A stretch of DNA of 46,967 nucleotides from contig JBGPNP010000001.1 in assembly GCA_041487575.1 (NCBI GenBank), positions 1 to 46,967 of the forward strand. The letters are read 5' to 3'. Each line of letters starts with the position of its first letter. Positions within the stretch are counted from its first letter, which is position 1. Positions 1 through 46,967 of this stretch are shown here, one piece after another. Under the pieces are notes generated by a model that was given only the letters and a program-made list of their open reading frames with translations, did not search any database and was not told the origin of the DNA. The translations under genes were made by a program, and so were the position numbers. The DNA comes from Gaiellaceae bacterium. Lineage in GTDB: Bacteria > Actinomycetota > Thermoleophilia > Gaiellales > Gaiellaceae.

Positions 1-76
1 ACGGGTCCCGGCCCGCCCACGTTGAGGAGCCCCTTCACGCGCAGGACATCCGCCCCGCGGCTCTGGAGCAGCATGG

Positions 77-856
77 TCAGCAGACGCCGAACGCCGTCCA
101 GTCGAGCTCGTCCACGAGGAAGAGCGCGAACGCCCTCACGCCGCCGTGCTCCGTGCCGTCGTGAGAATGATTCTCGTTCTCGCCGGAGCCCGGCTCGGAC
201 GACCCGCGCTCGGACGACCCGCGCTCGGGCGGCTCGAACTCGCGCGGATCGCGCTCTACCCCTCCTAGGAGCAGGGCGGGATCGACGTCGCCGAACGAGA
301 TCTCTCGGATCTGGGCGAGCGGGTTGAGCCGGCGGAGCTCCTTCTCGAGCCGCTCGACCGAGCCGGGCTCCGCCGCGTCGGCCTTCGTCACGACGAGCGT
401 GTCCGCCGCGGCGGCCTGACGGACAGACTCGGGCCGGCCGAGGCCGTGCTGGGCGTCCACCGTGGTCACGACCGCCTCGAGCCGGTAGTGGTGCTTGACG
501 ACAGGCTCGGAGAGGAGCGTGGAGAGGATCGGCGCCGGCTCGGCGAGGCCGGTGGTCTCTAGCACGACCCGGCGGAAGGGTGGGATCTCGCCGCGCTCCC
601 GCCGGGAGAGGAGGTCGCGCAGCTCGTCGGCCAGGTCACCTCGCATGGAGCAGCAGAGGCAGCCGGAGGCGAGGAGGACGGTGCGCTCGTCCACCCGGCG
701 CAGGAGGTGGTGGTCGATCCCGATCTCGCCGAGCTCGTTCACGAGCACAGCCGTCTCGCCCATGTCGGGATGCGCGAGGAGCTTCCGGAGCAGCGTCGTC
801 TTCCCGCTTCCGAGGGCGCCCGTGACAATCGCGACCGGGAGCTTCTCAGTGCTCAT
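77..856 (-). CDS. COG0523/CobW-family G3E metallochaperone GTPase; the C-terminal domain continues in another frame (see finding)
   Basis: Internal ATG of track ORF 77..2002. Walker A GALGSGKTTLL, metal-binding motif GCLCCS, and a His/Glu/Ser-rich linker near the C-terminus. Confidence 0.85.
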   Translation of the reverse strand: MSTEKLPVAIVTGALGSGKTTLLRKLLAHPDMGETAVLVNELGEIGIDHHLLRRVDERTVLLASGCLCCSMRGDLADELRDLLSRRERGEIPPFRRVVLETTGLAEPAPILSTLLSEPVVKHHYRLEAVVTTVDAQHGLGRPESVRQAAAADTLVVTKADAAEPGSVERLEKELRRLNPLAQIREISFGDVDPALLLGGVERDPREFEPPERGSSERGSSEPGSGENENHSHDGTEHGGVRAFALFLVDELDWTAFGVC

Positions 857-870
857 TCCGAGAGGAGCTC

Positions 871-1155
871 CTAGCCACGCGCTCCGGCGAGCGCTGCGAC
901 GAGTGCCGGGTCGAGCGGATCGAGCCGGCGCCCCGCGAGCTTCTCGGCCTCGCTCCACAGGCTCCCCAGGTCGGAGACGACGACCGCCGACCCCTTGCGG
1001 TCGCGCAGCGTGTAGACGGCGCCGCTCCAGTCGTCCAGCGCCAGCCCGTAGTGGGCCAGCACGCGGTTGACGAGCCGCACCCGGAAGGCACGCCCCCGGG
1101 CGCCGCCTTTCTCGGCCCAGTGGTCGGTCAGCAGGACTCCGCAGAGGGCGCACAT
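871..1155 (-). CDS. small hypothetical protein with N-terminal CxxC (MCALCG)
   Basis: 94-aa track ORF ending 14 nt upstream of the GTPase start, same strand, operon-like arrangement. No family recognised. Confidence 0.5.
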   Translation of the reverse strand: MCALCGVLLTDHWAEKGGARGRAFRVRLVNRVLAHYGLALDDWSGAVYTLRDRKGSAVVVSDLGSLWSEAEKLAGRRLDPLDPALVAALAGARG

Positions 1156-1192
1156 TTAGAGTCCGTTCTACCAGCGACCCGAGGGAGGAGCG

Positions 1193-2071
1193 ATGGCCAA
1201 GGAGATCTTTTGCGCATTCGGGGTGGACGTGGACGCGGTGGCGGGCTGGCTCGGCTCGTACGGCGGAGAGGACTCGCCAGACGACATCTCGCGCGGCCTG
1301 TTCGCCGGCGAGGTCGGCACGCCGAGGTTGCTCAAGCTGTTCGAGAAGTACGGCCTCCGGACGACGTGGTTCATCCCGGGCCACTCGATCGAGACGTTCC
1401 CAGCGGAGACGCAGATGGTCGTTGCGGCCGGCCACGAGATCGGGATGCACGGCTACTCGCACGAGAACCCGATCGCGATGACGCCGGAGCAGGAGGAGGA
1501 GGTCCTCGTCAAGTGCATCGACCTCATCGAGGACGTCTGCAGCCGCCGCCCCACCGGCTACGTCGCCCCGTGGTGGGAGTTCTCGAACGTCACGAACGAG
1601 CTCCTGCTCAAGCACGGGATCAAGTACGACCACTCGCTCATGCACAAGGACTTCCACCCGTACTACGTCCGCGTGGGCGACAAGTGGACGAAGATCGACT
1701 ACTCGAAGCGGGCCTCCGAGTGGATGGTCCCGGTCGAGCGCGGCCACGAGACCGGCCTGATCGAGATCCCGGCGAGCTGGTACCTCGATGACCTGCCGCC
1801 GATGATGTTCATCAAGAAGTCCCCGAACTCGCACGGCTTCGTCATCCCGCGCCACCTCGAGGAGATCTGGCGCGACCAGTTCGACTACGTCTACCGCGAG
1901 TACGACTACGCGGTCTTCGCGATGACGATCCATCCGGACGTGAGCGGCCGGCCGCAGGTGATCCTCATGCTCGAGCGGATGATCGAGCACTTGAATCGGC
2001 ACGACGGGATCCGGTGGGCCACGTTCGACGAGATCGCGGACGACTTCGCGCAGAGGAGCCCGCGGACGTAG
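1193..2071 (+). CDS. polysaccharide deacetylase (CE4/NodB-fold) family hydrolase
   Basis: 292-aa ORF with SD GGGAGGAG upstream. Contains FGVDVD and HGYSHEN (HxxxH-type) motifs typical of the CE4 fold. Confidence 0.8.
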
Positions 2072-2097
2072 CGGCCACGCAGGCTAGCCTTCGGGCC

Positions 2098-2754
2098 GTG
2101 CGCGCGATCGTCCAGCTCGAAGGCGAGCCTCGGTTCCGCCCCTTCCCGTTCCGGCTTCCACTGGAAGGGCCGGTCGGGCGCGCCGTCGCAGGCGCAACCC
2201 GCCTGCTCGCCCGCACCTCGGGACGGTTCGACGGGCCGATCGCCTTCTGCCACGGCATCTCGCCTGGCGGCGCGATCCTCCGCCGCGCCGGACGCTACTC
2301 CGAGGCGCTCGTCGTCTTCGAGGAGCCCTCGCTCGCCTACCGCCTCGGCTATGCCCTCGGCGTCCAGCTCTTCGTCGAGCGGGAGGGCGGCGACGTCCTC
2401 TTCCAGCTCCGCGGCCGCTCGATCGGGCGCGACCCGCTTCTCTGGACGGCGTCCGCGTCGGGCGGCCTGAGGCCGGGGGAGGAGCCGCGCTTCGCCGCAC
2501 TTGGGGACGCCGCCGAGGAGCTCGGACTCTCCGAGAGCGACCTCGCCGGCCTCCGTGGGGTCGCGGTCGTTGCGAACGACGACACTGGCTCGGCCCTCGT
2601 CGTCTACCGCGCAGCGCTGGCTCCGGGCACAGAGCCGCAGCCCGACCCGGTCAAGGTCGCCGAGCTCCGCTGGGCGCCAAGCCCGGCCGATCTCGGCGCG
2701 CAGGTGTCGAGCGACACGCTCGCCTGCTGGCAGGCAATCGATCGCTTTCGCTAG
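2098..2754 (+). CDS. Nudix-like hydrolase family protein with a degenerate Nudix box
   Basis: GGLRPGEEPRFAALGDAAEELGL fits Gx5Ex7..x2EExGU, except GD replaces RE. Track start 2014 overlaps the upstream gene, so the in-frame GTG at 2098 is used. The start is uncertain. Confidence 0.45.
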   Translation: MRAIVQLEGEPRFRPFPFRLPLEGPVGRAVAGATRLLARTSGRFDGPIAFCHGISPGGAILRRAGRYSEALVVFEEPSLAYRLGYALGVQLFVEREGGDVLFQLRGRSIGRDPLLWTASASGGLRPGEEPRFAALGDAAEELGLSESDLAGLRGVAVVANDDTGSALVVYRAALAPGTEPQPDPVKVAELRWAPSPADLGAQVSSDTLACWQAIDRFR

Positions 2755-3042
2755 GACAAGGCCTGCCTCGCCCACAGGTCGACGGTCCCGGCCCGCTCCT
2801 CCTCGAGCTGGGGGAGACGTCGGAAGGACCCATCCGGCCCTCGAGTCAGATACGAACTTCTCATCATAAGAACGGGCTGCGGCCTCCGAGGCCGGCGGTC
2901 GCTCAGGACGGCTACACGGCCGAGGCGCGGACAAGGATCGGAGCGAGGCCCGCCGGCGAGCGCGACCTCCTCGCCCGCGGCGCTCGCTCGAGAAGCACGC
3001 GCGACACCCAGCGCTCGAGGCCGAGCGTGCGGCGGGCCGCCG

Positions 3043-3831
3043 TCACGTCTTGGGCAGCGACTCGAAGATGTACCAGTTGGCCGTGAGGCCGCAGTCGACG
3101 GTGAGGTTGTGACCGGTGATCCCCGAGGCGTCGTCGGAGGCGAGGAACGCGAAGGCGGCGGCGATCTCGGCAGTCGTCACGAGCCGGCGCATCGGCACGC
3201 GCTCGAAGTTCGTGAGGAGGTAGCTCATGAGCTTCGGGTCGACGCCCTGCTCGGTCATCTCCGTGTGCGTGAAGCCCGGGCTGACCGCGTTGACCCGGAT
3301 GCCGTGGGGCGCGAGCTCCATCGCCATCGTCCGGTTGAGCCCGAGCATGCCGGCCTTCGAGGAGTTGTACGCGATGTACGGGCCGTCGGCGCCCGAGGCG
3401 TCGATCGAGACGTTGTGGAGGATGACGCCGCCGCTCGTCTTCACCATCTCGCGCGCGACGCGCTGGCTCATGAAGAAAGCGCCGGAGAGGTTCGTGTTCA
3501 GAACGCGGAACCAGTTCTCGACCGCGACGTCGAGGAAGGGCGTGTCGTCGTCCGTGCCGGCGTTGTTGACGAGGACGTCGATCCGGCCCCATCGCGCCAC
3601 GGCCGCATCGACCGCCGCCTGGCACTGATCGGAGTCAGAGACGTCGGCCTGGTGCGCCCACGCCTTGCCGCCCCCGGCCCGGATCGCCTCGGCGGACACC
3701 TCGACCTGCTGGAGCGTCCGGGCAACGAGCATGACGTCGGCGCCCTCGGAGGCGAAGCGCTCCGCCGTCGCGCGACCGATCCCGCGCCCCCCGCCGGTGA
3801 CGATGACGTTCTTGCCTTCGAATCGGTTCAT
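3043..3831 (-). CDS. SDR family oxidoreductase
   Basis: TGGGRGIG cofactor motif, NNAG, and YxxxK (YNSSK). 262 aa. Confidence 0.9.
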   Translation of the reverse strand: MNRFEGKNVIVTGGGRGIGRATAERFASEGADVMLVARTLQQVEVSAEAIRAGGGKAWAHQADVSDSDQCQAAVDAAVARWGRIDVLVNNAGTDDDTPFLDVAVENWFRVLNTNLSGAFFMSQRVAREMVKTSGGVILHNVSIDASGADGPYIAYNSSKAGMLGLNRTMAMELAPHGIRVNAVSPGFTHTEMTEQGVDPKLMSYLLTNFERVPMRRLVTTAEIAAAFAFLASDDASGITGHNLTVDCGLTANWYIFESLPKT

Positions 3832-3838
3832 GAGCTCC

Positions 3839-4708
3839 TCATCCCTTCACGGCCCCCGCGGTCAGGCCCCGGATGAAGAAGCGCTGGCCGAAGAGGTAGA
3901 CGACGAACATCGGGAGCGAGGCCAGGAGCATCCCGGCCATCGTCAGCGGGACGTCGAGGTTGTAGCGGTTCTGGAAGACCGTGACGCCCACCATGAGGGT
4001 GCGCTTGCCCTCGTCGGGGAGGAACACGAGCGCGATCAGGAGCTCGTTCCAGACCCAGAGGGCGTTGACGACGACGAGCGTCACGAGCGCGGGCGCGGAG
4101 AGCGGCACGAAGATCCGCCACAGGATCCGCAGGTGCGAGGCGCCGTCGATCACCGCCGACTCGAGCAGGTCGCGCGGGATCGAGCGGAAGAAGTTGGTCA
4201 ACAGGTAGACCGAGAACGGGAGCGTCAGGCCCGCGTAGATGAGGATCACGCCCCAGTACGTCGAGATGAGCGAGAACTGCGTGAAGAGCGTGAAAAGCGG
4301 GATGAGCATGACGACAGGCGGGACGATCATCAGCGCGACGTTGATCGAGAGGAAGACGTCGCGGCCGCGGAAGCGCATGCGGGCGATGGCGAACGCCGCG
4401 AGCGCGGCGAACGCCGTGGAGACGACGACGGCGCCGATCGAGAGGATCGCGCTGTTCTTGAACCATGTGAAGAAGAGGCCGCCGTGCAGCGCGCCCGAGA
4501 AGTTGCCGAAGTGGAGCGGCCACGGGAACCCGTACGTGTCGTTCAGGTACTGGTCGCGGCCCTTGAAGGCCGTCGAGGCCATGAACCAGATCGGGTAGAG
4601 CGCAAGGATCGCGGCGAGCGCGAGGAGGGCTTGGCGGACGGCGCGCGCGAGCGGGAGCCGCCGTCTTCTGCGAGGAGTCGATGTGGAGAGCCGTCCGGCG
4701 CGACTCAT
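3839..4708 (-). CDS. carbohydrate ABC transporter permease (MalG/UgpE-like)
   Basis: Six-TM profile with EAA-type loop ESAVIDGASHLRILWRIFVPLS. Confidence 0.9.
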   Translation of the reverse strand: MSRAGRLSTSTPRRRRRLPLARAVRQALLALAAILALYPIWFMASTAFKGRDQYLNDTYGFPWPLHFGNFSGALHGGLFFTWFKNSAILSIGAVVVSTAFAALAAFAIARMRFRGRDVFLSINVALMIVPPVVMLIPLFTLFTQFSLISTYWGVILIYAGLTLPFSVYLLTNFFRSIPRDLLESAVIDGASHLRILWRIFVPLSAPALVTLVVVNALWVWNELLIALVFLPDEGKRTLMVGVTVFQNRYNLDVPLTMAGMLLASLPMFVVYLFGQRFFIRGLTAGAVKG

Positions 4709-4841
4709 GCGGAGAATCCTTTCGCTTGCGACACGAAATCGGCACAGCTCTTGACACTCCCGCGCGCCTTTCGCCGATACCCTCCCGGCGGGTGGCGGGT
4801 GGAACCGGGACCCGGTTTGGGTCCGGCGTAGGGTCCCGGGG

Positions 4842-4860
4842 TCCCCACCCAGGGTGGGGA
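4842..4860. repeat. GC-rich palindrome TCCCCACCC-A-GGGTGGGGA
   Basis: Read directly from the sequence. The same core, CCCCACCC-N-GGGTGGGG, recurs at 34649..34665. Confidence 0.85.
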
Positions 4861-4886
4861 GTTGGTGCTGCTCGCGACGGCCCGCC

Positions 4887-5756
4887 TCACGCGACCTCCT
4901 CCTCCCGCGCCCGCGAGCGCACCCAGAAGAGGACGGCGATGAAGATCATCGTCGCGCCCATGAGCAGCACGGCCACCGCCGACGCCATGCCCGGCAGCGA
5001 GTTTCTGAGCCCCTGGTTGTAGATGTAGAACTCGAGGACGACTGTGGCGTTTCCCGGCCCGCCCCCGGTCAGCGTGTAGACGTAGCCGAAGACCCAGGCG
5101 AGCATCGTGATCGCCGCGACGACGCAGTAGAACTCGATCGTCCCGCGCAGCTCGGGGAGGATGATGTGGCGCAGGCGGGCCCACCACCCCGCCCCGTCGA
5201 TCCTCGCGGCCTCGATCTGCTCCTCCGGGAGGGAGAGGAGCCGAGCGAGGAAGAGGACGATCCCGAACCCAACCTCGCGCCAGACGATCACGATCATGAG
5301 CGTCACGAGCGCAAGCTTCTCGTTGCCGAGCCAGTCCGGGCCGCCGAGCCCGATGCCGCGCAGGATGGCGTTGACGACGCCGTTCAGCGTGAACAGGTAG
5401 CTCGCGACGATGCCGATGATCGGGACGGCAAGGATGTAGGGGAAGAAGAGAACGCTCCTGTAGATCCGCCAGCCCCGCACCCGCTCGAAGAGGAGCACGG
5501 CGACGAGGACGGAGATCGCGAGCAGCACGGGCACCGCCACGAGGAGCAGCGCGCTGTGCTTCGCGGCGGCGACGAACGTCGGGTCTTCGAAGATGAGCCG
5601 GTAGTTGTTCAGCCCGACGAACGGCCCTGAGTTCCCGCGGATCAGCCGCATCGAGAAGTCGATCACCCGCGCGATCGGGTAGGCGAAGATGAACCCGATC
5701 AAGAGGGCGGCAGGGGCCACGTACGCGTACGGAGCCCAGGAACGCGTCTTCAGCAC
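4887..5756 (-). CDS. carbohydrate ABC transporter permease (MalF/UgpA-like)
   Basis: EAA loop EAARIDGAGWWARLRHIILPEL. 289 aa. Confidence 0.9.
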   Translation of the reverse strand: MLKTRSWAPYAYVAPAALLIGFIFAYPIARVIDFSMRLIRGNSGPFVGLNNYRLIFEDPTFVAAAKHSALLLVAVPVLLAISVLVAVLLFERVRGWRIYRSVLFFPYILAVPIIGIVASYLFTLNGVVNAILRGIGLGGPDWLGNEKLALVTLMIVIVWREVGFGIVLFLARLLSLPEEQIEAARIDGAGWWARLRHIILPELRGTIEFYCVVAAITMLAWVFGYVYTLTGGGPGNATVVLEFYIYNQGLRNSLPGMASAVAVLLMGATMIFIAVLFWVRSRAREEEVA

Positions 5757-5789
5757 GGCGTTTCTTCCCGGCGGGCCGCCGGGCTCGGG

Positions 5790-7142
5790 TCAGACCGCGA
5801 GGTCCTTGCCCCAGGTCGTGTACTTCTCGACGAGGTCCGGGTTCTGCTTCTTCCACTTCTCGGTCACCTGGGCAGCGAGATCGCCCGTCTGATCGCCCTT
5901 GAGCGTCCCGGCCAGGATCTTCTGCGAGGCGACGAACATCGCGTCGGTCCAGAAGAGCGTCGGCATCAGGTCGGCGACGTAGACGTTGTGCGTGCCCTTC
6001 CACCACTCGTCATAGACGCCTTTGAGGAAGGGGTCGTCGATCAGGCTCGAGTCGAACGTGTCGTCGGCGGGGAGGGCTTTGGAGAGCGTCCACATCGCCT
6101 TCAGCCGGTCCGGCGAGTGCATGAACTCGAGGAACTTCGCGGCGTCCTCGTGGTCGTGGCCCTTGGTCGGGATGCCGAAGCCCTGCGTGTCCGTGATCGG
6201 GATGCCTGCCATCTTCCCGCTGCCGAAGGTCGGCATGACGAAGTAGCCGAGCTTGTCACCGAGCTTCGACTGCGAATCCGGCAGAGCCGCGGTCGTGTTG
6301 ATCGTCATCGCGGCCTTGCCGTCGTTGAAGGGCGCGATCCCCTGGTAGAGCTCGAGCGAGTTGATGTCGTTGTTGATGAAGCCGTTGTCGTAGAGCTCCT
6401 GGAGCTTGACCCAGTGCTCGTGGTACTTCGGCTCGCGCCAGTCGAGTTTGCCGATGAAGAGGTCGAGCGCCTCGGCCGGTGAGTCGAGAGCCTGCGTCAG
6501 CGTGTTGACGAAGTACCACTCGCCGAGGAAGCCGTCCTTGATGCCGCCTGTGAGCGGCTGCACGCCCGAGCTCTTGAGCTTGTCGCACGCGTTCAGGAAC
6601 TCGTCCCACGTCTTCGGCGGCGAGTCCGCGTTCAGGCCCGCTTTCGAGAACAGCTCCTTGTTGTATTCGAGCCCGAAGCCGACGATGTAGAAGCCGACAC
6701 GGTACTGCTTGCCCTCGAAGTCCGAGAGCACGGTCGCACCGGAAGTCTTGAGGACGTTGTCGGAGACGAGGCCGTTCAACGGGGCGAGGTAGCCGAGCCA
6801 CACGTTCTCCATGTGGTAGATGCCGTTGAAGATGAACTGGATGTCCGGCGGCTTCCCGGCTGCGGCTGCGTTCGTGAACTTGGGGATGACGTTGTTCGTG
6901 TCCATGAGGAGCGGATCGATCGTGGTCCCGGTCTGCTCCTTGAACTTCGCGATCGTGTCGTCCACCCACTTCTTGACCCCAACCGCTTCCTGGTCGCCCC
7001 ACCACCACATGGAGAGCTTGCCCCCGCCGCCTCCACCACCACCGCACGCGGCGAGAAGCGGGCCGAGCCCGGCGACGGCGATTCCGCCGGCCGTGTAACG
7101 AAGGAGCTGACGGCGCGAGATAGGGCGGGAAAGCGGATCCAC
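5790..7142 (-). CDS. ABC transporter extracellular solute-binding lipoprotein (CUT1 sugar family)
   Basis: GTG start. Tat-like SRRQLL, lipobox LAAC, then a G8 linker. SBP family 1-like body. Confidence 0.9.
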   Translation of the reverse strand: MDPLSRPISRRQLLRYTAGGIAVAGLGPLLAACGGGGGGGGKLSMWWWGDQEAVGVKKWVDDTIAKFKEQTGTTIDPLLMDTNNVIPKFTNAAAAGKPPDIQFIFNGIYHMENVWLGYLAPLNGLVSDNVLKTSGATVLSDFEGKQYRVGFYIVGFGLEYNKELFSKAGLNADSPPKTWDEFLNACDKLKSSGVQPLTGGIKDGFLGEWYFVNTLTQALDSPAEALDLFIGKLDWREPKYHEHWVKLQELYDNGFINNDINSLELYQGIAPFNDGKAAMTINTTAALPDSQSKLGDKLGYFVMPTFGSGKMAGIPITDTQGFGIPTKGHDHEDAAKFLEFMHSPDRLKAMWTLSKALPADDTFDSSLIDDPFLKGVYDEWWKGTHNVYVADLMPTLFWTDAMFVASQKILAGTLKGDQTGDLAAQVTEKWKKQNPDLVEKYTTWGKDLAV

Positions 7143-7180
7143 GTGAACCTCCTCGAGTCGGGGTCACGACCCCGTGGCTG

Positions 7181-7190
7181 CAATCGATTG
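7181..7190. promoter_or_regulatory. perfect 10-bp palindrome CAATCGATTG in the divergent intergenic region (candidate operator)
   Basis: Read directly from the sequence. Lies between the divergent SBP and SDR operons. No cognate regulator is present in the window. Confidence 0.25.
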
Positions 7191-7290
7191 TCAGCCGAGG
7201 TTACGGCTGTTCGGGAAGACCTGTCAAGCCGCGGGAGCAACCCGGAGGACGCTCGCGCCAGGAGTTGGAGCGAGATGGTCACCCTCCGCC

Positions 7291-7320
7291 TTGACACTCT
7301 TTCGGCGCCGACCCTACGAT
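7291..7320 (+). promoter_or_regulatory. candidate sigma70-type promoter TTGACA-N18-TACGAT
   Basis: The hexamers lie 38 nt upstream of the SDR ATG at 7358. Confidence 0.3.
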
Positions 7321-7357
7321 CGGGCCGCTCCAACGTTTGTCTACCGCCGGAGGCGCA

Positions 7358-8122
7358 ATGGCAAAGCTCGACGGACGGGTCGCGATCGTCACCGGCGCCG
7401 GCACGGGCCTCGGTCGCGGCATCGCGCAGGAGTTGGCCGAGGCCGGGGCCGACATCGCCGTCCTCGAGATCAACCCCGAGTCCGGCGAGACGGCCGCGGG
7501 TGAGCTCGCGCTTGGAGTGCGATCCCGCGCCTACCCGACCGACGTCGCAAGCCGGGAGCAGGTCGACGCGGCCTTCGAGGCCGTCGTACGTGACCTCGGC
7601 CGGCTCGACATCGTCGTCAACAACGCCGGCATCTCGCGCGTGGGGCCGCACACACAGGACGTCACCGACGAGGACTGGCACGAATCGATCGCGGTCATGC
7701 AGACGGGCGTCTTCTACTGCATGCGCGCCGCGGGACGGATCATGGTGCCGCAGAAGTCGGGCTGTGTGATCAACATCTCGTCCATACGGGGCTTCTCGCC
7801 CAACCCCGGCCGGATGACCTACTCCACCCCGAAAGCCGCGGTGATCATGATGACGAAGATCGCCGCCGGCGAATGGGCGCCCCACGGCGTGCGCGTGAAC
7901 GCGATCGCCCCCGGCGTCCTGCGCACGCCCATGTGGGACGCGGATGTCGCCCGCGGGGCGATCGACGAGCAGCTCTACCTCGACGTCGTCCCGATGCACC
8001 GGCTCGGGATGCCGTCCGAAGTCGGCAAGCTCGCCGTCTATCTGACGTCCGACGACGCCTCGTACATCACCGGCTCGGTCCTCACCATCGACGGAGCCCT
8101 CACCTCGATCCCCGTCGCCTAA
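7358..8122 (+). CDS. SDR family oxidoreductase (FabG-like)
   Basis: ATG preceded by GGAGG. TGAGTGLG, NNAG and YxxxK (YSTPK). The track ORF starts earlier, at a TTG at 7337. Confidence 0.9.
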   Translation: MAKLDGRVAIVTGAGTGLGRGIAQELAEAGADIAVLEINPESGETAAGELALGVRSRAYPTDVASREQVDAAFEAVVRDLGRLDIVVNNAGISRVGPHTQDVTDEDWHESIAVMQTGVFYCMRAAGRIMVPQKSGCVINISSIRGFSPNPGRMTYSTPKAAVIMMTKIAAGEWAPHGVRVNAIAPGVLRTPMWDADVARGAIDEQLYLDVVPMHRLGMPSEVGKLAVYLTSDDASYITGSVLTIDGALTSIPVA

Positions 8123-8136
8123 CACTGGAGGTCCAC

Positions 8137-9501
8137 ATGAAACGACCGATGAGAACCGCTCTGGCCACAATCGCCCTCTGCGCGCTCGCTGCCCTGCTCT
8201 TCGCCGTGGCCGCGACAGCCCGCACGAGCAGTGGCGGCCTCGGCAGCCAGTACGACGTCAGCAAGGACGGCAAGGTGACCCTGACCCTCTGGTGGCTCGG
8301 CGACCAGGAGGTGCCCGGGATCGAGAAGTGGATGAAGGAGACGATCGCCAAGTACCAGGCCCTCCATCCGAACGTGACGATCAAGACGGTCATCGACCCG
8401 ACGGACACCTGGACGCAGACGCAGCAGACCGCCTGCAAGGCCAAGTCGGGCGCGGACCTCTGGTACAACTGGTCGGGGACCTGGTCGCTCGAGCAGGCTT
8501 GGTCGGGCTGCACGGTCCCGAACGAGGTCGTGCTCTCCCCCGCGGACATCTCGACCGTCCCGAACGTGGGCGAGACGCGCTGGCAGGGGAAGACCTGGGA
8601 CTACCCGCTCTACCGCTTCGTCTACCCGGTCGTCTACAACAAGGCGCTCTTCAAGAAGGCGGGCCTCGACCCGAACCGCCCGCCGACGACCTGGGCGGCC
8701 TTCCTCGGCGCGAGCCAGAAGCTCAAGGCGTCGGGCGTGACGCCCATCGTCGTCGGCCTGAAGGATGGCTTCGGCGGCGAGATCCTCGGCAGCGCCACGT
8801 TCCAGAAGCAGCTCTACTCGAGCTACAAGGGCCTCGTCCAGATGGTCATCAACGGCAACTTCACGTCACCGACCTGGACGTCCTGGATCACGAAGCTCGC
8901 CCAGCTCAAGCCCTACTTCAACAACGACGTCAACTCGATCACCTTCGGCGAAGGGCTCGGCCGCTTCCAGAACGGGACGGCCGCCATGGTGTTCGGAACC
9001 CCGGGCGTCCAGGCGACGATCGCCGACATGACGAAGGCCGGCAAGCAGGTCGGCGTCATGAAGCCGCCGGTCTTCGGCTCGGGCAGCTATGCGAACTCGC
9101 TCGTCAACACCGGCAACGGCTTCCAGGTCACCTCCTGGTCGAAGCACAAGGAGGTCGCGGGCAGCTTCATGGCCTTCATGCATACGACCGAGCGCCTGAA
9201 CGCGCTCTACGCCCAGACGGGCAACTTCCCGGCCGACACGCGCTGGAACCCGTCACAGGCGAAGAGCGCGACCGACAGGGCCATGCTCGGCTGGCTCAAG
9301 GACAAGAACGTCAACTACCCGGCGAACTACTACCCGACCGACCTCGACGTCAACGGCAACTTCGTCGTCTTCCAGGGCATCCTGGGCGGAAAGATGACCG
9401 TCGCGCAGGCGGCGAAGACGTACCAGGACGTCATCACGAAGTGGCGGAAGCTGCACGCCGCCGACCTGCGCAACTACCTCGCGTGGGTGAGCAGCCTCTA
9501 G
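8137..9501 (+). CDS. ABC transporter solute-binding protein (CUT1 sugar family), paralog of 5790..7142
   Basis: ATG after CTGGAGG. Sec signal peptide MKRPMRTALATIALCALAALLFAVAATA. Shares the WW(W/L)GDQE motif with the other SBP. Confidence 0.9.
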   Translation: MKRPMRTALATIALCALAALLFAVAATARTSSGGLGSQYDVSKDGKVTLTLWWLGDQEVPGIEKWMKETIAKYQALHPNVTIKTVIDPTDTWTQTQQTACKAKSGADLWYNWSGTWSLEQAWSGCTVPNEVVLSPADISTVPNVGETRWQGKTWDYPLYRFVYPVVYNKALFKKAGLDPNRPPTTWAAFLGASQKLKASGVTPIVVGLKDGFGGEILGSATFQKQLYSSYKGLVQMVINGNFTSPTWTSWITKLAQLKPYFNNDVNSITFGEGLGRFQNGTAAMVFGTPGVQATIADMTKAGKQVGVMKPPVFGSGSYANSLVNTGNGFQVTSWSKHKEVAGSFMAFMHTTERLNALYAQTGNFPADTRWNPSQAKSATDRAMLGWLKDKNVNYPANYYPTDLDVNGNFVVFQGILGGKMTVAQAAKTYQDVITKWRKLHAADLRNYLAWVSSL

Positions 9502-9566
9502 GGAGAGACACGAGCCCGCCGCCGGCCCGCCATGGCCGGCGGCGGGCTCCCTCGCCGGTTCACTGA

Positions 9567-10448
9567 GTGAGACTCTCGCGGGGGGCGCCGTGGCTCTATG
9601 CGGCTCCGATGCTGGCGCTGATCGGAGCCGTCTTCGCCTACCCGGTCGTCACGCTCGTCAAGTACAGCCTCGAGAACGTCTCGACGTCGCCCTACGTCCC
9701 CACGACGTACGCCGGGCTCTCGAACTTCCGCTACATCTTCTCGGACTCCCTCTTCCGGACCGCGCTCGGGAACAACATCAAGCTCTTCCTCTGCGTCCCG
9801 ATCCTCGCCGTCCTCGCCGTCCTCGTCTCGGCGATCCTCTTCGACCGGCCGCGCGGCTGGCGGGCGTACCGGACGGTGCTCTTCGTCCCCTACATCCTCT
9901 CGATCCCGGTCGTCGGGGTCGTGTTCGGGACGCTCTTCCAGCTGAACGGCACCGCCAACACGATCCTGCGGCACGCAGGTCTCGGCGCCCTCGCCCAGGA
10001 CTGGCTCGGCTCGACCGCGTGGGCGCTGCCGACGATCATGTTCGTGATCGTCTGGAAGGAGCTCGGCTTCGGCATCATCCTCTGCCTCGCCCGACTGGCG
10101 AGCGTGGACGAGCAGCTCTTCGAGGCGGCGAAGGTGGACGGCGCCGGCTGGTGGCGCCTGCTCCGGCACGTGACCGTCCCGCAGCTCCTGCCCGCGCTCG
10201 CCTTCTACGTCGTCGTCGAGCTGATCACGATGCTCTCGTGGGTCTTCGCCTACGTCTACGTGATGACGCTCGGCGGCCCGCAGAACTCGACCGTCGTCAG
10301 CGAGTACTACATCTACCAGGCGTTCTTCCAGAACAGCGTGGCCGGGGTGGGCGCCGCCGCGGGCGTCACGCTGCTCGGAGTCGTCAGCCTGTTCATCCTT
10401 CTGCGCGTCTGGATGGGACGGAGGGCCGCGCTCGTTGCGTACGACTGA
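9567..10448 (+). CDS. carbohydrate ABC transporter permease
   Basis: EAA loop EAAKVDGAGWWRLLRHVTVPQL. GTG start. Confidence 0.88.
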   Translation: MRLSRGAPWLYAAPMLALIGAVFAYPVVTLVKYSLENVSTSPYVPTTYAGLSNFRYIFSDSLFRTALGNNIKLFLCVPILAVLAVLVSAILFDRPRGWRAYRTVLFVPYILSIPVVGVVFGTLFQLNGTANTILRHAGLGALAQDWLGSTAWALPTIMFVIVWKELGFGIILCLARLASVDEQLFEAAKVDGAGWWRLLRHVTVPQLLPALAFYVVVELITMLSWVFAYVYVMTLGGPQNSTVVSEYYIYQAFFQNSVAGVGAAAGVTLLGVVSLFILLRVWMGRRAALVAYD

Positions 10449-11304
10449 CTCTGCGGCTGTGCTGCCGGCCCAGCGCCGGCCACGGCTCAGCACCGGCTCG
10501 CTCGCCAGGCATGCCGTGCTGCTCGGCTTCACCGCGCTCGCGCTCTTCCCGATCTACTTCATGGTCGTCAACTCGCTGAAGACGGACGACGAGTACGTGG
10601 GCAACTCGATCGGGCTGCCGCGATCGCCGGTCGTCTCGACGCTCAGGGACGCGCTCGCGGGCGGTGACCTCTACCGGTGGCTCGGGAACTCGCTCCTGAT
10701 CACGGCGGCCTCGGTCCTGATCTCGACCGCGGTCGCGGCGCTCGCGGCCTTCCCGATCAGCCTCATGCGCTGGCGCCCGGGGCCCTTCGTCCTGAGCTTC
10801 CTCGTCGGGCTCATGGTCGTGCCGCCGATCGTCCTCATCATCCCGCTCTTCCAGATGGTGGTGAACGTCCACCAGCTCAGCACGTACCAGAGCGTCATCG
10901 TGATCTACACCGGCGTCATGCTGCCGTTCTCGACCTTCCTCCTCGCGAGCTTCTTCGCGACCATCCCCCGCACGCTCATCGAAGCCGCCCGGATCGACGG
11001 GGCCGGCACGCTGCGCGTCTTCCGCTCGATCGTGCTCCCGCTCTCGCGCCCCACGCTCATGACGGTCGTGGTCGTCCAGGCGCTCTGGGTGTGGAACGAG
11101 GTGCTGATCGCCCTCGTCTTCCTCCAGGAGGGCAGCCGGCGCACGCTCATGGTGGGGCTGACCGTGTTCAAGTCGCGCTACCACCTCGACATCCCGCTCG
11201 TCATGGCAGGGATGCTGTGGGCGACGATTCCGATGCTGCTCCTCTACCTCGTCGGCCAGCGGTTCCTGATCCGGGGCCTGACCGCGGGCGCGACGAAGGG
11301 CTGA
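10435..11304 (+). CDS. carbohydrate ABC transporter permease
   Basis: EAA loop EAARIDGAGTLRVFRSIVLPLS. Start uncertain (TTG at 10435 or a downstream GTG). Confidence 0.88.
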   Translation: MRTTDSAAVLPAQRRPRLSTGSLARHAVLLGFTALALFPIYFMVVNSLKTDDEYVGNSIGLPRSPVVSTLRDALAGGDLYRWLGNSLLITAASVLISTAVAALAAFPISLMRWRPGPFVLSFLVGLMVVPPIVLIIPLFQMVVNVHQLSTYQSVIVIYTGVMLPFSTFLLASFFATIPRTLIEAARIDGAGTLRVFRSIVLPLSRPTLMTVVVVQALWVWNEVLIALVFLQEGSRRTLMVGLTVFKSRYHLDIPLVMAGMLWATIPMLLLYLVGQRFLIRGLTAGATKG

Positions 11305-11323
11305 TACGGACAAGGAGGTTTGA

Positions 11324-12472
11324 ATGACGTCCTCGGCACAGCTCACGATCGACCCTCGCGTCGCTCTCGCGCTCCCCGCGCACCGCCTGGAGCGCCTGCG
11401 CTCCTGGATGGAGGAGGAGCGGCTCGACGCCGTCGCCGTCTTCGGCGCGGACCACGTCACCCACTTGAGCGGCTACGCGCGCTACTACGGCGGGCCCTCC
11501 GGCCTCGTGATCGGCCGCGACGGCGAGCGGACGCTCGTCGTCATGCGGGACGAGGTGAAGGTCGCGCAACGGCTTGCGGACGCGGAGACGGTTGTCGGCT
11601 TCGGCGTGCGCGGCTTCGGCTTCGAGCTGAATCCGCTGCCGCTCCTCGCCGACGCGATCGCCGCGATCCCGGCGGTGTCGACGGCGTCGCGGCTCGGCCT
11701 CGCCGACGCGCTCGGCGGGATGGGATCGCTCCTCGAGAAGCGGATACGCGCCGAGCCGGTCTCGGCCGAGAGTGCGATTTGGCGGCTGCGCCTGCAGAAG
11801 GACGAGGACGAGCTGGGCAAGATCCTCCACGCCTACGAGCTCTGCTGGCTCGGCCAGCAGGCGATCGGGGAGGCGGCGCAGTCGGGGCAGGCGAAGGAAA
11901 TCGAGCTCTTCACGACAGCGCTCGCAGCCGCCCAGACGACCCACGGCGAGCCGATCGAGTTCTACTCCGACCTTCTCTCCGGCCCAAACACGGCCGAGGT
12001 CTGCGGCCCGATCCAGGTGCCGAGCCCGCGCGTCGCGCGGGCGGGCGAGCCCGTCATCGCCGACGTCGTCGTGCGCGCGAACGGCTACTTCGGCGATACC
12101 GCCGAGACGCACGTCGTGGGCTCGAACACCGAGGTCTCGGCCACGCGGTCGACGCTCCTGGAGATCCTCGCCCAAGCGGGCTCGGAGCTCCGGCCGGGGA
12201 CGAGCGGAGCGCAGGTCTTCCGGGCGATGGAGGCACGGATCCTCGACGCGTTTCCGGGCGGGGAGTTCCCGCACCACGGCGGGCACGCGCTGGGCCTCAC
12301 GTCGTTCGAAGACCCGCACCTGATCCCGAGCGACGAGCGGAGCCTCGAGCCTGGCATGGTCCTCGCCGTCGAGCCGGGCGTCTACTTCCCCGGCCAGTGG
12401 GGCGCGCGGGTCGAGAGCGTCTTCGTCGTCACGGCCGAGGGCGGCGTCGAGCTCAGAAAGGCGCTGTCGTAA
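11324..12472 (+). CDS. M24 family metallopeptidase (Xaa-Pro aminopeptidase/creatinase-like)
   Basis: Creatinase-type N-domain plus pita-bread fold. Candidate metal ligands at ADVVV..GDTAETH, HHGGHALG, AVEPGVY and RVESVF. Confidence 0.85.
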   Translation: MTSSAQLTIDPRVALALPAHRLERLRSWMEEERLDAVAVFGADHVTHLSGYARYYGGPSGLVIGRDGERTLVVMRDEVKVAQRLADAETVVGFGVRGFGFELNPLPLLADAIAAIPAVSTASRLGLADALGGMGSLLEKRIRAEPVSAESAIWRLRLQKDEDELGKILHAYELCWLGQQAIGEAAQSGQAKEIELFTTALAAAQTTHGEPIEFYSDLLSGPNTAEVCGPIQVPSPRVARAGEPVIADVVVRANGYFGDTAETHVVGSNTEVSATRSTLLEILAQAGSELRPGTSGAQVFRAMEARILDAFPGGEFPHHGGHALGLTSFEDPHLIPSDERSLEPGMVLAVEPGVYFPGQWGARVESVFVVTAEGGVELRKALS

Positions 12473-13821
12473 TGCCGACGACCCTCGACTGCGAGCTGCT
12501 CCGCGACCTCTTCGGCAGCGCCGAGGTGCGGGAGGCGTTCGACTCGCGTGCGTTGCTCCAGGGCTGGCTCGACGCCGAGCGAGCGCTCGCCGAAGCCGAG
12601 GCCGAGGTCGGGGTCGTCCCGCGTGCGTCGGCGGAGCGGATCGCGCAGGAGTGCGACGCCTCTCTCTACGAGATGGCGACGCTGCGGGAGGGGATCGCGG
12701 AGACGCAGCATCCGCTCGTGCCGCTCGTACGAGCCCTCTCCGAGCGCTGCGGGGAGGCCGGTGCGTGGGTGCACTGGGGCGCGACGACCCAGGACGTCAC
12801 CGACACCGGCGCGGTCCTCCAGGTGCGGCGGGCGCTCGGGCCGATCAAGCGCGACCTCGGCCGGGCGCGGCGGGCCGCGGCGCGGCTCGCGGCCCGCTAC
12901 CGCGACACGCCGATGGCAGGCCGGAGCCACGGCCAGCACGCCGTCCCGATCACCTTCGGGCTCAAAGCGGCCTCCTGGGCCGACGAGCTCGGCCGCTGCG
13001 AGGAGCGGCTCCGGGCGGCAGCCGAGGCGGCGCTCACCGGCCAGCTCGCAGGGGCGGCCGGGACGCTCGCCTCGCTCGGCGAGGACGCCGCCGCCGTCCG
13101 CGCCTCCTTCTGCCGCACCCTCGGGCTCGCCGAGGGGAAAGTGGGCTGGCACGCGGCGCGCGACCGCTTCCGCGACCTCCTGCACGCTCTCGACGAGATT
13201 GCGTCGGCGGCCGAGCGGATCGCGGCCGAGGTCGTCCGCCTGCAGACGACCGAGATCGGAGAGGCGGCCGAGCCGCTCGCGGCCGGCCATGTCGGCTCCT
13301 CGACCATGCCCCAGAAGCGGAACCCGATGATCTGCGAGTACGTCGTCGCGAGCGCACGGCTCCTGCGCGCGTCCACCTCGGCGCTCCGCGGGACCGCCGC
13401 GCACGCGAACGAGCGCGACATGTCGATCTGGGCGATCGAGTGGATCGCGATCCCGCAGGCGCTCATCCTCGCGGGCGGGATCCTCGAGAAGCTTGCGCAC
13501 GTCCTCGAGGGGCTCCACGTCGACCCGGAGCGGATGCGCGCGAACCTCGGGCTGACCCGGGGCCAGATCATGGCGGAGGCGGCGATGATGGCGCTGGGGC
13601 GTGCGATCGGGCATGAGCGGGCCCACGAGCTCGTCACGGGGGCAACGCGGCGGGCGACCGCCGAGGGGCGCGACCTCACCGACATCCTCGCCGAGGACCC
13701 GGAGGTCTCGCGCCACCTGCCGCCGGCCGACATCGCGCGGCTGCTCGACCCCACCGCCTACCTCGGCCTGGCAGCCGCAGACGTGGACGCCGTCACGCGA
13801 GAGACTGGAGAGACCCGATGA
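12472..13821 (+). CDS. fumarate-lyase superfamily enzyme (adenylosuccinate lyase / 3-carboxy-cis,cis-muconate cycloisomerase-like)
   Basis: Signature GSSTMPQKRNP. The ATG overlaps the upstream TAA (TAATG). Internal start of track ORF 11320..13821. Confidence 0.85.
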   Translation: MPTTLDCELLRDLFGSAEVREAFDSRALLQGWLDAERALAEAEAEVGVVPRASAERIAQECDASLYEMATLREGIAETQHPLVPLVRALSERCGEAGAWVHWGATTQDVTDTGAVLQVRRALGPIKRDLGRARRAAARLAARYRDTPMAGRSHGQHAVPITFGLKAASWADELGRCEERLRAAAEAALTGQLAGAAGTLASLGEDAAAVRASFCRTLGLAEGKVGWHAARDRFRDLLHALDEIASAAERIAAEVVRLQTTEIGEAAEPLAAGHVGSSTMPQKRNPMICEYVVASARLLRASTSALRGTAAHANERDMSIWAIEWIAIPQALILAGGILEKLAHVLEGLHVDPERMRANLGLTRGQIMAEAAMMALGRAIGHERAHELVTGATRRATAEGRDLTDILAEDPEVSRHLPPADIARLLDPTAYLGLAAADVDAVTRETGETR

Positions 13822-14936
13822 GGATCACCGACGTCGAGCCGATCGTCCTGCGCCGCGACCGCGTCGACACCGGCCGCGCCGACGGGACGCAGGACGCCTT
13901 CCTCGTCCACATCCACACGGACGAGGGTCTCAGCGGCATCGGCGAAGCGGACACCTCTCCCTACCTCGCCCGGACGATGATCGAGATGCCGTCGTCGCAC
14001 TCGATCGCGCGCGGCCTACGCGAGCTTCTTGTCGGCGAGAACCCGCTCGAGATCGACCGGCTGTGGCAGCTCATGTTCATGGGCACCTACCACTACGGAC
14101 GGGCCGGCGCCGCGCTCCACGTCATGAGCGCGATCGACATGGCTCTCTGGGACCTGGCCGGGAAAGCGGCCGGACGGCCGGTCTGCGAGCTCCTCGGCGG
14201 CGCACGCCTGACCGAGGTGCCGGTCTACGCGAGCGAGGTCATGCCCGAGACGGCGGACGAGGTGCGCCGGATCGCCGAGCGCGCGGTCGCCGACGGCTAC
14301 GGGGCGCTCAAGCTCGGCTGGGGCCCGCTCGGGCGCGACCTCGACCACGACGAAGCCCTGGCGCGCGCGGCGCGGGAGGTGATCGGGCCGGAGCGCGACC
14401 TCATGCTCGACGGCGGGATGGCCTACACGGTCAAGCGGGCCGCCGAGCTCGTGCGGCGCCTCGAGGACGTCGGCCTCTACTGGCTCGAGGAGCCGCTCGC
14501 CGCGGACGACTACGACGGCTACCGGCGGCTCTCCGACTCCGTGTCCGTCCGGGTCGCGGCAGGGGAGGCCGACGCCGGCATCAAGCCGTACCGCGCTCTC
14601 GTCCGGCGCGGCCACCTGGACGTGCTCCAGCCGGACATGGCCCGCTGCGGCGGCTTCACGGTCGCGCGGCAGATCGCCGACCTCCAGCGGGAAACCGGCG
14701 TCGAGGTCGTCCCGCACTGCTTCTCGACGGGCGTCCTCGTCGCGGCGTCGCTCCACTTCGTCGCAACGCTCGACCGGCCGACGTACTCGGAGTTCTCGGT
14801 CGCCGACTCCCCGCTCGTGAACGGCCTCTTGGCGGAGCCCTTCCGGCTGCGCGACGGCAAGCTGGCGGTGCCGACGGGCCCGGGCCTCGGGATCGAGCTC
14901 GACTGGGACGTGATCGAGCGACTGCGCGTCCGCTGA
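13818..14936 (+). CDS. enolase-superfamily enzyme (mandelate racemase/muconate lactonizing family)
   Basis: 372 aa with AIDMALWDLAGK and a typical barrel domain. 4-nt overlap with the upstream gene. Confidence 0.85.
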   Translation: MRITDVEPIVLRRDRVDTGRADGTQDAFLVHIHTDEGLSGIGEADTSPYLARTMIEMPSSHSIARGLRELLVGENPLEIDRLWQLMFMGTYHYGRAGAALHVMSAIDMALWDLAGKAAGRPVCELLGGARLTEVPVYASEVMPETADEVRRIAERAVADGYGALKLGWGPLGRDLDHDEALARAAREVIGPERDLMLDGGMAYTVKRAAELVRRLEDVGLYWLEEPLAADDYDGYRRLSDSVSVRVAAGEADAGIKPYRALVRRGHLDVLQPDMARCGGFTVARQIADLQRETGVEVVPHCFSTGVLVAASLHFVATLDRPTYSEFSVADSPLVNGLLAEPFRLRDGKLAVPTGPGLGIELDWDVIERLRVR

Positions 14937-14940
14937 TCCG

Positions 14941-16110
14941 TCAGCGGATCGCGAGCCCGCTCGCGAGGTCGAAGAAGTGCGCCTTCGCCGGGTCGACGCG
15001 GAGCTCGATGGCCTCGCCGGGGTTGACGCGGAAGCTCGTGTCGTAGCGGCCCACGAAGACGGTCCGCCGCTCGCGGGCTTCGCTCGCGAGCTCCTCCGCC
15101 ATCGAGGCGTCCGTGTCCACCGCGACCTCGAGCACCTCCTCGGTCACGACCGGCTCGGCCGCCACCTCGGCGTGGACGAGGCGCTCCGAGCCGAGCGCCT
15201 CGGTGAGGACAACGCGCGCGTGGAGGACGCCGTCGCCCTTGCCGACGTGCTCGGGCCGGACGCCGAGCCCGACGGCGCGCCCCTCGTAGGCCGCGAGCGC
15301 CTGGGGCGCCGAGGGCAGCCGCATGTCGTCCACGCCGACCCTGGCGACCAGCGAGCCGTTCCGGCCCTCGATCCGCGCCTGGACGAGGGTCAGCGCCGGC
15401 GAGCCGATGAAGCTCGCGACGAAGAGGTTCCGCGGCTCGTCGTAGAGCAGCTGCGGATCACCGACCTGCTGGAGCTCGCCCTTGCGCAGCACGGCAACGC
15501 GGTCGCCCATCGTCATCGCCTCGATCTGGTCGTGCGTGACGTAGATCGTCGTCGCAGCGAGCTCGTGCTGGATGCGGGAGATCTCCGCGCGCATCTGCAC
15601 GCGCAGGCGCGCGTCGAGGTTCGAGAGCGGCTCGTCCATGAGGAAGACGGCCGGGTCGCGGACGATCGCGCGCCCCATGGCGACGCGCTGGCGCTGGCCG
15701 CCGGAGAGCTGGCGCGGCTTGCGCTTCAGGAGCTCGGCGAGGCCGAGAACGCGGGCGATCTCGGTCACGCGCTTCTCAATCTCCCGCTTCGGCACCTTCC
15801 GCATCTTCAGGCCGAACGAGATGTTGTCCCAGACCGACATGTGCGGGTAGAGGGCGTAGTTCTGGAAGACCATGGCGACGTCGCGCTCGCGCGGCTCCAG
15901 GTCGTTGACGACCCGCTCGCCGATCTGGATCTGGCCCTCGGTGATCTCCTCGAGCCCGGCGACCATGCGGAGCGCCGTCGTCTTCCCGCAGCCGGAGGGC
16001 CCAACGAAGACGACGAACTCCCCGTCGGAGACGTCGAGCGTGAAGTCCTCGAGCGCCCGCGTCCCGTCCGGGTAGACCTTGCCGACATCGCTGAACGTCA
16101 CCTGGGCCAT
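14941..16110 (-). CDS. sugar ABC transporter ATP-binding protein (MalK/MsiK/UgpC-like)
   Basis: Walker A GPSGCGKTT, signature LSGGQRQR, Walker B FLMDEP, and a C-terminal TOBE-like domain. Confidence 0.92.
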   Translation of the reverse strand: MAQVTFSDVGKVYPDGTRALEDFTLDVSDGEFVVFVGPSGCGKTTALRMVAGLEEITEGQIQIGERVVNDLEPRERDVAMVFQNYALYPHMSVWDNISFGLKMRKVPKREIEKRVTEIARVLGLAELLKRKPRQLSGGQRQRVAMGRAIVRDPAVFLMDEPLSNLDARLRVQMRAEISRIQHELAATTIYVTHDQIEAMTMGDRVAVLRKGELQQVGDPQLLYDEPRNLFVASFIGSPALTLVQARIEGRNGSLVARVGVDDMRLPSAPQALAAYEGRAVGLGVRPEHVGKGDGVLHARVVLTEALGSERLVHAEVAAEPVVTEEVLEVAVDTDASMAEELASEARERRTVFVGRYDTSFRVNPGEAIELRVDPAKAHFFDLASGLAIR

Positions 16111-16217
16111 TCGTCCCCTTCCAGCCCTGGAGCATAACGCCCTCCGAACGGGAGGAACGATCGTTTGCTTCCCGCCGGCCGCTTCTGCCGTTACCGTTCT
16201 AGCGGCCCCGCCCAGCG

Positions 16218-16673
16218 ATGCCCAGCCTGCACCACACCGGTCTCACCGTCCGCGACCTCGACGCCTCGCTCCGCTTCTACCGCGACCTTCTCGGGATGGA
16301 GGTGCTCTTCGAGGCGGAACGCGAGGGCGGGTACTTCGGCGCGATCGTCGGGTACCCGGACGCGCGCGTGCGCATGGCGCACGTCGTCTTCCCGGGCTCG
16401 GAGCACCGGCTCGAGATCTTCGAGTACATCCGGCCCGAGCCGCGCGGCGATCCCGGCGAGCCGCGAGACGTCGGCATCACGCACGTCTGCCTCGCCGTCG
16501 AGGACATGGAGGCGCTCCACGCCCGTCTCGCCGCGGCCGGCGTCGACTTCTACTCGGAGCCGGTGCTCGTCGACCAGGGGGTGAGCGCGGGCGGCTGGGG
16601 CGTTTACCTTCGCGACCCGGACGGGATCACGGTGGAGCTCTTCCAGCCCCCGCAGCATCCCGGCGGCAGCTGA
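16218..16673 (+). CDS. VOC/glyoxalase family protein
   Basis: HHTGLTVRDLDASLRFYRDLLGM N-terminus typical of the glyoxalase fold. Confidence 0.8.
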   Translation: MPSLHHTGLTVRDLDASLRFYRDLLGMEVLFEAEREGGYFGAIVGYPDARVRMAHVVFPGSEHRLEIFEYIRPEPRGDPGEPRDVGITHVCLAVEDMEALHARLAAAGVDFYSEPVLVDQGVSAGGWGVYLRDPDGITVELFQPPQHPGGS

Positions 16674-16676
16674 GGT

Positions 16677-17918
16677 TTGGACCGCCCGCCCGCCCGCTCG
16701 GCCGAGGAGCTCCGCGAGCGGCGCAAGTCGAGGCGCCGTGCAACCCGGCGGAGGCGGCTCGGGGGGGTCGCGCTCGCGCTCGCCATCGGCGGGGGCGGGG
16801 CCGCCGCCGCGACCCTGGCGGGCGGCGGGCACCAGGATCGAGCGGTCACGGGCGTCCTCGGAAGCACAGCGGTGCAGACGGTCGCGATCACCTCTGCGCC
16901 GCCGCCACCTCCGCGTCCCCGGCAGGCCCCCGAGCGCAAACCGCCCAGGAAGCTTCTTGCCGAGGTGACGATCGCCGCCACCGGGGACGTTGCCCTCGGC
17001 CGTACCGGGGCGGTTCCGCCCGCCGGGGGCGCGTCCGTCCTCGCACGCGTCCGGCGCCCGCTCGACGCCGACGTCGTGGTCGGGAACCTCGAGACCACCC
17101 TCGCGACCGGCGGCGCCTCGCAGTGCGGGCCGAAGAGCAAGGACTGCTACGCCTTCCGAGCGCCGCCCTCGTACGCGCCGGCACTCGCCCGCGCCGGCTT
17201 CACCGTGCTCAACCTGGCGAACAACCACACCTTCGACTATGGAAGGCAGGGCGCCGTCGAGACCCTGGCGGCTCTGAAGGCGGCGCACCTCCGCCACACC
17301 GGCCGGCCCGGGGAGATCACCGTTGTCCGCGTCGGGCGCACGCGCATCGCCCTCCTCGGCTTCGCTCCGTACGCGTGGGCGCAGAGCCTGCTCGACCTTC
17401 CGGCCGCACGCCGCCTCGTGCGCCGCGCGGCGAGGCGCGGCGACCTCGTCGTCGTGGTCATCCACGCCGGCGCTGAGGGAGTCCGCTACGCCCATGTCCG
17501 CCCGGGACCCGAGTACTACCTCGGCGAGCGGCGAGGCGACCCGGTCGCGTTTGCCCACGCCGTCGTCCAGGCCGGGGCCGACCTCGTCGTCGGCAGCGGG
17601 CCCCACGTCCTGCGCGGCATGGAGTGGTACCGCGGCCGTCTGATCGCCTACAGCCTCGGCAACTTCGCCGGCTACCGGAACTTCGACGTGACCGGGGCCG
17701 GCGGCGTCAGCGCGATTCTCCGCGTGACGCTGCGCGCCGACGGGTCGTGGATCGAGGGCTCGCTCGTCCCCGTCCGCCTCTCGGCGACGGGCACTCCCGT
17801 GAGAGACCCGCGCCGAGCCGCCCTGGCCACGGTCCGTGCGCTCTCGCGCGAGGACTTCGGCCGCAGGGCCGTCCGGGTCTCCCCGGACGGCGACCTGCGG
17901 CCTCCACGTCCGCGCTAG
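16677..17918 (+). CDS. CapA family protein (PGA_cap metallophosphatase-like), membrane-anchored
   Basis: GDVALG, NLETTL, NLANNHTFDYG and HAGAEG motifs. N-terminal basic region plus a TM segment. Confidence 0.8.
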   Translation: MDRPPARSAEELRERRKSRRRATRRRRLGGVALALAIGGGGAAAATLAGGGHQDRAVTGVLGSTAVQTVAITSAPPPPPRPRQAPERKPPRKLLAEVTIAATGDVALGRTGAVPPAGGASVLARVRRPLDADVVVGNLETTLATGGASQCGPKSKDCYAFRAPPSYAPALARAGFTVLNLANNHTFDYGRQGAVETLAALKAAHLRHTGRPGEITVVRVGRTRIALLGFAPYAWAQSLLDLPAARRLVRRAARRGDLVVVVIHAGAEGVRYAHVRPGPEYYLGERRGDPVAFAHAVVQAGADLVVGSGPHVLRGMEWYRGRLIAYSLGNFAGYRNFDVTGAGGVSAILRVTLRADGSWIEGSLVPVRLSATGTPVRDPRRAALATVRALSREDFGRRAVRVSPDGDLRPPRPR

Positions 17919-19342
17919 GCCGCAGGCTCCGCTTCGGCCCCCACGGCAACGGCCGGCCCCACCGACGCCTGCGCGCGCCTGGCCCGCGGGATGAGCAGCG
18001 CCACGAGCGCGCCGAGGGCGACCACGACCGCGCCGACGAAGACCGCTGGCTGGAGCCCGGCCACGTAGGCGTCACCCGTCTGGTAGCTCCCGTAGCCGGC
18101 GAAGACGGCCGCGAGCACCGCGACGCCGAACACGCCCCCCAGCTCGCGGATCGCGTTGTTGGCGCCGGAAGCCTGGCCTTCCTCCTCCGGGCGAACGGCG
18201 GAGAGGACGACGTTCGCGACCGGGGCGAAGAAGAGCGCCATGCCGATCCCGGCGATCACGAACGGCGGCACGAGGCGGCCGTAGGCGACACCGGGGTCGG
18301 AGATCGCCGCGAGCCAGCCGAGCGCGACCGCCTGCATCGCGAGCCCCGTCGCCATCAGCGGCCGTCCCCCGATCCGGTCGGAGAGCGCGCCCGCGATCGG
18401 GGCGACGAAGACTGGCATCCCCGTCCACGGCAGCGTCCGCAGGCCCGCGTCGAGCGGCGAGTAGCCCTGCACGGTCTGGAGGAACTGCGAGAGGAGGAAG
18501 ATCGAGCCGAACATGCCGAAGAACATGAGCAGCGAGACGACGTTCGTGGCGGCGAAGGTCCGGTTCCGGAAGAACCGCATCGGGAGCATCGGTGCCGGGG
18601 CCCGCACCTCCCAGCGGACGAATGCGGCCACGAGCGCGAGGCCGGCGGTCAGCGCTAGGAGGACCTCCAGGCTCGACCAGCCCTGGCCGTTCCCCCGCAC
18701 GACGCCCCAGACGATCCCGAAGAGACCGGCGCTCGCGAGCCCGAGGCCCGGCAGGTCGAGCCGGCCGTAGGGCCCGTGGCTCTCGCGCAGGCCGCGCAGC
18801 GCGAAGGGGAGCAGCGCGAGCCCGATGGGGACGTTGAGCCAGAAGATCCACTGCCACGAGATGCCCTCGACGACGGCGCCGCCGACGAGCGGGCCGATCG
18901 CCACGGCGAGCCCGCCGATACCGCCCCAGGCGCCGAGCGCGAGGCCGCGCTTCTCCGCGGGCACGGCAGCGGAGAGGAGCGTCAGGGTGAGCGGCGTGAC
19001 CATCGCCCCGCCGACGCCCTGTACCGCTCGGGCGGCGACGAGCCACTCGATCGACGGCGCGAGGGCGGCGGCGGCTGAGGCGAGGGTGAAGATGGCGAGG
19101 CCAAGCGCGAACATCCGCTTCCGCCCGAAGCGGTCGCCGAGCGCGGCGCCGGTGAGAAGGAGGACGGCGAACGTGAGCGTGTAGCCGTTCACGGTCCACT
19201 CGAGGCTTTCGAGGGAGGCGCCGAGATCCTTGCGGATGACGGGCAGCGCCATCGTCACGACGAGGTTGTCGAGCGTGACCATGAAGAGCGCGATCGAGGT
19301 GATGACGAACGTCCAGAGCGTCGTCCTGGGGCTGGTGCTCAT
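17915..19342 (-). CDS. MFS transporter, DHA2 (EmrB/QacA, 14-TMS) type
   Basis: 475 aa with LGDRFGRKR motif A and a 14-helix profile. Confidence 0.88.
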   Translation of the reverse strand: MSTSPRTTLWTFVITSIALFMVTLDNLVVTMALPVIRKDLGASLESLEWTVNGYTLTFAVLLLTGAALGDRFGRKRMFALGLAIFTLASAAAALAPSIEWLVAARAVQGVGGAMVTPLTLTLLSAAVPAEKRGLALGAWGGIGGLAVAIGPLVGGAVVEGISWQWIFWLNVPIGLALLPFALRGLRESHGPYGRLDLPGLGLASAGLFGIVWGVVRGNGQGWSSLEVLLALTAGLALVAAFVRWEVRAPAPMLPMRFFRNRTFAATNVVSLLMFFGMFGSIFLLSQFLQTVQGYSPLDAGLRTLPWTGMPVFVAPIAGALSDRIGGRPLMATGLAMQAVALGWLAAISDPGVAYGRLVPPFVIAGIGMALFFAPVANVVLSAVRPEEEGQASGANNAIRELGGVFGVAVLAAVFAGYGSYQTGDAYVAGLQPAVFVGAVVVALGALVALLIPRARRAQASVGPAVAVGAEAEPAA

Positions 19343-19402
19343 CTACCTTCCTGCTCCTTCGTTAGCGAGTGCTCACTTACTAGACTGCGAAAAAAAGAGA
19401 GG

Positions 19403-20005
19403 TCATGCGGCTGGATGCTCCCTCCGGTCCTCGACGCGAGCGACCTCGCCCTTGGCGCAGATGCCGGCCCACTCCTCGGGCGTGAGAGCGCTCTCGAGCC
19501 CGATCGCCATCGCTGCGTTGATGAGAAAGCCGCGCGAGAGAAAGCTCGCCGCGTCCGCGTGTGGGTCGGCCGCTCCGTCGCGGCGAGCCTGCAGCACGAT
19601 GTATCGGAAGATGCGGGCGAGGTGGTGGCGCATCGCCTCGGCCATGTCGGGATCTTCGGCCGCCGCGTAGGCCTGGAGCTGCACCAGCAGCTGCGTACGG
19701 CGGCTCGGGAGCGCCTCCACGTACCACCGGCCGAGGGCCTGGAGCCTGGTCTCGTCCTGCTTCGGAACGACCCGCTCCCAGTCGCCGAGGAGCTGGCCGA
19801 CGCAGCGGTCGACGACGGCGAGCGAGAGCTCCTTCTTCGTCGGGAAGAAGCGGAAGACGTACGGCTGCGAGATGCCGGCCCGCTGTGCGATCGCGGCCGT
19901 CGTGGCCCCGCCGAAGCCTGCTGTCGAGATCTCCTCGCACGCGGCGTCGAGGATGTCCTCGCGCCGTTCCGCTCCGGAGTGCCTTGTCGCCGAAACCGGC
20001 TCCAC
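19403..20005 (-). CDS. TetR/AcrR family transcriptional regulator
   Basis: HTH segment TTAAIAQRAGISQPYVFRFFPTKKEL. GTG start. Lies upstream of the MFS gene on the same strand. Confidence 0.88.
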   Translation of the reverse strand: MEPVSATRHSGAERREDILDAACEEISTAGFGGATTAAIAQRAGISQPYVFRFFPTKKELSLAVVDRCVGQLLGDWERVVPKQDETRLQALGRWYVEALPSRRTQLLVQLQAYAAAEDPDMAEAMRHHLARIFRYIVLQARRDGAADPHADAASFLSRGFLINAAMAIGLESALTPEEWAGICAKGEVARVEDRREHPAA

Positions 20006-20144
20006 AGCGCCATTGAAGCATAACGGAAGTAATTAGTCAATAACAACTGGACGCCATTTCTGCCGGCATGGACTCCGCTTTCGGGGGATGGTGCGCATGT
20101 CCCTTCTCGCCGATTGTCAGACAGGAGCCGCAGAAGGACGCCGC

Positions 20145-21632
20145 ATGCCGCCGCAGACCAAGGAATCCACAGAAACCGAGAAGGGGTTCGGCACAGGCCT
20201 GCGCGCACAACTCGAGCGCCGGCGCGAGCCGGACGCCTCGAAGCGCGCCGCCGAGCCGAAGTTCGAGGACGCGCTCGCCGCTGCCAAGGCGCTCGTCGAG
20301 GCCGTCCCCGAGCCGAGCACGAACTGGAACGGCAACGGGAACGGGGCCGAAGTCGACGTCGAGGCTGTCCGCGCCGAGCTGGCCGCATCCCTCGCCCGAG
20401 AGCACGACCTTCGCTCAGCGCTCGCCGGCCAGGTCGAGACGCGCGAGCGAGAGCTGACCCTCGAGGGGGAGTTCTCCGACCGGGTCGCTGAGCTCGACGC
20501 TCGCGCAGCGCGCCTCGCTACCGTCGAGACGGAGCTCGAGGAACGCGAGCGCCGGCTGGCCGAGCAGCTCGCAGCGCTCAAGGAGCAGCAGAAGTCGCTT
20601 GGGGAGGCGGAGTCGAAGGTCGTGCGTGCCGAGGCGCTCGCGGCCAGGCACGACGAGCAGATCCAGGCCAAGATCCAGGAGCTCAAGAACGCCGACCGCG
20701 AGCGCGCCAAGGCCGCCCAGGAGCTGACCAAGCAGGCAGCGGCGCTCAACGCCCGCGACGCGAAGCTGGCGAGAGCAGAGGCGGCGCTCACGACGAAGAC
20801 GAAGGAGCTCGACGCCCGAGCCCAGGCCCGGGAGCGGGCGCTCGACGAGCGCGACACGCCCCTCCGCGAGCGCGAGCGCGAGCTCTTCAGGCTCGAGCAG
20901 AAGCTCGGCGAGCGGGAACGCGAGCTTGCGCAGCGCGACGCGCGTATGACCGCCCGCGACGAGTCGCTGGACGCGCGCGAGCGCACTCTTGACGAGCGCG
21001 AGGAGCGCCTGCGAGCGGACGCGGACAAGCTCGAGACCGAGCTCGCAGGCAAGGACAAGGGGGGCCGCGAGACGGTCGTCCGCGAGGCAGAGCTCGACGC
21101 GCGCGAGCTGGACCTCGCCGCGCGAGAGGCCGAAGTGCATCGCCGCGAGGCCGCAATCGCCCGAGCCCAGACGGACACGACCCCGGCCCGCGACTTCACC
21201 GAGCTCGAGGCGCGGTTCGCCGTGCGAGAGCGCGAGCTGGCCGGGCGAGAGCGCGAGCTCACCGAGCGGGAACGCCAGCTGGCCGAGCGCGACTCGGAGC
21301 TCGCGAACGTCGAGACGCTCACCGGTTCGCAGAAGGAGCGGCTCGAGCGCCGTGACAAGCGCGCCGCCGCGCTCGAGGAGGAGTTGAGCGAGCGCCTCGC
21401 CGATCTCGACGGGCGCGAGGCGGCGATCGAGGCGCGGGAAGCGGCGAACGAGGCCGACGTCGAGATCAGGCTCGACAAGCTCGAGCGCAAAGAGGCGGCC
21501 CTCGCGAAGCTCGAGGAGCGCCTGAAGCAGAAGGAAGCGGAGCTAGCCCGCTACGTCGCGCAGGTCCAGGGAGCCCTGAACCGGCGCGAGGACGAGTGGT
21601 GGAAGAAAGTCACGGGCGACCCGGTCGCCTAG
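20145..21632 (+). CDS. long coiled-coil protein rich in E/R/A/L
   Basis: ATG preceded by GAAGGA. About 400 aa of near-continuous heptad-like sequence with reiterated RERELxxRE/LDARE units. The track ORF starts earlier, at 20088. Confidence 0.75.
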   Translation: MPPQTKESTETEKGFGTGLRAQLERRREPDASKRAAEPKFEDALAAAKALVEAVPEPSTNWNGNGNGAEVDVEAVRAELAASLAREHDLRSALAGQVETRERELTLEGEFSDRVAELDARAARLATVETELEERERRLAEQLAALKEQQKSLGEAESKVVRAEALAARHDEQIQAKIQELKNADRERAKAAQELTKQAAALNARDAKLARAEAALTTKTKELDARAQARERALDERDTPLRERERELFRLEQKLGERERELAQRDARMTARDESLDARERTLDEREERLRADADKLETELAGKDKGGRETVVREAELDARELDLAAREAEVHRREAAIARAQTDTTPARDFTELEARFAVRERELAGRERELTERERQLAERDSELANVETLTGSQKERLERRDKRAAALEEELSERLADLDGREAAIEAREAANEADVEIRLDKLERKEAALAKLEERLKQKEAELARYVAQVQGALNRREDEWWKKVTGDPVA

Positions 21633-21641
21633 TGCGGGTCG

Positions 21642-21764
21642 ATGGCCGCCGTCTACCGAGGCCCATTCGGTCGCGAGCAGGCGGAGCGGCTGCTGTGGCG
21701 CTCGGGCTTCGGTCCCCGGCCCGGCGAAGCTGAAGCGCTCGCCGCGAAGGGGCTCGACCACGTG
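21642..21764 (+). pseudogene. N-terminal remnant of a DUF1800-family gene
   Basis: FGREQAERLLWRSGFGPRPGEAEALAAKGLD matches the conserved DUF1800 N-terminus. The rest of the ORF is low-complexity and overlaps the convergent membrane-protein gene. Confidence 0.45.
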
Positions 21765-21815
21765 TCCGGCACGGCCGGCGACGGAGCCGTCGCCGGACGC
21801 GGCCGCACCGAGCGA

Positions 21816-23243
21816 TCAAGCGACTCGCGCGTAGAGCACGGCGTGGGCATCGCGCGCGACCTCTCGGAAGCCGGGTGTTGTCGTCAGCCGCCGCTGCGCC
21901 GGGCTCCCCACGGTCACGAGCACCGCTCGGGGGGCGCGATCGAGTGCCCGCTCTCCCGAGAGCACACCTTCTAGCCAGTCGAGGTAGAGGCGCTGATCCG
22001 GCCCCGCGAAAGCGTCGATCGGGTTCGCGATCCAGACCCGGGCGCCGGCCGCGGCGAGCTGCTCGGCGGGGAGTGCGTCGGCGAGGATCGGTGTCCCGGC
22101 CGCGAGCGCCGCCGAGCGGGCCAGCAAGGCCGTGCTTGCGCCAGCCTGCGCCGGCTCGCGCACGAGCCCGAGAACGAGGAGGAGCGCCACGCTCGCCGAT
22201 CCTGCCAGCACGGCAACGCGTGGTAGCCGCATGGATCTGGCGGGAAGCGGTAGCCCACGCGCCGCCGGCCCGGCGGCGAAGAGCGCGAGCCAGACACCGT
22301 TTCGCCCGGCCTGCGCCGTGAGGAGAGCCAGCCCCGCCAGGCCAGCGAGCTCCCACATGGCCGGACGCGCCCTCAGCGCAAGCGCCACGAGGCCGAGGGC
22401 CGAGACGACAAACGCCACGTCGAAGAGCGATCGAACCGAGAGTGGCGCCCAGAGGCCGGCGCCGCGGCGGGCGGCCTCGTTCGAGAGCACCCCGATGTAG
22501 TAGTCGGGTGTCTGCCAGAGGCTCGGCGTCAGGCAGAGCGCGAGCGCCGAGGACCCCAGGACCGTGACCGCCTCGGCCGGCGAGCGACGGGCTCGGCCGA
22601 GCACGAGGTAGGCCCCCGCGAGCAGGAGCCCCAAAAGCGCCCCGCCGTGGAGGTTCGACCAGAGCGCCAGCAGCGGCACGAGCAGCCAGATCCGCCGCGA
22701 CGGCGCCCGCGCCTCCGACCGGAGCAGGACGACGAGCGCCGGGAAGAGCGCGAGCGAAAAGAGCTGGGCCCGCACGACGACGAAGGCCTGCAGGCAGGCA
22801 ATCACGACGATCAGGAGCACAAGGGCCCGCGCAAGTTCCGGGGCGCCCGCGCGGCGCATGTCGAGCGCCAGAAGCCCGAGCGCGCACGCGACCGCGAGCA
22901 CCTGCGCCAGCACGAGCCCGCGGTCGCCGGGTCCGGCCGCGAGGCCGTGGAAGACAACCTCTCCGAGCACGGGGACGTTCTGCCACCCGTCCGAGACCGC
23001 AGTTGCGAATGGCACCCCGTCCGGGATCCGACCTGTGCGAACGATCGCGCCGCCGAGCGCGACGAGCCAGCGCGCGTCCGCTCCCACCGTCGCCATGAGC
23101 GCGCACGCGGCCGTCGCAAACGCGACCGTGAGCCACGTGACGCACGCGCTCGCGAGACGACCTTGCTTGGCATCCTCCCGAGCGAAGCGAAGGGACGAGC
23201 CCCCGCCGGGGACAATGCGGAGCATTTTCCCCGGTTTACTCAC
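21816..23243 (-). CDS. polytopic integral membrane protein (10 or more predicted TM helices) with a soluble C-terminal domain; family not recognised, possibly GT-C-like
   Basis: 475-aa ORF. The GTG start overlaps the TGA of the upstream gene (GTGA). Contains many hydrophobic helices. The first 24 codons coincide with a repeated element. Confidence 0.7.
   Translation of the reverse strand: MSKPGKMLRIVPGGGSSLRFAREDAKQGRLASACVTWLTVAFATAACALMATVGADARWLVALGGAIVRTGRIPDGVPFATAVSDGWQNVPVLGEVVFHGLAAGPGDRGLVLAQVLAVACALGLLALDMRRAGAPELARALVLLIVVIACLQAFVVVRAQLFSLALFPALVVLLRSEARAPSRRIWLLVPLLALWSNLHGGALLGLLLAGAYLVLGRARRSPAEAVTVLGSSALALCLTPSLWQTPDYYIGVLSNEAARRGAGLWAPLSVRSLFDVAFVVSALGLVALALRARPAMWELAGLAGLALLTAQAGRNGVWLALFAAGPAARGLPLPARSMRLPRVAVLAGSASVALLLVLGLVREPAQAGASTALLARSAALAAGTPILADALPAEQLAAAGARVWIANPIDAFAGPDQRLYLDWLEGVLSGERALDRAPRAVLVTVGSPAQRRLTTTPGFREVARDAHAVLYARVA
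23171..23243 (-). repeat. copy 1 of the stop-codon-anchored hairpin plus 26-nt box element
   Basis: GTGAGTAAA, then hairpin CCGGGGAAAATGC-TCC-GCATTGTCCCCGG (one mismatch), then GTCCCTTCGCTTCGCTCGGGAGGATG. That box is identical to 38961..38986. Confidence 0.8.
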
Positions 23244-23626
23244 CGCTCCACGGAGACGAGGCGGTCGATCCCCTCTCGTGAGGCGTAGTCGAAGCCGGGG
23301 CCGCCGTTCACGTAGTCGGCGAGCCCGTCGCGGGCGTTCAGGTAGTCGTCCCCCGGCCCGCCGTAGAGCCTGTCGATCCCCGGCCCACCCTCGATCTTGT
23401 CGTTCCCGGGCCCGCCGCGCACGATGTCGTTCCCGAAGACGCCCGAGATGATGTCGTCGCCGCCGAAGCCGCAGATGACGTCAGGCCCAGGGGTTCCCAG
23501 CAGGGCGTCCGGCCCGGGCGTGCCCTTGATGGTGCACGGCCGCTCGCCCGCCGGCCGCGACTGGGCGGCCGACGGGATCAGAGCGGCCGCGACGAGAACG
23601 ACCGAAGCTCGCAGGACGAGCTTCAC
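23240..23626 (-). CDS. secreted calcium-binding protein with hemolysin-type (RTX-like GGxGxD) repeats
   Basis: Signal peptide MKLVLRASVVLVAAALIPSAAQS. Repeats GGDDIISG, GNDIVRG, GPGNDKIEG, GPGIDRLYG and GPGDDYLNA. The GTG start overlaps the flp3 stop. Confidence 0.8.
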   Translation of the reverse strand: MKLVLRASVVLVAAALIPSAAQSRPAGERPCTIKGTPGPDALLGTPGPDVICGFGGDDIISGVFGNDIVRGGPGNDKIEGGPGIDRLYGGPGDDYLNARDGLADYVNGGPGFDYASREGIDRLVSVER

Positions 23627-23766
23627 AGCGCTCCGACGATCGAGCTGATCATTCCCTGGGCGGACCCAGAAAGCAGCGAGAAGGCCAGGATGATCGCGGG
23701 GGTGATGACCGCGAGGATGACCGCGTACTCCGTCATCGTCTGCCCTTCCTCACGCATGGTCGACAT
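23623..23766 (-). CDS. flp: Flp family type IVb prepilin (third copy, divergent)
   Basis: Hand translation gives MSTMREEGQTMTEYAVILAVITPAIILAFSLLSGSAQGMISSIVGAL. It carries the G/XXXXEY Flp motif and SD GGAGGGGG 6 nt upstream. Below the ORF-track size cutoff. Confidence 0.85.
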   Translation of the reverse strand: MSTMREEGQTMTEYAVILAVITPAIILAFSLLSGSAQGMISSIVGAL

Positions 23767-23780
23767 GACTCACCCCCTCC

Positions 23781-24692
23781 CTAGAAGAACTTGCTGAGGT
23801 TGAGGAACGCCGGCCCGAGGATGACGATGAACATGGCCGGGAAGATGAAGAGAACTGTTGGGAAGAGCATCTTGATCGGCGCCTTCATCGCCTTCTCCTC
23901 AGCCGCCGACTGGCGCCGCAGCCGGGTGTCCGCCGCCTGCACGCGCAGGATCCGCCCGAGCGAGATGCCGAGCTGGTCGGCCTGGATGATCGACCGGGTG
24001 AAGGCAGAGATCTCCGGGACGGCGAGACGCTCGGCCATCTTCTTGAGCGCGTTCTCGCGGCTCTCGCCGATCCGCACCTCGCCGAGCATGACTGCGAACT
24101 CCTCGACTAGGGGCCCGTCCATGTGCTCGGCGAGCTTCGCGATTGCGCCGTCGAACCCCATGCCCGCCTCGACCGAGACCGCGAGGAGGTCGAGCGCGTC
24201 GGGGAGCTCGGCGCGGATGCTGTCCCGGCGGGAGCGAGCGCGCATTGTCACGATCGAGTCGGGGGCGAAGAAGCCCATCAGCGCGAAGACGAGGCCGAAG
24301 AGGACCGATCCGCCCGCACTCTTTCCGGCAACGGCCCCGACGGCTATGCCGACGGGGACACCGGCGCCGGCAAGGAGCACCTTCGTCGCAAGAAATGCCG
24401 TCGGCGAGACCGTGCGTCCGAGGCCGGCGGCGAGGAGCTTGAGGCTCACCGACTCGACCGTCGCCCTCGGCGAGACCCGGAGCACGGTCCTGGCGAGCGA
24501 GATCAAGAACGGCTGGAGTGCGCGCCTGCGGAAGTCCTCCTGCCCTGGCAGGGCGGCGCGCCCCCGGACGCGCCCGTAGTTCGCCGCGCGCCGGAGCGAG
24601 CCGGCCCGTTCGCGCGCGGGGAGAGTGACGACCTCTGCGACCAGGAAGGCAGCGAGGCCGAGGGTGGCGACTCCGAGAAGAAGAATGAGCAT
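23781..24692 (-). CDS. tadC: Flp pilus assembly platform protein TadC (T2SS F-domain family)
   Basis: 303 aa with a GspF/T2SSF-like cytoplasmic domain (LPDALDLLAVSVEAGMGFDGAI) flanked by TM segments. Confidence 0.88.
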   Translation of the reverse strand: MLILLLGVATLGLAAFLVAEVVTLPARERAGSLRRAANYGRVRGRAALPGQEDFRRRALQPFLISLARTVLRVSPRATVESVSLKLLAAGLGRTVSPTAFLATKVLLAGAGVPVGIAVGAVAGKSAGGSVLFGLVFALMGFFAPDSIVTMRARSRRDSIRAELPDALDLLAVSVEAGMGFDGAIAKLAEHMDGPLVEEFAVMLGEVRIGESRENALKKMAERLAVPEISAFTRSIIQADQLGISLGRILRVQAADTRLRRQSAAEEKAMKAPIKMLFPTVLFIFPAMFIVILGPAFLNLSKFF

Positions 24693-24695
24693 GAC

Positions 24696-26564
24696 CTAAC
24701 CCTTGAAGGAGACGATTCGCTTGAGGATGAAGGAGCCGAACGCCATCATCCCCAGGCCCAGGAAGATGAGCTTGTGGCCGGTCGAGCTCTGGTAGAGGGG
24801 CTGCATGTACTCCGAGTTCACGAGCGTCACGAGGAGCGCGATGAAGAACGGCAGCGCGATGAGGACGTAGGCCGAGGCCCGCCCCATCGCCGTCAAGCCC
24901 TTGATCTTCCGCGCGAACTGCTGGCGGTTGCGCACGGTCTCGGCGACCATGTCGAAGAGCCCGGCGAGGCTGCCGCCCACGGTGCGCTGGATGTTCACCG
25001 CGCTGATGACGAACTCGAGGTTGCTCGAGCCGATCCGCTCGGCCATATCCGAAAGGGCCTCCTCCATCCCCCGCCCGAGCTGCGTCTCGGTGAGGACCCG
25101 CTTGAACTCCTTCGCGGCCGGGTCGACGCCCTCGTCCACCACCGTCTGAATCCCCTGCCGGAAGGAGTGGCCGGCCTTGAGGGACGCCGCCATCGTCACG
25201 AGAAGGTCGGGGAGCTGGTTCTCGAAGGCCTTGAGCCGCCGGCGCGCCTTGAAGGAGGCGAAGCCGTACGGGAGCCAGGCCCCGCCGATCATCGCGGCGA
25301 GAATCGCGACGCTCGACACCCCGGCGACCGCCGCGGCGAAGCCGAAGAAGAGGCCGGCGCCGGCGATGATGTAGACGAACTCGACCGTCCGCAGCGGCAG
25401 ATCGGCGCGCGCAAGCCGCTGCTCGAGCCGGAGCCAGAAGCGCTTGCGCCCGAGGGCGCGCTCCGTGGCATGGAAGAGCGCAGCCGCCGCGGCGAGGCGC
25501 TGGCGGTCCGCCCGCCGGCGCGACTGCCGCCGCTTCTCGCCGACGTGCGGCTGGATCCGCGCACGCACCCAGGAGCCCTTCGGCCGGGTGAGCCCGAGCA
25601 GCGCGGCGACGAGCACGATCAGCCCGATCCCGAAAGCGAAGGCCTTCGGCCCCCACGACGTCTGGAAGAGCTGCTTCGGCAGGAGCTTCGACGGCCCAGG
25701 CCGCGAGACCGTGACCGAAGTTCCAGGCATCCGCGCGTCAGTCGTCGCGGACTCGCCGCCGGCCGTCGCCTCGAGATGGAGGAGCTCGCCGGGCCTGGCC
25801 GCGGTGACGTACTCGAGCTGCCAGGTTCGCCGGAGCTCCGCCGCGAGCGAGTTGTAGACCGAGCCGAGCGCCGCGCTCGAGGCGGCGCCGAAATAGCGTC
25901 CGCCGGTCGCCTCGGCGATCTGCCGGAGCGGCTCAGGCGAGAACTGGGGACCCTCGATCGCGATCGGGTAGACGGCGACGCCGGCCTGCCGGGCCGCCGC
26001 GACCGCGTCCTCGAGCGTGGCCTTGCTCGAGACGTCACGGCCGTCGGTGAGAACGATGAGCACCCGGCCTGGAAGCAGCTCGGACGCAAGCGCGTGCGCC
26101 GCGAGGACGACGGCGTCGTAGAGCGCCGTCCCGGGCATGTCGCCGATGGCGAGCGTCCGCAGGGCGGTGTCGGCGTCGATCGTCGACGTCGAGAAGCCGG
26201 TGAGCTGCTCGGCGGCACTCCCGAACGTCACGACGGCGATGCGGTCGGCGGAAGGCTTCGCCTGGAGAAACGCCCGCGCCGCAGATGTCGCGTCCGCGAG
26301 CGCCTTCCCTTGCATCGATCGCGAGCTGTCAACGGCGAGCACGACGCTCGTGAAGCGCGCGAGGTTCTGCGCCGAGAAGCCCGCCACCGGCTGCCCGTTC
26401 TCGGTTAGCTCCGGCGGCGGCGCGGAGATGGTAGGCGCCACGACCAGCGCGTGGACGACCGGGTAGCCGGCCACGTCGACACCCCGGATCTCGACGCCGG
26501 CGCTGGCCGCCGGGACGGCGGCTAGCGCCCAGATAGTGAGCAGGATGCGCAGCATCCTGCTCAC
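24696..26564 (-). CDS. tadB: fusion protein: signal peptide plus extracytoplasmic vWA domain plus TadB-like T2SS F-domain platform protein
   Basis: vWA MIDAS motif VVLAVDSSRSMQG and LTDGRD. C-terminal half has LPDLLVTMAASLKAGHSFRQGI (T2SSF). The GTG start overlaps the tadA stop (GTGA). Confidence 0.85.
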   Translation of the reverse strand: MSRMLRILLTIWALAAVPAASAGVEIRGVDVAGYPVVHALVVAPTISAPPPELTENGQPVAGFSAQNLARFTSVVLAVDSSRSMQGKALADATSAARAFLQAKPSADRIAVVTFGSAAEQLTGFSTSTIDADTALRTLAIGDMPGTALYDAVVLAAHALASELLPGRVLIVLTDGRDVSSKATLEDAVAAARQAGVAVYPIAIEGPQFSPEPLRQIAEATGGRYFGAASSAALGSVYNSLAAELRRTWQLEYVTAARPGELLHLEATAGGESATTDARMPGTSVTVSRPGPSKLLPKQLFQTSWGPKAFAFGIGLIVLVAALLGLTRPKGSWVRARIQPHVGEKRRQSRRRADRQRLAAAAALFHATERALGRKRFWLRLEQRLARADLPLRTVEFVYIIAGAGLFFGFAAAVAGVSSVAILAAMIGGAWLPYGFASFKARRRLKAFENQLPDLLVTMAASLKAGHSFRQGIQTVVDEGVDPAAKEFKRVLTETQLGRGMEEALSDMAERIGSSNLEFVISAVNIQRTVGGSLAGLFDMVAETVRNRQQFARKIKGLTAMGRASAYVLIALPFFIALLVTLVNSEYMQPLYQSSTGHKLIFLGLGMMAFGSFILKRIVSFKG

Positions 26565-28012
26565 TGGAAGCCGCCGTAGGTCGCGGCGGCAAAGACAGGC
26601 CGGAAGGTCGCCTCCTCATGCTCGAAGAAGTTCGGCGCGAGGACGACCCCGTTCGCCGCGATCTTTTCGAGGAAGTGTGGCTTGAGGCCGGAGCAGCCGA
26701 GCGGAGAGAGAAGGCGCATCCCGTGCGTCGCGGCGGCCGTCTCCTCGTCGGGCGGCTTCGCCACGAAGATGTCCTGGAGCGTGATCACGTCGGACTCCAT
26801 GCGGAGCACCTCAGTGACGTGGCTGATCCGGCGGGAACCGTCGACGAGGCGCGTGATCTGGATGAGCAGGTCGAACGCGCTCGCTACCTGCTCGCGGATG
26901 GCGCGGAGCGGCAGGTCGACTCCCGCGGTGAGGACGAGCGTCTCCATGCGGGCGAGCGCGTCGCGCGGCGAGTTCGCATGGATCGTCGTCAGCGAGCCCT
27001 CGTGGCCCGTGTTCATGGCCTGGAGCATGTCCAGCGTCTCCGCGCCGCGGACCTCGCCGACGATGATCCGGTCGGGCCGCATGCGCAGGGCGTTCCGGAC
27101 GAGCTCGCGGATCTTGACTTCGCCCTGGCCCTCGATGTTGGCCGGGCGCGACTCGAGCGTGATCACGTGCTCCTGCTGGAGCTGGAGCTCGGCCGCGTCC
27201 TCGATCGTGACGATGCGCTCGTCGCCGGGGATGTACGCAGAGAGGGCGTTTAGGAGCGTCGTCTTGCCCGTGCCCGTGCCGCCCGCGATGAGCACGTTGA
27301 GCTTCCCGCGCACGCAGGCCGAGAGGAAGTGCGCGGACTTGGCGGTGAGCGACCCGAAGGTGATCAGGTCGTCCATCGTGTACGGGTCGCGCGCGAACTT
27401 CCGGATCGTCAGCGCCGGGCCCCTGAGCGCGAGCGGCGGGATGATCGCGTTGACGCGGCTCCCGTCCGGGAGGCGCGCGTCCACCATCGGCGAGGCTTCG
27501 TCCACGCGCCTGCCGACCTGGGAGACGATCTTGTCGATGATGCGCAGGAGGTGAGCGTTGTCGACGAACGCCGACGACGTCTTCTCGATCTTCCCGGACC
27601 GCTCGATGTAGATCCGGTCGAAGGCGTTGACCATGATCTCTGTGACGGAGTCGTCGCGGAGAAGCGGCTCCAGCGGCCCGTAGCCCAGGATGTCGTCGGT
27701 GATCTCGCGGACGATCTGGCGCCGCTCGTCGCGGGTGAGGGGCGTCCGGTCGAGGGCTAGCTGCTCGGTGACCGCGCGGAGGACACGCTCGGCAAGATCC
27801 TCGGTCGTCTCGGCCGAGAAGAGCTGCGGGCCGATCTTCGCGATGACGGCGTGATGGATGCGCGTCTTGAGCTCGGCGTAAGGGTCGGAGGCGCGCGGCG
27901 CGCGCGCCTCCCGGGTCTGCGGCGCCGAGACCAGCGGCGGCGCCGTCGCCTCGGCCAGCCTGGTGACCGAGCCGCTTCCGTTGGTGGTCTTGAGGCGGTC
28001 GGAGAGACCCAT
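26561..28012 (-). CDS. tadA: Flp pilus assembly ATPase TadA/CpaF
   Basis: Walker A GGTGTGKTT, a VirB11/GspE-type secretion ATPase core, and a CpaF-like N-terminus. Confidence 0.95.
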   Translation of the reverse strand: MGLSDRLKTTNGSGSVTRLAEATAPPLVSAPQTREARAPRASDPYAELKTRIHHAVIAKIGPQLFSAETTEDLAERVLRAVTEQLALDRTPLTRDERRQIVREITDDILGYGPLEPLLRDDSVTEIMVNAFDRIYIERSGKIEKTSSAFVDNAHLLRIIDKIVSQVGRRVDEASPMVDARLPDGSRVNAIIPPLALRGPALTIRKFARDPYTMDDLITFGSLTAKSAHFLSACVRGKLNVLIAGGTGTGKTTLLNALSAYIPGDERIVTIEDAAELQLQQEHVITLESRPANIEGQGEVKIRELVRNALRMRPDRIIVGEVRGAETLDMLQAMNTGHEGSLTTIHANSPRDALARMETLVLTAGVDLPLRAIREQVASAFDLLIQITRLVDGSRRISHVTEVLRMESDVITLQDIFVAKPPDEETAAATHGMRLLSPLGCSGLKPHFLEKIAANGVVLAPNFFEHEEATFRPVFAAATYGGFQ

Positions 28013-28014
28013 GC

Positions 28015-29220
28015 CTAGCTCCGCCCGATCAGGCGCTTGCGCTTCGCCGGTGCGGCGCCGGCGACGGTTTCGACCGGGGCGAGGGCCTTCGCCATCTCCG
28101 CGACCGCGCAGGCGTATTCCGACTTCGGCTCGGCGACGACCGCCGGCGCGCCCCGGTTGACCGAGAGCGGCACGGCTCGATCGCTCGGCACCGCGAAGCG
28201 AATCTTCACGTCGAGCGCGCCCTCGACCTCACTCGGCTTCATCCCCACCTTCGAGTTGGCCCGGTTCAAGACGATCCGGATCCGGTCCATCGGGAAGGAA
28301 AGGAGCTCGAGCGTCTGGAGCGAGAGCCGGACGTTCTTGAGCGTCGGGATGTCGAGCCCGCAGATGACGAGGAGTTCGTCGGTGCGGTCGAGCGTCGCGA
28401 GCATCGGCCCGTGGAAGAAGGGCGACGTGTCCACGACGATCACGTCGAAGGACTCGCGCGCCACCTCGAGGAGCCTCGCCAGCTTCGTCTCCGTGACAAG
28501 CTCCGCGTCCTCGGGCCGGAGCGGCGCCGGGAGGATCTCGAGCCCGGACGAGTGCCGGGTCGTGTAGCCGGCGAGCTTCTCCGAGTCGAGCTCGCCCGGG
28601 GCGACGACGAGGTCGTAGATCGTCTTGTCGGGCTCGATCCCGAGCATGATCGCGGCGTCGCCGAACTGGAGGTCGAGGTCGAGGAGCAGCGTGCGCTTCC
28701 CCTCGTTCTTCGCGAGCGCGGCGGCGAGGTTCGTCGCCAGCACGGTCTTGCCCGTGCCGCCCTTGGGCGAGAAGACCGTGACGATCCGCCCGCGGCGGCT
28801 GTGCCCGGTCTGCGCTTTGCGGCCGGAGTGGCCCGCCTTCCGAACGGCGAAGACGACGTTTTCCGCCAGCTGCGGCAACAGGAGGACGTCGGCGACGTCC
28901 GCCGCGAGCGCCTCCTCGAGGAGGGCCGTGGCCTCGCCCGAGGCGAGGAGGATGATCGGCGCTTGCGTGTGTGCGCGGATGGCCGCGAGCTCGTTCGCAG
29001 GGAGCGACGAGCCCCGCGTGCCGTGGAGGACGACGCCGAGGTGCCCGCCGGTGAGGACGGCGGCGGCTTCGCGCACCTGCTCGGCGGCGCCCACGAGGTC
29101 GACCTCGACGTGCCGCTCGAGCGCGTCGCAGAGGTCGGCGAGCCCTTCGCACGCGCCCGTGACGAAGACACGCACCTGCTCGCGGGTCGTGACGGGGGAC
29201 AGTGTTTCGAGGCTAGCCAT
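28015..29220 (-). CDS. tadZ: TadZ/CpaE: receiver-like domain plus ParA/MinD-type ATPase
   Basis: Internal ATG (MASLETL) of track ORF 28015..29655. Deviant Walker A SPKGGTGKT. 8-nt overlap with cpaB. Confidence 0.9.
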   Translation of the reverse strand: MASLETLSPVTTREQVRVFVTGACEGLADLCDALERHVEVDLVGAAEQVREAAAVLTGGHLGVVLHGTRGSSLPANELAAIRAHTQAPIILLASGEATALLEEALAADVADVLLLPQLAENVVFAVRKAGHSGRKAQTGHSRRGRIVTVFSPKGGTGKTVLATNLAAALAKNEGKRTLLLDLDLQFGDAAIMLGIEPDKTIYDLVVAPGELDSEKLAGYTTRHSSGLEILPAPLRPEDAELVTETKLARLLEVARESFDVIVVDTSPFFHGPMLATLDRTDELLVICGLDIPTLKNVRLSLQTLELLSFPMDRIRIVLNRANSKVGMKPSEVEGALDVKIRFAVPSDRAVPLSVNRGAPAVVAEPKSEYACAVAEMAKALAPVETVAGAAPAKRKRLIGRS

Positions 29221-30019
29221 TGGTGTTCCCTCCGCTGTTCGTGAGAAGGCTCTTCGCGGCGGCGATGACCGCCTGGATCTGCTCCGGCTTGAGGCCGTCG
29301 AGGAGGAGCGTCTGGGCGTCCTCGATGGTCTGCGGGCTGTCTGCGGGATCCGAGGTGGGTCGGAGCTCGAGCGACCACTCGCCGTTCTGCATGAGCCAGA
29401 AGAGCTTCTGCGCCTGGCTGTCGGTGAGGGCGAGGACGACCGCGATGGACGTCCCGGTCGGTCCGCTCGTGATCTTCGCCACGTCGCCTGCGTTGCCCGC
29501 AGGCTTGAGCACGAGGATGTCGCGGAGGATCGTCCGCGAGTAGTGGCTCTGGGCACTCTCGGGAACGTTCCAGCTGCCGACCACGTCCACCTTGTCCCCG
29601 GCCAGGAGGATTCCGGCGAGGAGCTGCTGCTTGTCTCCCGGGACGGCGACTGCACGCTCGTTGCCGGAGATCTGGGCGCGGATGCCCTTCTCCTGCTGGG
29701 TCGCGAAGCGCCGCGTCGTCACCTGCTCGCCCGCGTATACCGGGTCAACCGCGATCAGCCTGGCGATCTGATCCGGGCTCGCGATCGCGCCCGGCGCGAC
29801 GTTGCGCGTCGCGATCTCCTCCGACTTCAACATCCCCTTGCCAACCACGTCGGCGCCGGCGGTCCCGGCCGGGATGTCACGCGCCGCAACCCACACCTTC
29901 ACGGTGCTCTCGCTGTGCTGGACGCTCTTGCGGTAGTTGGAGACGTAGAAGCTGACCAGCAGGGCCGCGATCAGCGCGAGGCCTACCGCGAGTCCGATGT
30001 TACGAATGCGATGAGTCAT
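29213..30019 (-). CDS. cpaB: Flp pilus assembly protein CpaB/RcpC (SAF domain)
   Basis: N-terminal membrane anchor IGLAVGLALIAALLVSFYV. SAF-like VWVAARDIPAGT and an RcpC-like C-terminal region. Confidence 0.88.
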   Translation of the reverse strand: MTHRIRNIGLAVGLALIAALLVSFYVSNYRKSVQHSESTVKVWVAARDIPAGTAGADVVGKGMLKSEEIATRNVAPGAIASPDQIARLIAVDPVYAGEQVTTRRFATQQEKGIRAQISGNERAVAVPGDKQQLLAGILLAGDKVDVVGSWNVPESAQSHYSRTILRDILVLKPAGNAGDVAKITSGPTGTSIAVVLALTDSQAQKLFWLMQNGEWSLELRPTSDPADSPQTIEDAQTLLLDGLKPEQIQAVIAAAKSLLTNSGGNTNG

Positions 30020-30048
30020 TTCACCAGTTCTTTCTCTCGGTTTTCTTC

Positions 30049-30957
30049 CTAGTCGACGAGCTCGACGACGTGAGCGCCGTAGTCCTTGTCTGATCCAGAG
30101 TCGCTTATAATCCCGTCCCAGGTGATACTTTCGAAATCTCCATAGAGATAGGCGTTCTGGCTTCCGTTGATGGTGTAGCCGGTAAGACGGAAGCCGACGA
30201 ATCCGACGACGTGATATTCGAGATTCGCTCCGTTGCCGATGACCTCTCGGTAAATGGGGAGAAGAATGACCTGGCCGATGCGCGTGTTCAGCGCGTTCTG
30301 AATCGTCGACGAGTTGAACCTCGCGCCGGGATCAGAGAAGTACCAGTCGATCGGCATGTAGCCCGAGTAGCCGTACTGGATCCAGCTCGCGATCGTCGGC
30401 GGGCTCGTGCCGCCCTGGGAGCCGTCGATGTTGATCACCCTGAAGGCGCCGGGGCCCACCCGCTGCAGCCCGAGATCGGTCGCCTGGTTGAAGCAGGGGC
30501 AGCCGCCGCCGGAGATCAGCGGGTGGCGCTCGTCCACGCCGAAGGGCGCCGCCCAGCGGGCGGCCCCGGCGACGCCGGCCCTGGCCTTGGCAGTCGCGTC
30601 GACGGTGATCGAGTTGATTCCGAAGATGCGGGCGAAGAAGCCTGGAGCAGGACGGCGCGCCGTGACCGCGATGGTGTCGTTCGTCCGCTCAGTCGTCGAG
30701 AACGAGATGTCCGCGCCAAGGACCCCGCCGCCGTTCTTGTCCGAATACGAAAGCGCAAGCGACTGCGCCTGCGACGTGTTGCCGGGAAGCGCCTGGGCGC
30801 CGGCGAGCGCTGCAGAGTCCGCAGCCTGCTGTACCGCGCGATCGGCCCGGTACCAGGAGCCGACGTCGAGGACGGCCGCCGCCATTCCGAGGATGACGGT
30901 CAGGAAGAGGACGACCAGGACCGTCGACTGGCCGCGGTCGTTGCGAAGCCGCGTCAT
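30049..30957 (-). CDS. tadG: TadG-like pseudopilin / pilus assembly protein (TadE/G-like N-terminus)
   Basis: Internal ATG of track ORF 30049..31071. N-terminus RNDRGQSTVLVVLFLTVILGMAAAVLDVG. ATGA overlap with the tadE-like stop. Confidence 0.8.
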   Translation of the reverse strand: MTRLRNDRGQSTVLVVLFLTVILGMAAAVLDVGSWYRADRAVQQAADSAALAGAQALPGNTSQAQSLALSYSDKNGGGVLGADISFSTTERTNDTIAVTARRPAPGFFARIFGINSITVDATAKARAGVAGAARWAAPFGVDERHPLISGGGCPCFNQATDLGLQRVGPGAFRVINIDGSQGGTSPPTIASWIQYGYSGYMPIDWYFSDPGARFNSSTIQNALNTRIGQVILLPIYREVIGNGANLEYHVVGFVGFRLTGYTINGSQNAYLYGDFESITWDGIISDSGSDKDYGAHVVELVD

Positions 30958-31355
30958 TCGACGCGCTCCGTCGTCGAGCTCGTCAGGTTGCCAGAAGAGA
31001 CGACCAGCCCGAGCAGGCTGATCGAATAGGGGTACGAGGCAGTCACGGTGACATCCGAGCCCTGCTGCCACGCCGAGGCGACGGTGACGGAGAGCTGCGA
31101 CTGGTCGATGTTCGCCGCGGAGGAGCGCACCGCGCTCACGGTCGTGCCGGTCGGATCGCTCGCGTGGCGTGAGACCGCGGCCTTACGCGCACCGGCGCGC
31201 ACTGCATCGGTGACCGTCACGTACTGGTTGAAGACGATCCCGAACTGGAGGATGCCGAAGAGCAGGAGCGCCAGGATAGGCAGGACGAGTGCGAACTCGG
31301 TCACGGCCTGCCCTTGCTGATTCCTCAGCGAAAGCTTGTTGGTTGCGGCTCCCAT
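30954..31355 (-). CDS. tadE: TadE-like pseudopilin
   Basis: QQGQAVTEFALVLPILALLLFGILQF TadE-type N-terminus. ATG at 31355 preceded by GAGGAA. An alternative upstream ATG lies at 31421. Confidence 0.85.
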   Translation of the reverse strand: MGAATNKLSLRNQQGQAVTEFALVLPILALLLFGILQFGIVFNQYVTVTDAVRAGARKAAVSRHASDPTGTTVSAVRSSAANIDQSQLSVTVASAWQQGSDVTVTASYPYSISLLGLVVSSGNLTSSTTERVE

Positions 31356-31434
31356 TTCCTCTGTCCTTCTGGTGGAGGGGGGCGGACCCTTCTTGCGACT
31401 TGAAGGGCCCGCCCACGCCATGTCTCTGTGCTTC

Positions 31435-31593
31435 CTAGAGCTTCCCGACGACGTTGGTGATCGCGCCGCTGATTCCGCCGGAAAGGGCGGTCAGGGCGAG
31501 CACGACACCGAGCGTGATGACGGCGAGAACGACGCCGTACTCCGCCATCGTCTGGCCTTCCTCGCGCTTGAAGAATGCAAAGAGCTTCGTCAC
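31435..31593 (-). CDS. flp: Flp family type IVb prepilin
   Basis: Hand translation gives (V)TKLFAFFKREEGQTMAEYGVVLAVITLGVVLALTALSGGISGAITNVVGKL. GTG start 8 nt after GGAGG. G/XXXXEY motif present. Confidence 0.9.
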   Translation of the reverse strand: MTKLFAFFKREEGQTMAEYGVVLAVITLGVVLALTALSGGISGAITNVVGKL

Positions 31594-31618
31594 CTTGTTC
31601 ACCTCCTTCTTATGGTTC

Positions 31619-31777
31619 CTAGAGACTCCCGACGACGGTGTTGATCGCGCCGCTGATGCCGCCGGAAAGAGCGGTCAGCGCGACCACGACGCCGAGCGTG
31701 ATGATGGCGAGAACGACGCCGTACTCCGCCATCGTCTGGCCCTCTTCGCGCCTGAAGAGCGTAAAGAGCTTCGTCAC
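31619..31777 (-). CDS. flp: Flp family type IVb prepilin (tandem paralog)
   Basis: C-terminal 52 codons of track ORF 31619..31933: (V)TKLFTLFRREEGQTMAEYGVVLAIITLGVVVALTALSGGISGAINTVVGSL. Same GGAGGTGAACAA-GTG start context as its paralog. Confidence 0.9.
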   Translation of the reverse strand: MTKLFTLFRREEGQTMAEYGVVLAIITLGVVVALTALSGGISGAINTVVGSL

Positions 31778-32012
31778 GTTGTTCACCTCCCCCCATGAAC
31801 TGGAGCACACCGGCCACGCGCCGACGACTGGAAAGCGCTCAGGCTTGAGGGGCGAGCAATATGCACTGCGATCGAGCCAGTTGATTCGGCGAGCGAGTAC
31901 GCGGGTCACGTCGAGTCGATACCTCCAGAACACTCGGCGTGACCGCTCCGCCGTGGTGGCTCAATTGGGCGGATGATGTGCGAGGAGACGTCGGTCGGGA
32001 ATCCCCCAGCGT

Positions 32013-32042
32013 GGTGATTTGAATCACATTTCTGGTGATTTG
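32013..32042 (-). promoter_or_regulatory. two 9-nt direct repeats GGTGATTTG spaced 21 nt apart; the first overlaps inverted repeat GTGATT-TG-AATCAC (candidate regulator site upstream of the tad operon)
   Basis: Read directly from the sequence. Relatively A/T-rich patch about 235 nt upstream of the first flp start. Confidence 0.35.
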
Positions 32043-32553
32043 CCCCGTGACGCAACCTCTTGGGGGACGCCTGCGCACGAGGAGCGGCGCAATAGTGCGA
32101 CCAGGCCGTCCGAAGCGGCGGCGGATCGTATGAAACCGCGCCGGATGGGCGGCAACGGCGCCCGACGTGGAGCGAGGCGCATGCAGAAGCGAAAGCTCTT
32201 CGAGCGGCGGCTGTTCGGCCGCCTCGTGCTCACCTAGCTCGGAGAGGTTCCCGGTCGGGCGCGGCCAGGCGCGGCCGCGTTCTCGGAGCGATCGGGGGCT
32301 CGGCCGGCCCGCGCCGCCCTCGACCCCTGGGAACGGAGGGGGCGGTGCGGGCTCCGGCCGGAAGGCAGGGGCGAAGCGCCCCCCTTGGCTAGGCCTTGCG
32401 AGCTTCGGCGAGACGCCTCTGCAGCTCGGCCTCAGGGAAGTTGCGAAGCTTCGCCCTTAGTACATGCGCAGTCATTTCCGGTAGCCGCCTTTCCGGTCGG
32501 AGGGATTCTCCGAGCGTGCGCGCTCACGGCGCCGAGCGGTATCCCCCGAAAAG

Positions 32554-32940
32554 TTAGACGGCGCCCTCGATCGCGTGAAGCGTCCAGGCCGGACCGAGGC
32601 GGACGAGGTGCCCGTCGGGGTCGGTGACGTCGTAGACGTCCTTTCCGAAGCGCGTGCGCACCTGCCGCCCCTGGATCCCTCGAGCGGACAGCTCCCGGAT
32701 CTCCCGGTCGAGGTCGTCGGCGGCGAGCTCGAGGCGCGTGCTCCCTCCTTCCTCGCGGCCCCGGTCGGGGTCCCAGGTGAGGACGAGGAACGCGCGCTGC
32801 TCCAGGACGAAGAAGGCGCTGTGCGCGTTCGCGCCCTCATCGTAGGCGGCCTGGGGTCCGTAGCCGAGCAGGCGCGAGTAGAAGTCGACCGCGCGGTCGA
32901 GATCGGTGACGTAGAGGTGGACGGCCGTGACGCGACCCAC
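32554..32940 (-). CDS. VOC/glyoxalase-bleomycin resistance family protein
   Basis: HLYVTDLDRAVDFYSRLLG N-terminus and DPDGHLVRL C-terminal motif. Confidence 0.8.
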   Translation of the reverse strand: MGRVTAVHLYVTDLDRAVDFYSRLLGYGPQAAYDEGANAHSAFFVLEQRAFLVLTWDPDRGREEGGSTRLELAADDLDREIRELSARGIQGRQVRTRFGKDVYDVTDPDGHLVRLGPAWTLHAIEGAV

Positions 32941-32996
32941 GAGCTCTTACCCTGCGGGCAAAAGCTCGACGAAAGGAAACACCGGCAACGGCTGTC

Positions 32997-33116
32997 CTAC
33001 TTTGCCTCTTTGGGCTTCCCCCGCGCAGCGGGGGAAGCCTTGCGCTTCGTGCGCGCCTTCTTCTTGCGCTGGCGGTCGTTCTGCCAGCGAACGATTGCCC
33101 TGTCTCCGCGACCCAT
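32997..33116 (-). CDS. candidate 39-aa highly basic small protein (MGRGDRAIVRWQNDRQRKKKARTKRKASPAARGKPKEAK)
   Basis: Hand-translated ATG..TAG ORF with no strong SD. It contains the perfect hairpin at 33013..33039, which argues against coding. Confidence 0.25.
   Translation of the reverse strand: MGRGDRAIVRWQNDRQRKKKARTKRKASPAARGKPKEAK
33013..33039. repeat. perfect 12-bp stem, 3-nt loop inverted repeat GGCTTCCCCCGC-GCA-GCGGGGGAAGCC
   Basis: Read directly from the sequence. Confidence 0.9.
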
Positions 33117-33238
33117 GAGGCCCCGCACTCTAGCGCGGCCAATCCGATCGCGCACGGGCCACGAATTTCCCATCGGCGGGGAGGACGATCTCCCGGATCC
33201 TCGCCGGCCGGGACTCGTCGCTCCCCCCTCCAGGTTCG

Positions 33239-33270
33239 GGGTAGGGGCGAGGCACGCCTCGCCCCTACCC
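33239..33270. repeat. perfect 14-bp stem, 4-nt loop inverted repeat GGGTAGGGGCGAGG-CACG-CCTCGCCCCTACCC
   Basis: Read directly from the sequence. Lies 26 nt upstream of the GTG start at 33296, with no U-tract on either side. Confidence 0.9.
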
Positions 33271-33295
33271 GCGCGCTCCCGTTAATCTCCCGCAC

Positions 33296-34534
33296 GTGCC
33301 GCTCGAGCCAAGCCGAACCGTCGCCGAGCTCCACGAGCTCCATCAGCTCACCGGAGACGCCGACGGCGCCCAGCGCGTCTGCTGGACCGAGGTGTGGGCC
33401 CGCGCGCGCGAGTGGATGCGCGGGAAGCTGGCCGCACTGCCGGTCGAGGTCGAGGTGGACGAGGCCGGGAACCAGTGGGCGACTCTCGCGGGCGACTCCG
33501 AGCGCGCCGTCCTGATCGGCGGGCACATCGACTCGGTCCCGAACGGTGGCTGGCTCGACGGCTGCCTCAACGTCCTCGCCGGCCTCGAGGTGCTGCGGCG
33601 AATCGCGACGGACGGGCGACTGCCCGTGACCGTGCGCCTCGTCGACTGGGCCGACGAGGAGGGGGCCAGATTCGGTCGAAGCCTCTTCGGCTCGAGCGCC
33701 TGCTCCGGGACGTTGAACCCCGACGAACTGCGCGGCCTCTCGGACCGCGACGGCATCCCGCTTCCTGACGCCCTCGCCGCGTGGGGCGTCGACCTCGACC
33801 GGGCGAGGGAGTGCGGCCGGCAGCTCGCCACGGCCGCGGCCTACCTCGAGCTGCACATCGAGCAGGGCCCGGTGCTCGAAAGCCTCGGCCTTCCGCTGGG
33901 CGTCGTGCTCGGGACGGTGGGCGTCGAGCGCTACCGGATCCGCTTCACCGGCCAGTCCGCGCACGCCGGCTCGACCCCGATGGACAAGCGCCGTGATGCA
34001 TTCGGCGCCGCCGCCAAGCTCGGACTCGAGATCCGCGAGATCGCGAAGCGACACGGCGGCGTCTGCACCGTCGGGAGCTGCATCACTCGGCCGGGGATCG
34101 TCACCGCCGTCGTCGGCGAGTGCGAGATCACCCTCGACCAGCGCCACCTCGACGCGAACACGCTGGCCCGTATGCTCGCTGAAGCGAAGGACGCCGGCCG
34201 GCAGATCGCCGGCGTCGAGAAGGTCGAGGTCGAGTGGGAGCGGATCTGGCAGATCCACCCGATCCCCTTCGACCTCGCGCTCGTCGAGCTCGCCGACGAG
34301 GCGATCCGCGAGGTCGCAGGCGCCTCGCACCGCCTCCCGAGCGGCCCGCTGCATGACGCCGCCGAGGTCTCCCGTGCCGGTGTCCCGACGGTGATGGTCT
34401 TCGTCCAGAGCCTGCGCGGTCTCTCGCACACGAGGCTCGAGGACACGAGGCCGGAGCATCTCGAGCTCTCGGTCCGCGCGCTCGACCGGCTCGCGTCGAA
34501 GACGATCGAGCGCGTCGCGGCCGGCGAAACCTAG
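33296..34534 (+). CDS. M20-family Zn-dependent amidohydrolase (allantoate amidohydrolase / N-carbamoyl-L-amino-acid hydrolase type)
   Basis: 412 aa. LIGGHIDSVPNGGWLDG and GQSAHAGSTPM motifs typical of the hydantoinase/carbamoylase amidase family. Confidence 0.85.
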   Translation: MPLEPSRTVAELHELHQLTGDADGAQRVCWTEVWARAREWMRGKLAALPVEVEVDEAGNQWATLAGDSERAVLIGGHIDSVPNGGWLDGCLNVLAGLEVLRRIATDGRLPVTVRLVDWADEEGARFGRSLFGSSACSGTLNPDELRGLSDRDGIPLPDALAAWGVDLDRARECGRQLATAAAYLELHIEQGPVLESLGLPLGVVLGTVGVERYRIRFTGQSAHAGSTPMDKRRDAFGAAAKLGLEIREIAKRHGGVCTVGSCITRPGIVTAVVGECEITLDQRHLDANTLARMLAEAKDAGRQIAGVEKVEVEWERIWQIHPIPFDLALVELADEAIREVAGASHRLPSGPLHDAAEVSRAGVPTVMVFVQSLRGLSHTRLEDTRPEHLELSVRALDRLASKTIERVAAGET

Positions 34535-34648
34535 CTGCGGGCGGGCCGGCGGGCTGGTAAGAGCTGTCACACCTCGGCGGAGAATCGACACGGTTCCGTG
34601 CGCCCCAGGCGCGGATTTCGGCGGTATTGTGAATCGTGGGGACCTTGG

Positions 34649-34665
34649 CCCCACCCTGGGTGGGG
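34649..34665. repeat. GC-rich palindrome CCCCACCC-T-GGGTGGGG (second copy)
   Basis: Read directly from the sequence, in the convergent intergenic spacer 34535..34702. Confidence 0.85.
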
Positions 34666-34702
34666 GTATGCCCGAGTGGCGCGGGCGGGCGGGCGCTCTA
34701 CC

Positions 34703-35359
34703 TCAGCAAGCGTCACAGCGGGGCTTCCCCTGCCAGCGCACGACGCCCTCGCGCGCGGCGACCCCGGCGATCACGAGCGCCGCCGCGAGGTCGGCCCACC
34801 ACCAGCCGAAGAGCGCGTTCGCCCCGAGGCCGGCGAGGAGCGCGACCGACAGGTAGGCGCAGACGATGTTCTGTGCTCCGTCGCTCACTGTCGCGCGCGA
34901 GCCGAGTCGGGCGCCGAGCTGCGCCTTCGTGCGCGCGAGCAGCGGCATCGTCGGCGCGGTGAAGGCCGCGAGCCGAAGCCGACCCAGCTACCGTCGGGCT
35001 CCACGGCGCCCGCGAACGTGCGGGCGGCTTCCGCGGCGACGTAGGCCGCGAGCAGGAAGAAGCTGCCGCCGATGAGCCTCTGAGCCCGCCGCTCGATCCG
35101 CGGCCGAGCCCGCCCGGAGCCCGCCGAAGCGCCAGACGACCACGAGCCCGGCGAAGGCTTCGATCAGGCTGTCGGCACCGAAGCCCAGCGGGACGGACGA
35201 GGCGGCGATGCCCGCCCCGAGCGCGATCGCAAACTGGACGACGTGCCACGCGATGCCGCCCCAGGCAAGCAGCCTCGCCCGGCGGACAAGCTCGAGCCGC
35301 TCTCCCGGCACGGCGTCGGAGCGCGGCAGAGACGCAACGAGCACGAGAGGGCTCTCCAC
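34703..35359 (-). pseudogene. small cation-transporter membrane protein gene disrupted by two compensating frameshifts
   Basis: The N-terminal fragment (track 34988..35359) and C-terminal fragment (34703..34948) are in the same frame. The middle segment RIERRAQRLIGGSFFLLAAYVAAEAARTFAGAVEPDGSWVGFG reads only in another frame. Confidence 0.7.
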
Positions 35360-35379
35360 GGCTCGAGCTACCTTGACTC

Positions 35380-35398
35380 TTGATTTTGTCTAACCTAA
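35380..35398. promoter_or_regulatory. DtxR/IdeR/MntR-type metalloregulator box candidate TTGATTTTGTCTAACCTAA, overlapping putative promoter TTGACT-N17-TAACTT (35373..35401)
   Basis: 14/19 match to TWAGGTWAGSCTWACCTWA. The right half-site is perfect and the left half degenerate. Located in the 86-nt divergent spacer upstream of mntH. Confidence 0.4.
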
Positions 35399-35445
35399 CT
35401 TCTCTTTCGCTCCATCGAAAACTCTTTTTTTGACGAATTTGGGAG

Positions 35446-36786
35446 GTGCTCGTCCCCGCAGCACCGATGAGCTCACCGGAGAGCGACGCCGTTCCGCACA
35501 CGGTCGGTCCGGAGGACGTCCTCCCGGGCGAGGCCAAGGTGCTCGAGGCGGCGCAGCGCTCGCTGAGCGGAGAGCGCCGGGGCCTGCGGGCCCTCTGGCC
35601 GTTCCTCGGCCCGGCATTTATCGCCTCGGTCGCGTACGTCGATCCCGGGAACTTCGCCACAAACGTCGCCGGAGGCGCGCGGTACGGCTATCTCCTCCTC
35701 TGGGTCGTCCTCGCGGCGAACCTCATGGCCATGCTCATCCAGTCGATGAGTGCGAAGCTAGGCATCGCGACGGGCCTCAACCTCCCCGAGGTCTGCCGCG
35801 AGCGCTTCCCACGTCCGCTCACGATCGGGCTCTGGCTCCAGGCCGAGGGGATCGCCATGGCGACGGACCTCGCTGAGTTCATCGGCGCGGCGCTCGGGCT
35901 CAATCTCCTCTTCGGAATCCCGCTCTTCCCGGCCGGGCTCATCACCGGCCTCATCGCGTTCCTCATCCTCGGCCTCCAGGCCCGTGGCTTCCGGCAGCTC
36001 GAAGCGGTCATCGTCGGTCTCGTCGGCGTCATCGTCGCCGGCTTCGCCTTCCAGGTCATCCAGGCGGATGCCTCGGCGACCGGCGTGCTCACGGGGCTCG
36101 TCCGGCCCCGCTTCGCCGACACGCAGAGCATCCTCCTCTCGGCCGGGATCCTCGGCGCCACCGTCATGCCCCACGTCATCTACCTGCACTCGGCCCTGAC
36201 CCAGAGGCGTGTCGTCGGCGTGAACGAGGCGGAGCGGCGGAAGATCTTCCGGTTCGAGCTCGTGGACGTCGTCATCGCCATGTCGATCGCGGGCGTGATC
36301 AACATCAGCATGCTCGTGATGGCCGCAGGCGTCTTCCACTCGCGTGGCCTCACGGGGATCAACGACCTCGACGAGGTCTACCGCGGGCTCGGCTCGCTCG
36401 TCGGCGCGCACGCGAACGTCTTCTTCGGGGTCGCGCTTCTCGCCTCCGGCCTTTCGTCGTCCTCGGTGGGGACGATGGCCGGCCAGGTGGTCATGCAGGG
36501 CTTCATCCGCAGACGCATCCCGCTCTTCCTCCGGCGCGGGATCACGATGGTGCCCGCACTCGCCGTCCTCGCGATCGGCGTCAACCCCTCGAGGGCGCTC
36601 GTGCTCTCCCAGGTCGTGCTCTCGTTCGGGATCCCGTTCGCGCTCATCCCGCTTCTGGCCTTCTGCCGGGACCGGACGCTGATGGGCTCGCTCGTGAACC
36701 GGCGGACGACGACAGCCGTCGCGACCGTGGTCGTCGGCGTCATCGTGACGCTCAACGTCTTCTTGCTCTACCGCACGATCGCCTGA
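35446..36786 (+). CDS. mntH: NRAMP-family divalent metal (Mn2+/Fe2+) transporter
   Basis: DPGNFATN signature and an 11-TM NRAMP profile. Start uncertain (GTG at 35446 or ATG at 35467). Confidence 0.92.
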   Translation: MLVPAAPMSSPESDAVPHTVGPEDVLPGEAKVLEAAQRSLSGERRGLRALWPFLGPAFIASVAYVDPGNFATNVAGGARYGYLLLWVVLAANLMAMLIQSMSAKLGIATGLNLPEVCRERFPRPLTIGLWLQAEGIAMATDLAEFIGAALGLNLLFGIPLFPAGLITGLIAFLILGLQARGFRQLEAVIVGLVGVIVAGFAFQVIQADASATGVLTGLVRPRFADTQSILLSAGILGATVMPHVIYLHSALTQRRVVGVNEAERRKIFRFELVDVVIAMSIAGVINISMLVMAAGVFHSRGLTGINDLDEVYRGLGSLVGAHANVFFGVALLASGLSSSSVGTMAGQVVMQGFIRRRIPLFLRRGITMVPALAVLAIGVNPSRALVLSQVVLSFGIPFALIPLLAFCRDRTLMGSLVNRRTTTAVATVVVGVIVTLNVFLLYRTIA

Positions 36787-36922
36787 CGCTTCCGTCCTCC
36801 AGGTGCCGGCCGTTCGACGATGTGACAAAACACGGTCGTCGGTCGCGAGAGGACGCGGGCTGGCGAAACTTGTCCCCGTGCCAGACCCCTGGCTCTTGCG
36901 GCGACGTGGTTCGGCAGGTCAG

Positions 36923-37588
36923 CTAGGCGGGCAGGAGCGAGGAGCTGGGCGCGGCGGCGAGCCCGCGCTGGCGCGCCAGCACCTCGAGGACTGCGACCGT
37001 GTCCGCTACAGGCACGTCCTCGAGGAACTCCTCCCGCGAGCGCGCCTCGAAAGACGCGAGAACGAGCGAGACGGCGCCGGCGTAGAGCTCCAGGTCGCGC
37101 GCGGCCAGGCCCGCGAGCGCGTCCGCGACCGCCGTCGGGAAGAGCTCCTCGGGCTCGAGCCGAAGGGTCTCCGCGATCCGGCCGGCCTCCCTGTCCTCGC
37201 CGAGCACGAGCAGCGCGAGCACGGCCGCGTAGCGCCCGATCGGCGACTCGCCGGCGGCCGGCCCCTGTGCAAGCGCCCACCCGGCGTCCTCGACGGCCTC
37301 ATCCCAGTCGCGGGCGAGCAGGCGCGACTTGAGCGTCGCGATCAGCCGGCCCCAGCTCCCGAGCGGCGCGTCGGCGAAGCTCTCGCGGTAGCGCGCGGCG
37401 GCTTCGCGGAGCCACCCGGCCGTTTCTTCGCTCCAGCCCTTCTCCATCAGCAGGCTGAGCCCGGCGGCCCACGCGGCATTCGCGACACGCGTTAGCTGCC
37501 GCTGGCGCGCGTCGGGCTCGTCCGGCAGGCGCGAGAGCCCGTCCCGGTGGCGCTCCTCCGCTCGCTCGGCGAGCGCGCTCCACTCCAT
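36923..37588 (-). CDS. hypothetical protein (all-helical, acidic; no family recognised)
   Basis: 221-aa track ORF with amino-acid composition typical of real genes here. The overlapping ORFs in other frames are Arg/Pro-rich artefacts. Confidence 0.5.
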   Translation of the reverse strand: MEWSALAERAEERHRDGLSRLPDEPDARQRQLTRVANAAWAAGLSLLMEKGWSEETAGWLREAAARYRESFADAPLGSWGRLIATLKSRLLARDWDEAVEDAGWALAQGPAAGESPIGRYAAVLALLVLGEDREAGRIAETLRLEPEELFPTAVADALAGLAARDLELYAGAVSLVLASFEARSREEFLEDVPVADTVAVLEVLARQRGLAAAPSSSLLPA

Positions 37589-37699
37589 ACCGAGGAAGGG
37601 TACGCGGCCCCGAGCGTTCAGCGCTACGCTGAGAGCGGCGGGAGGGTCGTTGCCGCAGGCGGCTCTCCCGCTGTTTTCGCGCCCGCTATCGTCACGGCG

Positions 37700-38881
37700 A
37701 TGGCCCGGCCCCTACGCGACGTCTACCTCGTCGACGGCGTGCGCACGCCTTTCGGCAGAGCCGGCCCCCAGGGGCTCTTCTGGCACACGCGCGCCGACGA
37801 TCTGGCGGCACGAACGATCCGGGAGCTCCTGGGCAGGAACCCGAGCCTCCCGCCCGAGCGGATCGACGACGTCGTCCTCGCCGCGACCGCTCAGGTCGGC
37901 GACACGGGCCTCACGCTCGGGCGCAACGCGGCGCTCCTCGCCGGGCTCCCGGTCACCGTACCCGGCTTCGCCGTCGACCGCATGTGCGCCGGGGCGCTCA
38001 CGGCGATCACGAGCGCCGCCGGTGAGATCGTCTGGGGCGCCGCCGAGGTCGTTGTCGCGGGCGGCGCCGAGCACATGGGCCGCCACCCGATGGCCGAAGA
38101 GGTGGACTTCAACCCCCGCTACGTTGCCGAGCGACTGGTCGACCCCTCGGCCGTGACGATGGGCGCGACGGCCGAGAACCTCCACGACCGCTTCCCGCAC
38201 CTGACGAGGGAGGCGGCCGACCGCTACGCCGTCGAGTCGCAGCGCCGCGCCACCCTGGCGTGGGAGAACGGGATCATGCGCGCGACCGTCTTTCCGCTCA
38301 CCGTCTGGAGCGCGAGCGGCTGGGTCCTCGCCGAGCGCGACGAGTTCCTTCGCCCCGACACGACGACCGAGGCGCTCGCGAAGCTGCACACCTCCTTTCG
38401 CCCCGGAGGCCGCGTTACCGCCGGCAACTCGGCCGGCCTCACCGACGGCGCTGCCGCCTGCCTGCTCGCCTCCGGCGAGGCCTGCGAGGAGCTCGGCCTC
38501 GAGCCGCGCCTTCGTCTCGCCGGCTTCGCCTACGCGGGCGTCGAGCCCGAGCTCATGGGCCTCGGGCCAGTGCCGGCGACGCGCAAGGCGCTCGCGCAGA
38601 CCGGCCTCACGCTCGACGACATCGGCCTCTTCGAGCTGAACGAGCCCTTCGCCGTCCAGGTGCTCTCCTGGTGCGACGAGCTCGGCGTCTCTCCCGACGA
38701 CCCGCGCCTGAACCCGAACGGGGGCGCCATCGCCTGCGGCCACCCACTGGCCGCGACCGGAGCGCGCCTGGCGACCCAGCTCGCCTGCGAGCTGGCCGAG
38801 CGCCCGGACGTCCGCTACGGCCTCACCGCCCTTTGCGTGGGCTTCGGCATGGGCGCCACCCTGGTGTGGGAGCGTCCTTGA
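37700..38881 (+). CDS. acetyl-CoA C-acyltransferase (thiolase)
   Basis: Internal ATG (MARPLRDVYLVDGVRTPFG) of track ORF 37547..38881. Contains DRMCAG (active-site Cys), NPNGGAIACGHPLAATG and LCVGFGMG. Confidence 0.92.
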   Translation: MARPLRDVYLVDGVRTPFGRAGPQGLFWHTRADDLAARTIRELLGRNPSLPPERIDDVVLAATAQVGDTGLTLGRNAALLAGLPVTVPGFAVDRMCAGALTAITSAAGEIVWGAAEVVVAGGAEHMGRHPMAEEVDFNPRYVAERLVDPSAVTMGATAENLHDRFPHLTREAADRYAVESQRRATLAWENGIMRATVFPLTVWSASGWVLAERDEFLRPDTTTEALAKLHTSFRPGGRVTAGNSAGLTDGAAACLLASGEACEELGLEPRLRLAGFAYAGVEPELMGLGPVPATRKALAQTGLTLDDIGLFELNEPFAVQVLSWCDELGVSPDDPRLNPNGGAIACGHPLAATGARLATQLACELAERPDVRYGLTALCVGFGMGATLVWERP

Positions 38882-38986
38882 GTAATCCGCGAAAAATGCT
38901 CCGCATTTTTCGCGGTGGATCTCCAGGAAAGACGCTGCGCGTCTTTCCTGGCAGAGGTTTGTCCCTTCGCTTCGCTCGGGAGGATG
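38878..38986 (+). repeat. copy 2 of the stop-codon-anchored element: two related perfect hairpins (38887..38915, 38924..38950) plus a 26-nt box (38961..38986)
   Basis: TTGAGTAAT, CCGCGAAAAATGC-TCC-GCATTTTTCGCGG, CAGGAAAGACGC-TGC-GCGTCTTTCCTG, then GTCCCTTCGCTTCGCTCGGGAGGATG. Confidence 0.85.
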
Positions 38987-39009
38987 TTCCCCGGCGGGCC
39001 GGCCGATGA
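38878..39009 (+). other. candidate 43-codon micro-ORF spanning the element (MSNPRKMLRIFRGGSPGKTLRVFPGRGLSLRFAREDVPRRAGR)
   Basis: The TTG overlaps the thiolase TGA (TTGA) and its TGA overlaps the fadB-like ATG (ATGA). GC3 is only about 53%, which is atypical for coding sequence in this genome. Confidence 0.3.
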
Positions 39010-40898
39010 GCCGCACGGAGTTCAAGCTGAACCGGGCGCGTGACGTCGCGCTCGTCACGATCGACAACGGTGAGGGCCCGGCGAAGCCGAACGTCTTCGA
39101 CGAGGCCGCACTCGCATCGCTCGCGCGGACCCTCGACGAGGTCGAAAGGGGAGACTTCGCGGCGCTCCTCATCACCGGCAAGCCGTACTCCTTCTCAGCC
39201 GGAGCGGACCTCGACGAGTTTCCGGAGCTGATCGAGCCCGGCCGGTCAGCTGCAGGCGCGCGCGCCGGGCACGAGCTTTTCGGCCGCATCCTCCGGCTCT
39301 CGATCCCCACGCTTGCCGCGATCAACGGCGTCTGCGTCGGCGGCGGGCTCGAGCTCGCCCTCTTCTGCCGGTACAGGACGATCTCGACCGCCGTCCGCCA
39401 CTTCGGCTTCCCGGAGTGCTTCCTCGGGCTCGTCCCCTCCTGGGGCGGGACGCAGCTCGCGCCGCGCGTCGTCGGGCCGAAGACAGCCCTCGAGGTGGTC
39501 GTCTTCAACCCGATGCGCCAGAACCGCCTGCTCACTGGCGCCAAGGCGTTCGAGCTGGGGTTCGCCGACCGGCTCTTCGGCCCTGCGATGTTCCTCGACG
39601 AGTCGCTCGCCTTTCTCTGGGAGATCGTCGCGCGTAGCGACTTCGAGCGGCCCGAGCCCGACTGGGAGGGGAGCGAGGAGCTCTTCCGCCAGGCGCGCCG
39701 CCGCCTCGACAGCCTCGTGCACGGCGCGGCCCCCGCTCCCTACCGCGCGCTCGACCTCGTGGAGGGCGCACGCACGTGGTCGCTCGAGGAGGGCTTCCGC
39801 CGCGAGCAGGAGGCGGCCGAAGAGCTCATCCCCGGCCGGCACTGCCAGGCCTCGGTCTACGCGTTCAACCTCGTCGACCGCCGCGCGAAGCGTGGCCTGG
39901 GAAGGCCGGACGCGGCGGCGCGCCCGGTCCAGAAGGTCGGCGTCGTCGGCGCCGGCCTCATGGCGACGCAGATCGCCGCCCGCATCCTCGAGCGCCTGCA
40001 GGTGCCGCTCGTGATCACGGACGTCCGCCCGGAGGCCCTCGAGGAGGCCCGCGCGACGCTCGAGGACCCTCGCCGCCTCCTCCTGACGACGACCTCGTAC
40101 GCGGACTTTGCCGGCTGCGACCTCATCATCGAGGCCGTCACCGAGGACACGGCCGTGAAGCGGGACGTCTTCCGGCGGCTCGAGACCGTGGTCGGGCCGG
40201 AGTGCGTCCTCGCCACGAACACCTCCGCGCTCTCCGTCACGGCGATCGCGTCCGGCCTCTCGCACCCCGGCCGCGTCGCCGGCATGCACTTCTTCAACCC
40301 GGTCGCGCTCATGCCGCTCGTCGAGATCATCCGCGCCCAGGAGACGAGCGACGACGCGCTCGCGATCGTCTTCGACGCGGCTCTCGAGCTGCGCAAGCGC
40401 CCGGTCGTCATGGGCGACGGCCCTGGCTTTGTCGTCAACCGCGTCCTCACGCGCATGCTCGCCGCCAACCTCGACGCGCTCGAGCGCGGCAACTCCTTCG
40501 ACGAGGTGGACGACGCGATGCTCTCGCTCGGCCTGCCGATGGCGCCCTCGACGCTCCTCGCCCTCGTCGGCCCGAACGTCGCACTCCACGTCCTCGAGAC
40601 GATGCACGCCGCCTTTCCGGAGCGCTTCCACCTCTCGGAAACGCTCGCGAGCATCGCCGCCGGCAGCGACGAGATCGTCCTGAAGACACGCGACCCGCTG
40701 CCGAAGGAGGAGATCGCCGGTGTGGCGCTCTCGGCCATGGCGGATGAGATCTCCCACCTCCTCGCCGACGGCGTCGTCGGCGACGTCGCCACGGTGGACA
40801 CCTGCCTCATCCTCGGGGCCGGCTTCCCGTTCTTCCTCGGCGGCATCTCGAAGGAACTCGACGCGCGGGGCCTTGCCGTCGGCGCGAGTGCGGTATAG
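39006..40898 (+). CDS. bifunctional enoyl-CoA hydratase / 3-hydroxyacyl-CoA dehydrogenase (FadB/FadJ-like)
   Basis: Crotonase-fold N-domain (FSAGADL). Rossmann motif VGVVGAGLMATQIA and a 3HCDH C-domain. Confidence 0.92.
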   Translation: MSRTEFKLNRARDVALVTIDNGEGPAKPNVFDEAALASLARTLDEVERGDFAALLITGKPYSFSAGADLDEFPELIEPGRSAAGARAGHELFGRILRLSIPTLAAINGVCVGGGLELALFCRYRTISTAVRHFGFPECFLGLVPSWGGTQLAPRVVGPKTALEVVVFNPMRQNRLLTGAKAFELGFADRLFGPAMFLDESLAFLWEIVARSDFERPEPDWEGSEELFRQARRRLDSLVHGAAPAPYRALDLVEGARTWSLEEGFRREQEAAEELIPGRHCQASVYAFNLVDRRAKRGLGRPDAAARPVQKVGVVGAGLMATQIAARILERLQVPLVITDVRPEALEEARATLEDPRRLLLTTTSYADFAGCDLIIEAVTEDTAVKRDVFRRLETVVGPECVLATNTSALSVTAIASGLSHPGRVAGMHFFNPVALMPLVEIIRAQETSDDALAIVFDAALELRKRPVVMGDGPGFVVNRVLTRMLAANLDALERGNSFDEVDDAMLSLGLPMAPSTLLALVGPNVALHVLETMHAAFPERFHLSETLASIAAGSDEIVLKTRDPLPKEEIAGVALSAMADEISHLLADGVVGDVATVDTCLILGAGFPFFLGGISKELDARGLAVGASAV

Positions 40899-40970
40899 TG
40901 CAAAGAGCGGCGCGCACTCCGCGTGCGCACCTCCTTTCGTTTCACCCGGCAGCGCCTCCGCGCTGCGTTC

Positions 40971-43433
40971 ATGCAAGAAGCGATAGTGCATCCGACCCTA
41001 CCGTCGGAGGAAGCGAGCGGCCTGGTCGCCGCGGCCCTCCGTGCCGAAGCTTGGGCCGGCGAGCCGTTCCTCCGCCCTGACGAGGACCCGGCCGAGGCCC
41101 TCGCGCCCGGCCGCGCGCGCCGTCGGGCGCTCGACGACGGGCTGGCGGAGATCGGGATCGGCCGCCGCGCGCCCTCGCCCGAGTGGAGGGTGCGCTACGC
41201 GCTCATGCTCGGGCTCGAGCGCGTGCTCACCGACCACCCGCCCCGCCTCGCTTCCGGGACCGAGCTTCGCCGCCATCAGATCGACGCCCTCGCCGGCATG
41301 CTCACGGAGCTCATCTCGGCGCTCGAGCAGGTCGAGGTCGAGAACGGCGTCGCCGCCGTGGCCGAGGAGGAGGAGCCGGACGGCGAGGACGAGGACGGCG
41401 AGAACGGCAACGAGGGGGACGAGGAGCACGTGTCCGAGGAAGACCCCGGCGCGGTGCGCCGCTACCGCTTCCGCCACCCGACCGCCTCCGGCAAGACGAT
41501 CGCCGCCGCCGGCTTCGTCGAAGCGGCGCGGACGATGGGCGTCCTCATCCTCACGCACCGGCGCCTTCTCGTCCGCCAGTTCACCGGCGACCTGACGACC
41601 GAGGGCTACGCCGGGCGGTTCCAGCCCGCCATCCTGCGCGGCCAGGAGCCGCTCAAGCCGAACCCGATCACGATCCAGACGTACGCCTGGTTCGCGCGCC
41701 ACGTCGGTTCCCTGAGCCGCACGGCCTACCAGCTCGTCATCTGTGACGAGGCGCACACCGCGCTCGGCGAGAAGACGAGCGCGGCCATCCGCAGCCTGCA
41801 CGAGCCGCTCTTCATCGGCATGACGGCGACGGAGCAGCTGATCGCGAAGCAGGTCTCCGACGTCTTCCCGGCCTCGGTCGACGACCTCCCGCTCGGGGAC
41901 GCCGCCCGCCGCGGTCTCATCGCGCCCCTCCGCTGCCTGCGCATCCCGCCCGCGGCGGCGATCCATTCAGTCCCCATCGTCGGCGGCGACTATGACGAGG
42001 GGATGCTGGCGAAGATCCTCGACCACGACGTCATCAACCAGGCGGCCGCGAGCCTCTACCGCGCCCGCTTCGACGAGGCGCCCGGAATCGTCTACGCAGC
42101 AGGCGTCGAGCACGCCTACAACCTCGCGCGCGAGTTTCGCGCCGCCGGGATCAAAGCCGAGGCTGTGAGCGGGCGCACCCCACCGCTCCAGCTCGCCGAG
42201 ACGCTCGCCGCCTACGAGCGCGGGGCGATCAACGTCCTGATCAACGCGCAGCTCCTCGCAGAGGGCTGGAACTCGCCGCGCGCGACGGTCTGCATGCACC
42301 TCGCACCGACCGCGAGCCGGCGCGTCTACCAGCAGCGGATCGGCCGCATCATGCGCATCCACCCGCGCAAGGAGGCGGGCGTCGTCGTCGACTTCGTCGA
42401 CCCGGCGTCGACCCATACCGAGCGGACGATCACGCTCCACTCGCTCCTCGACGCGGACTTCTACCGGCCGGGCGCGCGAGTGACACCTGCGCCGCGCCGC
42501 CGCGTCCAGCGCCGAGCACGCCGCAAGCTCTCGCCCGCGAGCTGGCTCGTGCCCGTCACGCCCGACGTCCGCCGGCGGCTCACGGTCATCTCGCGTGAGT
42601 GGGAGCGCGTCGACCCGAGCCGCCTCGCAGACGACGAGGCGCTCGTCTGGGCCCGCTTCGCCGGACGGCAGGTCCGCTTCGACGAGCGCCAGCAGTTCGC
42701 CGAGAAGCTCGCCAGAGCGGCGCGCGAGACGCGCGAGGCCTTCCTCATGAGCTGCGCCGCCGAGAACCCGAACCGCCGACTCCGCCTCTCCGCGCTCGGC
42801 GACCGGGTCGCCGTCGCCATCGACCGTGCGAGCTTCGACGATCTCTGCACCATGGTCACGTCGGTGCCGACCTGGGACAAGGACCGGGTCCAGGGCGTTC
42901 GCATCCTCCTCCGCGCGCTAGGTGACGGGAAGGTGGCGGCGCCCGAGGACATCCTCGCCCGCTGGACGTGGCGGCTCGCGAAGGCGACCCGCAAGCTCCA
43001 GGACCGCCGCGCGAGCGCCGAGCTACCGGACGCGAAGCGGCTCCTCGGCGCGCTCACGAACTCGCGCGGCCACCGCCATGACGAGAACGCCGCCCGCCTC
43101 GTCAACGTCGCCCTCGAGCAGCCGGCGCACGTCGGTGTCGCCCTTCTTGCCTCTGCCGAGGCCTATACCCCGACCGCGACGCAGCTGATCGAGCGGGCCC
43201 GGGAGCGGCTCGGCACGATCTACGAGGTCGCGAACGCGCTCGCCGACAACCTGCCTGCGCCGAAGCAGACCGCCAAGTCCCGCCGCCGGCGGCGCAAGAA
43301 GAGGGGCCCGGCCGTCGCGGGCAACGGCCTGGGGCCGGAAGCTGCGGCCGAGGCCGGCGAGCCGTCGTCGGACGGTGCGGCGCCTGTCGCCGAGCGCGAA
43401 GCGGCGGAGTCCGAGCGCGCCGAGACGGCGTAA
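40971..43433 (+). CDS. SF2 DEAD/DEAH-box helicase with an uncharacterised C-terminal region of about 330 aa and a basic tail
   Basis: Motif I PTASGKT, motif II ICDEAH, motif III MTAT, and motif VI QQRIGRIMR. Start uncertain (GTG at 40923, ATG at 40971 or GTG at 40986). Confidence 0.85.
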   Translation: MQEAIVHPTLPSEEASGLVAAALRAEAWAGEPFLRPDEDPAEALAPGRARRRALDDGLAEIGIGRRAPSPEWRVRYALMLGLERVLTDHPPRLASGTELRRHQIDALAGMLTELISALEQVEVENGVAAVAEEEEPDGEDEDGENGNEGDEEHVSEEDPGAVRRYRFRHPTASGKTIAAAGFVEAARTMGVLILTHRRLLVRQFTGDLTTEGYAGRFQPAILRGQEPLKPNPITIQTYAWFARHVGSLSRTAYQLVICDEAHTALGEKTSAAIRSLHEPLFIGMTATEQLIAKQVSDVFPASVDDLPLGDAARRGLIAPLRCLRIPPAAAIHSVPIVGGDYDEGMLAKILDHDVINQAAASLYRARFDEAPGIVYAAGVEHAYNLAREFRAAGIKAEAVSGRTPPLQLAETLAAYERGAINVLINAQLLAEGWNSPRATVCMHLAPTASRRVYQQRIGRIMRIHPRKEAGVVVDFVDPASTHTERTITLHSLLDADFYRPGARVTPAPRRRVQRRARRKLSPASWLVPVTPDVRRRLTVISREWERVDPSRLADDEALVWARFAGRQVRFDERQQFAEKLARAARETREAFLMSCAAENPNRRLRLSALGDRVAVAIDRASFDDLCTMVTSVPTWDKDRVQGVRILLRALGDGKVAAPEDILARWTWRLAKATRKLQDRRASAELPDAKRLLGALTNSRGHRHDENAARLVNVALEQPAHVGVALLASAEAYTPTATQLIERARERLGTIYEVANALADNLPAPKQTAKSRRRRRKKRGPAVAGNGLGPEAAAEAGEPSSDGAAPVAEREAAESERAETA

Positions 43434-43472
43434 GACTCCGTTCAGAACCGGCCGCTACGCTGACCTCGCCGG

Positions 43473-45161
43473 ATGGGCGTCCTCGTCGGCATCGCCTTCG
43501 TCGCCGGAATCGTCACGGCGATCTCGCCCTGCGTTCTGCCCGTGCTCCCGATCGTCTTCGCGGGGAGCGCCACCGGCTCGCGGCGGCGGCCGTACGCCGT
43601 CGTCGCCGGCCTCGTCGCCAGCTTCACCGCGTTCACGCTCGCGACGACCGCGCTCGTGCGAGCGCTCGGCCTCCCGGACGACCTCCTCCGCAATATCGCC
43701 ATCGGCGTCGTCCTGGTGATGGCGCTCGCCCTCGTCTTCCCACGGCTGGCCGGGACCCTCGAGCGGCCCTTCCTGGTGCTCGGCCGCCGGCGCCCCGCCG
43801 ACGCCGGCGGCGGTTTCGTCCTCGGCCTCTCGCTTGGCCTCCTCTTCACGCCGTGCGCCGGCCCGGTGATCGCGACGATCGCGACGCTGGCCGCGACGCA
43901 GCGCTTCTCAGTCGACGCCGTCCTCGTCACGCTCGCCTACGCGCTCGGTGCCGGTGCCGTCCTCCTGCCGCTTGCGATCGCGGCCCGCCGGGGCCTCGCG
44001 CTCCGCCCCCTCAAGGCGCGTGCGCCGGTCGTCCGCCGCGCGCTCGGCGTCGTGATCGCCGGCGCCGCCGTGGTCATGATCCTCGGCTACGATGCCCGCC
44101 TCGCCGCCCACGTCCCCGGCTACACGCACGCGCTCCAGGGCCTCGAGGAGAGCGCCGGCGCGCAGACGAGGCTCCTGAAGCTGCGCGGCGCGGCGCCGAT
44201 CGTCCTCGTCGCGAACGGGCGGTCGATTGAGCAGACCCTTTCCGGGCTCGCGCCGCCGCCGCCCGAGGCGGAGCTGCAGGACTACGGCGAGGCGCCCGAC
44301 TTCCAGAACGTCACCCTCTGGCTGAACTCGAAGCCGCTGACGCTCGGAGAGCTCCGCGGAAAGGTCGTCCTCATCGACTTCTGGACGTACTCGTGCGTCA
44401 ACTGCCTGCGGACGCTCCCGCACGTCAAGGGCTGGTGGCAGACGTACAAGGGCGACGGCCTCGTCGTCGTCGGCGTCCACACGCCCGAGTTCCGGTTCGA
44501 GCACGACCCGGGGAACGTCCGACGCGCCGTCCGCGAGCTCGGCGTCACTTACCCCGTGGCGCTGGACAACGACTACGGCACGTGGAACGCCTGGGGCAAC
44601 CTCTACTGGCCGGCCAAGTACTTCATCGACCGGCAGGGCCACGTCCGCTATGTCCACTTCGGCGAGGGCGACTACGGGAAGGCCGAGCAGGTGATCCGCC
44701 GGCTCCTCGCCGAGCCGGGCCTCCCGCCCCCGGTGTCGCCGGCGCTCGGAGACCAGACGCCGACCGAGCCGTTGACGCCAGAGACCTACCTCGGCTACGA
44801 GCGGCTGGCGAACTTCGCCGGCTCGTCGATCGTCCCCGACCGGGAGAGCGAGTACGAGCTCCCGGCGACGCTCCCGGAGGACGACGTCGCCTACGGCGGC
44901 CGCTGGACGGTCGAGAAGGAGCGGATCGTCGCCGGCCGCGGCGCCCGCCTGCGCCTCCACTACCGCGCGCACGACGTCTACCTCGTCCTCGGCGGATCCG
45001 GCACCGTCGAGGTGCTCGTCGACGGAAAGGCGCTCCGCACGGTGCGCGTGGCCGAGGACAAGCTCTACACGCTGGTCGAGGCGACCGGGAAAGCGGCCGA
45101 CCACATGCTCGAGCTTCGCTTCTCGCCCGGGGTGGAGGCGTACGCCTCCACATTCGGGTAG
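43473..45161 (+). CDS. dipZ: DipZ-type protein: CcdA/DsbD-like membrane domain fused to a thioredoxin-like (TlpA/redoxin) domain and a C-terminal beta domain
   Basis: N-terminal AISPCVLPVLP, a second FTPCAGPV motif, and redoxin motif WTYSCVNCLR. Confidence 0.88.
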   Translation: MGVLVGIAFVAGIVTAISPCVLPVLPIVFAGSATGSRRRPYAVVAGLVASFTAFTLATTALVRALGLPDDLLRNIAIGVVLVMALALVFPRLAGTLERPFLVLGRRRPADAGGGFVLGLSLGLLFTPCAGPVIATIATLAATQRFSVDAVLVTLAYALGAGAVLLPLAIAARRGLALRPLKARAPVVRRALGVVIAGAAVVMILGYDARLAAHVPGYTHALQGLEESAGAQTRLLKLRGAAPIVLVANGRSIEQTLSGLAPPPPEAELQDYGEAPDFQNVTLWLNSKPLTLGELRGKVVLIDFWTYSCVNCLRTLPHVKGWWQTYKGDGLVVVGVHTPEFRFEHDPGNVRRAVRELGVTYPVALDNDYGTWNAWGNLYWPAKYFIDRQGHVRYVHFGEGDYGKAEQVIRRLLAEPGLPPPVSPALGDQTPTEPLTPETYLGYERLANFAGSSIVPDRESEYELPATLPEDDVAYGGRWTVEKERIVAGRGARLRLHYRAHDVYLVLGGSGTVEVLVDGKALRTVRVAEDKLYTLVEATGKAADHMLELRFSPGVEAYASTFG

Positions 45162-45176
45162 ACCCGACCGCGATCC

Positions 45177-46019
45177 TTACGGCTCGTCCCGCTCCTCGCC
45201 CTCCCGGCGGCGCTCCTCGTGCTCCTTGAGGAAGCGGGTCAGCTCCTCCGCGAGCGAGTCGCCCGAGGGCATCTCGAGCTCTTCGCCCATCGCGTCGCGC
45301 CGGCGCTCGAGCTCCTGGACGTACTGCTGCGTCTCGTCGTCGGCCGAGACGACCTGGCTCACCTGCCGCTCGTACGCATCGGCGGCGCGCTCGAGGTCAG
45401 AGAGGTCGAGCTCGGCTTGGAGGAGGGAGGCGAGCCGGCTACAGAGCGCGAGCGCGGCCCGCGGGCTCGCGATCAGCGACGCGTAGTGCGGCACGGCCGC
45501 CCACAAGCTCGCGGAGGGGAGTCCGGCACGCCGGCAGGCGTCGTGGATGACGCCGACGATCCCGGTCGGCCCTTCGTAGCGCGAGGCCGCGAGGCCGAGC
45601 TCGTCGACGAGCTTGGGGTCGGTCGCGGAGCCGGTCACGGGGGCCGGGCGCGTGTGCGGCACGTCCGCGAGGAGCGAGCCGAGCGTGACGACGAGCTCGG
45701 TGCCGACCTCTTGGGCAAGCTCGATGATCTCGCCGGTGAAGGTCCGCCAGTGCGTGTTGGGCTCGACACCGAGGAGGACGACGGCGTCGCGGCCGGCGCC
45801 CGGGATCTCCGCATGGAAGAAGGCGTTCTCCGGCCAGTCGATCCGCCGCGTCATCCCCTCCTCGAGGGCGACGTGCGGGCGAACGGCCTGGAAGTCGTAG
45901 AAGTTCTCCGGGTCGAGGCCGGCGAACCGCTCGGCGCCCCACGCTTGCGCGATCACGCTCGCCGCGAGTGAGGCCCCCTGGGCGCCGTCGTTCCACCCCC
46001 TGAAGGCGGCGATGAGCAC
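45177..46019 (-). CDS. PAC2 (proteasome assembly chaperone 2-like) family protein
   Basis: LIAAFRGWNDGAQGAS motif. The conserved sequence EHLRIDSLPALRRP continues in frame upstream of the GTG at 46019, so the true start is probably further 5'. Confidence 0.8.
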   Translation of the reverse strand: MLIAAFRGWNDGAQGASLAASVIAQAWGAERFAGLDPENFYDFQAVRPHVALEEGMTRRIDWPENAFFHAEIPGAGRDAVVLLGVEPNTHWRTFTGEIIELAQEVGTELVVTLGSLLADVPHTRPAPVTGSATDPKLVDELGLAASRYEGPTGIVGVIHDACRRAGLPSASLWAAVPHYASLIASPRAALALCSRLASLLQAELDLSDLERAADAYERQVSQVVSADDETQQYVQELERRRDAMGEELEMPSGDSLAEELTRFLKEHEERRREGEERDEP

Positions 46020-46077
46020 GGGCCGGCGAAGCGCCGGGAGGCTGTCGATGCGGAGGTGCTCGCCGATGCCCGGCAGT

Positions 46078-46967
46078 CTACGTCCGGGCGCGGCGCTCGA
46101 CGAGGAGCCAGGCGAGAGCGACCACGGCCGCGAAAACCCCCGTCGCGAGCGCGACGTGAACGAGAACGAGCCACCACGGCAGATGCGTCCGGTACTGCGT
46201 CTCGCCCACGGCCGCCTGCGCGAGCAGGAGCCCTAGCACGCCGAGGGCGAGCCGAAGCTCGGGTCGCACCGCCTCGCCGAGCCGGTAGAGCCAAACGAGG
46301 AGCAGAAGGAACCCGATCCCGAAGACGGCGCTCGCCCGGACGTGGACGTAGACGGCGTCGTGAAAGCTCCCGAAACGGCGGACGCCGACGCTGCCGGAGT
46401 GCGGGCCGGCCGCCGTCACGAACGCGCCCGTGACGACGAGGGCGAGCAGGACCGGCACAAGGGCGCCGCCGAGGAGCGCAAGGCGGGCGGGGACGGCGGA
46501 CGCCGACGCTCCCCCGGCGAACCTTCTGGCGCCGAGCACGACGGCGACGGCGAGCGCGACCGCGAGGAGCGAGAGGAGGAAGTGCCCCATGACGATGAGC
46601 GGGTGGAGATCCACGAGGACGGTGATGCCGCCGAGGACGCCCTGTAGGAGGATCGTCCCCGGAAGAGCGACGGCGCCCCAGAAGAGCCATCTCGGCAGCC
46701 CGCGCACGCGCCAGGCGCCGAGGGCGGCGAGGAGCGAGACGAGGCCGACCGCGACGCCGACGCCGCGGTTCGAGAACTCGATGAGCGAGTGGAAGCTCTT
46801 CGGCGGCAGGAACGTGTCGCCGCAGCGTGGCCAGTTGGTGCAGCCGAGCCCCGAGCCGGTCAAGCGCACCGTCGCGCCCGTGACCGTGACGACGAACATC
46901 GCCGCGAGCGCGGCCCAGGCGAGCCCGACGAACGCACGCGGCGAGACGGCCGGCAGGCGAGCCCGGG
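46078..46967 (-). CDS. ctaA: heme A synthase (COX15/CtaA), 5' end outside the window
   Basis: VRLTGSGLGCTNWPRCG motif and multiple TM helices with conserved His residues. The frame stays open to the window edge. Confidence 0.88.
   Translation of the reverse strand, partial: RARLPAVSPRAFVGLAWAALAAMFVVTVTGATVRLTGSGLGCTNWPRCGDTFLPPKSFHSLIEFSNRGVGVAVGLVSLLAALGAWRVRGLPRWLFWGAVALPGTILLQGVLGGITVLVDLHPLIVMGHFLLSLLAVALAVAVVLGARRFAGGASASAVPARLALLGGALVPVLLALVVTGAFVTAAGPHSGSVGVRRFGSFHDAVYVHVRASAVFGIGFLLLLVWLYRLGEAVRPELRLALGVLGLLLAQAAVGETQYRTHLPWWLVLVHVALATGVFAAVVALAWLLVERRART

Follow-up and report, generated by a model that had tools for sequence, protein, structure and literature searches.

Archaeal type IV pilins and archaellins are N-glycosylated by AglB, and protein O-mannosylation in Actinobacteria is carried out by PMT/GT87 enzymes. 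Both act at the outer face of the membrane on proteins that are exported or form filaments, draw on polyprenyl-phosphate donors, and are general enzymes that are not encoded in pilus operons. The tfpW gene lies directly beside the pilin gene pilA. [quoted passage not shown] TfpW is polytopic, with loop 1 and a large C-terminal domain in the periplasm, and its donor is polyprenyl-phosphate-linked (bioRxiv 10.1101/2020.04.19.049825). Few adhesive filaments of bacteria are as widespread as Tad/Flp pili, and almost nothing is known about their decoration or about how they cross a Gram-positive envelope. Flp1 of A. actinomycetemcomitans has been reported to be glycosylated (PMC6182317), and no glycan density is visible in the cryo-EM map of Caulobacter Tad pili (PMC10710030). 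The searchable literature yielded no description of a tad locus with a GT-C gene, and nothing relevant on other glycosyltransferases in actinobacterial tad loci.

The window analyzed here is a stretch of 46,967 nucleotides from a soil actinobacterium of the Gaiellaceae (assembly GCA_041487575.1, contig JBGPNP010000001.1). It contains a tad operon in the order flp1-flp2-tadE-tadG-rcpC-tadZ-tadA-VWA::tadB-tadC, followed by three genes encoding a third Flp prepilin (flp3), a small beta-roll protein, and a polytopic membrane protein (Table 1). On balance, we favor the view that these three genes are an accessory module on the tad operon, whose membrane protein is a GT-C enzyme that glycosylates a Tad-related substrate, either a pilin or the beta-roll protein. 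The fusion of tadB to a signal peptide and VWA domain is also present in the loci L001, L003, L004, and L006. A prepilin peptidase (A24) was not detected in the window by Pfam scans, which included 30 further ORFs, or by tblastn, and the window has no Rfam matches or tRNA genes.

Table 1. Features of the tad operon and of the genes that follow it, in window coordinates.
Feature	Position	Strand	Evidence or remark
flp1, prepilin, 55 aa	31619..31786	-	start is GTG at 31786
flp2, prepilin, 55 aa	31435..31602	-	86% identity to Flp gene of L004
tadE, pseudopilin	30954..31355	-	
TadG-like pseudopilin, Tad and Tad_C domains	30049..30957	-	own ATG overlaps tadE stop
rcpC/cpaB	29213..30019	-	RcpC 1.2e-15
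tadZ/CpaE-type ParA-like ATPase	28015..29220	-	start refined to ATG at 29220
tadA, secretion ATPase	26561..28012	-	T2SSE 1.8e-66
tadB, 622 aa, fused to N-terminal signal peptide and VWA domain	24696..26564	-	
tadC, T2SSF platform protein, immediately upstream of flp3	23781..24692	-	T2SSF 3.5e-18
flp3, 47-aa Flp-type prepilin	23623..23766	-	Flp_Fap E=1.2e-4; Shine-Dalgarno; 5 orthologues
128-aa secreted Ca-binding beta-roll protein	23240..23626	-	HemolysinCabind 63 bits; CyaA RTX 2e-33; AF2 model
475-aa membrane protein, predicted GT-C fold	21816..23243	-	AF2 model and Foldseek; no sequence-family match
514-aa coiled-coil protein, convergent on the module	20088..21632	+	

An earlier note on this DNA had described three real genes, translationally packed at the end of the tad operon, and their reading frames, coordinates, and minus-strand orientation were confirmed, as were the spacings between them. 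A gap of 14 nt separates the tadC stop codon (23781-23783) from the flp3 ATG (23766) and contains a strong Shine-Dalgarno sequence, GGGAGGGGG. The TGA of flp3 overlaps the GTG start of the 128-aa gene by 4 nt (..GCTGTGAAG..), and the TGA of that gene in turn overlaps, again by 4 nt, the GTG that opens the 475-codon ORF (..GAGCGGTGAGT..). The earlier note had also considered that transcription might end after tadC. No promoter- or terminator-like site was found in a scan of 21400-24900, and a terminator after tadC is not expected, since the gap is too short to hold one; the hairpin past the last stop codon of the module is not significant (z = -1.6). The flp3, beta-roll, and GT-C genes would thus be co-transcribed with the tad operon, and the overlaps suggest that the triad may be obligately co-translated with the pilus machinery.

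The flp3 product has a short leader of 8 aa (MSTMREEG), followed by QTMTEY and a hydrophobic helix, which gives the processing motif EEG/QTMTEY and the product MSTMREEG/QTMTEYAVILAVITPAIILAF... Like other Flp prepilins, it carries the G/XXXXEY motif and a hydrophobic stretch of ~20 residues, falls within 45-90 aa, and is encoded in a tad locus. Its match to Flp_Fap (PF04964) scores 22.3 bits, under the gathering score of 32.2, and its orthologues in L008 and L090 are likewise "weak" matches; those of L006, L008, and L009 show 57-59% tblastn identity to flp2. The GC3 of flp3 is 0.85, the orthologues (n=5) share 79-91% amino acid identity, and synonymous exceed non-synonymous codon changes in 8 of 10 pairs, by ~2:1 between the more divergent ones. 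Judged by its codons and their conservation, flp3 is a real gene. Mature Flp3 has a proline at position 15 that is kept in the orthologues and lacking in flp1 and flp2, and Flp3 is a divergent pilin, probably a minor one.

The 128-aa protein consists of an N-terminal Sec-type signal peptide and ~9 RTX nonapeptides of the GGxGxD type, with a conserved cysteine pair (C30/C52) and no anchor motif. Its HemolysinCabind match clears the cut-off of 23 bits, and an AlphaFold model places a beta-roll of 10 short strands at residues 30-128 (pLDDT ~98). In Foldseek searches this model superposes on CyaA block V at an rmsd of 1.6-1.7 A, and the R-modules of AlgE are also matched. The predicted structure therefore has the parallel beta-roll of tandem nonapeptides that defines RTX repeat proteins. 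On the other hand, the protein does not have the make-up of an RTX toxin or type I substrate: its signal is N-terminal, it is only 128 aa long, it has no other domain, and the scans of window genes revealed no type I secretion genes. Small proteins of its class, called "Ca2+-binding RTX toxin-like", are widespread and have no known function. A beta-roll ORF near the GT-C gene was found in none of 80 GTDB species-level loci (tblastn and a nonapeptide regular expression), and a beta-roll partner was rejected as a general feature of the membrane-protein family. We regard it as a Sec-exported, Ca2+-folded partner that is specific to the lineage of the window.

For the membrane protein, the public gene call (P0001) gives 469 aa from an ATG at 23225, six codons downstream of the overlapping GTG. 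The orthologues of L008 and L009 have an ATG at the position of this GTG (an ATGA overlap), and the overlapping start is therefore favored for the 475-aa protein; it is lost in the L006 orthologue. The protein has ~11 transmembrane helices, its N-terminus in and its C-terminus out, and ends in an extracytoplasmic alpha/beta domain (residues 362-475). Profile searches of Pfam, NCBIfam, and the PDB (E<=10) returned no match, a Pfam scan of 39 diverse family members gave only faint matches to DUF6044 and PMT_2 (E>=0.01), and hhalign found no similarity between the family and a GT87 alignment built from neighboring genes. By these profile searches, then, the protein falls in no described GT-C family. 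Homology searches assign it to a large family without a name, which comprises 6419 clusters at 50% identity (E<=1e-3) and has no Pfam or NCBIfam model.

The AlphaFold model of the 475-aa protein (pLDDT 90.9, pTM 0.88) points to a GT-C fold. In a Foldseek search of the PDB the top 15 matches are all GT-C structures, with a probability of 0.99-1.00 (1.00 for 14 of the 15) and a TMq mostly of 0.45-0.57 (range 0.36-0.57); AftD comes first (1.4e-4), followed by ArnT, AglB, STT3, DPY19, AftA/B, and PglB. The predicted structure combines a polytopic core, juxtamembrane helices in the first outer loop, and an extracytoplasmic domain, as the fold demands. We consider a GT-C fold very likely for this protein; the assignment rests on one predicted structure, since there is no sequence-level match to any GT-C family. 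The earlier note had guessed at a GT-C-like enzyme, which holds at the level of the predicted fold. Its account would have been weakened by a housekeeping protein with no relation to surface structures, which a GT-C enzyme is not. An O-antigen-ligase or Wzy-like reading was also considered and rejected, as the fold matches include no structure of that kind.

Alignments of the family (39 sequences, identity down to 34%) reveal seven invariant residues: D56, W59, W195, H199, Y248, W265, and R314. W195 and H199 are part of a WSNLHG motif, whose N197 is nearly invariant. D56, in the sequence GADARW, directly follows TM1 and is invariant in both alignments (A1 and A2); the aspartate is kept even in the 29%-identical GT-C paralogues of L091 and L094 (..QDSWL.. 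and ..PDSWL..). Hydropathy and the positive-inside rule place D56, N197/H199, and R314 on the outer face of the membrane. D56 may match the catalytic aspartate of GT-C enzymes, by its position only and according to the predicted topology. As these invariant polar residues are placed on the outer face, an enzyme is likelier than the anchor that the earlier note had offered as a second option.

Synteny of the three genes with tad loci, on which the earlier note's account depended, was found in relatives: the triad follows tadC in four related metagenomic contigs (L006, L008, L009, and L090). The full triad is limited to these close relatives, one narrow clade at 66-84% identity, and the GT-C gene travels more widely. 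Among 70 actinobacterial species loci of the membrane-protein family, 30 have tadA, tadB, or tadC within 10 kb, a further 8 have flp, tadE, tadG, or rcpC, and 32 have no tad gene within that distance; in a neighbor-joining tree the unlinked loci are mostly one derived clade. The tad-linked members span Thermoleophilia, Nocardioides, and Intrasporangiaceae, and their arrangements vary. Among more distant relatives, for instance, the GT-C gene is divergent from the flp genes in L001 and L003, upstream of them with a DUF192 gene between in L004, separated by 6 nt from tadC and convergent with it in L019, and, in L055 (Humibacillus), preceded by a GT87 gene with which it forms a pair divergent from flp. 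The pairing of beta-roll and GT-C genes also recurs at 29-57% identity: L091 has the order DUF192, beta-roll, GT-C paralogue with 4-nt overlaps, and in L094 such a pair lies beside an flp gene, the GT-C protein being only 29% identical to that of the window. Genes for GT87, another GT-C family, occur within 10 kb of the family gene in ~20 loci, which suggests glycosylation islands.

Other neighbors were also examined. The unannotated 459-, 489-, 468-, and 577-aa proteins encoded in L001 and L004 were tested as GT-C paralogues and rejected; the 577-aa protein is a homologue of the coiled-coil gene product of the window. A homologue of this coiled-coil gene lies directly after tadC in L004 and L077, and the 514-aa protein is thus probably tad-associated too.

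According to the reading that we favor, the tad operon would be extended by a co-transcribed accessory module of flp3, beta-roll protein, and GT-C enzyme. Like other GT-C enzymes, the membrane protein would use a polyprenyl-phosphate-linked sugar donor on the outer side of the cytoplasmic membrane, with Asp56, just after TM1, as a catalytic or metal-binding residue, and would pass the sugar to a Tad-related acceptor outside the cytoplasm. This acceptor is likely to be either an Flp pilin on its way out of the membrane (flp3 and/or flp1/2) or the secreted beta-roll protein encoded alongside. We observe the structure and packing of the genes, their conservation, the predicted folds, and a recurrent linkage to tad loci; we infer co-transcription, the enzymatic activity of the protein, and the identity of its donor and acceptor. 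A functional link of the enzyme to Tad is likely, and a pilin as the acceptor is somewhat less likely than not. The tad-adjacent relatives suggest an undescribed, pilus-linked glycosylation system. In a broader form, Actinomycetota would possess a dedicated Tad-pilus glycosylation in which this unrecognized GT-C family modifies exiting Flp pilins, and the beta-roll protein serves, in some lineages, as an adaptor or specificity subunit or as a glycosylated pilus-associated adhesin; in that form it is doubtful. The data behind the favored reading come from uncultured genomes. Counted against pilus glycosylation were the Caulobacter map, the 32 unlinked loci, envelope genes nearby that fit a role in envelope glycans equally well, and donor synthesis, for which the Pfam scans of window genes detected no polyprenyl-phosphate sugar synthase, DprE1/2, or flippase.

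The enzyme could instead act on a glycan of the cell envelope, a wall polysaccharide or lipoglycan, and not on a pilus protein; its place beside tad genes would then reflect local remodeling for a pilus that has to pass through a thick Gram-positive wall, or simply a regulation that surface structures have in common. Several neighbors fit such a role, namely the genes for GT87, Arabinose_trans, LPG_synthase_TM, and acyltransferase in L002 and L003, and the recurrent peptidoglycan-hydrolase-like genes (M15-like in L091 and L004, SLT in L092, NlpC/P60 in L064). It would also account for a whole clade of homologues without tad linkage and for a Tad pilus free of glycan density in Caulobacter (PMC10710030), and AftD and ArnT, which match best in structure, have glycans or lipids and not proteins as their substrates. 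However, the protein-modifying AglB, STT3, PglB, and DPY19 match about equally well, the gene of the window clade is translationally coupled to genes for a pilin and a secreted protein, and a general envelope enzyme would hardly be expected to stay linked to tad across very different gene orders. We judge this explanation unlikely.

A model built on the earlier note would make flp3 a minor pilin, for the tip or for priming, on which the beta-roll protein is displayed as a Ca2+-dependent adhesin, with the membrane protein as a non-catalytic anchor or assembly platform. A minor pilin would be expected to differ from flp1 and flp2, as flp3 does in its short leader and conserved Pro15; an exported beta-roll protein without an anchor of its own is consistent with presentation on a pilus, and ligand binding by beta-roll modules is known from the AlgE R-modules. 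Yet the GT-C fold and the invariant polar residues on the inferred outer face give the membrane protein the look of an enzyme, most of its tad-linked homologues lack both a beta-roll gene and a flp3-type gene after tadC, and beta-roll homologues at 52-54% identity are also found away from tad genes, all of which makes this model quite improbable. Very little credence can be given to the triad as a lineage-specific insertion that is read through from tadC and has no functional tie to the pilus: its restriction to one narrow clade and the coiled-coil homologues directly after tadC elsewhere, which suggest an insertion or rearrangement in the window, are outweighed by a pilin gene within the triad itself, by tad linkage of the enzyme family across Thermoleophilia, Nocardioides, and Intrasporangiaceae, and by the recurrence of the beta-roll/GT-C pair beside flp and DUF192.

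The family is thus a concrete candidate for the glycosylation of pilins or pilus-associated proteins: an unnamed GT-C family with thousands of members that travels with tad loci across several actinobacterial orders. If a pilin is indeed the acceptor, its member in the window would be the first glycosyltransferase encoded in a pilus operon for Tad/Flp pili; if the enzyme acts on wall glycans instead, it would be an envelope-remodeling step tied to pilus assembly. Cultured carriers of the family include Humibacillus xanthopallidus DSM 21776 (locus L055, with two flp genes beside the GT87 pair) and the Nocardioides spp. Root122 (L064), Soil774, and BE266. The locus of the window also provides a first genomic context for the many small stand-alone "RTX-like" beta-roll proteins of soil Actinomycetota.

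Compared with the canonical tad locus (flp-tadV-rcpCAB-tadZABCDEFG) and with the actinobacterial loci of M. luteus, M. tuberculosis, and Bifidobacterium, the operon of the window is similarly compact and shares flp, tadE, a tadG-like gene, rcpC, tadZ, tadA, tadB, and tadC. The differences are that the window has no secretin, rcpB, tadD, or tadV, that TadB carries a VWA domain, and that a third flp gene, a beta-roll gene, and a GT-C gene come after tadC. The beta-roll protein resembles the RTX modules of CyaA block V, of the C-terminal domains of serralysin and lipase, and of the AlgE R-modules in its GGxGxD nonapeptides and in a predicted beta-roll that superposes on CyaA block V. Unlike these, it stands alone as a protein of 10 kDa, carries an N-terminal Sec signal peptide in a monoderm host, and has no C-terminal type I signal and no toxin or enzyme domain.

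With the solved GT-C enzymes (AftD, ArnT, AglB/STT3/PglB, DPY19, AftA/AftB), the predicted model of the membrane protein shares a core of many transmembrane helices, juxtamembrane helices in the first outer loop, and an extracytoplasmic C-terminal domain; its conserved aspartate after TM1 may correspond to theirs, going by the predicted topology. It has no detectable sequence similarity to them, however, and is smaller, with 475 aa, ~11 transmembrane helices, and a C-terminal domain of ~110 aa. The AglB and PMT/GT87 systems are alike in relying on a GT-C enzyme, and GT87 genes are frequent neighbors of the family, whereas at the sequence level the two are not homologous to it. The TfpW system is based on type IVa pili of a Gram-negative organism with known D-Araf donor genes, in contrast to the Tad/Flp pili of a Gram-positive actinobacterium, in which no donor genes lie near the module and no DprE-like gene was found in the Pfam scans of the window. 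The accessory partner is also a different one, a beta-roll protein in place of TfpX and, as far as could be judged, not homologous to it. What the two systems have in common is their layout, in which a GT-C gene is placed next to a pilin gene together with a small accessory gene, here in the order flp3, beta-roll, GT-C.

The window, of 70% G+C, carries a compact tad operon on its minus strand (table), at the 3' end of which three further genes follow tadC: a third prepilin gene (flp3), a gene for a secreted RTX-repeat (beta-roll) protein and the ORF of a 475-aa membrane protein, hereafter the enzyme. The earlier note had placed these three ORFs together with the gap and overlaps between them, and this observation was confirmed. 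A Shine-Dalgarno sequence, GGGAGGGGG, precedes flp3 inside the 14-nt gap to the tadC stop; the flp3 TGA overlaps the GTG of the beta-roll gene, whose own TGA overlaps the GTG of the enzyme ORF. The public gene call starts the enzyme at an ATG six codons downstream (469 aa). The overlapping start is the better choice, since an ATG stands at this position in the orthologues from two relatives (L008 and L009). A scan of the module region revealed no promoter-like or terminator-like site within the module, and the gene downstream is convergent. We infer that the triad is co-transcribed with the tad operon.

Coordinates of the tad operon, the three-gene module and the convergent gene
Feature	Position	Strand	Remark
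flp1	31619-31786	-	prepilin
flp2	31435-31602	-	prepilin
tadE	30954-31355	-	
TadG-like gene	30049-30957	-	
rcpC	29213-30019	-	
tadZ	28015-29220	-	
tadA	26561-28012	-	
VWA::tadB fusion	24696-26564	-	
tadC	23781-24692	-	
flp3	23623-23766	-	14 nt past tadC stop
beta-roll gene	23240-23626	-	128 codons
enzyme ORF	21816-23243	-	475 codons
514-aa coiled-coil gene	20088-21632	+	convergent on module

The flp3 gene carries the Flp processing motif (MSTMREEG|QTMTEY), has a GC3 of 0.85 and changes mainly synonymously across five orthologues. Its Pfam Flp_Fap score (22.3 bits) lies under the gathering threshold of 32.2, and a short leader together with a conserved Pro15 of the mature protein sets it apart from flp1 and flp2. 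Nine RTX nonapeptides follow a Sec-type signal peptide in the 128-aa protein, which matches Pfam HemolysinCabind (63 bits) and the CyaA RTX region (2e-33). Its AlphaFold model is a beta-roll (pLDDT ~98 over residues 30-128), which superposes with CyaA block V at 1.6-1.7 A. Identity as an RTX toxin was rejected, as the protein has neither a C-terminal type I secretion signal nor an effector domain, nor type I secretion genes nearby.

Searches of Pfam, NCBIfam and PDB sequences with the 475-aa protein gave no match. Hydropathy and the positive-inside rule predict ~11 TM helices, with the N-terminus in and the C-terminal domain outside. A confident structure model (pLDDT 90.9, pTM 0.88) bears out the earlier note's guess of a GT-C-like protein at the level of predicted fold: all 15 of its top 15 PDB structure matches are GT-C glycosyltransferases (probability 0.99-1.00), among them AftD, ArnT, AglB, STT3, DPY19, AftA, AftB and PglB. 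In sequences down to 34% identity, D56 (directly after TM1), W59, W195, H199, Y248, W265 and R314 are invariant and N197 nearly so; by the predicted topology, these residues would lie on the outer face. This pattern of residues and modelled fold fits a putatively active GT-C enzyme, not a passive anchor. Counting against the GT-C reading, no sequence-level relation of the family to known GT-C families was detected.

The enzyme belongs to a large family that has no name. A word-indexed search returned at least 1447 matches, and an exhaustive search gave 6419 clusters at 50% identity (E<=1e-3), 292 of them with E<=1e-30. Members occur in Gaiellales, Solirubrobacterales, Nocardioides, Humibacillus, Terracoccus and Dermatophilaceae, with remote relatives in Chloroflexota, Acidobacteriota and Deltaproteobacteria. 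The gene is split into two calls (94 + 388 aa) in the nearest long relative (L008:2414-3868, 83% identity), through a frameshift, stop or assembly error of that metagenomic contig.

The proposed synteny with tad holds, as the nearest four contigs (L006, L008, L009, L090) have exactly the order tadC-flp3-beta-roll-enzyme. In more distant relatives the enzyme gene is still beside tad loci at differing positions: divergent from flp genes (L001, L003), upstream of them with DUF192 in between (L004), convergent with tadC at 6 nt (L019), behind a GT87 gene and divergent from flp (Humibacillus L055), or ~4 kb from a Flp gene (Nocardioides L064). Among 70 actinobacterial species-representative loci, 30 have tadA, tadB or tadC within 10 kb, a further 8 have flp, tadE, tadG or rcpC, and 32 have no tad gene in that range. 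This frequency is far above chance, because a tad locus with 10-kb flanks makes up ~1% of such a genome, by our rough estimate rather than by computation. Since loci without tad linkage mostly group in one derived clade of a neighbour-joining tree, tad linkage is widespread and, judging from these sequences, probably ancestral. The unlinked clade (L010-L034, e.g., L010:7893-9960; homologues at 52-55% identity) has a conserved context, with MqnA-like (VitK2_biosynth) and thiolase genes upstream and an ABC transporter downstream. As thiolase and M20 peptidase genes also occur close to the tad locus of the window, this context may be the same chromosomal neighbourhood minus the tad operon.

No beta-roll ORF was found near the enzyme gene in any of 80 species loci, and the beta-roll protein is therefore not a general partner of the enzyme. 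Its homologues at 50-57% identity occur in mixed contexts. Two (L091, L094) show the order DUF192 - beta-roll - enzyme paralogue (29% identical; E=8e-28 and 3e-38 against the family HMM), so that the beta-roll and GT-C pairing is a recurring sub-module. In L091 the module genes have 4-nt overlaps and a GT87-like gene comes next, and in L094 a flp gene adjoins the module; DUF192 itself is a common neighbour of tad genes. Two further contexts have no relation to tad. In Solirubrobacterales (L035, L037-L042, L045, L049, L051, L054, L066, L075), a second, L094-type paralogue precedes the enzyme gene (at ~8-9.9 kb, immediately before the match at 10001). GT87-like genes lie within 10 kb in ~20 loci, and together with these paralogues they form small GT-C islands adjoining tad genes.

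Canonical TadB has no VWA domain on the platform protein, whereas the 622-aa TadB here combines a signal peptide, an extracytoplasmic von Willebrand A domain, a TM segment and a T2SSF platform domain, an architecture shared by L001, L003, L004 and L006 (622-628 aa). The 514-aa coiled-coil protein has a conserved N-terminal motif, TEKGFGTGLRAQL; its gene is probably also tad-associated, since a homologue directly follows tadC in L004 and L077. In the window lineage the module lies between tadC and this gene, which is on the opposite strand, and in L001 and L003 A24 and DUF192 genes follow tadC in the triad's place. No secretin or TadD was detected in the whole window (1-46967), and Rfam and tRNA scans over the same range gave no matches. 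The remaining genes are sugar ABC transporters, SDRs, an EmrB-type MFS gene with TetR, PGA_cap, Nramp, beta-oxidation genes, a helicase, DsbD-thioredoxin, PAC2 and CtaA.

On balance, the evidence favours a co-transcribed accessory module whose enzyme is predicted to glycosylate a Tad-related acceptor. The enzyme would take a sugar off a polyprenyl-phosphate donor and, on the outer side of the membrane, pass it to a pilin or the beta-roll protein; wall glycan is a further possible acceptor. Gene packing, conservation, predicted folds and linkage to tad are direct results of the analysis; co-transcription, catalysis, donor and acceptor are inferred. The earlier note's interpretation is thus borne out in part, in its GT-C guess and its synteny; its tip-pilin adhesin and its obligate co-translation are conjectural. 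Counting against this reading, no donor-synthesis genes were found among the window genes scanned, no prepilin peptidase (Peptidase_A24/TadV) was detected in the window, and glycan density is absent from the Tad pilus of Caulobacter (PMC10710030). The repeated presence of envelope genes, peptidoglycan-hydrolase-like ones among them, in the neighbourhood makes envelope remodelling a plausible rival to glycosylation of a pilus protein. Beside beta-roll/GT-C modules are found an M15/LAS-like protein with a C-terminal HYDHIHVGY (L091:3-962, L004:6914-8293), an SLT protein with PG_binding domains (L092:2473-3375) and an NlpC/P60 gene (L064:11888-12877), a recurrence that hints at wall remodelling tied to these loci.

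The proposed glycosylation by the module enzyme has precedents in other pilus systems. The tfpW gene of P. aeruginosa is encoded beside pilA. Its product, the GT-C enzyme TfpW, glycosylates pilin with a small partner, TfpX (bioRxiv 10.1101/2020.04.19.049825), and glycosylation has been reported for Flp1 of A. actinomycetemcomitans (PMC6182317). A literature search of limited coverage found no published GT-C gene in a tad locus. The parts of the module, a Flp pilin, a beta-roll and a GT-C fold, are of known kinds; what is new is that they occur together on a Tad operon, and that the enzyme family has no name and is broadly linked to tad.

Follow-up and report, generated by a model that had tools for sequence, protein, structure and literature searches.

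Among MITEs, the Correia and ERIC types have terminal inverted repeats, show target-site duplications and in many cases carry promoters. REP elements are found in either orientation, as a rule in inverted pairs that depend on a RAYT transposase, and their stem-loops are co-transcribed and can stabilise the upstream mRNA. The available parts of two reports describe REP, BIME and REPIN sequences as short, abundant extragenic palindromes that have long been inherited vertically (PMC3116915, PMC3479197). Correia/ERIC-type MITEs are co-transcribed with their neighbours and alter expression post-transcriptionally through RNase III and RNase E, and Rickettsia palindromic elements (RPE) are palindromic repeats fused in frame into protein-coding genes (PMC10969869). 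MIRU elements contain a small ORF that overlaps the downstream start by 4 nt and is coupled to it, an arrangement assumed to render their insertion harmless (PMC12548453). At the junctions of f1 genes VII/IX, MS2 coat/lysis and E. coli rpmI-rplT, a terminating ribosome opens a hairpin and downstream initiation depends on upstream translation (PMC12548453).

Here we describe a repeat element from Gaiellales, an abundant and almost uncultured group of soil Actinomycetota, that we followed up in a 46,967-nt stretch of a Gaiellaceae genome assembly (hereafter the window). Judged by analogy, its closest counterparts are MIRU and REP elements. As with MIRUs, it is a short repeat of an actinobacterial lineage that lies between operon genes in the genes' orientation (PMC12548453), and a MIRU-like bridging ORF is found in one window copy (copy B, TTGA...ATGA) and about 15 other junction clusters; the likeness drawn here is one of arrangement. 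The host order differs (Gaiellales, not Mycobacterium), there are no tandem VNTR arrays, and the element has two covarying hairpins and a Shine-Dalgarno (SD)-bearing box that are kept at orthologous junctions across species. Moreover, the bridging ORF is present in only about one third of the clusters, and the other window copy (copy A) is a fusion instead. The resemblance to REPs lies in hairpin P1, a 29-nt palindrome with many extragenic copies (at least 66), but these copies are single, about 85-90% in sense and not in inverted pairs, adjoin a stop codon and carry an SD.

The remaining systems each share one trait with the element. Its apparent capture as the N-terminus of a membrane protein recalls RPE; these, however, measure about 150 bp, integrate within genes and specify a conserved peptide, whereas the present element is normally intergenic, would have been captured through loss of a start codon and does not encode a conserved one. 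A hairpin-only copy that lies where tadA and vWA-tadB overlap (GTGA) fits junction-hairpin coupling directly; the f1, MS2 and rpmI-rplT cases are single loci, whereas here one sequence family occupies dozens of junctions. Like Correia/ERIC elements it is a small repeat that we propose to be co-transcribed with neighbouring genes, but the terminal inverted repeats, overall target-site duplication and promoter of those elements were not found here.

Results and discussion

A structured repeat at two gene junctions of the window

Copy A lies at the junction of an RTX-repeat gene and a membrane-protein gene. Its features, in window coordinates, are:

21816..23243, minus strand: membrane-protein ORF, 475 aa from GTG, 469 aa from the ATG at 23225
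23171-23243, minus strand: whole repeat copy A, comprising the upstream stop GTGA, 13-bp hairpin P1, 9-nt spacer and 26-nt box
23240..23243, minus strand: GTGA overlap, candidate membrane-ORF start GTG (23243-23241) over the RTX-gene TGA (23242-23240)
Copy A, minus strand, after the GTG: AGTAAA, running up to P1
23206..23234, minus strand: hairpin P1, CCGGGGAAAATGC (23234-23222), TCC, GCATTGTCCCCGG (23218-23206), 13 pairs with one A.G mismatch
23223..23225, minus strand: ATG within the 5' arm of P1, in frame with the membrane ORF
23197..23205, minus strand: G-rich spacer CGGGGGCTC, joining P1 to P2
23171..23196, minus strand: 26-nt box GTCCCTTCGCTTCGCTCGGGAGGATG, holding hairpin P2 and an SD-like 3' strand GGGAGG
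23195-23192 with 23179-23176, minus strand: P2, UCCC pairing with GGGA, predicted by RNAfold and RNAalifold
23191-23180, minus strand: P2 loop UUCGCUUCGCUC, with an inner GC-UUC-GC mini-stem

Both neighbouring genes are on the minus strand and the element sits in sense between them; the upstream gene is a 128-aa RTX-repeat ORF with a Pfam match to HemolysinCabind. The preliminary description of this locus placed the beginning of the element on the upstream TGA, and this was borne out by the overlap of the GTG with that stop; five nucleotides (GTAAA, 23239-23235) then separate the TGA from the start of P1 at 23234. P1 of copy A folds with -18.6 kcal/mol (z = -4.6).

The second copy and a hairpin-only relative lie elsewhere in the window:

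38878..39009, plus strand: copy B, between thiolase and fadB-like genes; 80.5 bits with covariance model R1, fold z -4.5
Parts of copy B, plus strand: TTGA overlap, hairpin 38887-38915, hairpin 38923-38951, box 38961-38986, 19-nt tail, ATGA
26536..26564, minus strand: hairpin-only P1 relative, GTGAGCAGGATGC-TGC-GCATCCTGCTCAC, on the tadA/vWA-tadB GTGA overlap

As first reported, the 26-nt box of copy A is identical to 38961-38986, and P1 differs from the copy B hairpin at 38887-38915 by exactly two compensatory exchanges (C-G to G-C and A-T to G-C) and one A.G mismatch. The earlier account of copy B needs one addition, namely that it has two tandem hairpins rather than one. A 43-codon ORF in copy B spans from the upstream stop (TTGA) to the downstream start (ATGA), and no SD was found near the ATG of the fadB-like gene that follows. 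Both window sites carry the box pattern as well as the hairpin-core pattern; 100 dinucleotide-preserving shuffles put the expected number of chance matches at 0.00. The "weaker echo" that had been suspected at the vWA-tadB start is also genuine: positions 26564-26536 form a perfect 13-bp hairpin on the GTGA overlap, which R1 matches at 23.4 bits (E = 3.6e-4) and which has a fold z of -5.3. In L012, an orthologous locus, two double compensatory changes in the coding DNA have preserved this hairpin.

The element belongs to a large family in Gaiellales

A census of Gaiellales genomes and metagenomes yielded at least 66 distinct copies at 44 or more junction clusters, mostly in sense between co-directional genes. 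The preliminary description had regarded copy A as the second copy of a real element, which the census upholds, and a family of this size excludes local duplication as the source of the likeness between the two copies. R1 was built from 65 copies (P1, spacer and P2/box) and describes an element of about 72-73 nt; the frames of flanking genes were assigned by GC3 minus GC2 scoring in this 70% GC DNA. Copy A matches R1 at 78.5 bits (E = 1.9e-17, model positions 1-72 of 72), a score that is partly by construction given that copy A is in the seed; sequence comparison assigns it the same membership.

Among the matches listed, 11 of 13 P1 pairs have changed on both sides and 95% of cells are paired, values that none of 500 shuffles reached, while slid controls were 35-57% paired. 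RNAalifold recovered the same P1 and P2 helices from the family. The P1 core AAAAUGC/GCAUUUU, which contains AUG, is conserved and the outer stem covaries; the spacer of the family is G/U-rich and 11-13 nt long. P2 is a small hairpin whose loop UCGCUUCGCUC is invariant among the matches listed. Conservation of the box is in part a matter of ascertainment, as its sequence was prescribed in the search. Copies picked without reference to the box show covariation of the P2 stem (L007:592-662, AUCU/AGAU; L046:156-226, UCGC/GCGA). In about half of the copies listed, the 3' strand of P2, GGGAG(G), lies at SD distance from the downstream start. Copies with GGGAG at 15-35 nt from the start have a second SD, and initiation at those sites can therefore do without the one in the box.

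The position of the element is similarly regular. In most copies the upstream stop falls at -50..-36 from the box, which is 0-6 nt ahead of P1 or inside its arm, and of the 56 copies that could be scored, 48 have both flanks coding in sense. There are also a few intact copies that run antisense to their neighbours or follow a divergent gene (L020, L133, L032/L038, L061, L103). A mini-ORF running from the hairpin AUG to the downstream start was found in 15 clusters (15/31 in the enrichment test, a marginal p = 0.06; about 15/44 overall), and relative to the downstream gene the hairpin AUG showed no frame preference significantly different from random (21/13/10). Two subfamilies were identified, one of the two-hairpin type (copy B and L064:776-847, each with a duplicated hairpin; tandem arrays were absent) and one that is longer, with left end ATGAGCTAT and right end GGAGGTTGAC..ATGAGC (L022, L023, L101, L114, L122).

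Many near-identical copies at unrelated junctions, with subfamilies common to several genomes, could also be produced by a selfish, non-autonomous mobile DNA repeat of the REP, MITE or MIRU-like kind. In this scenario the hairpins would serve transposition or a DNA-level process, the lack of stops, the internal SD and the ATGA ends would merely make operon insertions harmless, and capture of a gene start would be an accident with no regulatory meaning. MIRUs behave in this way (PMC12548453), antisense copies exist, L002 (ATGCCTGA) and L023 (CGCATGAGC) have direct repeats of 8-9 nt on either side of the element, and d(GCGAAGC) is found in the complementary strand of the P2 loop, a sequence which the available part of one report describes as a very stable DNA mini-hairpin (PMC13037366). 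Across the family, however, the flank-repeat test gave no overall signal of target-site duplication (p = 0.2), and there are no terminal inverted repeats, the element ends not being inverted repeats of each other; TGAG[CT] occurs at both ends (p = 0.05), driven by one subfamily. The strong sense bias also argues against mobility, as does the retention of copies at orthologous junctions of species that share no more than about 78% identity in the adjoining coding DNA. Orthologous copies are better conserved than these flanks (84% identity in P1 plus spacer versus 77-79% in flanking coding DNA) and change by compensatory pairs. We consider a mobile repeat a serious possibility, albeit a somewhat unlikely one.

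The membrane-protein gene probably starts inside the element

The sequence of copy A constitutes the first ~25-30 codons of the membrane ORF. Consistent with the preliminary description, the frame from GTG 23243 continues into the 475-aa ORF at 21816-23243, and the only canonical in-frame starts before the first TM helix are this GTG (codon 1) and ATG 23225 (codon 7), both within the element; the next, M50, lies within this conserved helix. From the box to the TM helix, copy A has no in-frame ATG, GTG or TTG and no in-frame CTG, ATT, ATC or ATA codon, and GC3 in the membrane-ORF frame is ~0.8-0.9 immediately past the box. Copy A thereby departs from the usual family layout in having no downstream start 2-35 nt after GGGAG, as do the orthologous copies L011 and L014. 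Two alternatives had been offered for this gene, that the element supplies the start region or that the start is mis-set, and the first fits better, because no canonical or near-cognate start is available between box and helix. With in-frame alternatives absent, translation of the membrane protein probably begins inside the element, at GTG 23243 or ATG 23225.

The public gene call uses ATG 23225 and gives a 469-aa product (P0001), and this codon is the sole in-frame start common to the window and L014. Public calls for the protein (P0001-P0005) use four different starts and translate the repeat in two frames, showing how gene callers are misled by the element. The protein matched no Pfam or NCBIfam family; more than 1400 homologues were found, and the helix around M50 is conserved in the ~60 whose N-termini were compared.

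One may postulate instead that the gene start is wrong or the gene damaged, with initiation at M50/V53 or a non-canonical codon, or with a 1-nt contig error that hides an ATG at GGGAGGATG (23173-23171). This ATG lies immediately past the box, as in several other copies, and 38 nt, not a multiple of three, ahead of the TM-helix codon TGG; in addition, the non-canonical starts CTG and ATT are apparently used at another junction (L101, L122). Yet L014, which comes from a different metagenome, runs in the same frame through the box with no ATG after it and with a linker that differs by 15 nt, and the ATG at 23173-23171 is only 0-1 nt from GGGAGG, too near for that SD. M50 falls within the helix conserved in the ~60 compared N-termini, and the stretch from box to helix combines the lack of in-frame CTG, ATT, ATC or ATA with high GC3. 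An erroneous or damaged start thus appears quite improbable.

Orthologous junctions suggest loss of an ancestral start

The element is present at this junction in all four of the membrane-gene orthologues that were fetched (L011, L012, L014, L015). In L012 and L015 the box is followed by GGGAG-N4-ATG, five codons and then the TM helix, whereas in the window, L014 and L011 the post-box start is missing and the frame is open through the element, in two different frames. L014, the closest orthologue (84% identity), has its box in the same frame as the window and likewise no later start, and its 15-nt difference in linker length is a multiple of three. L011 reads the orthologous element in another frame, giving GKCSAFS...PVASLGS in place of SLRFARE. 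The element is read through in L014 and, in the other frame, in L011, and this is not needed in L012 and L015. Membrane-protein homologues at <=61% identity have neither element nor extension. A search for an "empty" orthologous junction found these homologues in other gene contexts, so they say nothing on insertion.

From these comparisons, the arrangement in L012 and L015, with ATG 4 nt past the box, looks like the ancestral intergenic one. The pattern points to a nucleotide-level structured element that was ancestrally intergenic at the RTX/membrane junction, and to an N-terminal extension that is a lineage-specific capture and not a feature of the protein family.

The peptide match that had been pointed out between the two window copies (MS.P.KMLRI...SLRFARED) raises the question of whether a small conserved peptide or leader, functional in its own right, is encoded by the element. 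The peptides of the two window copies are indeed alike and in one frame, and the 43 codons of copy B form a closed ORF. Across the family, however, each of the three frames is used to read the box, or reading is interrupted, with TTAGT and GGGTGA variants that end the hairpin-AUG ORF after 8-10 codons, and among the matches listed the AUG position is GTG in 10 copies and holds no start codon in 3. Variable positions of P1 track helix pairing and not codon periodicity. Given also the other frame of L011, the post-box ATG of L012/L015 and the many members with stops inside the element, the match has no meaning of its own and is a by-product of nucleotide conservation; a functional peptide is very hard to credit.

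A model of start capture and re-initiation

We lean, with slightly more confidence than doubt, towards a Gaiellales-specific intercistronic repeat that was ancestrally the ribosome-binding site of this junction, has been captured as a gene start and is translated by termination-reinitiation. What leads us to this reading is the family itself, with its structure, conservation and bias in position and orientation, together with the loss of the downstream start; the start site, re-initiation and the roles of P1 and P2 are inferred from them. The ~72-nt element would sit between co-directional genes and be transcribed with them, and in the ancestral state of the RTX/membrane junction it would be intergenic and supply the ribosome-binding site, as in L012 and L015. 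In the window lineage the post-box ATG would have been lost and the element left open in frame, so that the membrane protein must start inside it, with GTG 23243 (4-nt overlap with the upstream TGA) or AUG 23225 (P1 arm) taking over. A ribosome ending on the upstream UGA would already have melted P1, and the same ribosome or its 30S subunit could re-initiate on the adjacent GUG or AUG and read through the element. In copy B, the same read-through would produce the 43-codon bridging ORF ending on the ATGA of the next gene.

Termination-reinitiation, coupling through RNA unfolding and MIRU-type bridging ORFs are all described processes (PMC12548453). In a library screen, structure directly past the stop codon correlated negatively with coupling efficiency (PMC12548453), and consequently P1 could insulate neighbouring cistrons rather than couple them. 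Antisense and divergent copies are not predicted by a purely RNA-level role, and the invariance of the P2 loop is outside what termination-reinitiation explains.

Genes downstream of copies include S8, L18, NuoC, NuoE, NuoG, Mdh, UppS and Tgt, and PDH, ribosomal-protein and nuo operons are among the element-bearing housekeeping operons. Such sites within long operons, two stable hairpins on either side of a G/U-rich single strand, and the second SD where GGGAG lies 15-35 nt from the start are all compatible with an mRNA processing or stability module like REP/BIME or Correia elements, for which the RNase III and RNase E effects of repeats provide precedent (PMC10969869). Cleavage in the single-stranded spacer would then let neighbouring genes differ in level, the upstream cistron having its 3' end guarded by P1 and the downstream cistron its 5' end by P2 and a bound 30S. 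A cut between P1 and P2 would nevertheless leave the membrane gene of the window, L011 and L014 untranslatable, because its only starts lie 5' of the spacer, and the hairpin-only copy on an overlapping junction would go unexplained; we view a processing module as unlikely.

A more speculative reading, to which we give little credence at present, is that an undescribed post-transcriptional system uses P1 and P2 for binding or sensing and so adjusts how strongly neighbouring cistrons are translated relative to each other in Gaiellales housekeeping operons. The loop UCGCUUCGCUC, which also tips unrelated repeat hairpins in other phyla, may be recognised by some widely conserved factor, either a protein or the ribosome itself. 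If so, the repeat would be a reusable regulatory cassette and not junk DNA.

Whatever its role, one short structured cassette is found at dozens of stop/start junctions in operons that still work, including ribosomal-protein, NADH-dehydrogenase and central-metabolism operons, and R1 can be used to mask or annotate such sites. The loci also offer natural test cases of a gene without its own start codon that now depends on a start inside a repeat beside an upstream stop, which makes termination-reinitiation directly testable.

Database, terminator and literature searches

Searches of the window against Rfam 15 returned no matches at gathering score, the best by E-value falling far below it (RsmW, 16.9 versus 52 bits; naRNA4, 22.3 versus 59.5 bits), and permissive Rfam thresholds applied to both copies and 20 loci with other box-bearing repeats also returned nothing. 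No description of the element turned up in full-text literature searches covering the box sequences, repeats of Gaiellales or Thermoleophilia, and the GCGAAGC mini-hairpin in combination with REP.

Several other identities were considered and rejected. On the strand of the element, neither copy has a terminator-like site, P1 being followed by G-rich sequence and not a U-tract, and neither has a promoter. A conserved peptide is contradicted by frames that differ among orthologues and family members and by internal stops. Viral contigs scanned with the P1 core gave seven stretches, in unrelated low-GC or other contexts and at about the number estimated by chance for a 17-mer.

The repeat element at the membrane-gene junction

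On the minus strand at 23171-23243, at the junction of an RTX-repeat gene and the membrane-protein gene, lies a repeat copy that we refer to as copy A.

Parts of copy A
23243, minus strand: GTG start candidate, in overlap with the TGA that ends the upstream RTX-repeat ORF (128 aa), then AGTAAA
Within 23243..23171, minus strand: 13-bp hairpin (P1), CCGGGGAAAATGC-TCC-GCATTGTCCCCGG
Within 23243..23171, minus strand: spacer from P1 to box, CGGGGGCTC
3′ end of the element, minus strand: 26-nt box, GTCCCTTCGCTTCGCTCGGGAGGATG

The preliminary description had made this site a second copy of an element found elsewhere in the window, and the observation as a whole was confirmed: the sequence parts match, all 26 nt of the box agree with 38961-38986 (+) in the sister copy (copy B), and P1 has precisely the pair of compensatory exchanges and the A.G mismatch that were reported for it. 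Box and hairpin-core patterns are both present at copies A and B, with 0.00 matches expected from shuffles, and P1 of copy A has a folding energy of -18.6 kcal/mol (z = -4.6).

A family of structured repeats

A scan of one genome per species, using 21 nt of the box as the query, yielded 10 loci, 8 of which, from Gaiellales, Gaiellaceae or Actinomycetota MAGs, are likewise laid out as hairpin, spacer, box and next gene. A metagenome scan with 18 specified bases yielded at least 120 loci, and this layout recurred in about 55% among the matches listed. Given these loci across genomes and metagenomes, copy A is a second copy of a real element that forms a family, and not the product of a local duplication.

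In an alignment of 65 distinct copies, 95% of P1 cells are paired and both sides have changed in 11 of the 13 pairs; the observed covariation values were reached by none of 500 shuffles, and slid controls were only 35-57% paired. The seven innermost pairs (AAAAUGC/GCAUUUU) show sequence conservation, with the outer pairs free to vary; 29 of the 65 copies have an A.C mismatch at pair 16-35. RNAalifold recovered, together with P1, a second small hairpin within the box (P2) that has a CCC/GGG stem, extended by a U-A pair to UCCC/GGGA when copy A is folded with RNAfold, and a loop N-UCGCUUCGCUC containing an inner GC-UUC-GC stem. The invariance of the box is partly due to ascertainment, as the search pattern fixed its sequence. 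Two copies found by the covariance model alone keep the loop, with the P2 stem changed by compensation.

Compensated P2 stems in fetched loci
L007:592-662: AUCU/AGAU
L046:156-226: UCGC/GCGA

These two copies indicate that the GGGAG at the end of the box is primarily the 3′ strand of P2.

Orthologous copies from different metagenomes are 84% identical in P1 and spacer, as against 77-79% for coding DNA on either side, and identity falls to 71% between non-orthologous copies. Because orthologous copies are better conserved than their flanks, the copies are vertically inherited and maintained by selection or by homogenisation. The 47-kb window has three copies, two full and one hairpin-only, and the fetched Gaiellales loci, about 450 kb in all, contribute about seven besides those that seeded them; by rough extrapolation, there would be tens of copies per genome. 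In the orthologous copy at L012:5542-5626, an extra 5′ half-hairpin (CCGCGGAAAATGCTCC) lies ahead of a complete P1, which would indicate local duplication or slippage of the hairpin arms.

Position relative to genes

With coding frames assigned by GC3 minus GC2, most copies were found to have the stop of the sense-strand upstream gene 0-6 nt ahead of P1 or within its 5′ arm, and the start of the sense-strand downstream gene 2-35 nt past GGGAG. Roughly half of the copies have GGGAG(G) at 2-10 nt from the start, where it would act as a Shine-Dalgarno (SD) sequence; a second SD is present in the remainder. The 44 junction clusters include genes for ribosomal proteins S8 and L18, NuoC, NuoE, NuoG, malate dehydrogenase, a class-III aminotransferase, a PLP enzyme, UppS, Tgt and others. 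One junction subfamily with common element ends and differing downstream genes has an ATG start in L022 and L023, GTG in L114, and CTG (L101) or ATT (L122) about 23 nt past the box, which suggests that non-canonical starts may be used or tolerated beside the element.

Both flanks are in sense orientation in 48 of 56 scorable copies; there are real antisense exceptions (L020, L133, L032/L038), and in L061 and L103 the preceding gene is divergent. Such antisense copies favour a selfish DNA repeat that is tolerated because it is ORF-compatible, as do subfamilies common to several genomes and the flanking repeats of 8-9 nt in L002 and L023. The strong sense bias argues against this explanation, however, as does the better conservation of the element than of flanking genes; moreover, target duplication is not general and terminal inverted repeats are absent.

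Orthologous junctions and the start of the membrane gene

Homologues of the membrane protein (21816-23243 (-)) number more than 1400 at E <= 1e-3, mostly from soil metagenomes, and it has no family in Pfam or NCBIfam; only its closest relatives are located at the end of a tad pilus locus. All four of the closest fetchable homologues are preceded by an RTX-like gene, with the element at the junction. In L012 (70% identity) and L015 (69%), GGGAG is followed by 4 nt, an ATG, five codons and the conserved helix WLT[IV]AF, presumably the ancestral, simple arrangement. L011 (66%) lacks a canonical post-box start; its frame stays open as far upstream as an ATG that overlaps the preceding TGA, with the element translated as GKCSAFS...PVASLGS. 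The window gene and L014 (84%) have no post-box start and read the box as LRFARE, and their linker lengths are 15 nt apart; in L014 the sole in-frame ATG is that of the P1 arm, P1 has decayed (three non-Watson-Crick positions) and the SD is GTGAGG. The N-terminal extension is shared by the window, L014 and L011, with the post-box ATG instead in L012 and L015. Homologues of <=61% identity occupy other gene contexts, where the element is absent, and have short N-termini of their own. We conclude from these comparisons that the extension is a lineage-specific capture of an intergenic element, and that the post-box start codon disappeared on two or more independent occasions, in two different frames.

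The public gene call (P0001, 469 aa) takes ATG 23225 as the start. GC3 in the membrane frame is 0.8-0.9 from the box end onward and 0.67 inside the element, M50 falls within a helix conserved across the whole membrane-protein family, and the interval from box to helix contains no in-frame CTG, ATT, ATC or ATA. The start is most probably GTG 23243 or ATG 23225; a mis-set start or an assembly error is unlikely, as the independent L014 sequence agrees with the window. An mRNA processing and stability module, although plausible for ordinary copies, is incompatible with the three genes (window, L011, L014) whose sole start lies 5′ of the spacer. The earlier interpretation holds in part: the start region does come from the element, as a derived state, but the peptide similarity between copies is incidental (L011 uses another frame), and a conserved peptide encoded by the element was rejected.

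Convergent with the membrane gene is a 514-aa E/R/A/L-rich ORF (20088-21632 (+)) whose DNA has repeats with a 21-nt period (family D1) and which gives a borderline RNase_Y_N match (32.4 bits); it is probably a coiled-coil protein. Elsewhere, a 178-nt unit at 31429-31790 (+) is present in two tandem copies that are 90% identical (family D2).

A hairpin-only copy at the tadA/vWA-tadB overlap

What had been described as a weaker echo of the element proved to be real, with a covariance-model match at 26573-26526 (23.4 bits, E = 3.6e-4).

Hairpin-only copy
26564-26536, minus strand: perfect 13-bp hairpin, GTGAGCAGGATGC-TGC-GCATCCTGCTCAC, z = -5.3

The hairpin begins on the GTGA overlap of tadA and vWA-tadB, within the first 10 codons of the latter. 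Its L012 orthologue (about 2219-2247) reads GTGACCAGGCTGC-TGC-GCAGCCTGGTCAC, and all four stem differences fall into two compensatory pairs, for which the chance with four random substitutions is roughly estimated at <0.001; the same changes alter the protein from SRMLRILLT to TRLLRSLVT. As the hairpin has been kept by compensatory changes despite the change in protein, the P1-type hairpin is selected as a structure exactly at a stop/start junction. The arm ATG is CTG in L012, so that the GTG on the overlap would be the start there.

Copy B and probable termination-reinitiation

Features of copy B
38878-39009, plus strand: copy B, between the thiolase gene and the fadB-like gene
38887-38915 and 38923-38951, plus strand: two tandem hairpins

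A 43-codon ORF in copy B spans from the TTGA overlap at the thiolase stop to the ATGA overlap at the fadB-like start. No SD lies within 10 nt of the fadB-like ATG, consistent with this gene depending on the bridging ORF. The second hairpin is of the GACGC/GCGTC subtype, as is L064:776-847; L128, an orthologous junction, has one hairpin only.

Translation probably proceeds via an opened P1 and re-initiation. By the time the upstream stop enters the A site, the ribosome would necessarily have melted most of P1, and the overlap GUG or the arm AUG would then be accessible for re-initiation without an SD. Translation would from there either cover a short ORF that terminates on the start of the following gene (copy B; 15 clusters) or run directly into that gene (copy A, L011, L014). 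Both coupling models are covered in PMC12548453, and MIRU provide a precedent, with a repeat-borne ORF coupled by a 4-nt overlap (PMC12548453). Enrichment of bridging ORFs is marginal (p = 0.06), and the frame of the AUG relative to the downstream gene has no significant bias among the junction clusters. Further weak points of the coupling model are the antisense copies, the invariant P2 loop, which it leaves unexplained, and a library screen cited in PMC12548453, in which coupling was reduced by structure right after the stop. The family belongs to an understudied order, Gaiellales, and its naturally occurring losses of a start codon offer a means of testing re-initiation.

Relation to known systems and the loop motif

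The closest likeness is to MIRU, in position and orientation and, for copy B and 15 clusters, in the bridging ORF; REP/REPIN are likewise abundant palindromes with long vertical persistence, and RPE offer a parallel to the capture of the element into coding sequence (PMC10969869). In contrast to MIRU, the element is without tandem arrays; it differs from REP/REPIN in having no inverted pairs, and it has neither the terminal inverted repeats nor the target duplications of MITE-type features. Judged by the features compared here, it would not be a member of MIRU, REP/REPIN or RPE. Rfam gave no match on the window, and a full-text literature search for the element sequences found no paper containing them. 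An undescribed structured repeat family within a known class, intercistronic repeat elements, is well supported, with a mechanism that we infer.

Part of the element's interest lies in a loop motif that is shared across phyla and has no explanation in the coupling model. The box core CCCTCGCTTCGCTCGGGAG also caps longer hairpins, or lies within inverted pairs, in a number of unrelated repeat families (L017, L049, L058, L063, L074, L120, L121; L035, L078, L092, L104; L018, L097, L117; L105, L095, L075, L028), none of which has a family in Rfam. Their hosts are often of lower GC, and include Terriglobales and Pirellulaceae MAGs in the genome scan. The complement of the box core contains the very stable d(GCGAAGC) mini-hairpin.

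Follow-up and report, generated by a model that had tools for sequence, protein, structure and literature searches.

REP and BIME sequences are dispersed, short, imperfect palindromes that often lie within operons near stop codons, and they form mosaics in which the number of modules varies and the structure is conserved. REPs are recognised as single-stranded DNA hairpins on a preferred strand, and they also act as hairpin barriers in mRNA. Mycobacterial interspersed repetitive units (MIRUs) are small actinobacterial repeats located between operon genes; they have been proposed to be mobile elements that integrate at start codons (PMC12548453), and an ORF within the MIRU is coupled to a neighbouring gene at a spacing of -4 nt, thereby minimising the effect on expression (PMC12548453).

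We have analysed the spacer between a thiolase gene and a fadB-like gene in a 46,967-nt stretch of a Gaiellaceae genome (the window). This 124-nt spacer (38882-39005, + strand) contains two perfect 13-bp hairpins followed by a 26-nt box and is, with a probability of about 0.6, a copy of a dispersed, modular two-stem-loop intergenic element of Gaiellales-type Actinomycetota that carries an extra hairpin of the type SL1. This two-hairpin DNA repeat family of soil actinobacteria related to Gaiella is apparently undescribed, and our best reading is that it represents a new intercistronic element resembling REP/BIME and MIRU sequences, which arose by insertion and is tolerated via a Shine-Dalgarno (SD) sequence or a coupling relay.

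Architecture of the thiolase/fadB-like spacer

The spacer (copy 2) and its two junctions are composed of the following features.

38878-38881, + strand: TTGA, a T plus the thiolase stop TGA (38879-38881); possible TTG start of the bridging ORF
38879-38885, + strand: TGAGTAA, starting with the thiolase stop
38882-38886, + strand: A/T-rich linker GTAAT, which holds a second stop codon, TAA
38887-38915, + strand: SL1a, a perfect 13-bp hairpin, CCGCGAAAAATGC-TCC-GCATTTTTCGCGG
38923-38951, + strand: SL1b, a perfect 13-bp hairpin and extra SL1-type module, CCAGGAAAGACGC-TGC-GCGTCTTTCCTGG
38952-38961, + strand: G-rich spacer CAGAGGTTTG, the 3' end of which is the family motif G-Y-T-W-G
38961-38986, + strand: 26-nt box GTCCCTTCGCTTCGCTCGGGAGGATG, which contains SL2
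38962-38981, + strand: SL2, the core of the box, in which a 4-bp stem (TCCC/GGGA) encloses a near-invariant loop of 12 nt, TTCGCTTCGCTC
38978-38983, + strand: Shine-Dalgarno-like GGGAGG, which overlaps the SL2 3' arm and lies 22 nt 5' of the fadB ATG
38984-39005, + strand: variable 3' tail ATGTTCCCCGGCGGGCCGGCCG, running into the right-hand putative overlap relic
39006-39009, + strand: ATGA, the fadB-like ATG (39006) overlapped by the TGA (39007-39009) of the bridging ORF
38878-39009, + strand: bridging ORF of 43 codons plus stop, with a 4-nt overlap with each flanking gene

Much of what the original prediction described is borne out by these coordinates: TTGA at 38878, TGAGTAA, the 124-nt spacer, the 43-codon ORF and the ATGA junction are each present as stated, and the first hairpin is perfect and 13 bp long. 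The second hairpin also has a perfect stem, but this comprises 13 bp rather than the 12 bp that had been claimed. Paired substitutions that preserve the stem had been proposed as well, and SL1b does differ from SL1a at four stem positions, all four of which are compensated. The 26-nt box is present, although it had been missed that this box is a covarying stem-loop followed by the Shine-Dalgarno-like GGGAGG. Homologs of the fadB-like protein (629-631 aa, 100% query coverage) support the start codon at 39006. The folding z-score for positions 38876-39012 is -4.5 for the sense RNA and -6.5 for the antisense DNA. A scan for promoters yielded none, and an intrinsic terminator, in which a U tract trails a G+C-rich stem, was rejected, the T run being located in the stem and paired to an A run, and the sole site in the scan being artefactual.

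Compared to single-hairpin copies, copy 2 has 36 extra nucleotides, in which SL1b is included. The counterpart of SL1a is the single SL1 of the ortholog L070, which likewise abuts the stop codon and has an identical TCC loop, and SL1b together with SL2 aligns to the covariance model of the family as a full unit (75.1 bits).

A second copy in the window

Allowing up to 3 mismatches, the box has exactly one other match in the window, at 23171-23196; this match is exact and shuffled sequences are expected to give none. An identical recurrence at this position had been predicted correctly, but it had gone unrecognised that the box lies on the minus strand and is inverted relative to copy 2. The box belongs to a second copy of the element (copy 1), the neighbours of which are genes for an RTX-repeat protein and a 469-aa membrane protein.

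23171-23243, - strand: element copy 1, consisting of TGA-GTAAA, SL1, spacer, SL2 and GGGAGGATG
23234-23206, - strand: SL1 of copy 1, with one mismatch
23195-23176, - strand: SL2 of copy 1, the stem-loop of the box copy

The TGA and the box are separated by 82 nt in copy 2 but by 46 nt in copy 1, in agreement with the predicted length difference of 36 nt, which preserves the frame. The frame of copy 1 may continue into the downstream gene. Orthologous junctions of copy 1 are filled in 4 of the 4 examined, with covariation in the outer part of the SL1 stem. A composite transposon formed by the two inverted window copies, which are 15.6 kb apart, was rejected because each of these copies is shared with orthologous junctions elsewhere. 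REP/BIME sequences number hundreds of copies per genome; in the genome fragments covered here, two copies are present in the 47-kb window, and approximately one additional copy is found per 60 kb of DNA flanking the loci.

A dispersed family of two-hairpin elements

A search for further copies, as suggested in the original prediction, found many in relatives, at 54 or more junctions. The family unit is approximately 65 nt in length (about 62-70 nt) and contains one or two SL1 hairpins, a G-rich spacer and SL2. In the SL1 consensus, a 13-bp stem closes a 3-nt T-N-C loop; the inner part of the stem is conserved (GAAAATGC/GCATTTTC), and the outer part is free to vary in sequence with its pairing kept. 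The spacer ends in GYTWG, and SL2 is a variable 4-bp stem around the loop given above, followed by GGGAG(G/A). An A/T-rich linker of 0-6 nt leads from the stop codon to SL1, and the tails following SL2 differ between loci and show no conservation. Identical architecture is present in eight Gaiellales or Actinomycetes genomes. A pattern scan of soil metagenomes, in which exact AATGC, GCATT and SL2 loop were required in most copies, gave at least 120 loci, and the covariance model gave at least 97 matches (E<=1e-8) in 562 kb of Gaiellales-type genomes and soil metagenomes. The copies found number approximately 110 (at least 114 elements) in at least 54 flank groups, which represent non-homologous gene junctions. 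SL1 itself is a 29-nt palindrome repeated in extragenic space (at least 97 copies, at least 54 junction types). No tandem whole units were seen among the copies; the whole unit is always single and SL1 alone is occasionally doubled, with tandem SL1 modules being found outside the window at L099 and L145.

Rfam 15 gave no match to the window at the gathering threshold, and the best sub-threshold scores were below 19 bits compared to thresholds of 44-79 (with cut-offs of E<=10 for the region and E<=1 for 13 loci). BLAST searches of plasmid and phage collections gave no match to the element, and literature searches on the loop strings and on Gaiellales repeats returned only unrelated primers and papers. 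The original prediction had raised the objection that the element might match a known REP/MITE family; none was found in Rfam, plasmids, phages or the literature.

Covariation of the two stems

Both stems covary strongly, which supports the original prediction of a structured element and the covariation that was expected of it. Paired cells make up 92.3% of the total compared to 78.4% in shuffles, and none of 500 shuffles reaches the observed value. Moreover, double changes are present at 13 of 17 pairs (175 cells, 40.7 expected), slid registers pair at only 35-54%, and the two stems have sharp ends in the alignment. Variants of the SL2 stem include TCCC/GGGA, ACCC/GGGT, TACC/GGTA, TGAC/GTCA and ATCT/AGAT, among others. 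Among orthologous sites, the last codon of rplB changes from CGA to CGC together with a T to G change in the 3' arm, and covariation is seen in each of the L23/L2, S14/S8 and RTX junction series. Compensatory changes thus maintain both SL1 and SL2, also between orthologous copies and in cases in which the 5' arm is part of a coding sequence.

Proposed insertion into start/stop overlaps

The flanking genes are co-directional at 41 of the 47 resolved junction types, the element being in sense orientation at 34 of these and antisense at 7. Relative to the SL1 base, the upstream stop codon is positioned at -7 to +6 nt, and stop-to-start spacers, which are typically 60-89 nt long (124 nt in window copy 2), are wholly filled by the element. 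Junction genes are mostly core genes (ribosomal proteins, PDH, gyrBA), and copies occur within ribosomal protein operons. A tRNA search beside the reverse-oriented copies found none adjacent. GC skew was rejected as an indicator of replication direction because it follows gene orientation, the coding strand being C-rich.

In an ortholog with 79% identity, the thiolase and fadB genes overlap by 4 nt and the site is empty. Empty and filled sites are also seen at rplF/rplR and rplB/rpsS, and related genomes have 4-nt start/stop overlaps at junctions that are filled elsewhere. Filled sites show an NTGA motif on both sides, sometimes extended to 8-9 nt, and CGCATGAGC and ATGCCTGA are among the flank repeats. 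Of 18 upstream TGA stops, 12 are part of an ATGA (p=2.6e-10), and of 30 downstream starts, 18 are part of an NTGA (p=1.4e-6). The similarity of 9-mer flanks exceeds that in all 200 permutations. Direct repeats in the flanks are 4-9 nt and variable in length, and no significant target duplication emerged from a test based on exact longest common substrings. Terminal inverted repeats are absent at the ends set by the flank repeats, as illustrated by L028 (TATCCACG... and ...GAGGTTGT), and no transposase or mobilising gene was recognised among the flanking ORFs inspected, these being derived from genome fragments by a noisy protein extraction.

We infer that the element originated by duplicative insertion into the NTGA overlaps of operon genes and that, between thiolase and fadB, the 124-nt spacer took the place of a 4-nt overlap. 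TTGA (38878-38881) and ATGA (39006-39009) are best explained as the duplicated remnant of the ancestral start/stop overlap; insertion of the element into this overlap, with its duplication, would give the 4-nt overlaps seen at both ends of the spacer. These overlaps had been noted in the original prediction, but their origin as the relic of a duplicated ATGA overlap had gone unrecognised. Empty sites could also represent precise secondary losses.

Possible translation across the element

At loci with overlap relics on both sides, the bridging ORF is open and in phase in 6 of 8 cases (p=0.02), or in 7 of 9 when the window is included (p about 0.01, with small n), and many loci have no open bridging ORF. 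The bridging ORF at 38878-39009 could serve as a translational relay, although the excess of such ORFs could be a by-product of the fixed element length together with the duplication length. A coupling ORF, as had been suggested, survives as the weaker form of the micro-ORF idea. Elsewhere, at many loci, the start codon is 1-12 nt beyond SL2, close behind GGGAG. The GGGAGG of window copy 2 is too distant from the fadB ATG for an optimal ribosome-binding site, and the SD argument is inapplicable to this copy given the 22-nt separation.

The 43-codon ORF had also been considered as a gene for a functional small protein (MSNPRKMLRIF...), which is now extremely improbable. An open frame with a 4-nt overlap onto each neighbour is what such a gene might look like, and gene callers take element sequence into ORFs at other loci. 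GC3, however, is 0.53 in the bridging ORF (about 53% had been predicted) compared to 0.91 and 0.94 in the flanking genes, copies differ in length by 1-2 nt and unit lengths of 67-74 nt by non-multiples of 3, bridging ORFs occur in all three frames and encode unrelated peptides, and paired substitutions keep the stems rather than the codons. A micro-ORF beginning at the ATG within SL1 was similarly rejected; its ends are scattered, translation would frequently be halted at the TAG of GTTAG, and the ATG itself is lost in compensated ATG to ACG changes. The reading of the 43-codon ORF as a conserved protein is effectively refuted.

Comparison with described systems

The element resembles MIRUs in arrangement: it is located between operon genes, in-phase bridging ORFs are over-represented in the family though absent from many loci, and window copy 2 shows the -4 arrangement at both ends. 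Tandem head-to-tail arrays of a 46-101-bp unit (VNTR) are a MIRU trait, however, whereas units of the element are single; in addition, the defining features of the element are two covarying hairpins plus an SD-like end and not an ORF, its frame is not fixed, and its host taxon is Gaiellales-type. As in REP/BIME sequences, the element is palindromic, extragenic, modular in variable number and conserved in structure. It differs from them in that the foot of SL1 lacks a conserved GTAG tetranucleotide, the bases flanking SL1 being unconserved and A/T-rich, in its strong orientation bias relative to genes (34 to 7), in having a second, non-palindromic module with an SD-like end, and in being flanked by duplicated start/stop overlaps. 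REP systems have a cognate RAYT gene (Y1 HUH) in the genome, typically with copies on either side; no RAYT gene was noticed among the flanking ORFs inspected in genome fragments. The original suggestion of a REP/MITE-like palindromic element thus gains support from numerous copies in relatives and from covarying stems, with the exception that terminal inverted repeats are absent.

MITE-type repeats (ERIC, Correia/NEMIS, RUP and BOX) and the Rickettsia palindromic elements (RPEs) are, like the element, small non-autonomous hairpin repeats; co-transcription with genes, possible expression signals and apparent target duplication are further points of likeness, and copy 1 resembles an RPE in that its reading frame may run on into the gene that follows. 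Unlike MITEs, the element has no terminal inverted repeats, its duplication is variable in length, and it is far smaller than most of them. Similarity to translational-coupling hairpins lies in the position of the hairpin, which contains the upstream stop codon or starts there, and in the partly paired SD (PMC12548453), but in the element 60-89 nt separate stop and start, SL2 is a very weak hairpin, and no alternative pairing that would link the two hairpins was found. Each of the GCGNAGC hairpins of G4, RSF1010 and N4 is an individual functional site on the single-stranded DNA of a phage or plasmid, whereas the element is present as tens of chromosomal copies between core genes; the likeness is one of motif. 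An integron attC site was rejected, RYYYAAC...GTTRRRY cores being absent and the flanking genes, which are core genes, being conserved in position and not mobile cassettes; all that is shared is the notion that the bottom strand folds.

Strand asymmetry

The antisense strand is the more stable for both SL1 (64 cases versus 4) and SL2 (80 versus 10). Mismatches are more often A.C (70) than G.T (19), and 41 of the 70 A.C mismatches are located at one pair; because this excess is mostly due to one pair with near-independent sides, the strand inference rests mainly on the loops. T-N-C loops are G-N-A on the opposite strand, and the bottom-strand loops read GC-GNA-GC, with GCA, GGA or GAA in SL1 and GAA in SL2. 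As a separate observation, other long hairpins in the window have GNA loops too, on the strand antisense to genes. The d(GCGNAGC) mini-hairpin is extraordinarily stable as DNA and much weaker as RNA (PMC13037366), and GCGNAGC motifs are found in the phage G4 origin, RSF1010 ssiA and the N4 virion RNA polymerase promoters (PMC13037366). The better-folding antisense strand and its GCGNAGC caps point to recognition as single-stranded DNA hairpins, as in the REP/RAYT system.

Proposed origin and alternative explanations

In the reading that we prefer, a REP/BIME- and MIRU-like intercistronic element, the element would insert into an NTGA overlap of operon genes, duplicating the overlap, and would persist because it is compatible with operon expression. 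In the preferred orientation it would place a Shine-Dalgarno sequence just 5' of the displaced start codon; alternatively, as might be the case for window copy 2, an in-phase ORF overlapping both genes by 4 nt would relay ribosomes by termination-reinitiation, a route that has been proposed for MIRUs. The hairpins in mRNA are probably REP/BIME-like, serving as exonuclease barriers or as ribosome obstacles at the stop codon. Because the structure and the SL2 loop are kept at old orthologous sites, in both orientations, a host function is favoured over inert selfish DNA. A more far-reaching version, tentative and on balance doubtful, is that of a cassette of approximately 65 nt that targets and duplicates operon start/stop overlaps, carries its own ribosome-binding signal, and is propagated or maintained via bottom-strand GCGNAGC DNA mini-hairpins. 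This ribosome-binding signal would enable even essential operons (ribosomal proteins, gyrBA, PDH) to tolerate insertion, and a single-strand-specific enzyme would read the mini-hairpins. The alternative to such a cassette would be a lineage-wide intercistronic regulon recognised by an RNA-binding factor.

A related explanation, which we consider unlikely, is that the element is a cis-regulatory element of polycistronic mRNA that is selected by the host and read by a trans-acting factor. The terminating ribosome would melt SL1 at the stop codon and SL2 would present or half-sequester the SD, thereby setting the ratio of cistron translation or segmental stability, either by RNA-unfolding coupling or by processing between protective hairpins. 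RNA-unfolding coupling is an established mechanism (PMC12548453), and strong covariation is accompanied by invariance of the unpaired SL2 loop and GYTWG at ancient orthologous sites; moreover, the stop codon is always about 6 nt or less from SL1, or inside it, the 3' arm follows synonymous coding changes, GGGAG lies within the SL2 3' arm at SD distance from many starts, and core operons (ribosomal proteins, PDH, gyrBA) are concerned. Nevertheless, the element is reversed at approximately 15% of junction types with its structure still kept, and the mRNA-sense strand folds worse, its loops being U-N-C and 41 of 97 copies having an A.C mismatch. SL2, having 4 bp and about -3 kcal/mol as RNA, could hardly mask the SD, alternative pairing between SL1 and SL2 was not found, presence/absence variation at essential junctions implies that the element is dispensable, and the overlap relics on the flanks indicate insertion. 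Alternatively, the element would be a DNA-level site, in which two GCGNAGC-capped hairpins extruded from the bottom strand are the target of an enzyme specific for single strands (for instance an HUH/RAYT-like nuclease, primase or recombinase) that binds or cuts them, and effects on expression are incidental. The bottom strand is the better folder in nearly all copies, and structure is kept in either orientation relative to transcription. Consistent with such a site, both bottom-strand loops read GC-GNA-GC, natural SL2 loop variants alter only the predicted bulge and the N of GNA, and GNA loops are antisense to genes in further long window hairpins. It is improbable all the same, given that orientation tracks gene direction (34 to 7), that the window copies are inverted along with their genes, which is unpredicted for a replication-oriented site, that no candidate enzyme gene was seen, and that nearest-neighbour energies are only modestly in favour of the bottom strand. 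The SD-like end and the tight stop/start fit are also unexplained by a pure DNA role.

Implications for Gaiellales operons

Few soil actinobacteria are as abundant, or as little studied, as the Gaiellales, and the element is an easily recognised, genus-spanning feature of their core operons. Gene callers are misled by it, 'proteins' that begin MLRIF...SLRFARE being element sequence. Dozens of junctions are marked by the element as places in which a physical break in translational coupling has apparently been repaired, and they constitute a natural experiment on the tolerance of operons to insertions, by means of an SD in cis or relay ORFs. The element is in this respect a parallel to MIRUs, which are themselves poorly understood. 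Should the mini-hairpins of the bottom strand prove to be what is recognised, this family would be the first large chromosomal GCGNAGC repertoire and would point to an enzyme that reads these hairpins.

A new family of two-stem-loop elements

The spacer between the thiolase and fadB-like genes (38882-39005, + strand; copy 2) holds a member of a new family of elements of about 65 nt, which has modular form SL1(1-2)-SL2 and is unexplained by any family searched. Its features are as follows.

38879-38881, + strand: thiolase stop codon TGA, within TTGA and TGAGTAA; the ORF has Thiolase_N/C domains
38887-38915, + strand: hairpin 1, CCGCGAAAAATGC-TCC-GCATTTTTCGCGG, perfect, 13 bp
38923-38951, + strand: hairpin 2, perfect, 13 bp; four stem positions differ from hairpin 1, all four compensated
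38961-38986, + strand: 26-nt box
39006, + strand: ATG of the fadB-like gene, overlapped by TGA; this start is backed by homologs of 629-631 aa at full coverage

Hairpin 1 is present as the perfect 13-bp stem of the original prediction, as are the 4-nt overlaps at both spacer ends (TTGA; TGA over the fadB-like ATG); hairpin 2 is likewise perfect and carries the expected paired substitutions, although its stem is 13 bp and not 12 bp. The single further copy of the box in the window lies exactly where it had been placed, at 23171-23196, and is on the minus strand; none is expected from shuffles. Read on that strand, copy 1 (23171-23243, between RTX-repeat and membrane protein genes in a Tad-pilus-like cluster) runs from stop codon through TGAGTAA, one imperfect hairpin and a spacer to the box, which is the order seen in copy 2.

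When the box 20-mer was used as query, 22 genome loci were retrieved, eight of them in Gaiellales, Gaiellaceae or "uncultured Actinomycetes" MAGs with window-like architecture, the element standing directly after a stop codon and just ahead of a start codon. A gapped pattern scan of metagenomes yielded at least 120 loci, with about 105 family members among the matches listed. The further copies in relatives that a repeated element implies are also recovered by a covariance model trained on 24 diverse copies, which gives 97 matches at E<=1e-8 in 562 kb, including copies outside the pattern selection. SL1 is a 13-bp stem with a T-N-C loop, in which the inner GAAAATGC/GCATTTTC is conserved and the outer five pairs are variable yet complementary; it is followed by a G-rich spacer with G-Y-T-W-G at its 3' end and by SL2, a 4-bp stem around TTCGCTTCGCTC, and then GGGAG(G/A). 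The recurring box is SL2 together with this Shine-Dalgarno-like tail. Two tandem SL1 modules precede one SL2 in locus L099 (2223-2330), and a truncated SL1 5' arm lies ahead of a complete SL1 in L145 (1115-1200), so the doubled hairpin of the window is a recurrent variant.

Covariation of the stems, the other hallmark sought for a structured element, is strong. In a model-fitted alignment 92.3% of cells are paired versus 78.4% in shuffles (0/500 shuffles that high), both-side changes occur in 13 of 17 pairs (175 cells against 40.7 expected), pairing falls to 35-54% in slid registers, and the SL1 and SL2 stems both have sharp ends. AATGC, GCATT and the loop were required by the metagenome pattern; it left free the outer part of SL1 and the stem of SL2, which hold the covariation. 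Rfam has no family matching the element; the plasmid and phage collections gave no match to it, and literature text searches found no description of it.

Genomic placement

The 114 elements form 54 groups by flanking sequence. Among 47 resolved junction types, the element is in sense between co-directional genes in 34 and reversed between co-directional genes in 7, the others being between convergent (4) or divergent (2) genes. In nearly all copies the upstream stop codon lies from 7 nt inside to 6 nt outside the SL1 base, and the stop-to-start spacer is 60-89 nt in 30 independent loci, so that the element fills it entirely. Occupied junctions include those of ribosomal protein genes (L23-L2, L2-S19, S14-S8 and L6-L18, with three copies in one 8-kb locus) and other core genes (PDH E1alpha-E1beta, the gene after hemB, mdh, gyrB-gyrA and an AddAB-like pair). 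At several junctions the SL1 5' arm consists of the upstream gene's last codons and stop, and the 3' arm is complementary (rplB, CGATGA/TCATCG; rplF, AGCATGA/TCATGCT; rpsN in L077, TCGTGGTAA/TTACCACGA); moreover, where one arm has a synonymous CGA to CGC change, the other has the matching T to G. Either selection or templated palindrome correction upholds the 13-bp stem.

Empty and filled sites

Orthologous junctions carry the element in some genomes and overlapping genes in others. The rplF-rplR junction is empty in three contigs (GCATGACC or TAATG) and filled in L014 (GCATGA-element-GCTTGAGC), and rplB-rpsS is empty in L131 (CGTTGAGTAG) and filled in five other contigs (CGATGA-element-TTGAGTAG). 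For thiolase-fadB, the genes overlap by 4 nt in a 79%-identical relative, and L070 has one SL1 plus SL2 with GATGA on either side, compared to two SL1 in the window. The sequence upstream of an 88%-identical fadB ortholog in L143 is unrelated to the element; this upstream region (L143 1-110) opens with a nested palindrome, GGGTGGGGGACGCTGGTCCCCCCGCCACCC, and a called 36-aa ORF overlaps the fadB start by ATGA.

Across the family, A precedes the upstream TGA stop in 12/18 cases (background 0.073, p=2.6e-10) and follows the downstream start codon in 18/30 (background 0.197, p=1.4e-6). Because of this enrichment and the empty and filled orthologous sites, the 4-nt overlaps at both spacer ends are best read, from sequence comparison, as two putative copies of an ancestral ATGA overlap. 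Longer flank repeats are also seen (CGCATGAGC in L028; ATGCCTGA at the PDH junction), and overall flank similarity is above that in all 200 permutations.

Coding potential and gene starts

A micro-ORF encoding a peptide, as the original prediction had offered, is rejected since unit lengths vary by 1-2 nt, stems and not codons are kept, and the ORF that begins at the ATG of SL1 has many different end points. GC3 of the 43-codon ORF (38878-39009) is 0.53, as estimated by hand, versus 0.91 and 0.94 in the adjoining genes. Six of eight loci with left ATGA and right NTGA have a spacer of 1 mod 3 and an open ORF overlapping both genes (7/9 including the window, p about 0.01), and the encoded peptides use all three element frames. 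Such bridging ORFs resemble an arrangement proposed for MIRUs of mycobacteria: a mobile repeat has an internal ORF that, being coupled at -4 nt, leaves expression little disturbed (PMC12548453). Given that GGGAGG is 22 nt from the fadB ATG in the window, translation of fadB via a relay ORF is the more plausible route there. The start codon is a few nt past GGGAG at many other loci, including L145, the copy-1 ortholog, which has a normal ATG at 4 nt.

At copy 1 (23080-23243, minus strand) the downstream membrane protein has a conserved transmembrane start (VTWLTVAF), and the stretch from SL2 to it lacks an in-frame start codon; the ATG right after GGGAGG is in another frame, and the gene caller begins at the SL1-internal ATG (MLRIVPGGGSSLRFARED...). 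This leaves two readings, an N-terminal extension translated from the element, of the kind known from Rickettsia palindromic elements, or a 1-nt indel. The N-termini of database proteins P0121-P0124, from several metagenomes, are translated element (MLR(I/A)(V/F)PGG..LRFARE or, in another frame, ..SPVASLGS), and automated start-codon calls are thus systematically distorted by the element.

Other hairpins and repeats

Two adjacent long hairpins without SL2, GGCGCTGGCCGCCG-GGA-CGGCGGCTAGCGCC and AGTGAGCAGGATGC-GCA-GCATCCTGCTCACT, lie at 26499-26565 in a minus-strand junction of CpaF-like ATPase and VWA/TadB-like genes. On the strand antisense to the genes, each of the two has a GNA loop. In the second hairpin the core is ATGC-TGC-GCAT, as in SL1, and the 5' arm takes in the upstream TGA; this hairpin overlaps the next gene's GTG/ATG start and signal-peptide-like N-terminus (MLRILLTIWALAAVPAASA). 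A related hairpin family, CCGCGCGAAAGC-TGC-GCTTTCGCGCGG followed by CCGC-TTC-GCGG and more GC-rich hairpins, again with T-N-C or G-N-A loops, occurs in similar contigs (L051 3692-3753, L115 689-760, L104 14538-14598, L083 6738-6810 and L114 2649-2721).

The box 20-mer CCTTCGCTTCGCTCGGGAGG is also found in Acidobacteriota, Gemmatimonadota and a Firmicute (L008, L012, L015, L021, L022 and other non-actinobacterial loci), where long inverted repeats (GTCCTCCTGAGCGAAGCGAAGGATC ... GATCCTTCGCTTCGCTCGGGAGGAC) have it as one of their arms; they appear to represent a distinct repeat, spread across phyla, around a shared GAGCGAAGCGAAGG unit. Low-GC metagenome contigs (L043, L055, L071, L121 and L135) have an AATGC-TTC-GCATT-core hairpin and then a second stem around TCGCTTCGCTC (GCGATT-TCGCTTCGCTC-AATCGC in L121), and these may be distant relatives in other phyla or convergence.

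Where minus- and plus-strand gene blocks diverge, in the intergenic region or close to it, are a perfect 12-bp hairpin (33013-33039, GGCTTCCCCCGC-GCA-GCGGGGGAAGCC) and a 14-bp hairpin (33239-33270, GGGTAGGGGCGAGG-CACG-CCTCGCCCCTACCC). GC skew of the window flips sign near 32 kb, tracking gene orientation with a C-rich coding strand on both sides, so it cannot place an origin or terminus.

Folding strand and nature of the element

The bottom strand, antisense to most flanking genes, is predicted to be the stabler in 64 copies versus 4 for SL1 and 80 versus 10 for SL2. There are 70 A.C mismatches (41 of them at a single pair), each a G.T wobble on the opposite strand, against 19 G.T. On the bottom strand the SL1 loop becomes C-G-closed G-N-A, giving GCGCAGC, GCGGAGC or GCGAAGC, and the SL2 loop is GAGCGAAGCGAA, containing GCGAAGC; the few natural SL2 loop variants differ only at the N of GNA and at a nucleotide predicted to be bulged. 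These loops share their sequence with GCGNAGC-type DNA mini-hairpins, which are "extraordinarily stable" (Tm 70-76 C), far weaker as RNA, and known at the phage G4 origin, RSF1010 ssiA and phage N4 hairpin promoters (PMC13037366). Stability, mismatches, GNA loops and SL2 variants together favour the bottom strand as the one predicted to fold. Reverse-oriented copies keep the structure too, which points to a requirement that is at the DNA level or independent of orientation. A site acting primarily as a DNA hairpin seems distinctly improbable.

Element orientation goes with the direction of the genes, and the two copies of the window, like the genes beside them, are in opposite orientations. 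The simplest account of this bias is thus selection that keeps the SD-bearing strand, the weaker folder, as the mRNA. That the element is a dedicated mRNA regulatory motif is a somewhat unlikely reading. The empty sites could also arise by precise element loss through recombination between flank repeats, which have no fixed length, and the element has no terminal inverted repeats. The palindromic-repeat option of the original prediction holds insofar as this is a repeated palindromic family; the element works most like REP/BIME, but lacks their defining GTAG and any known RAYT, and like MIRUs, but without tandem arrays. The insertion, mRNA-motif and DNA-site readings overlap, and we consider it probable (roughly 0.6) that the family is an insertion-derived, operon-compatible intercistronic element.
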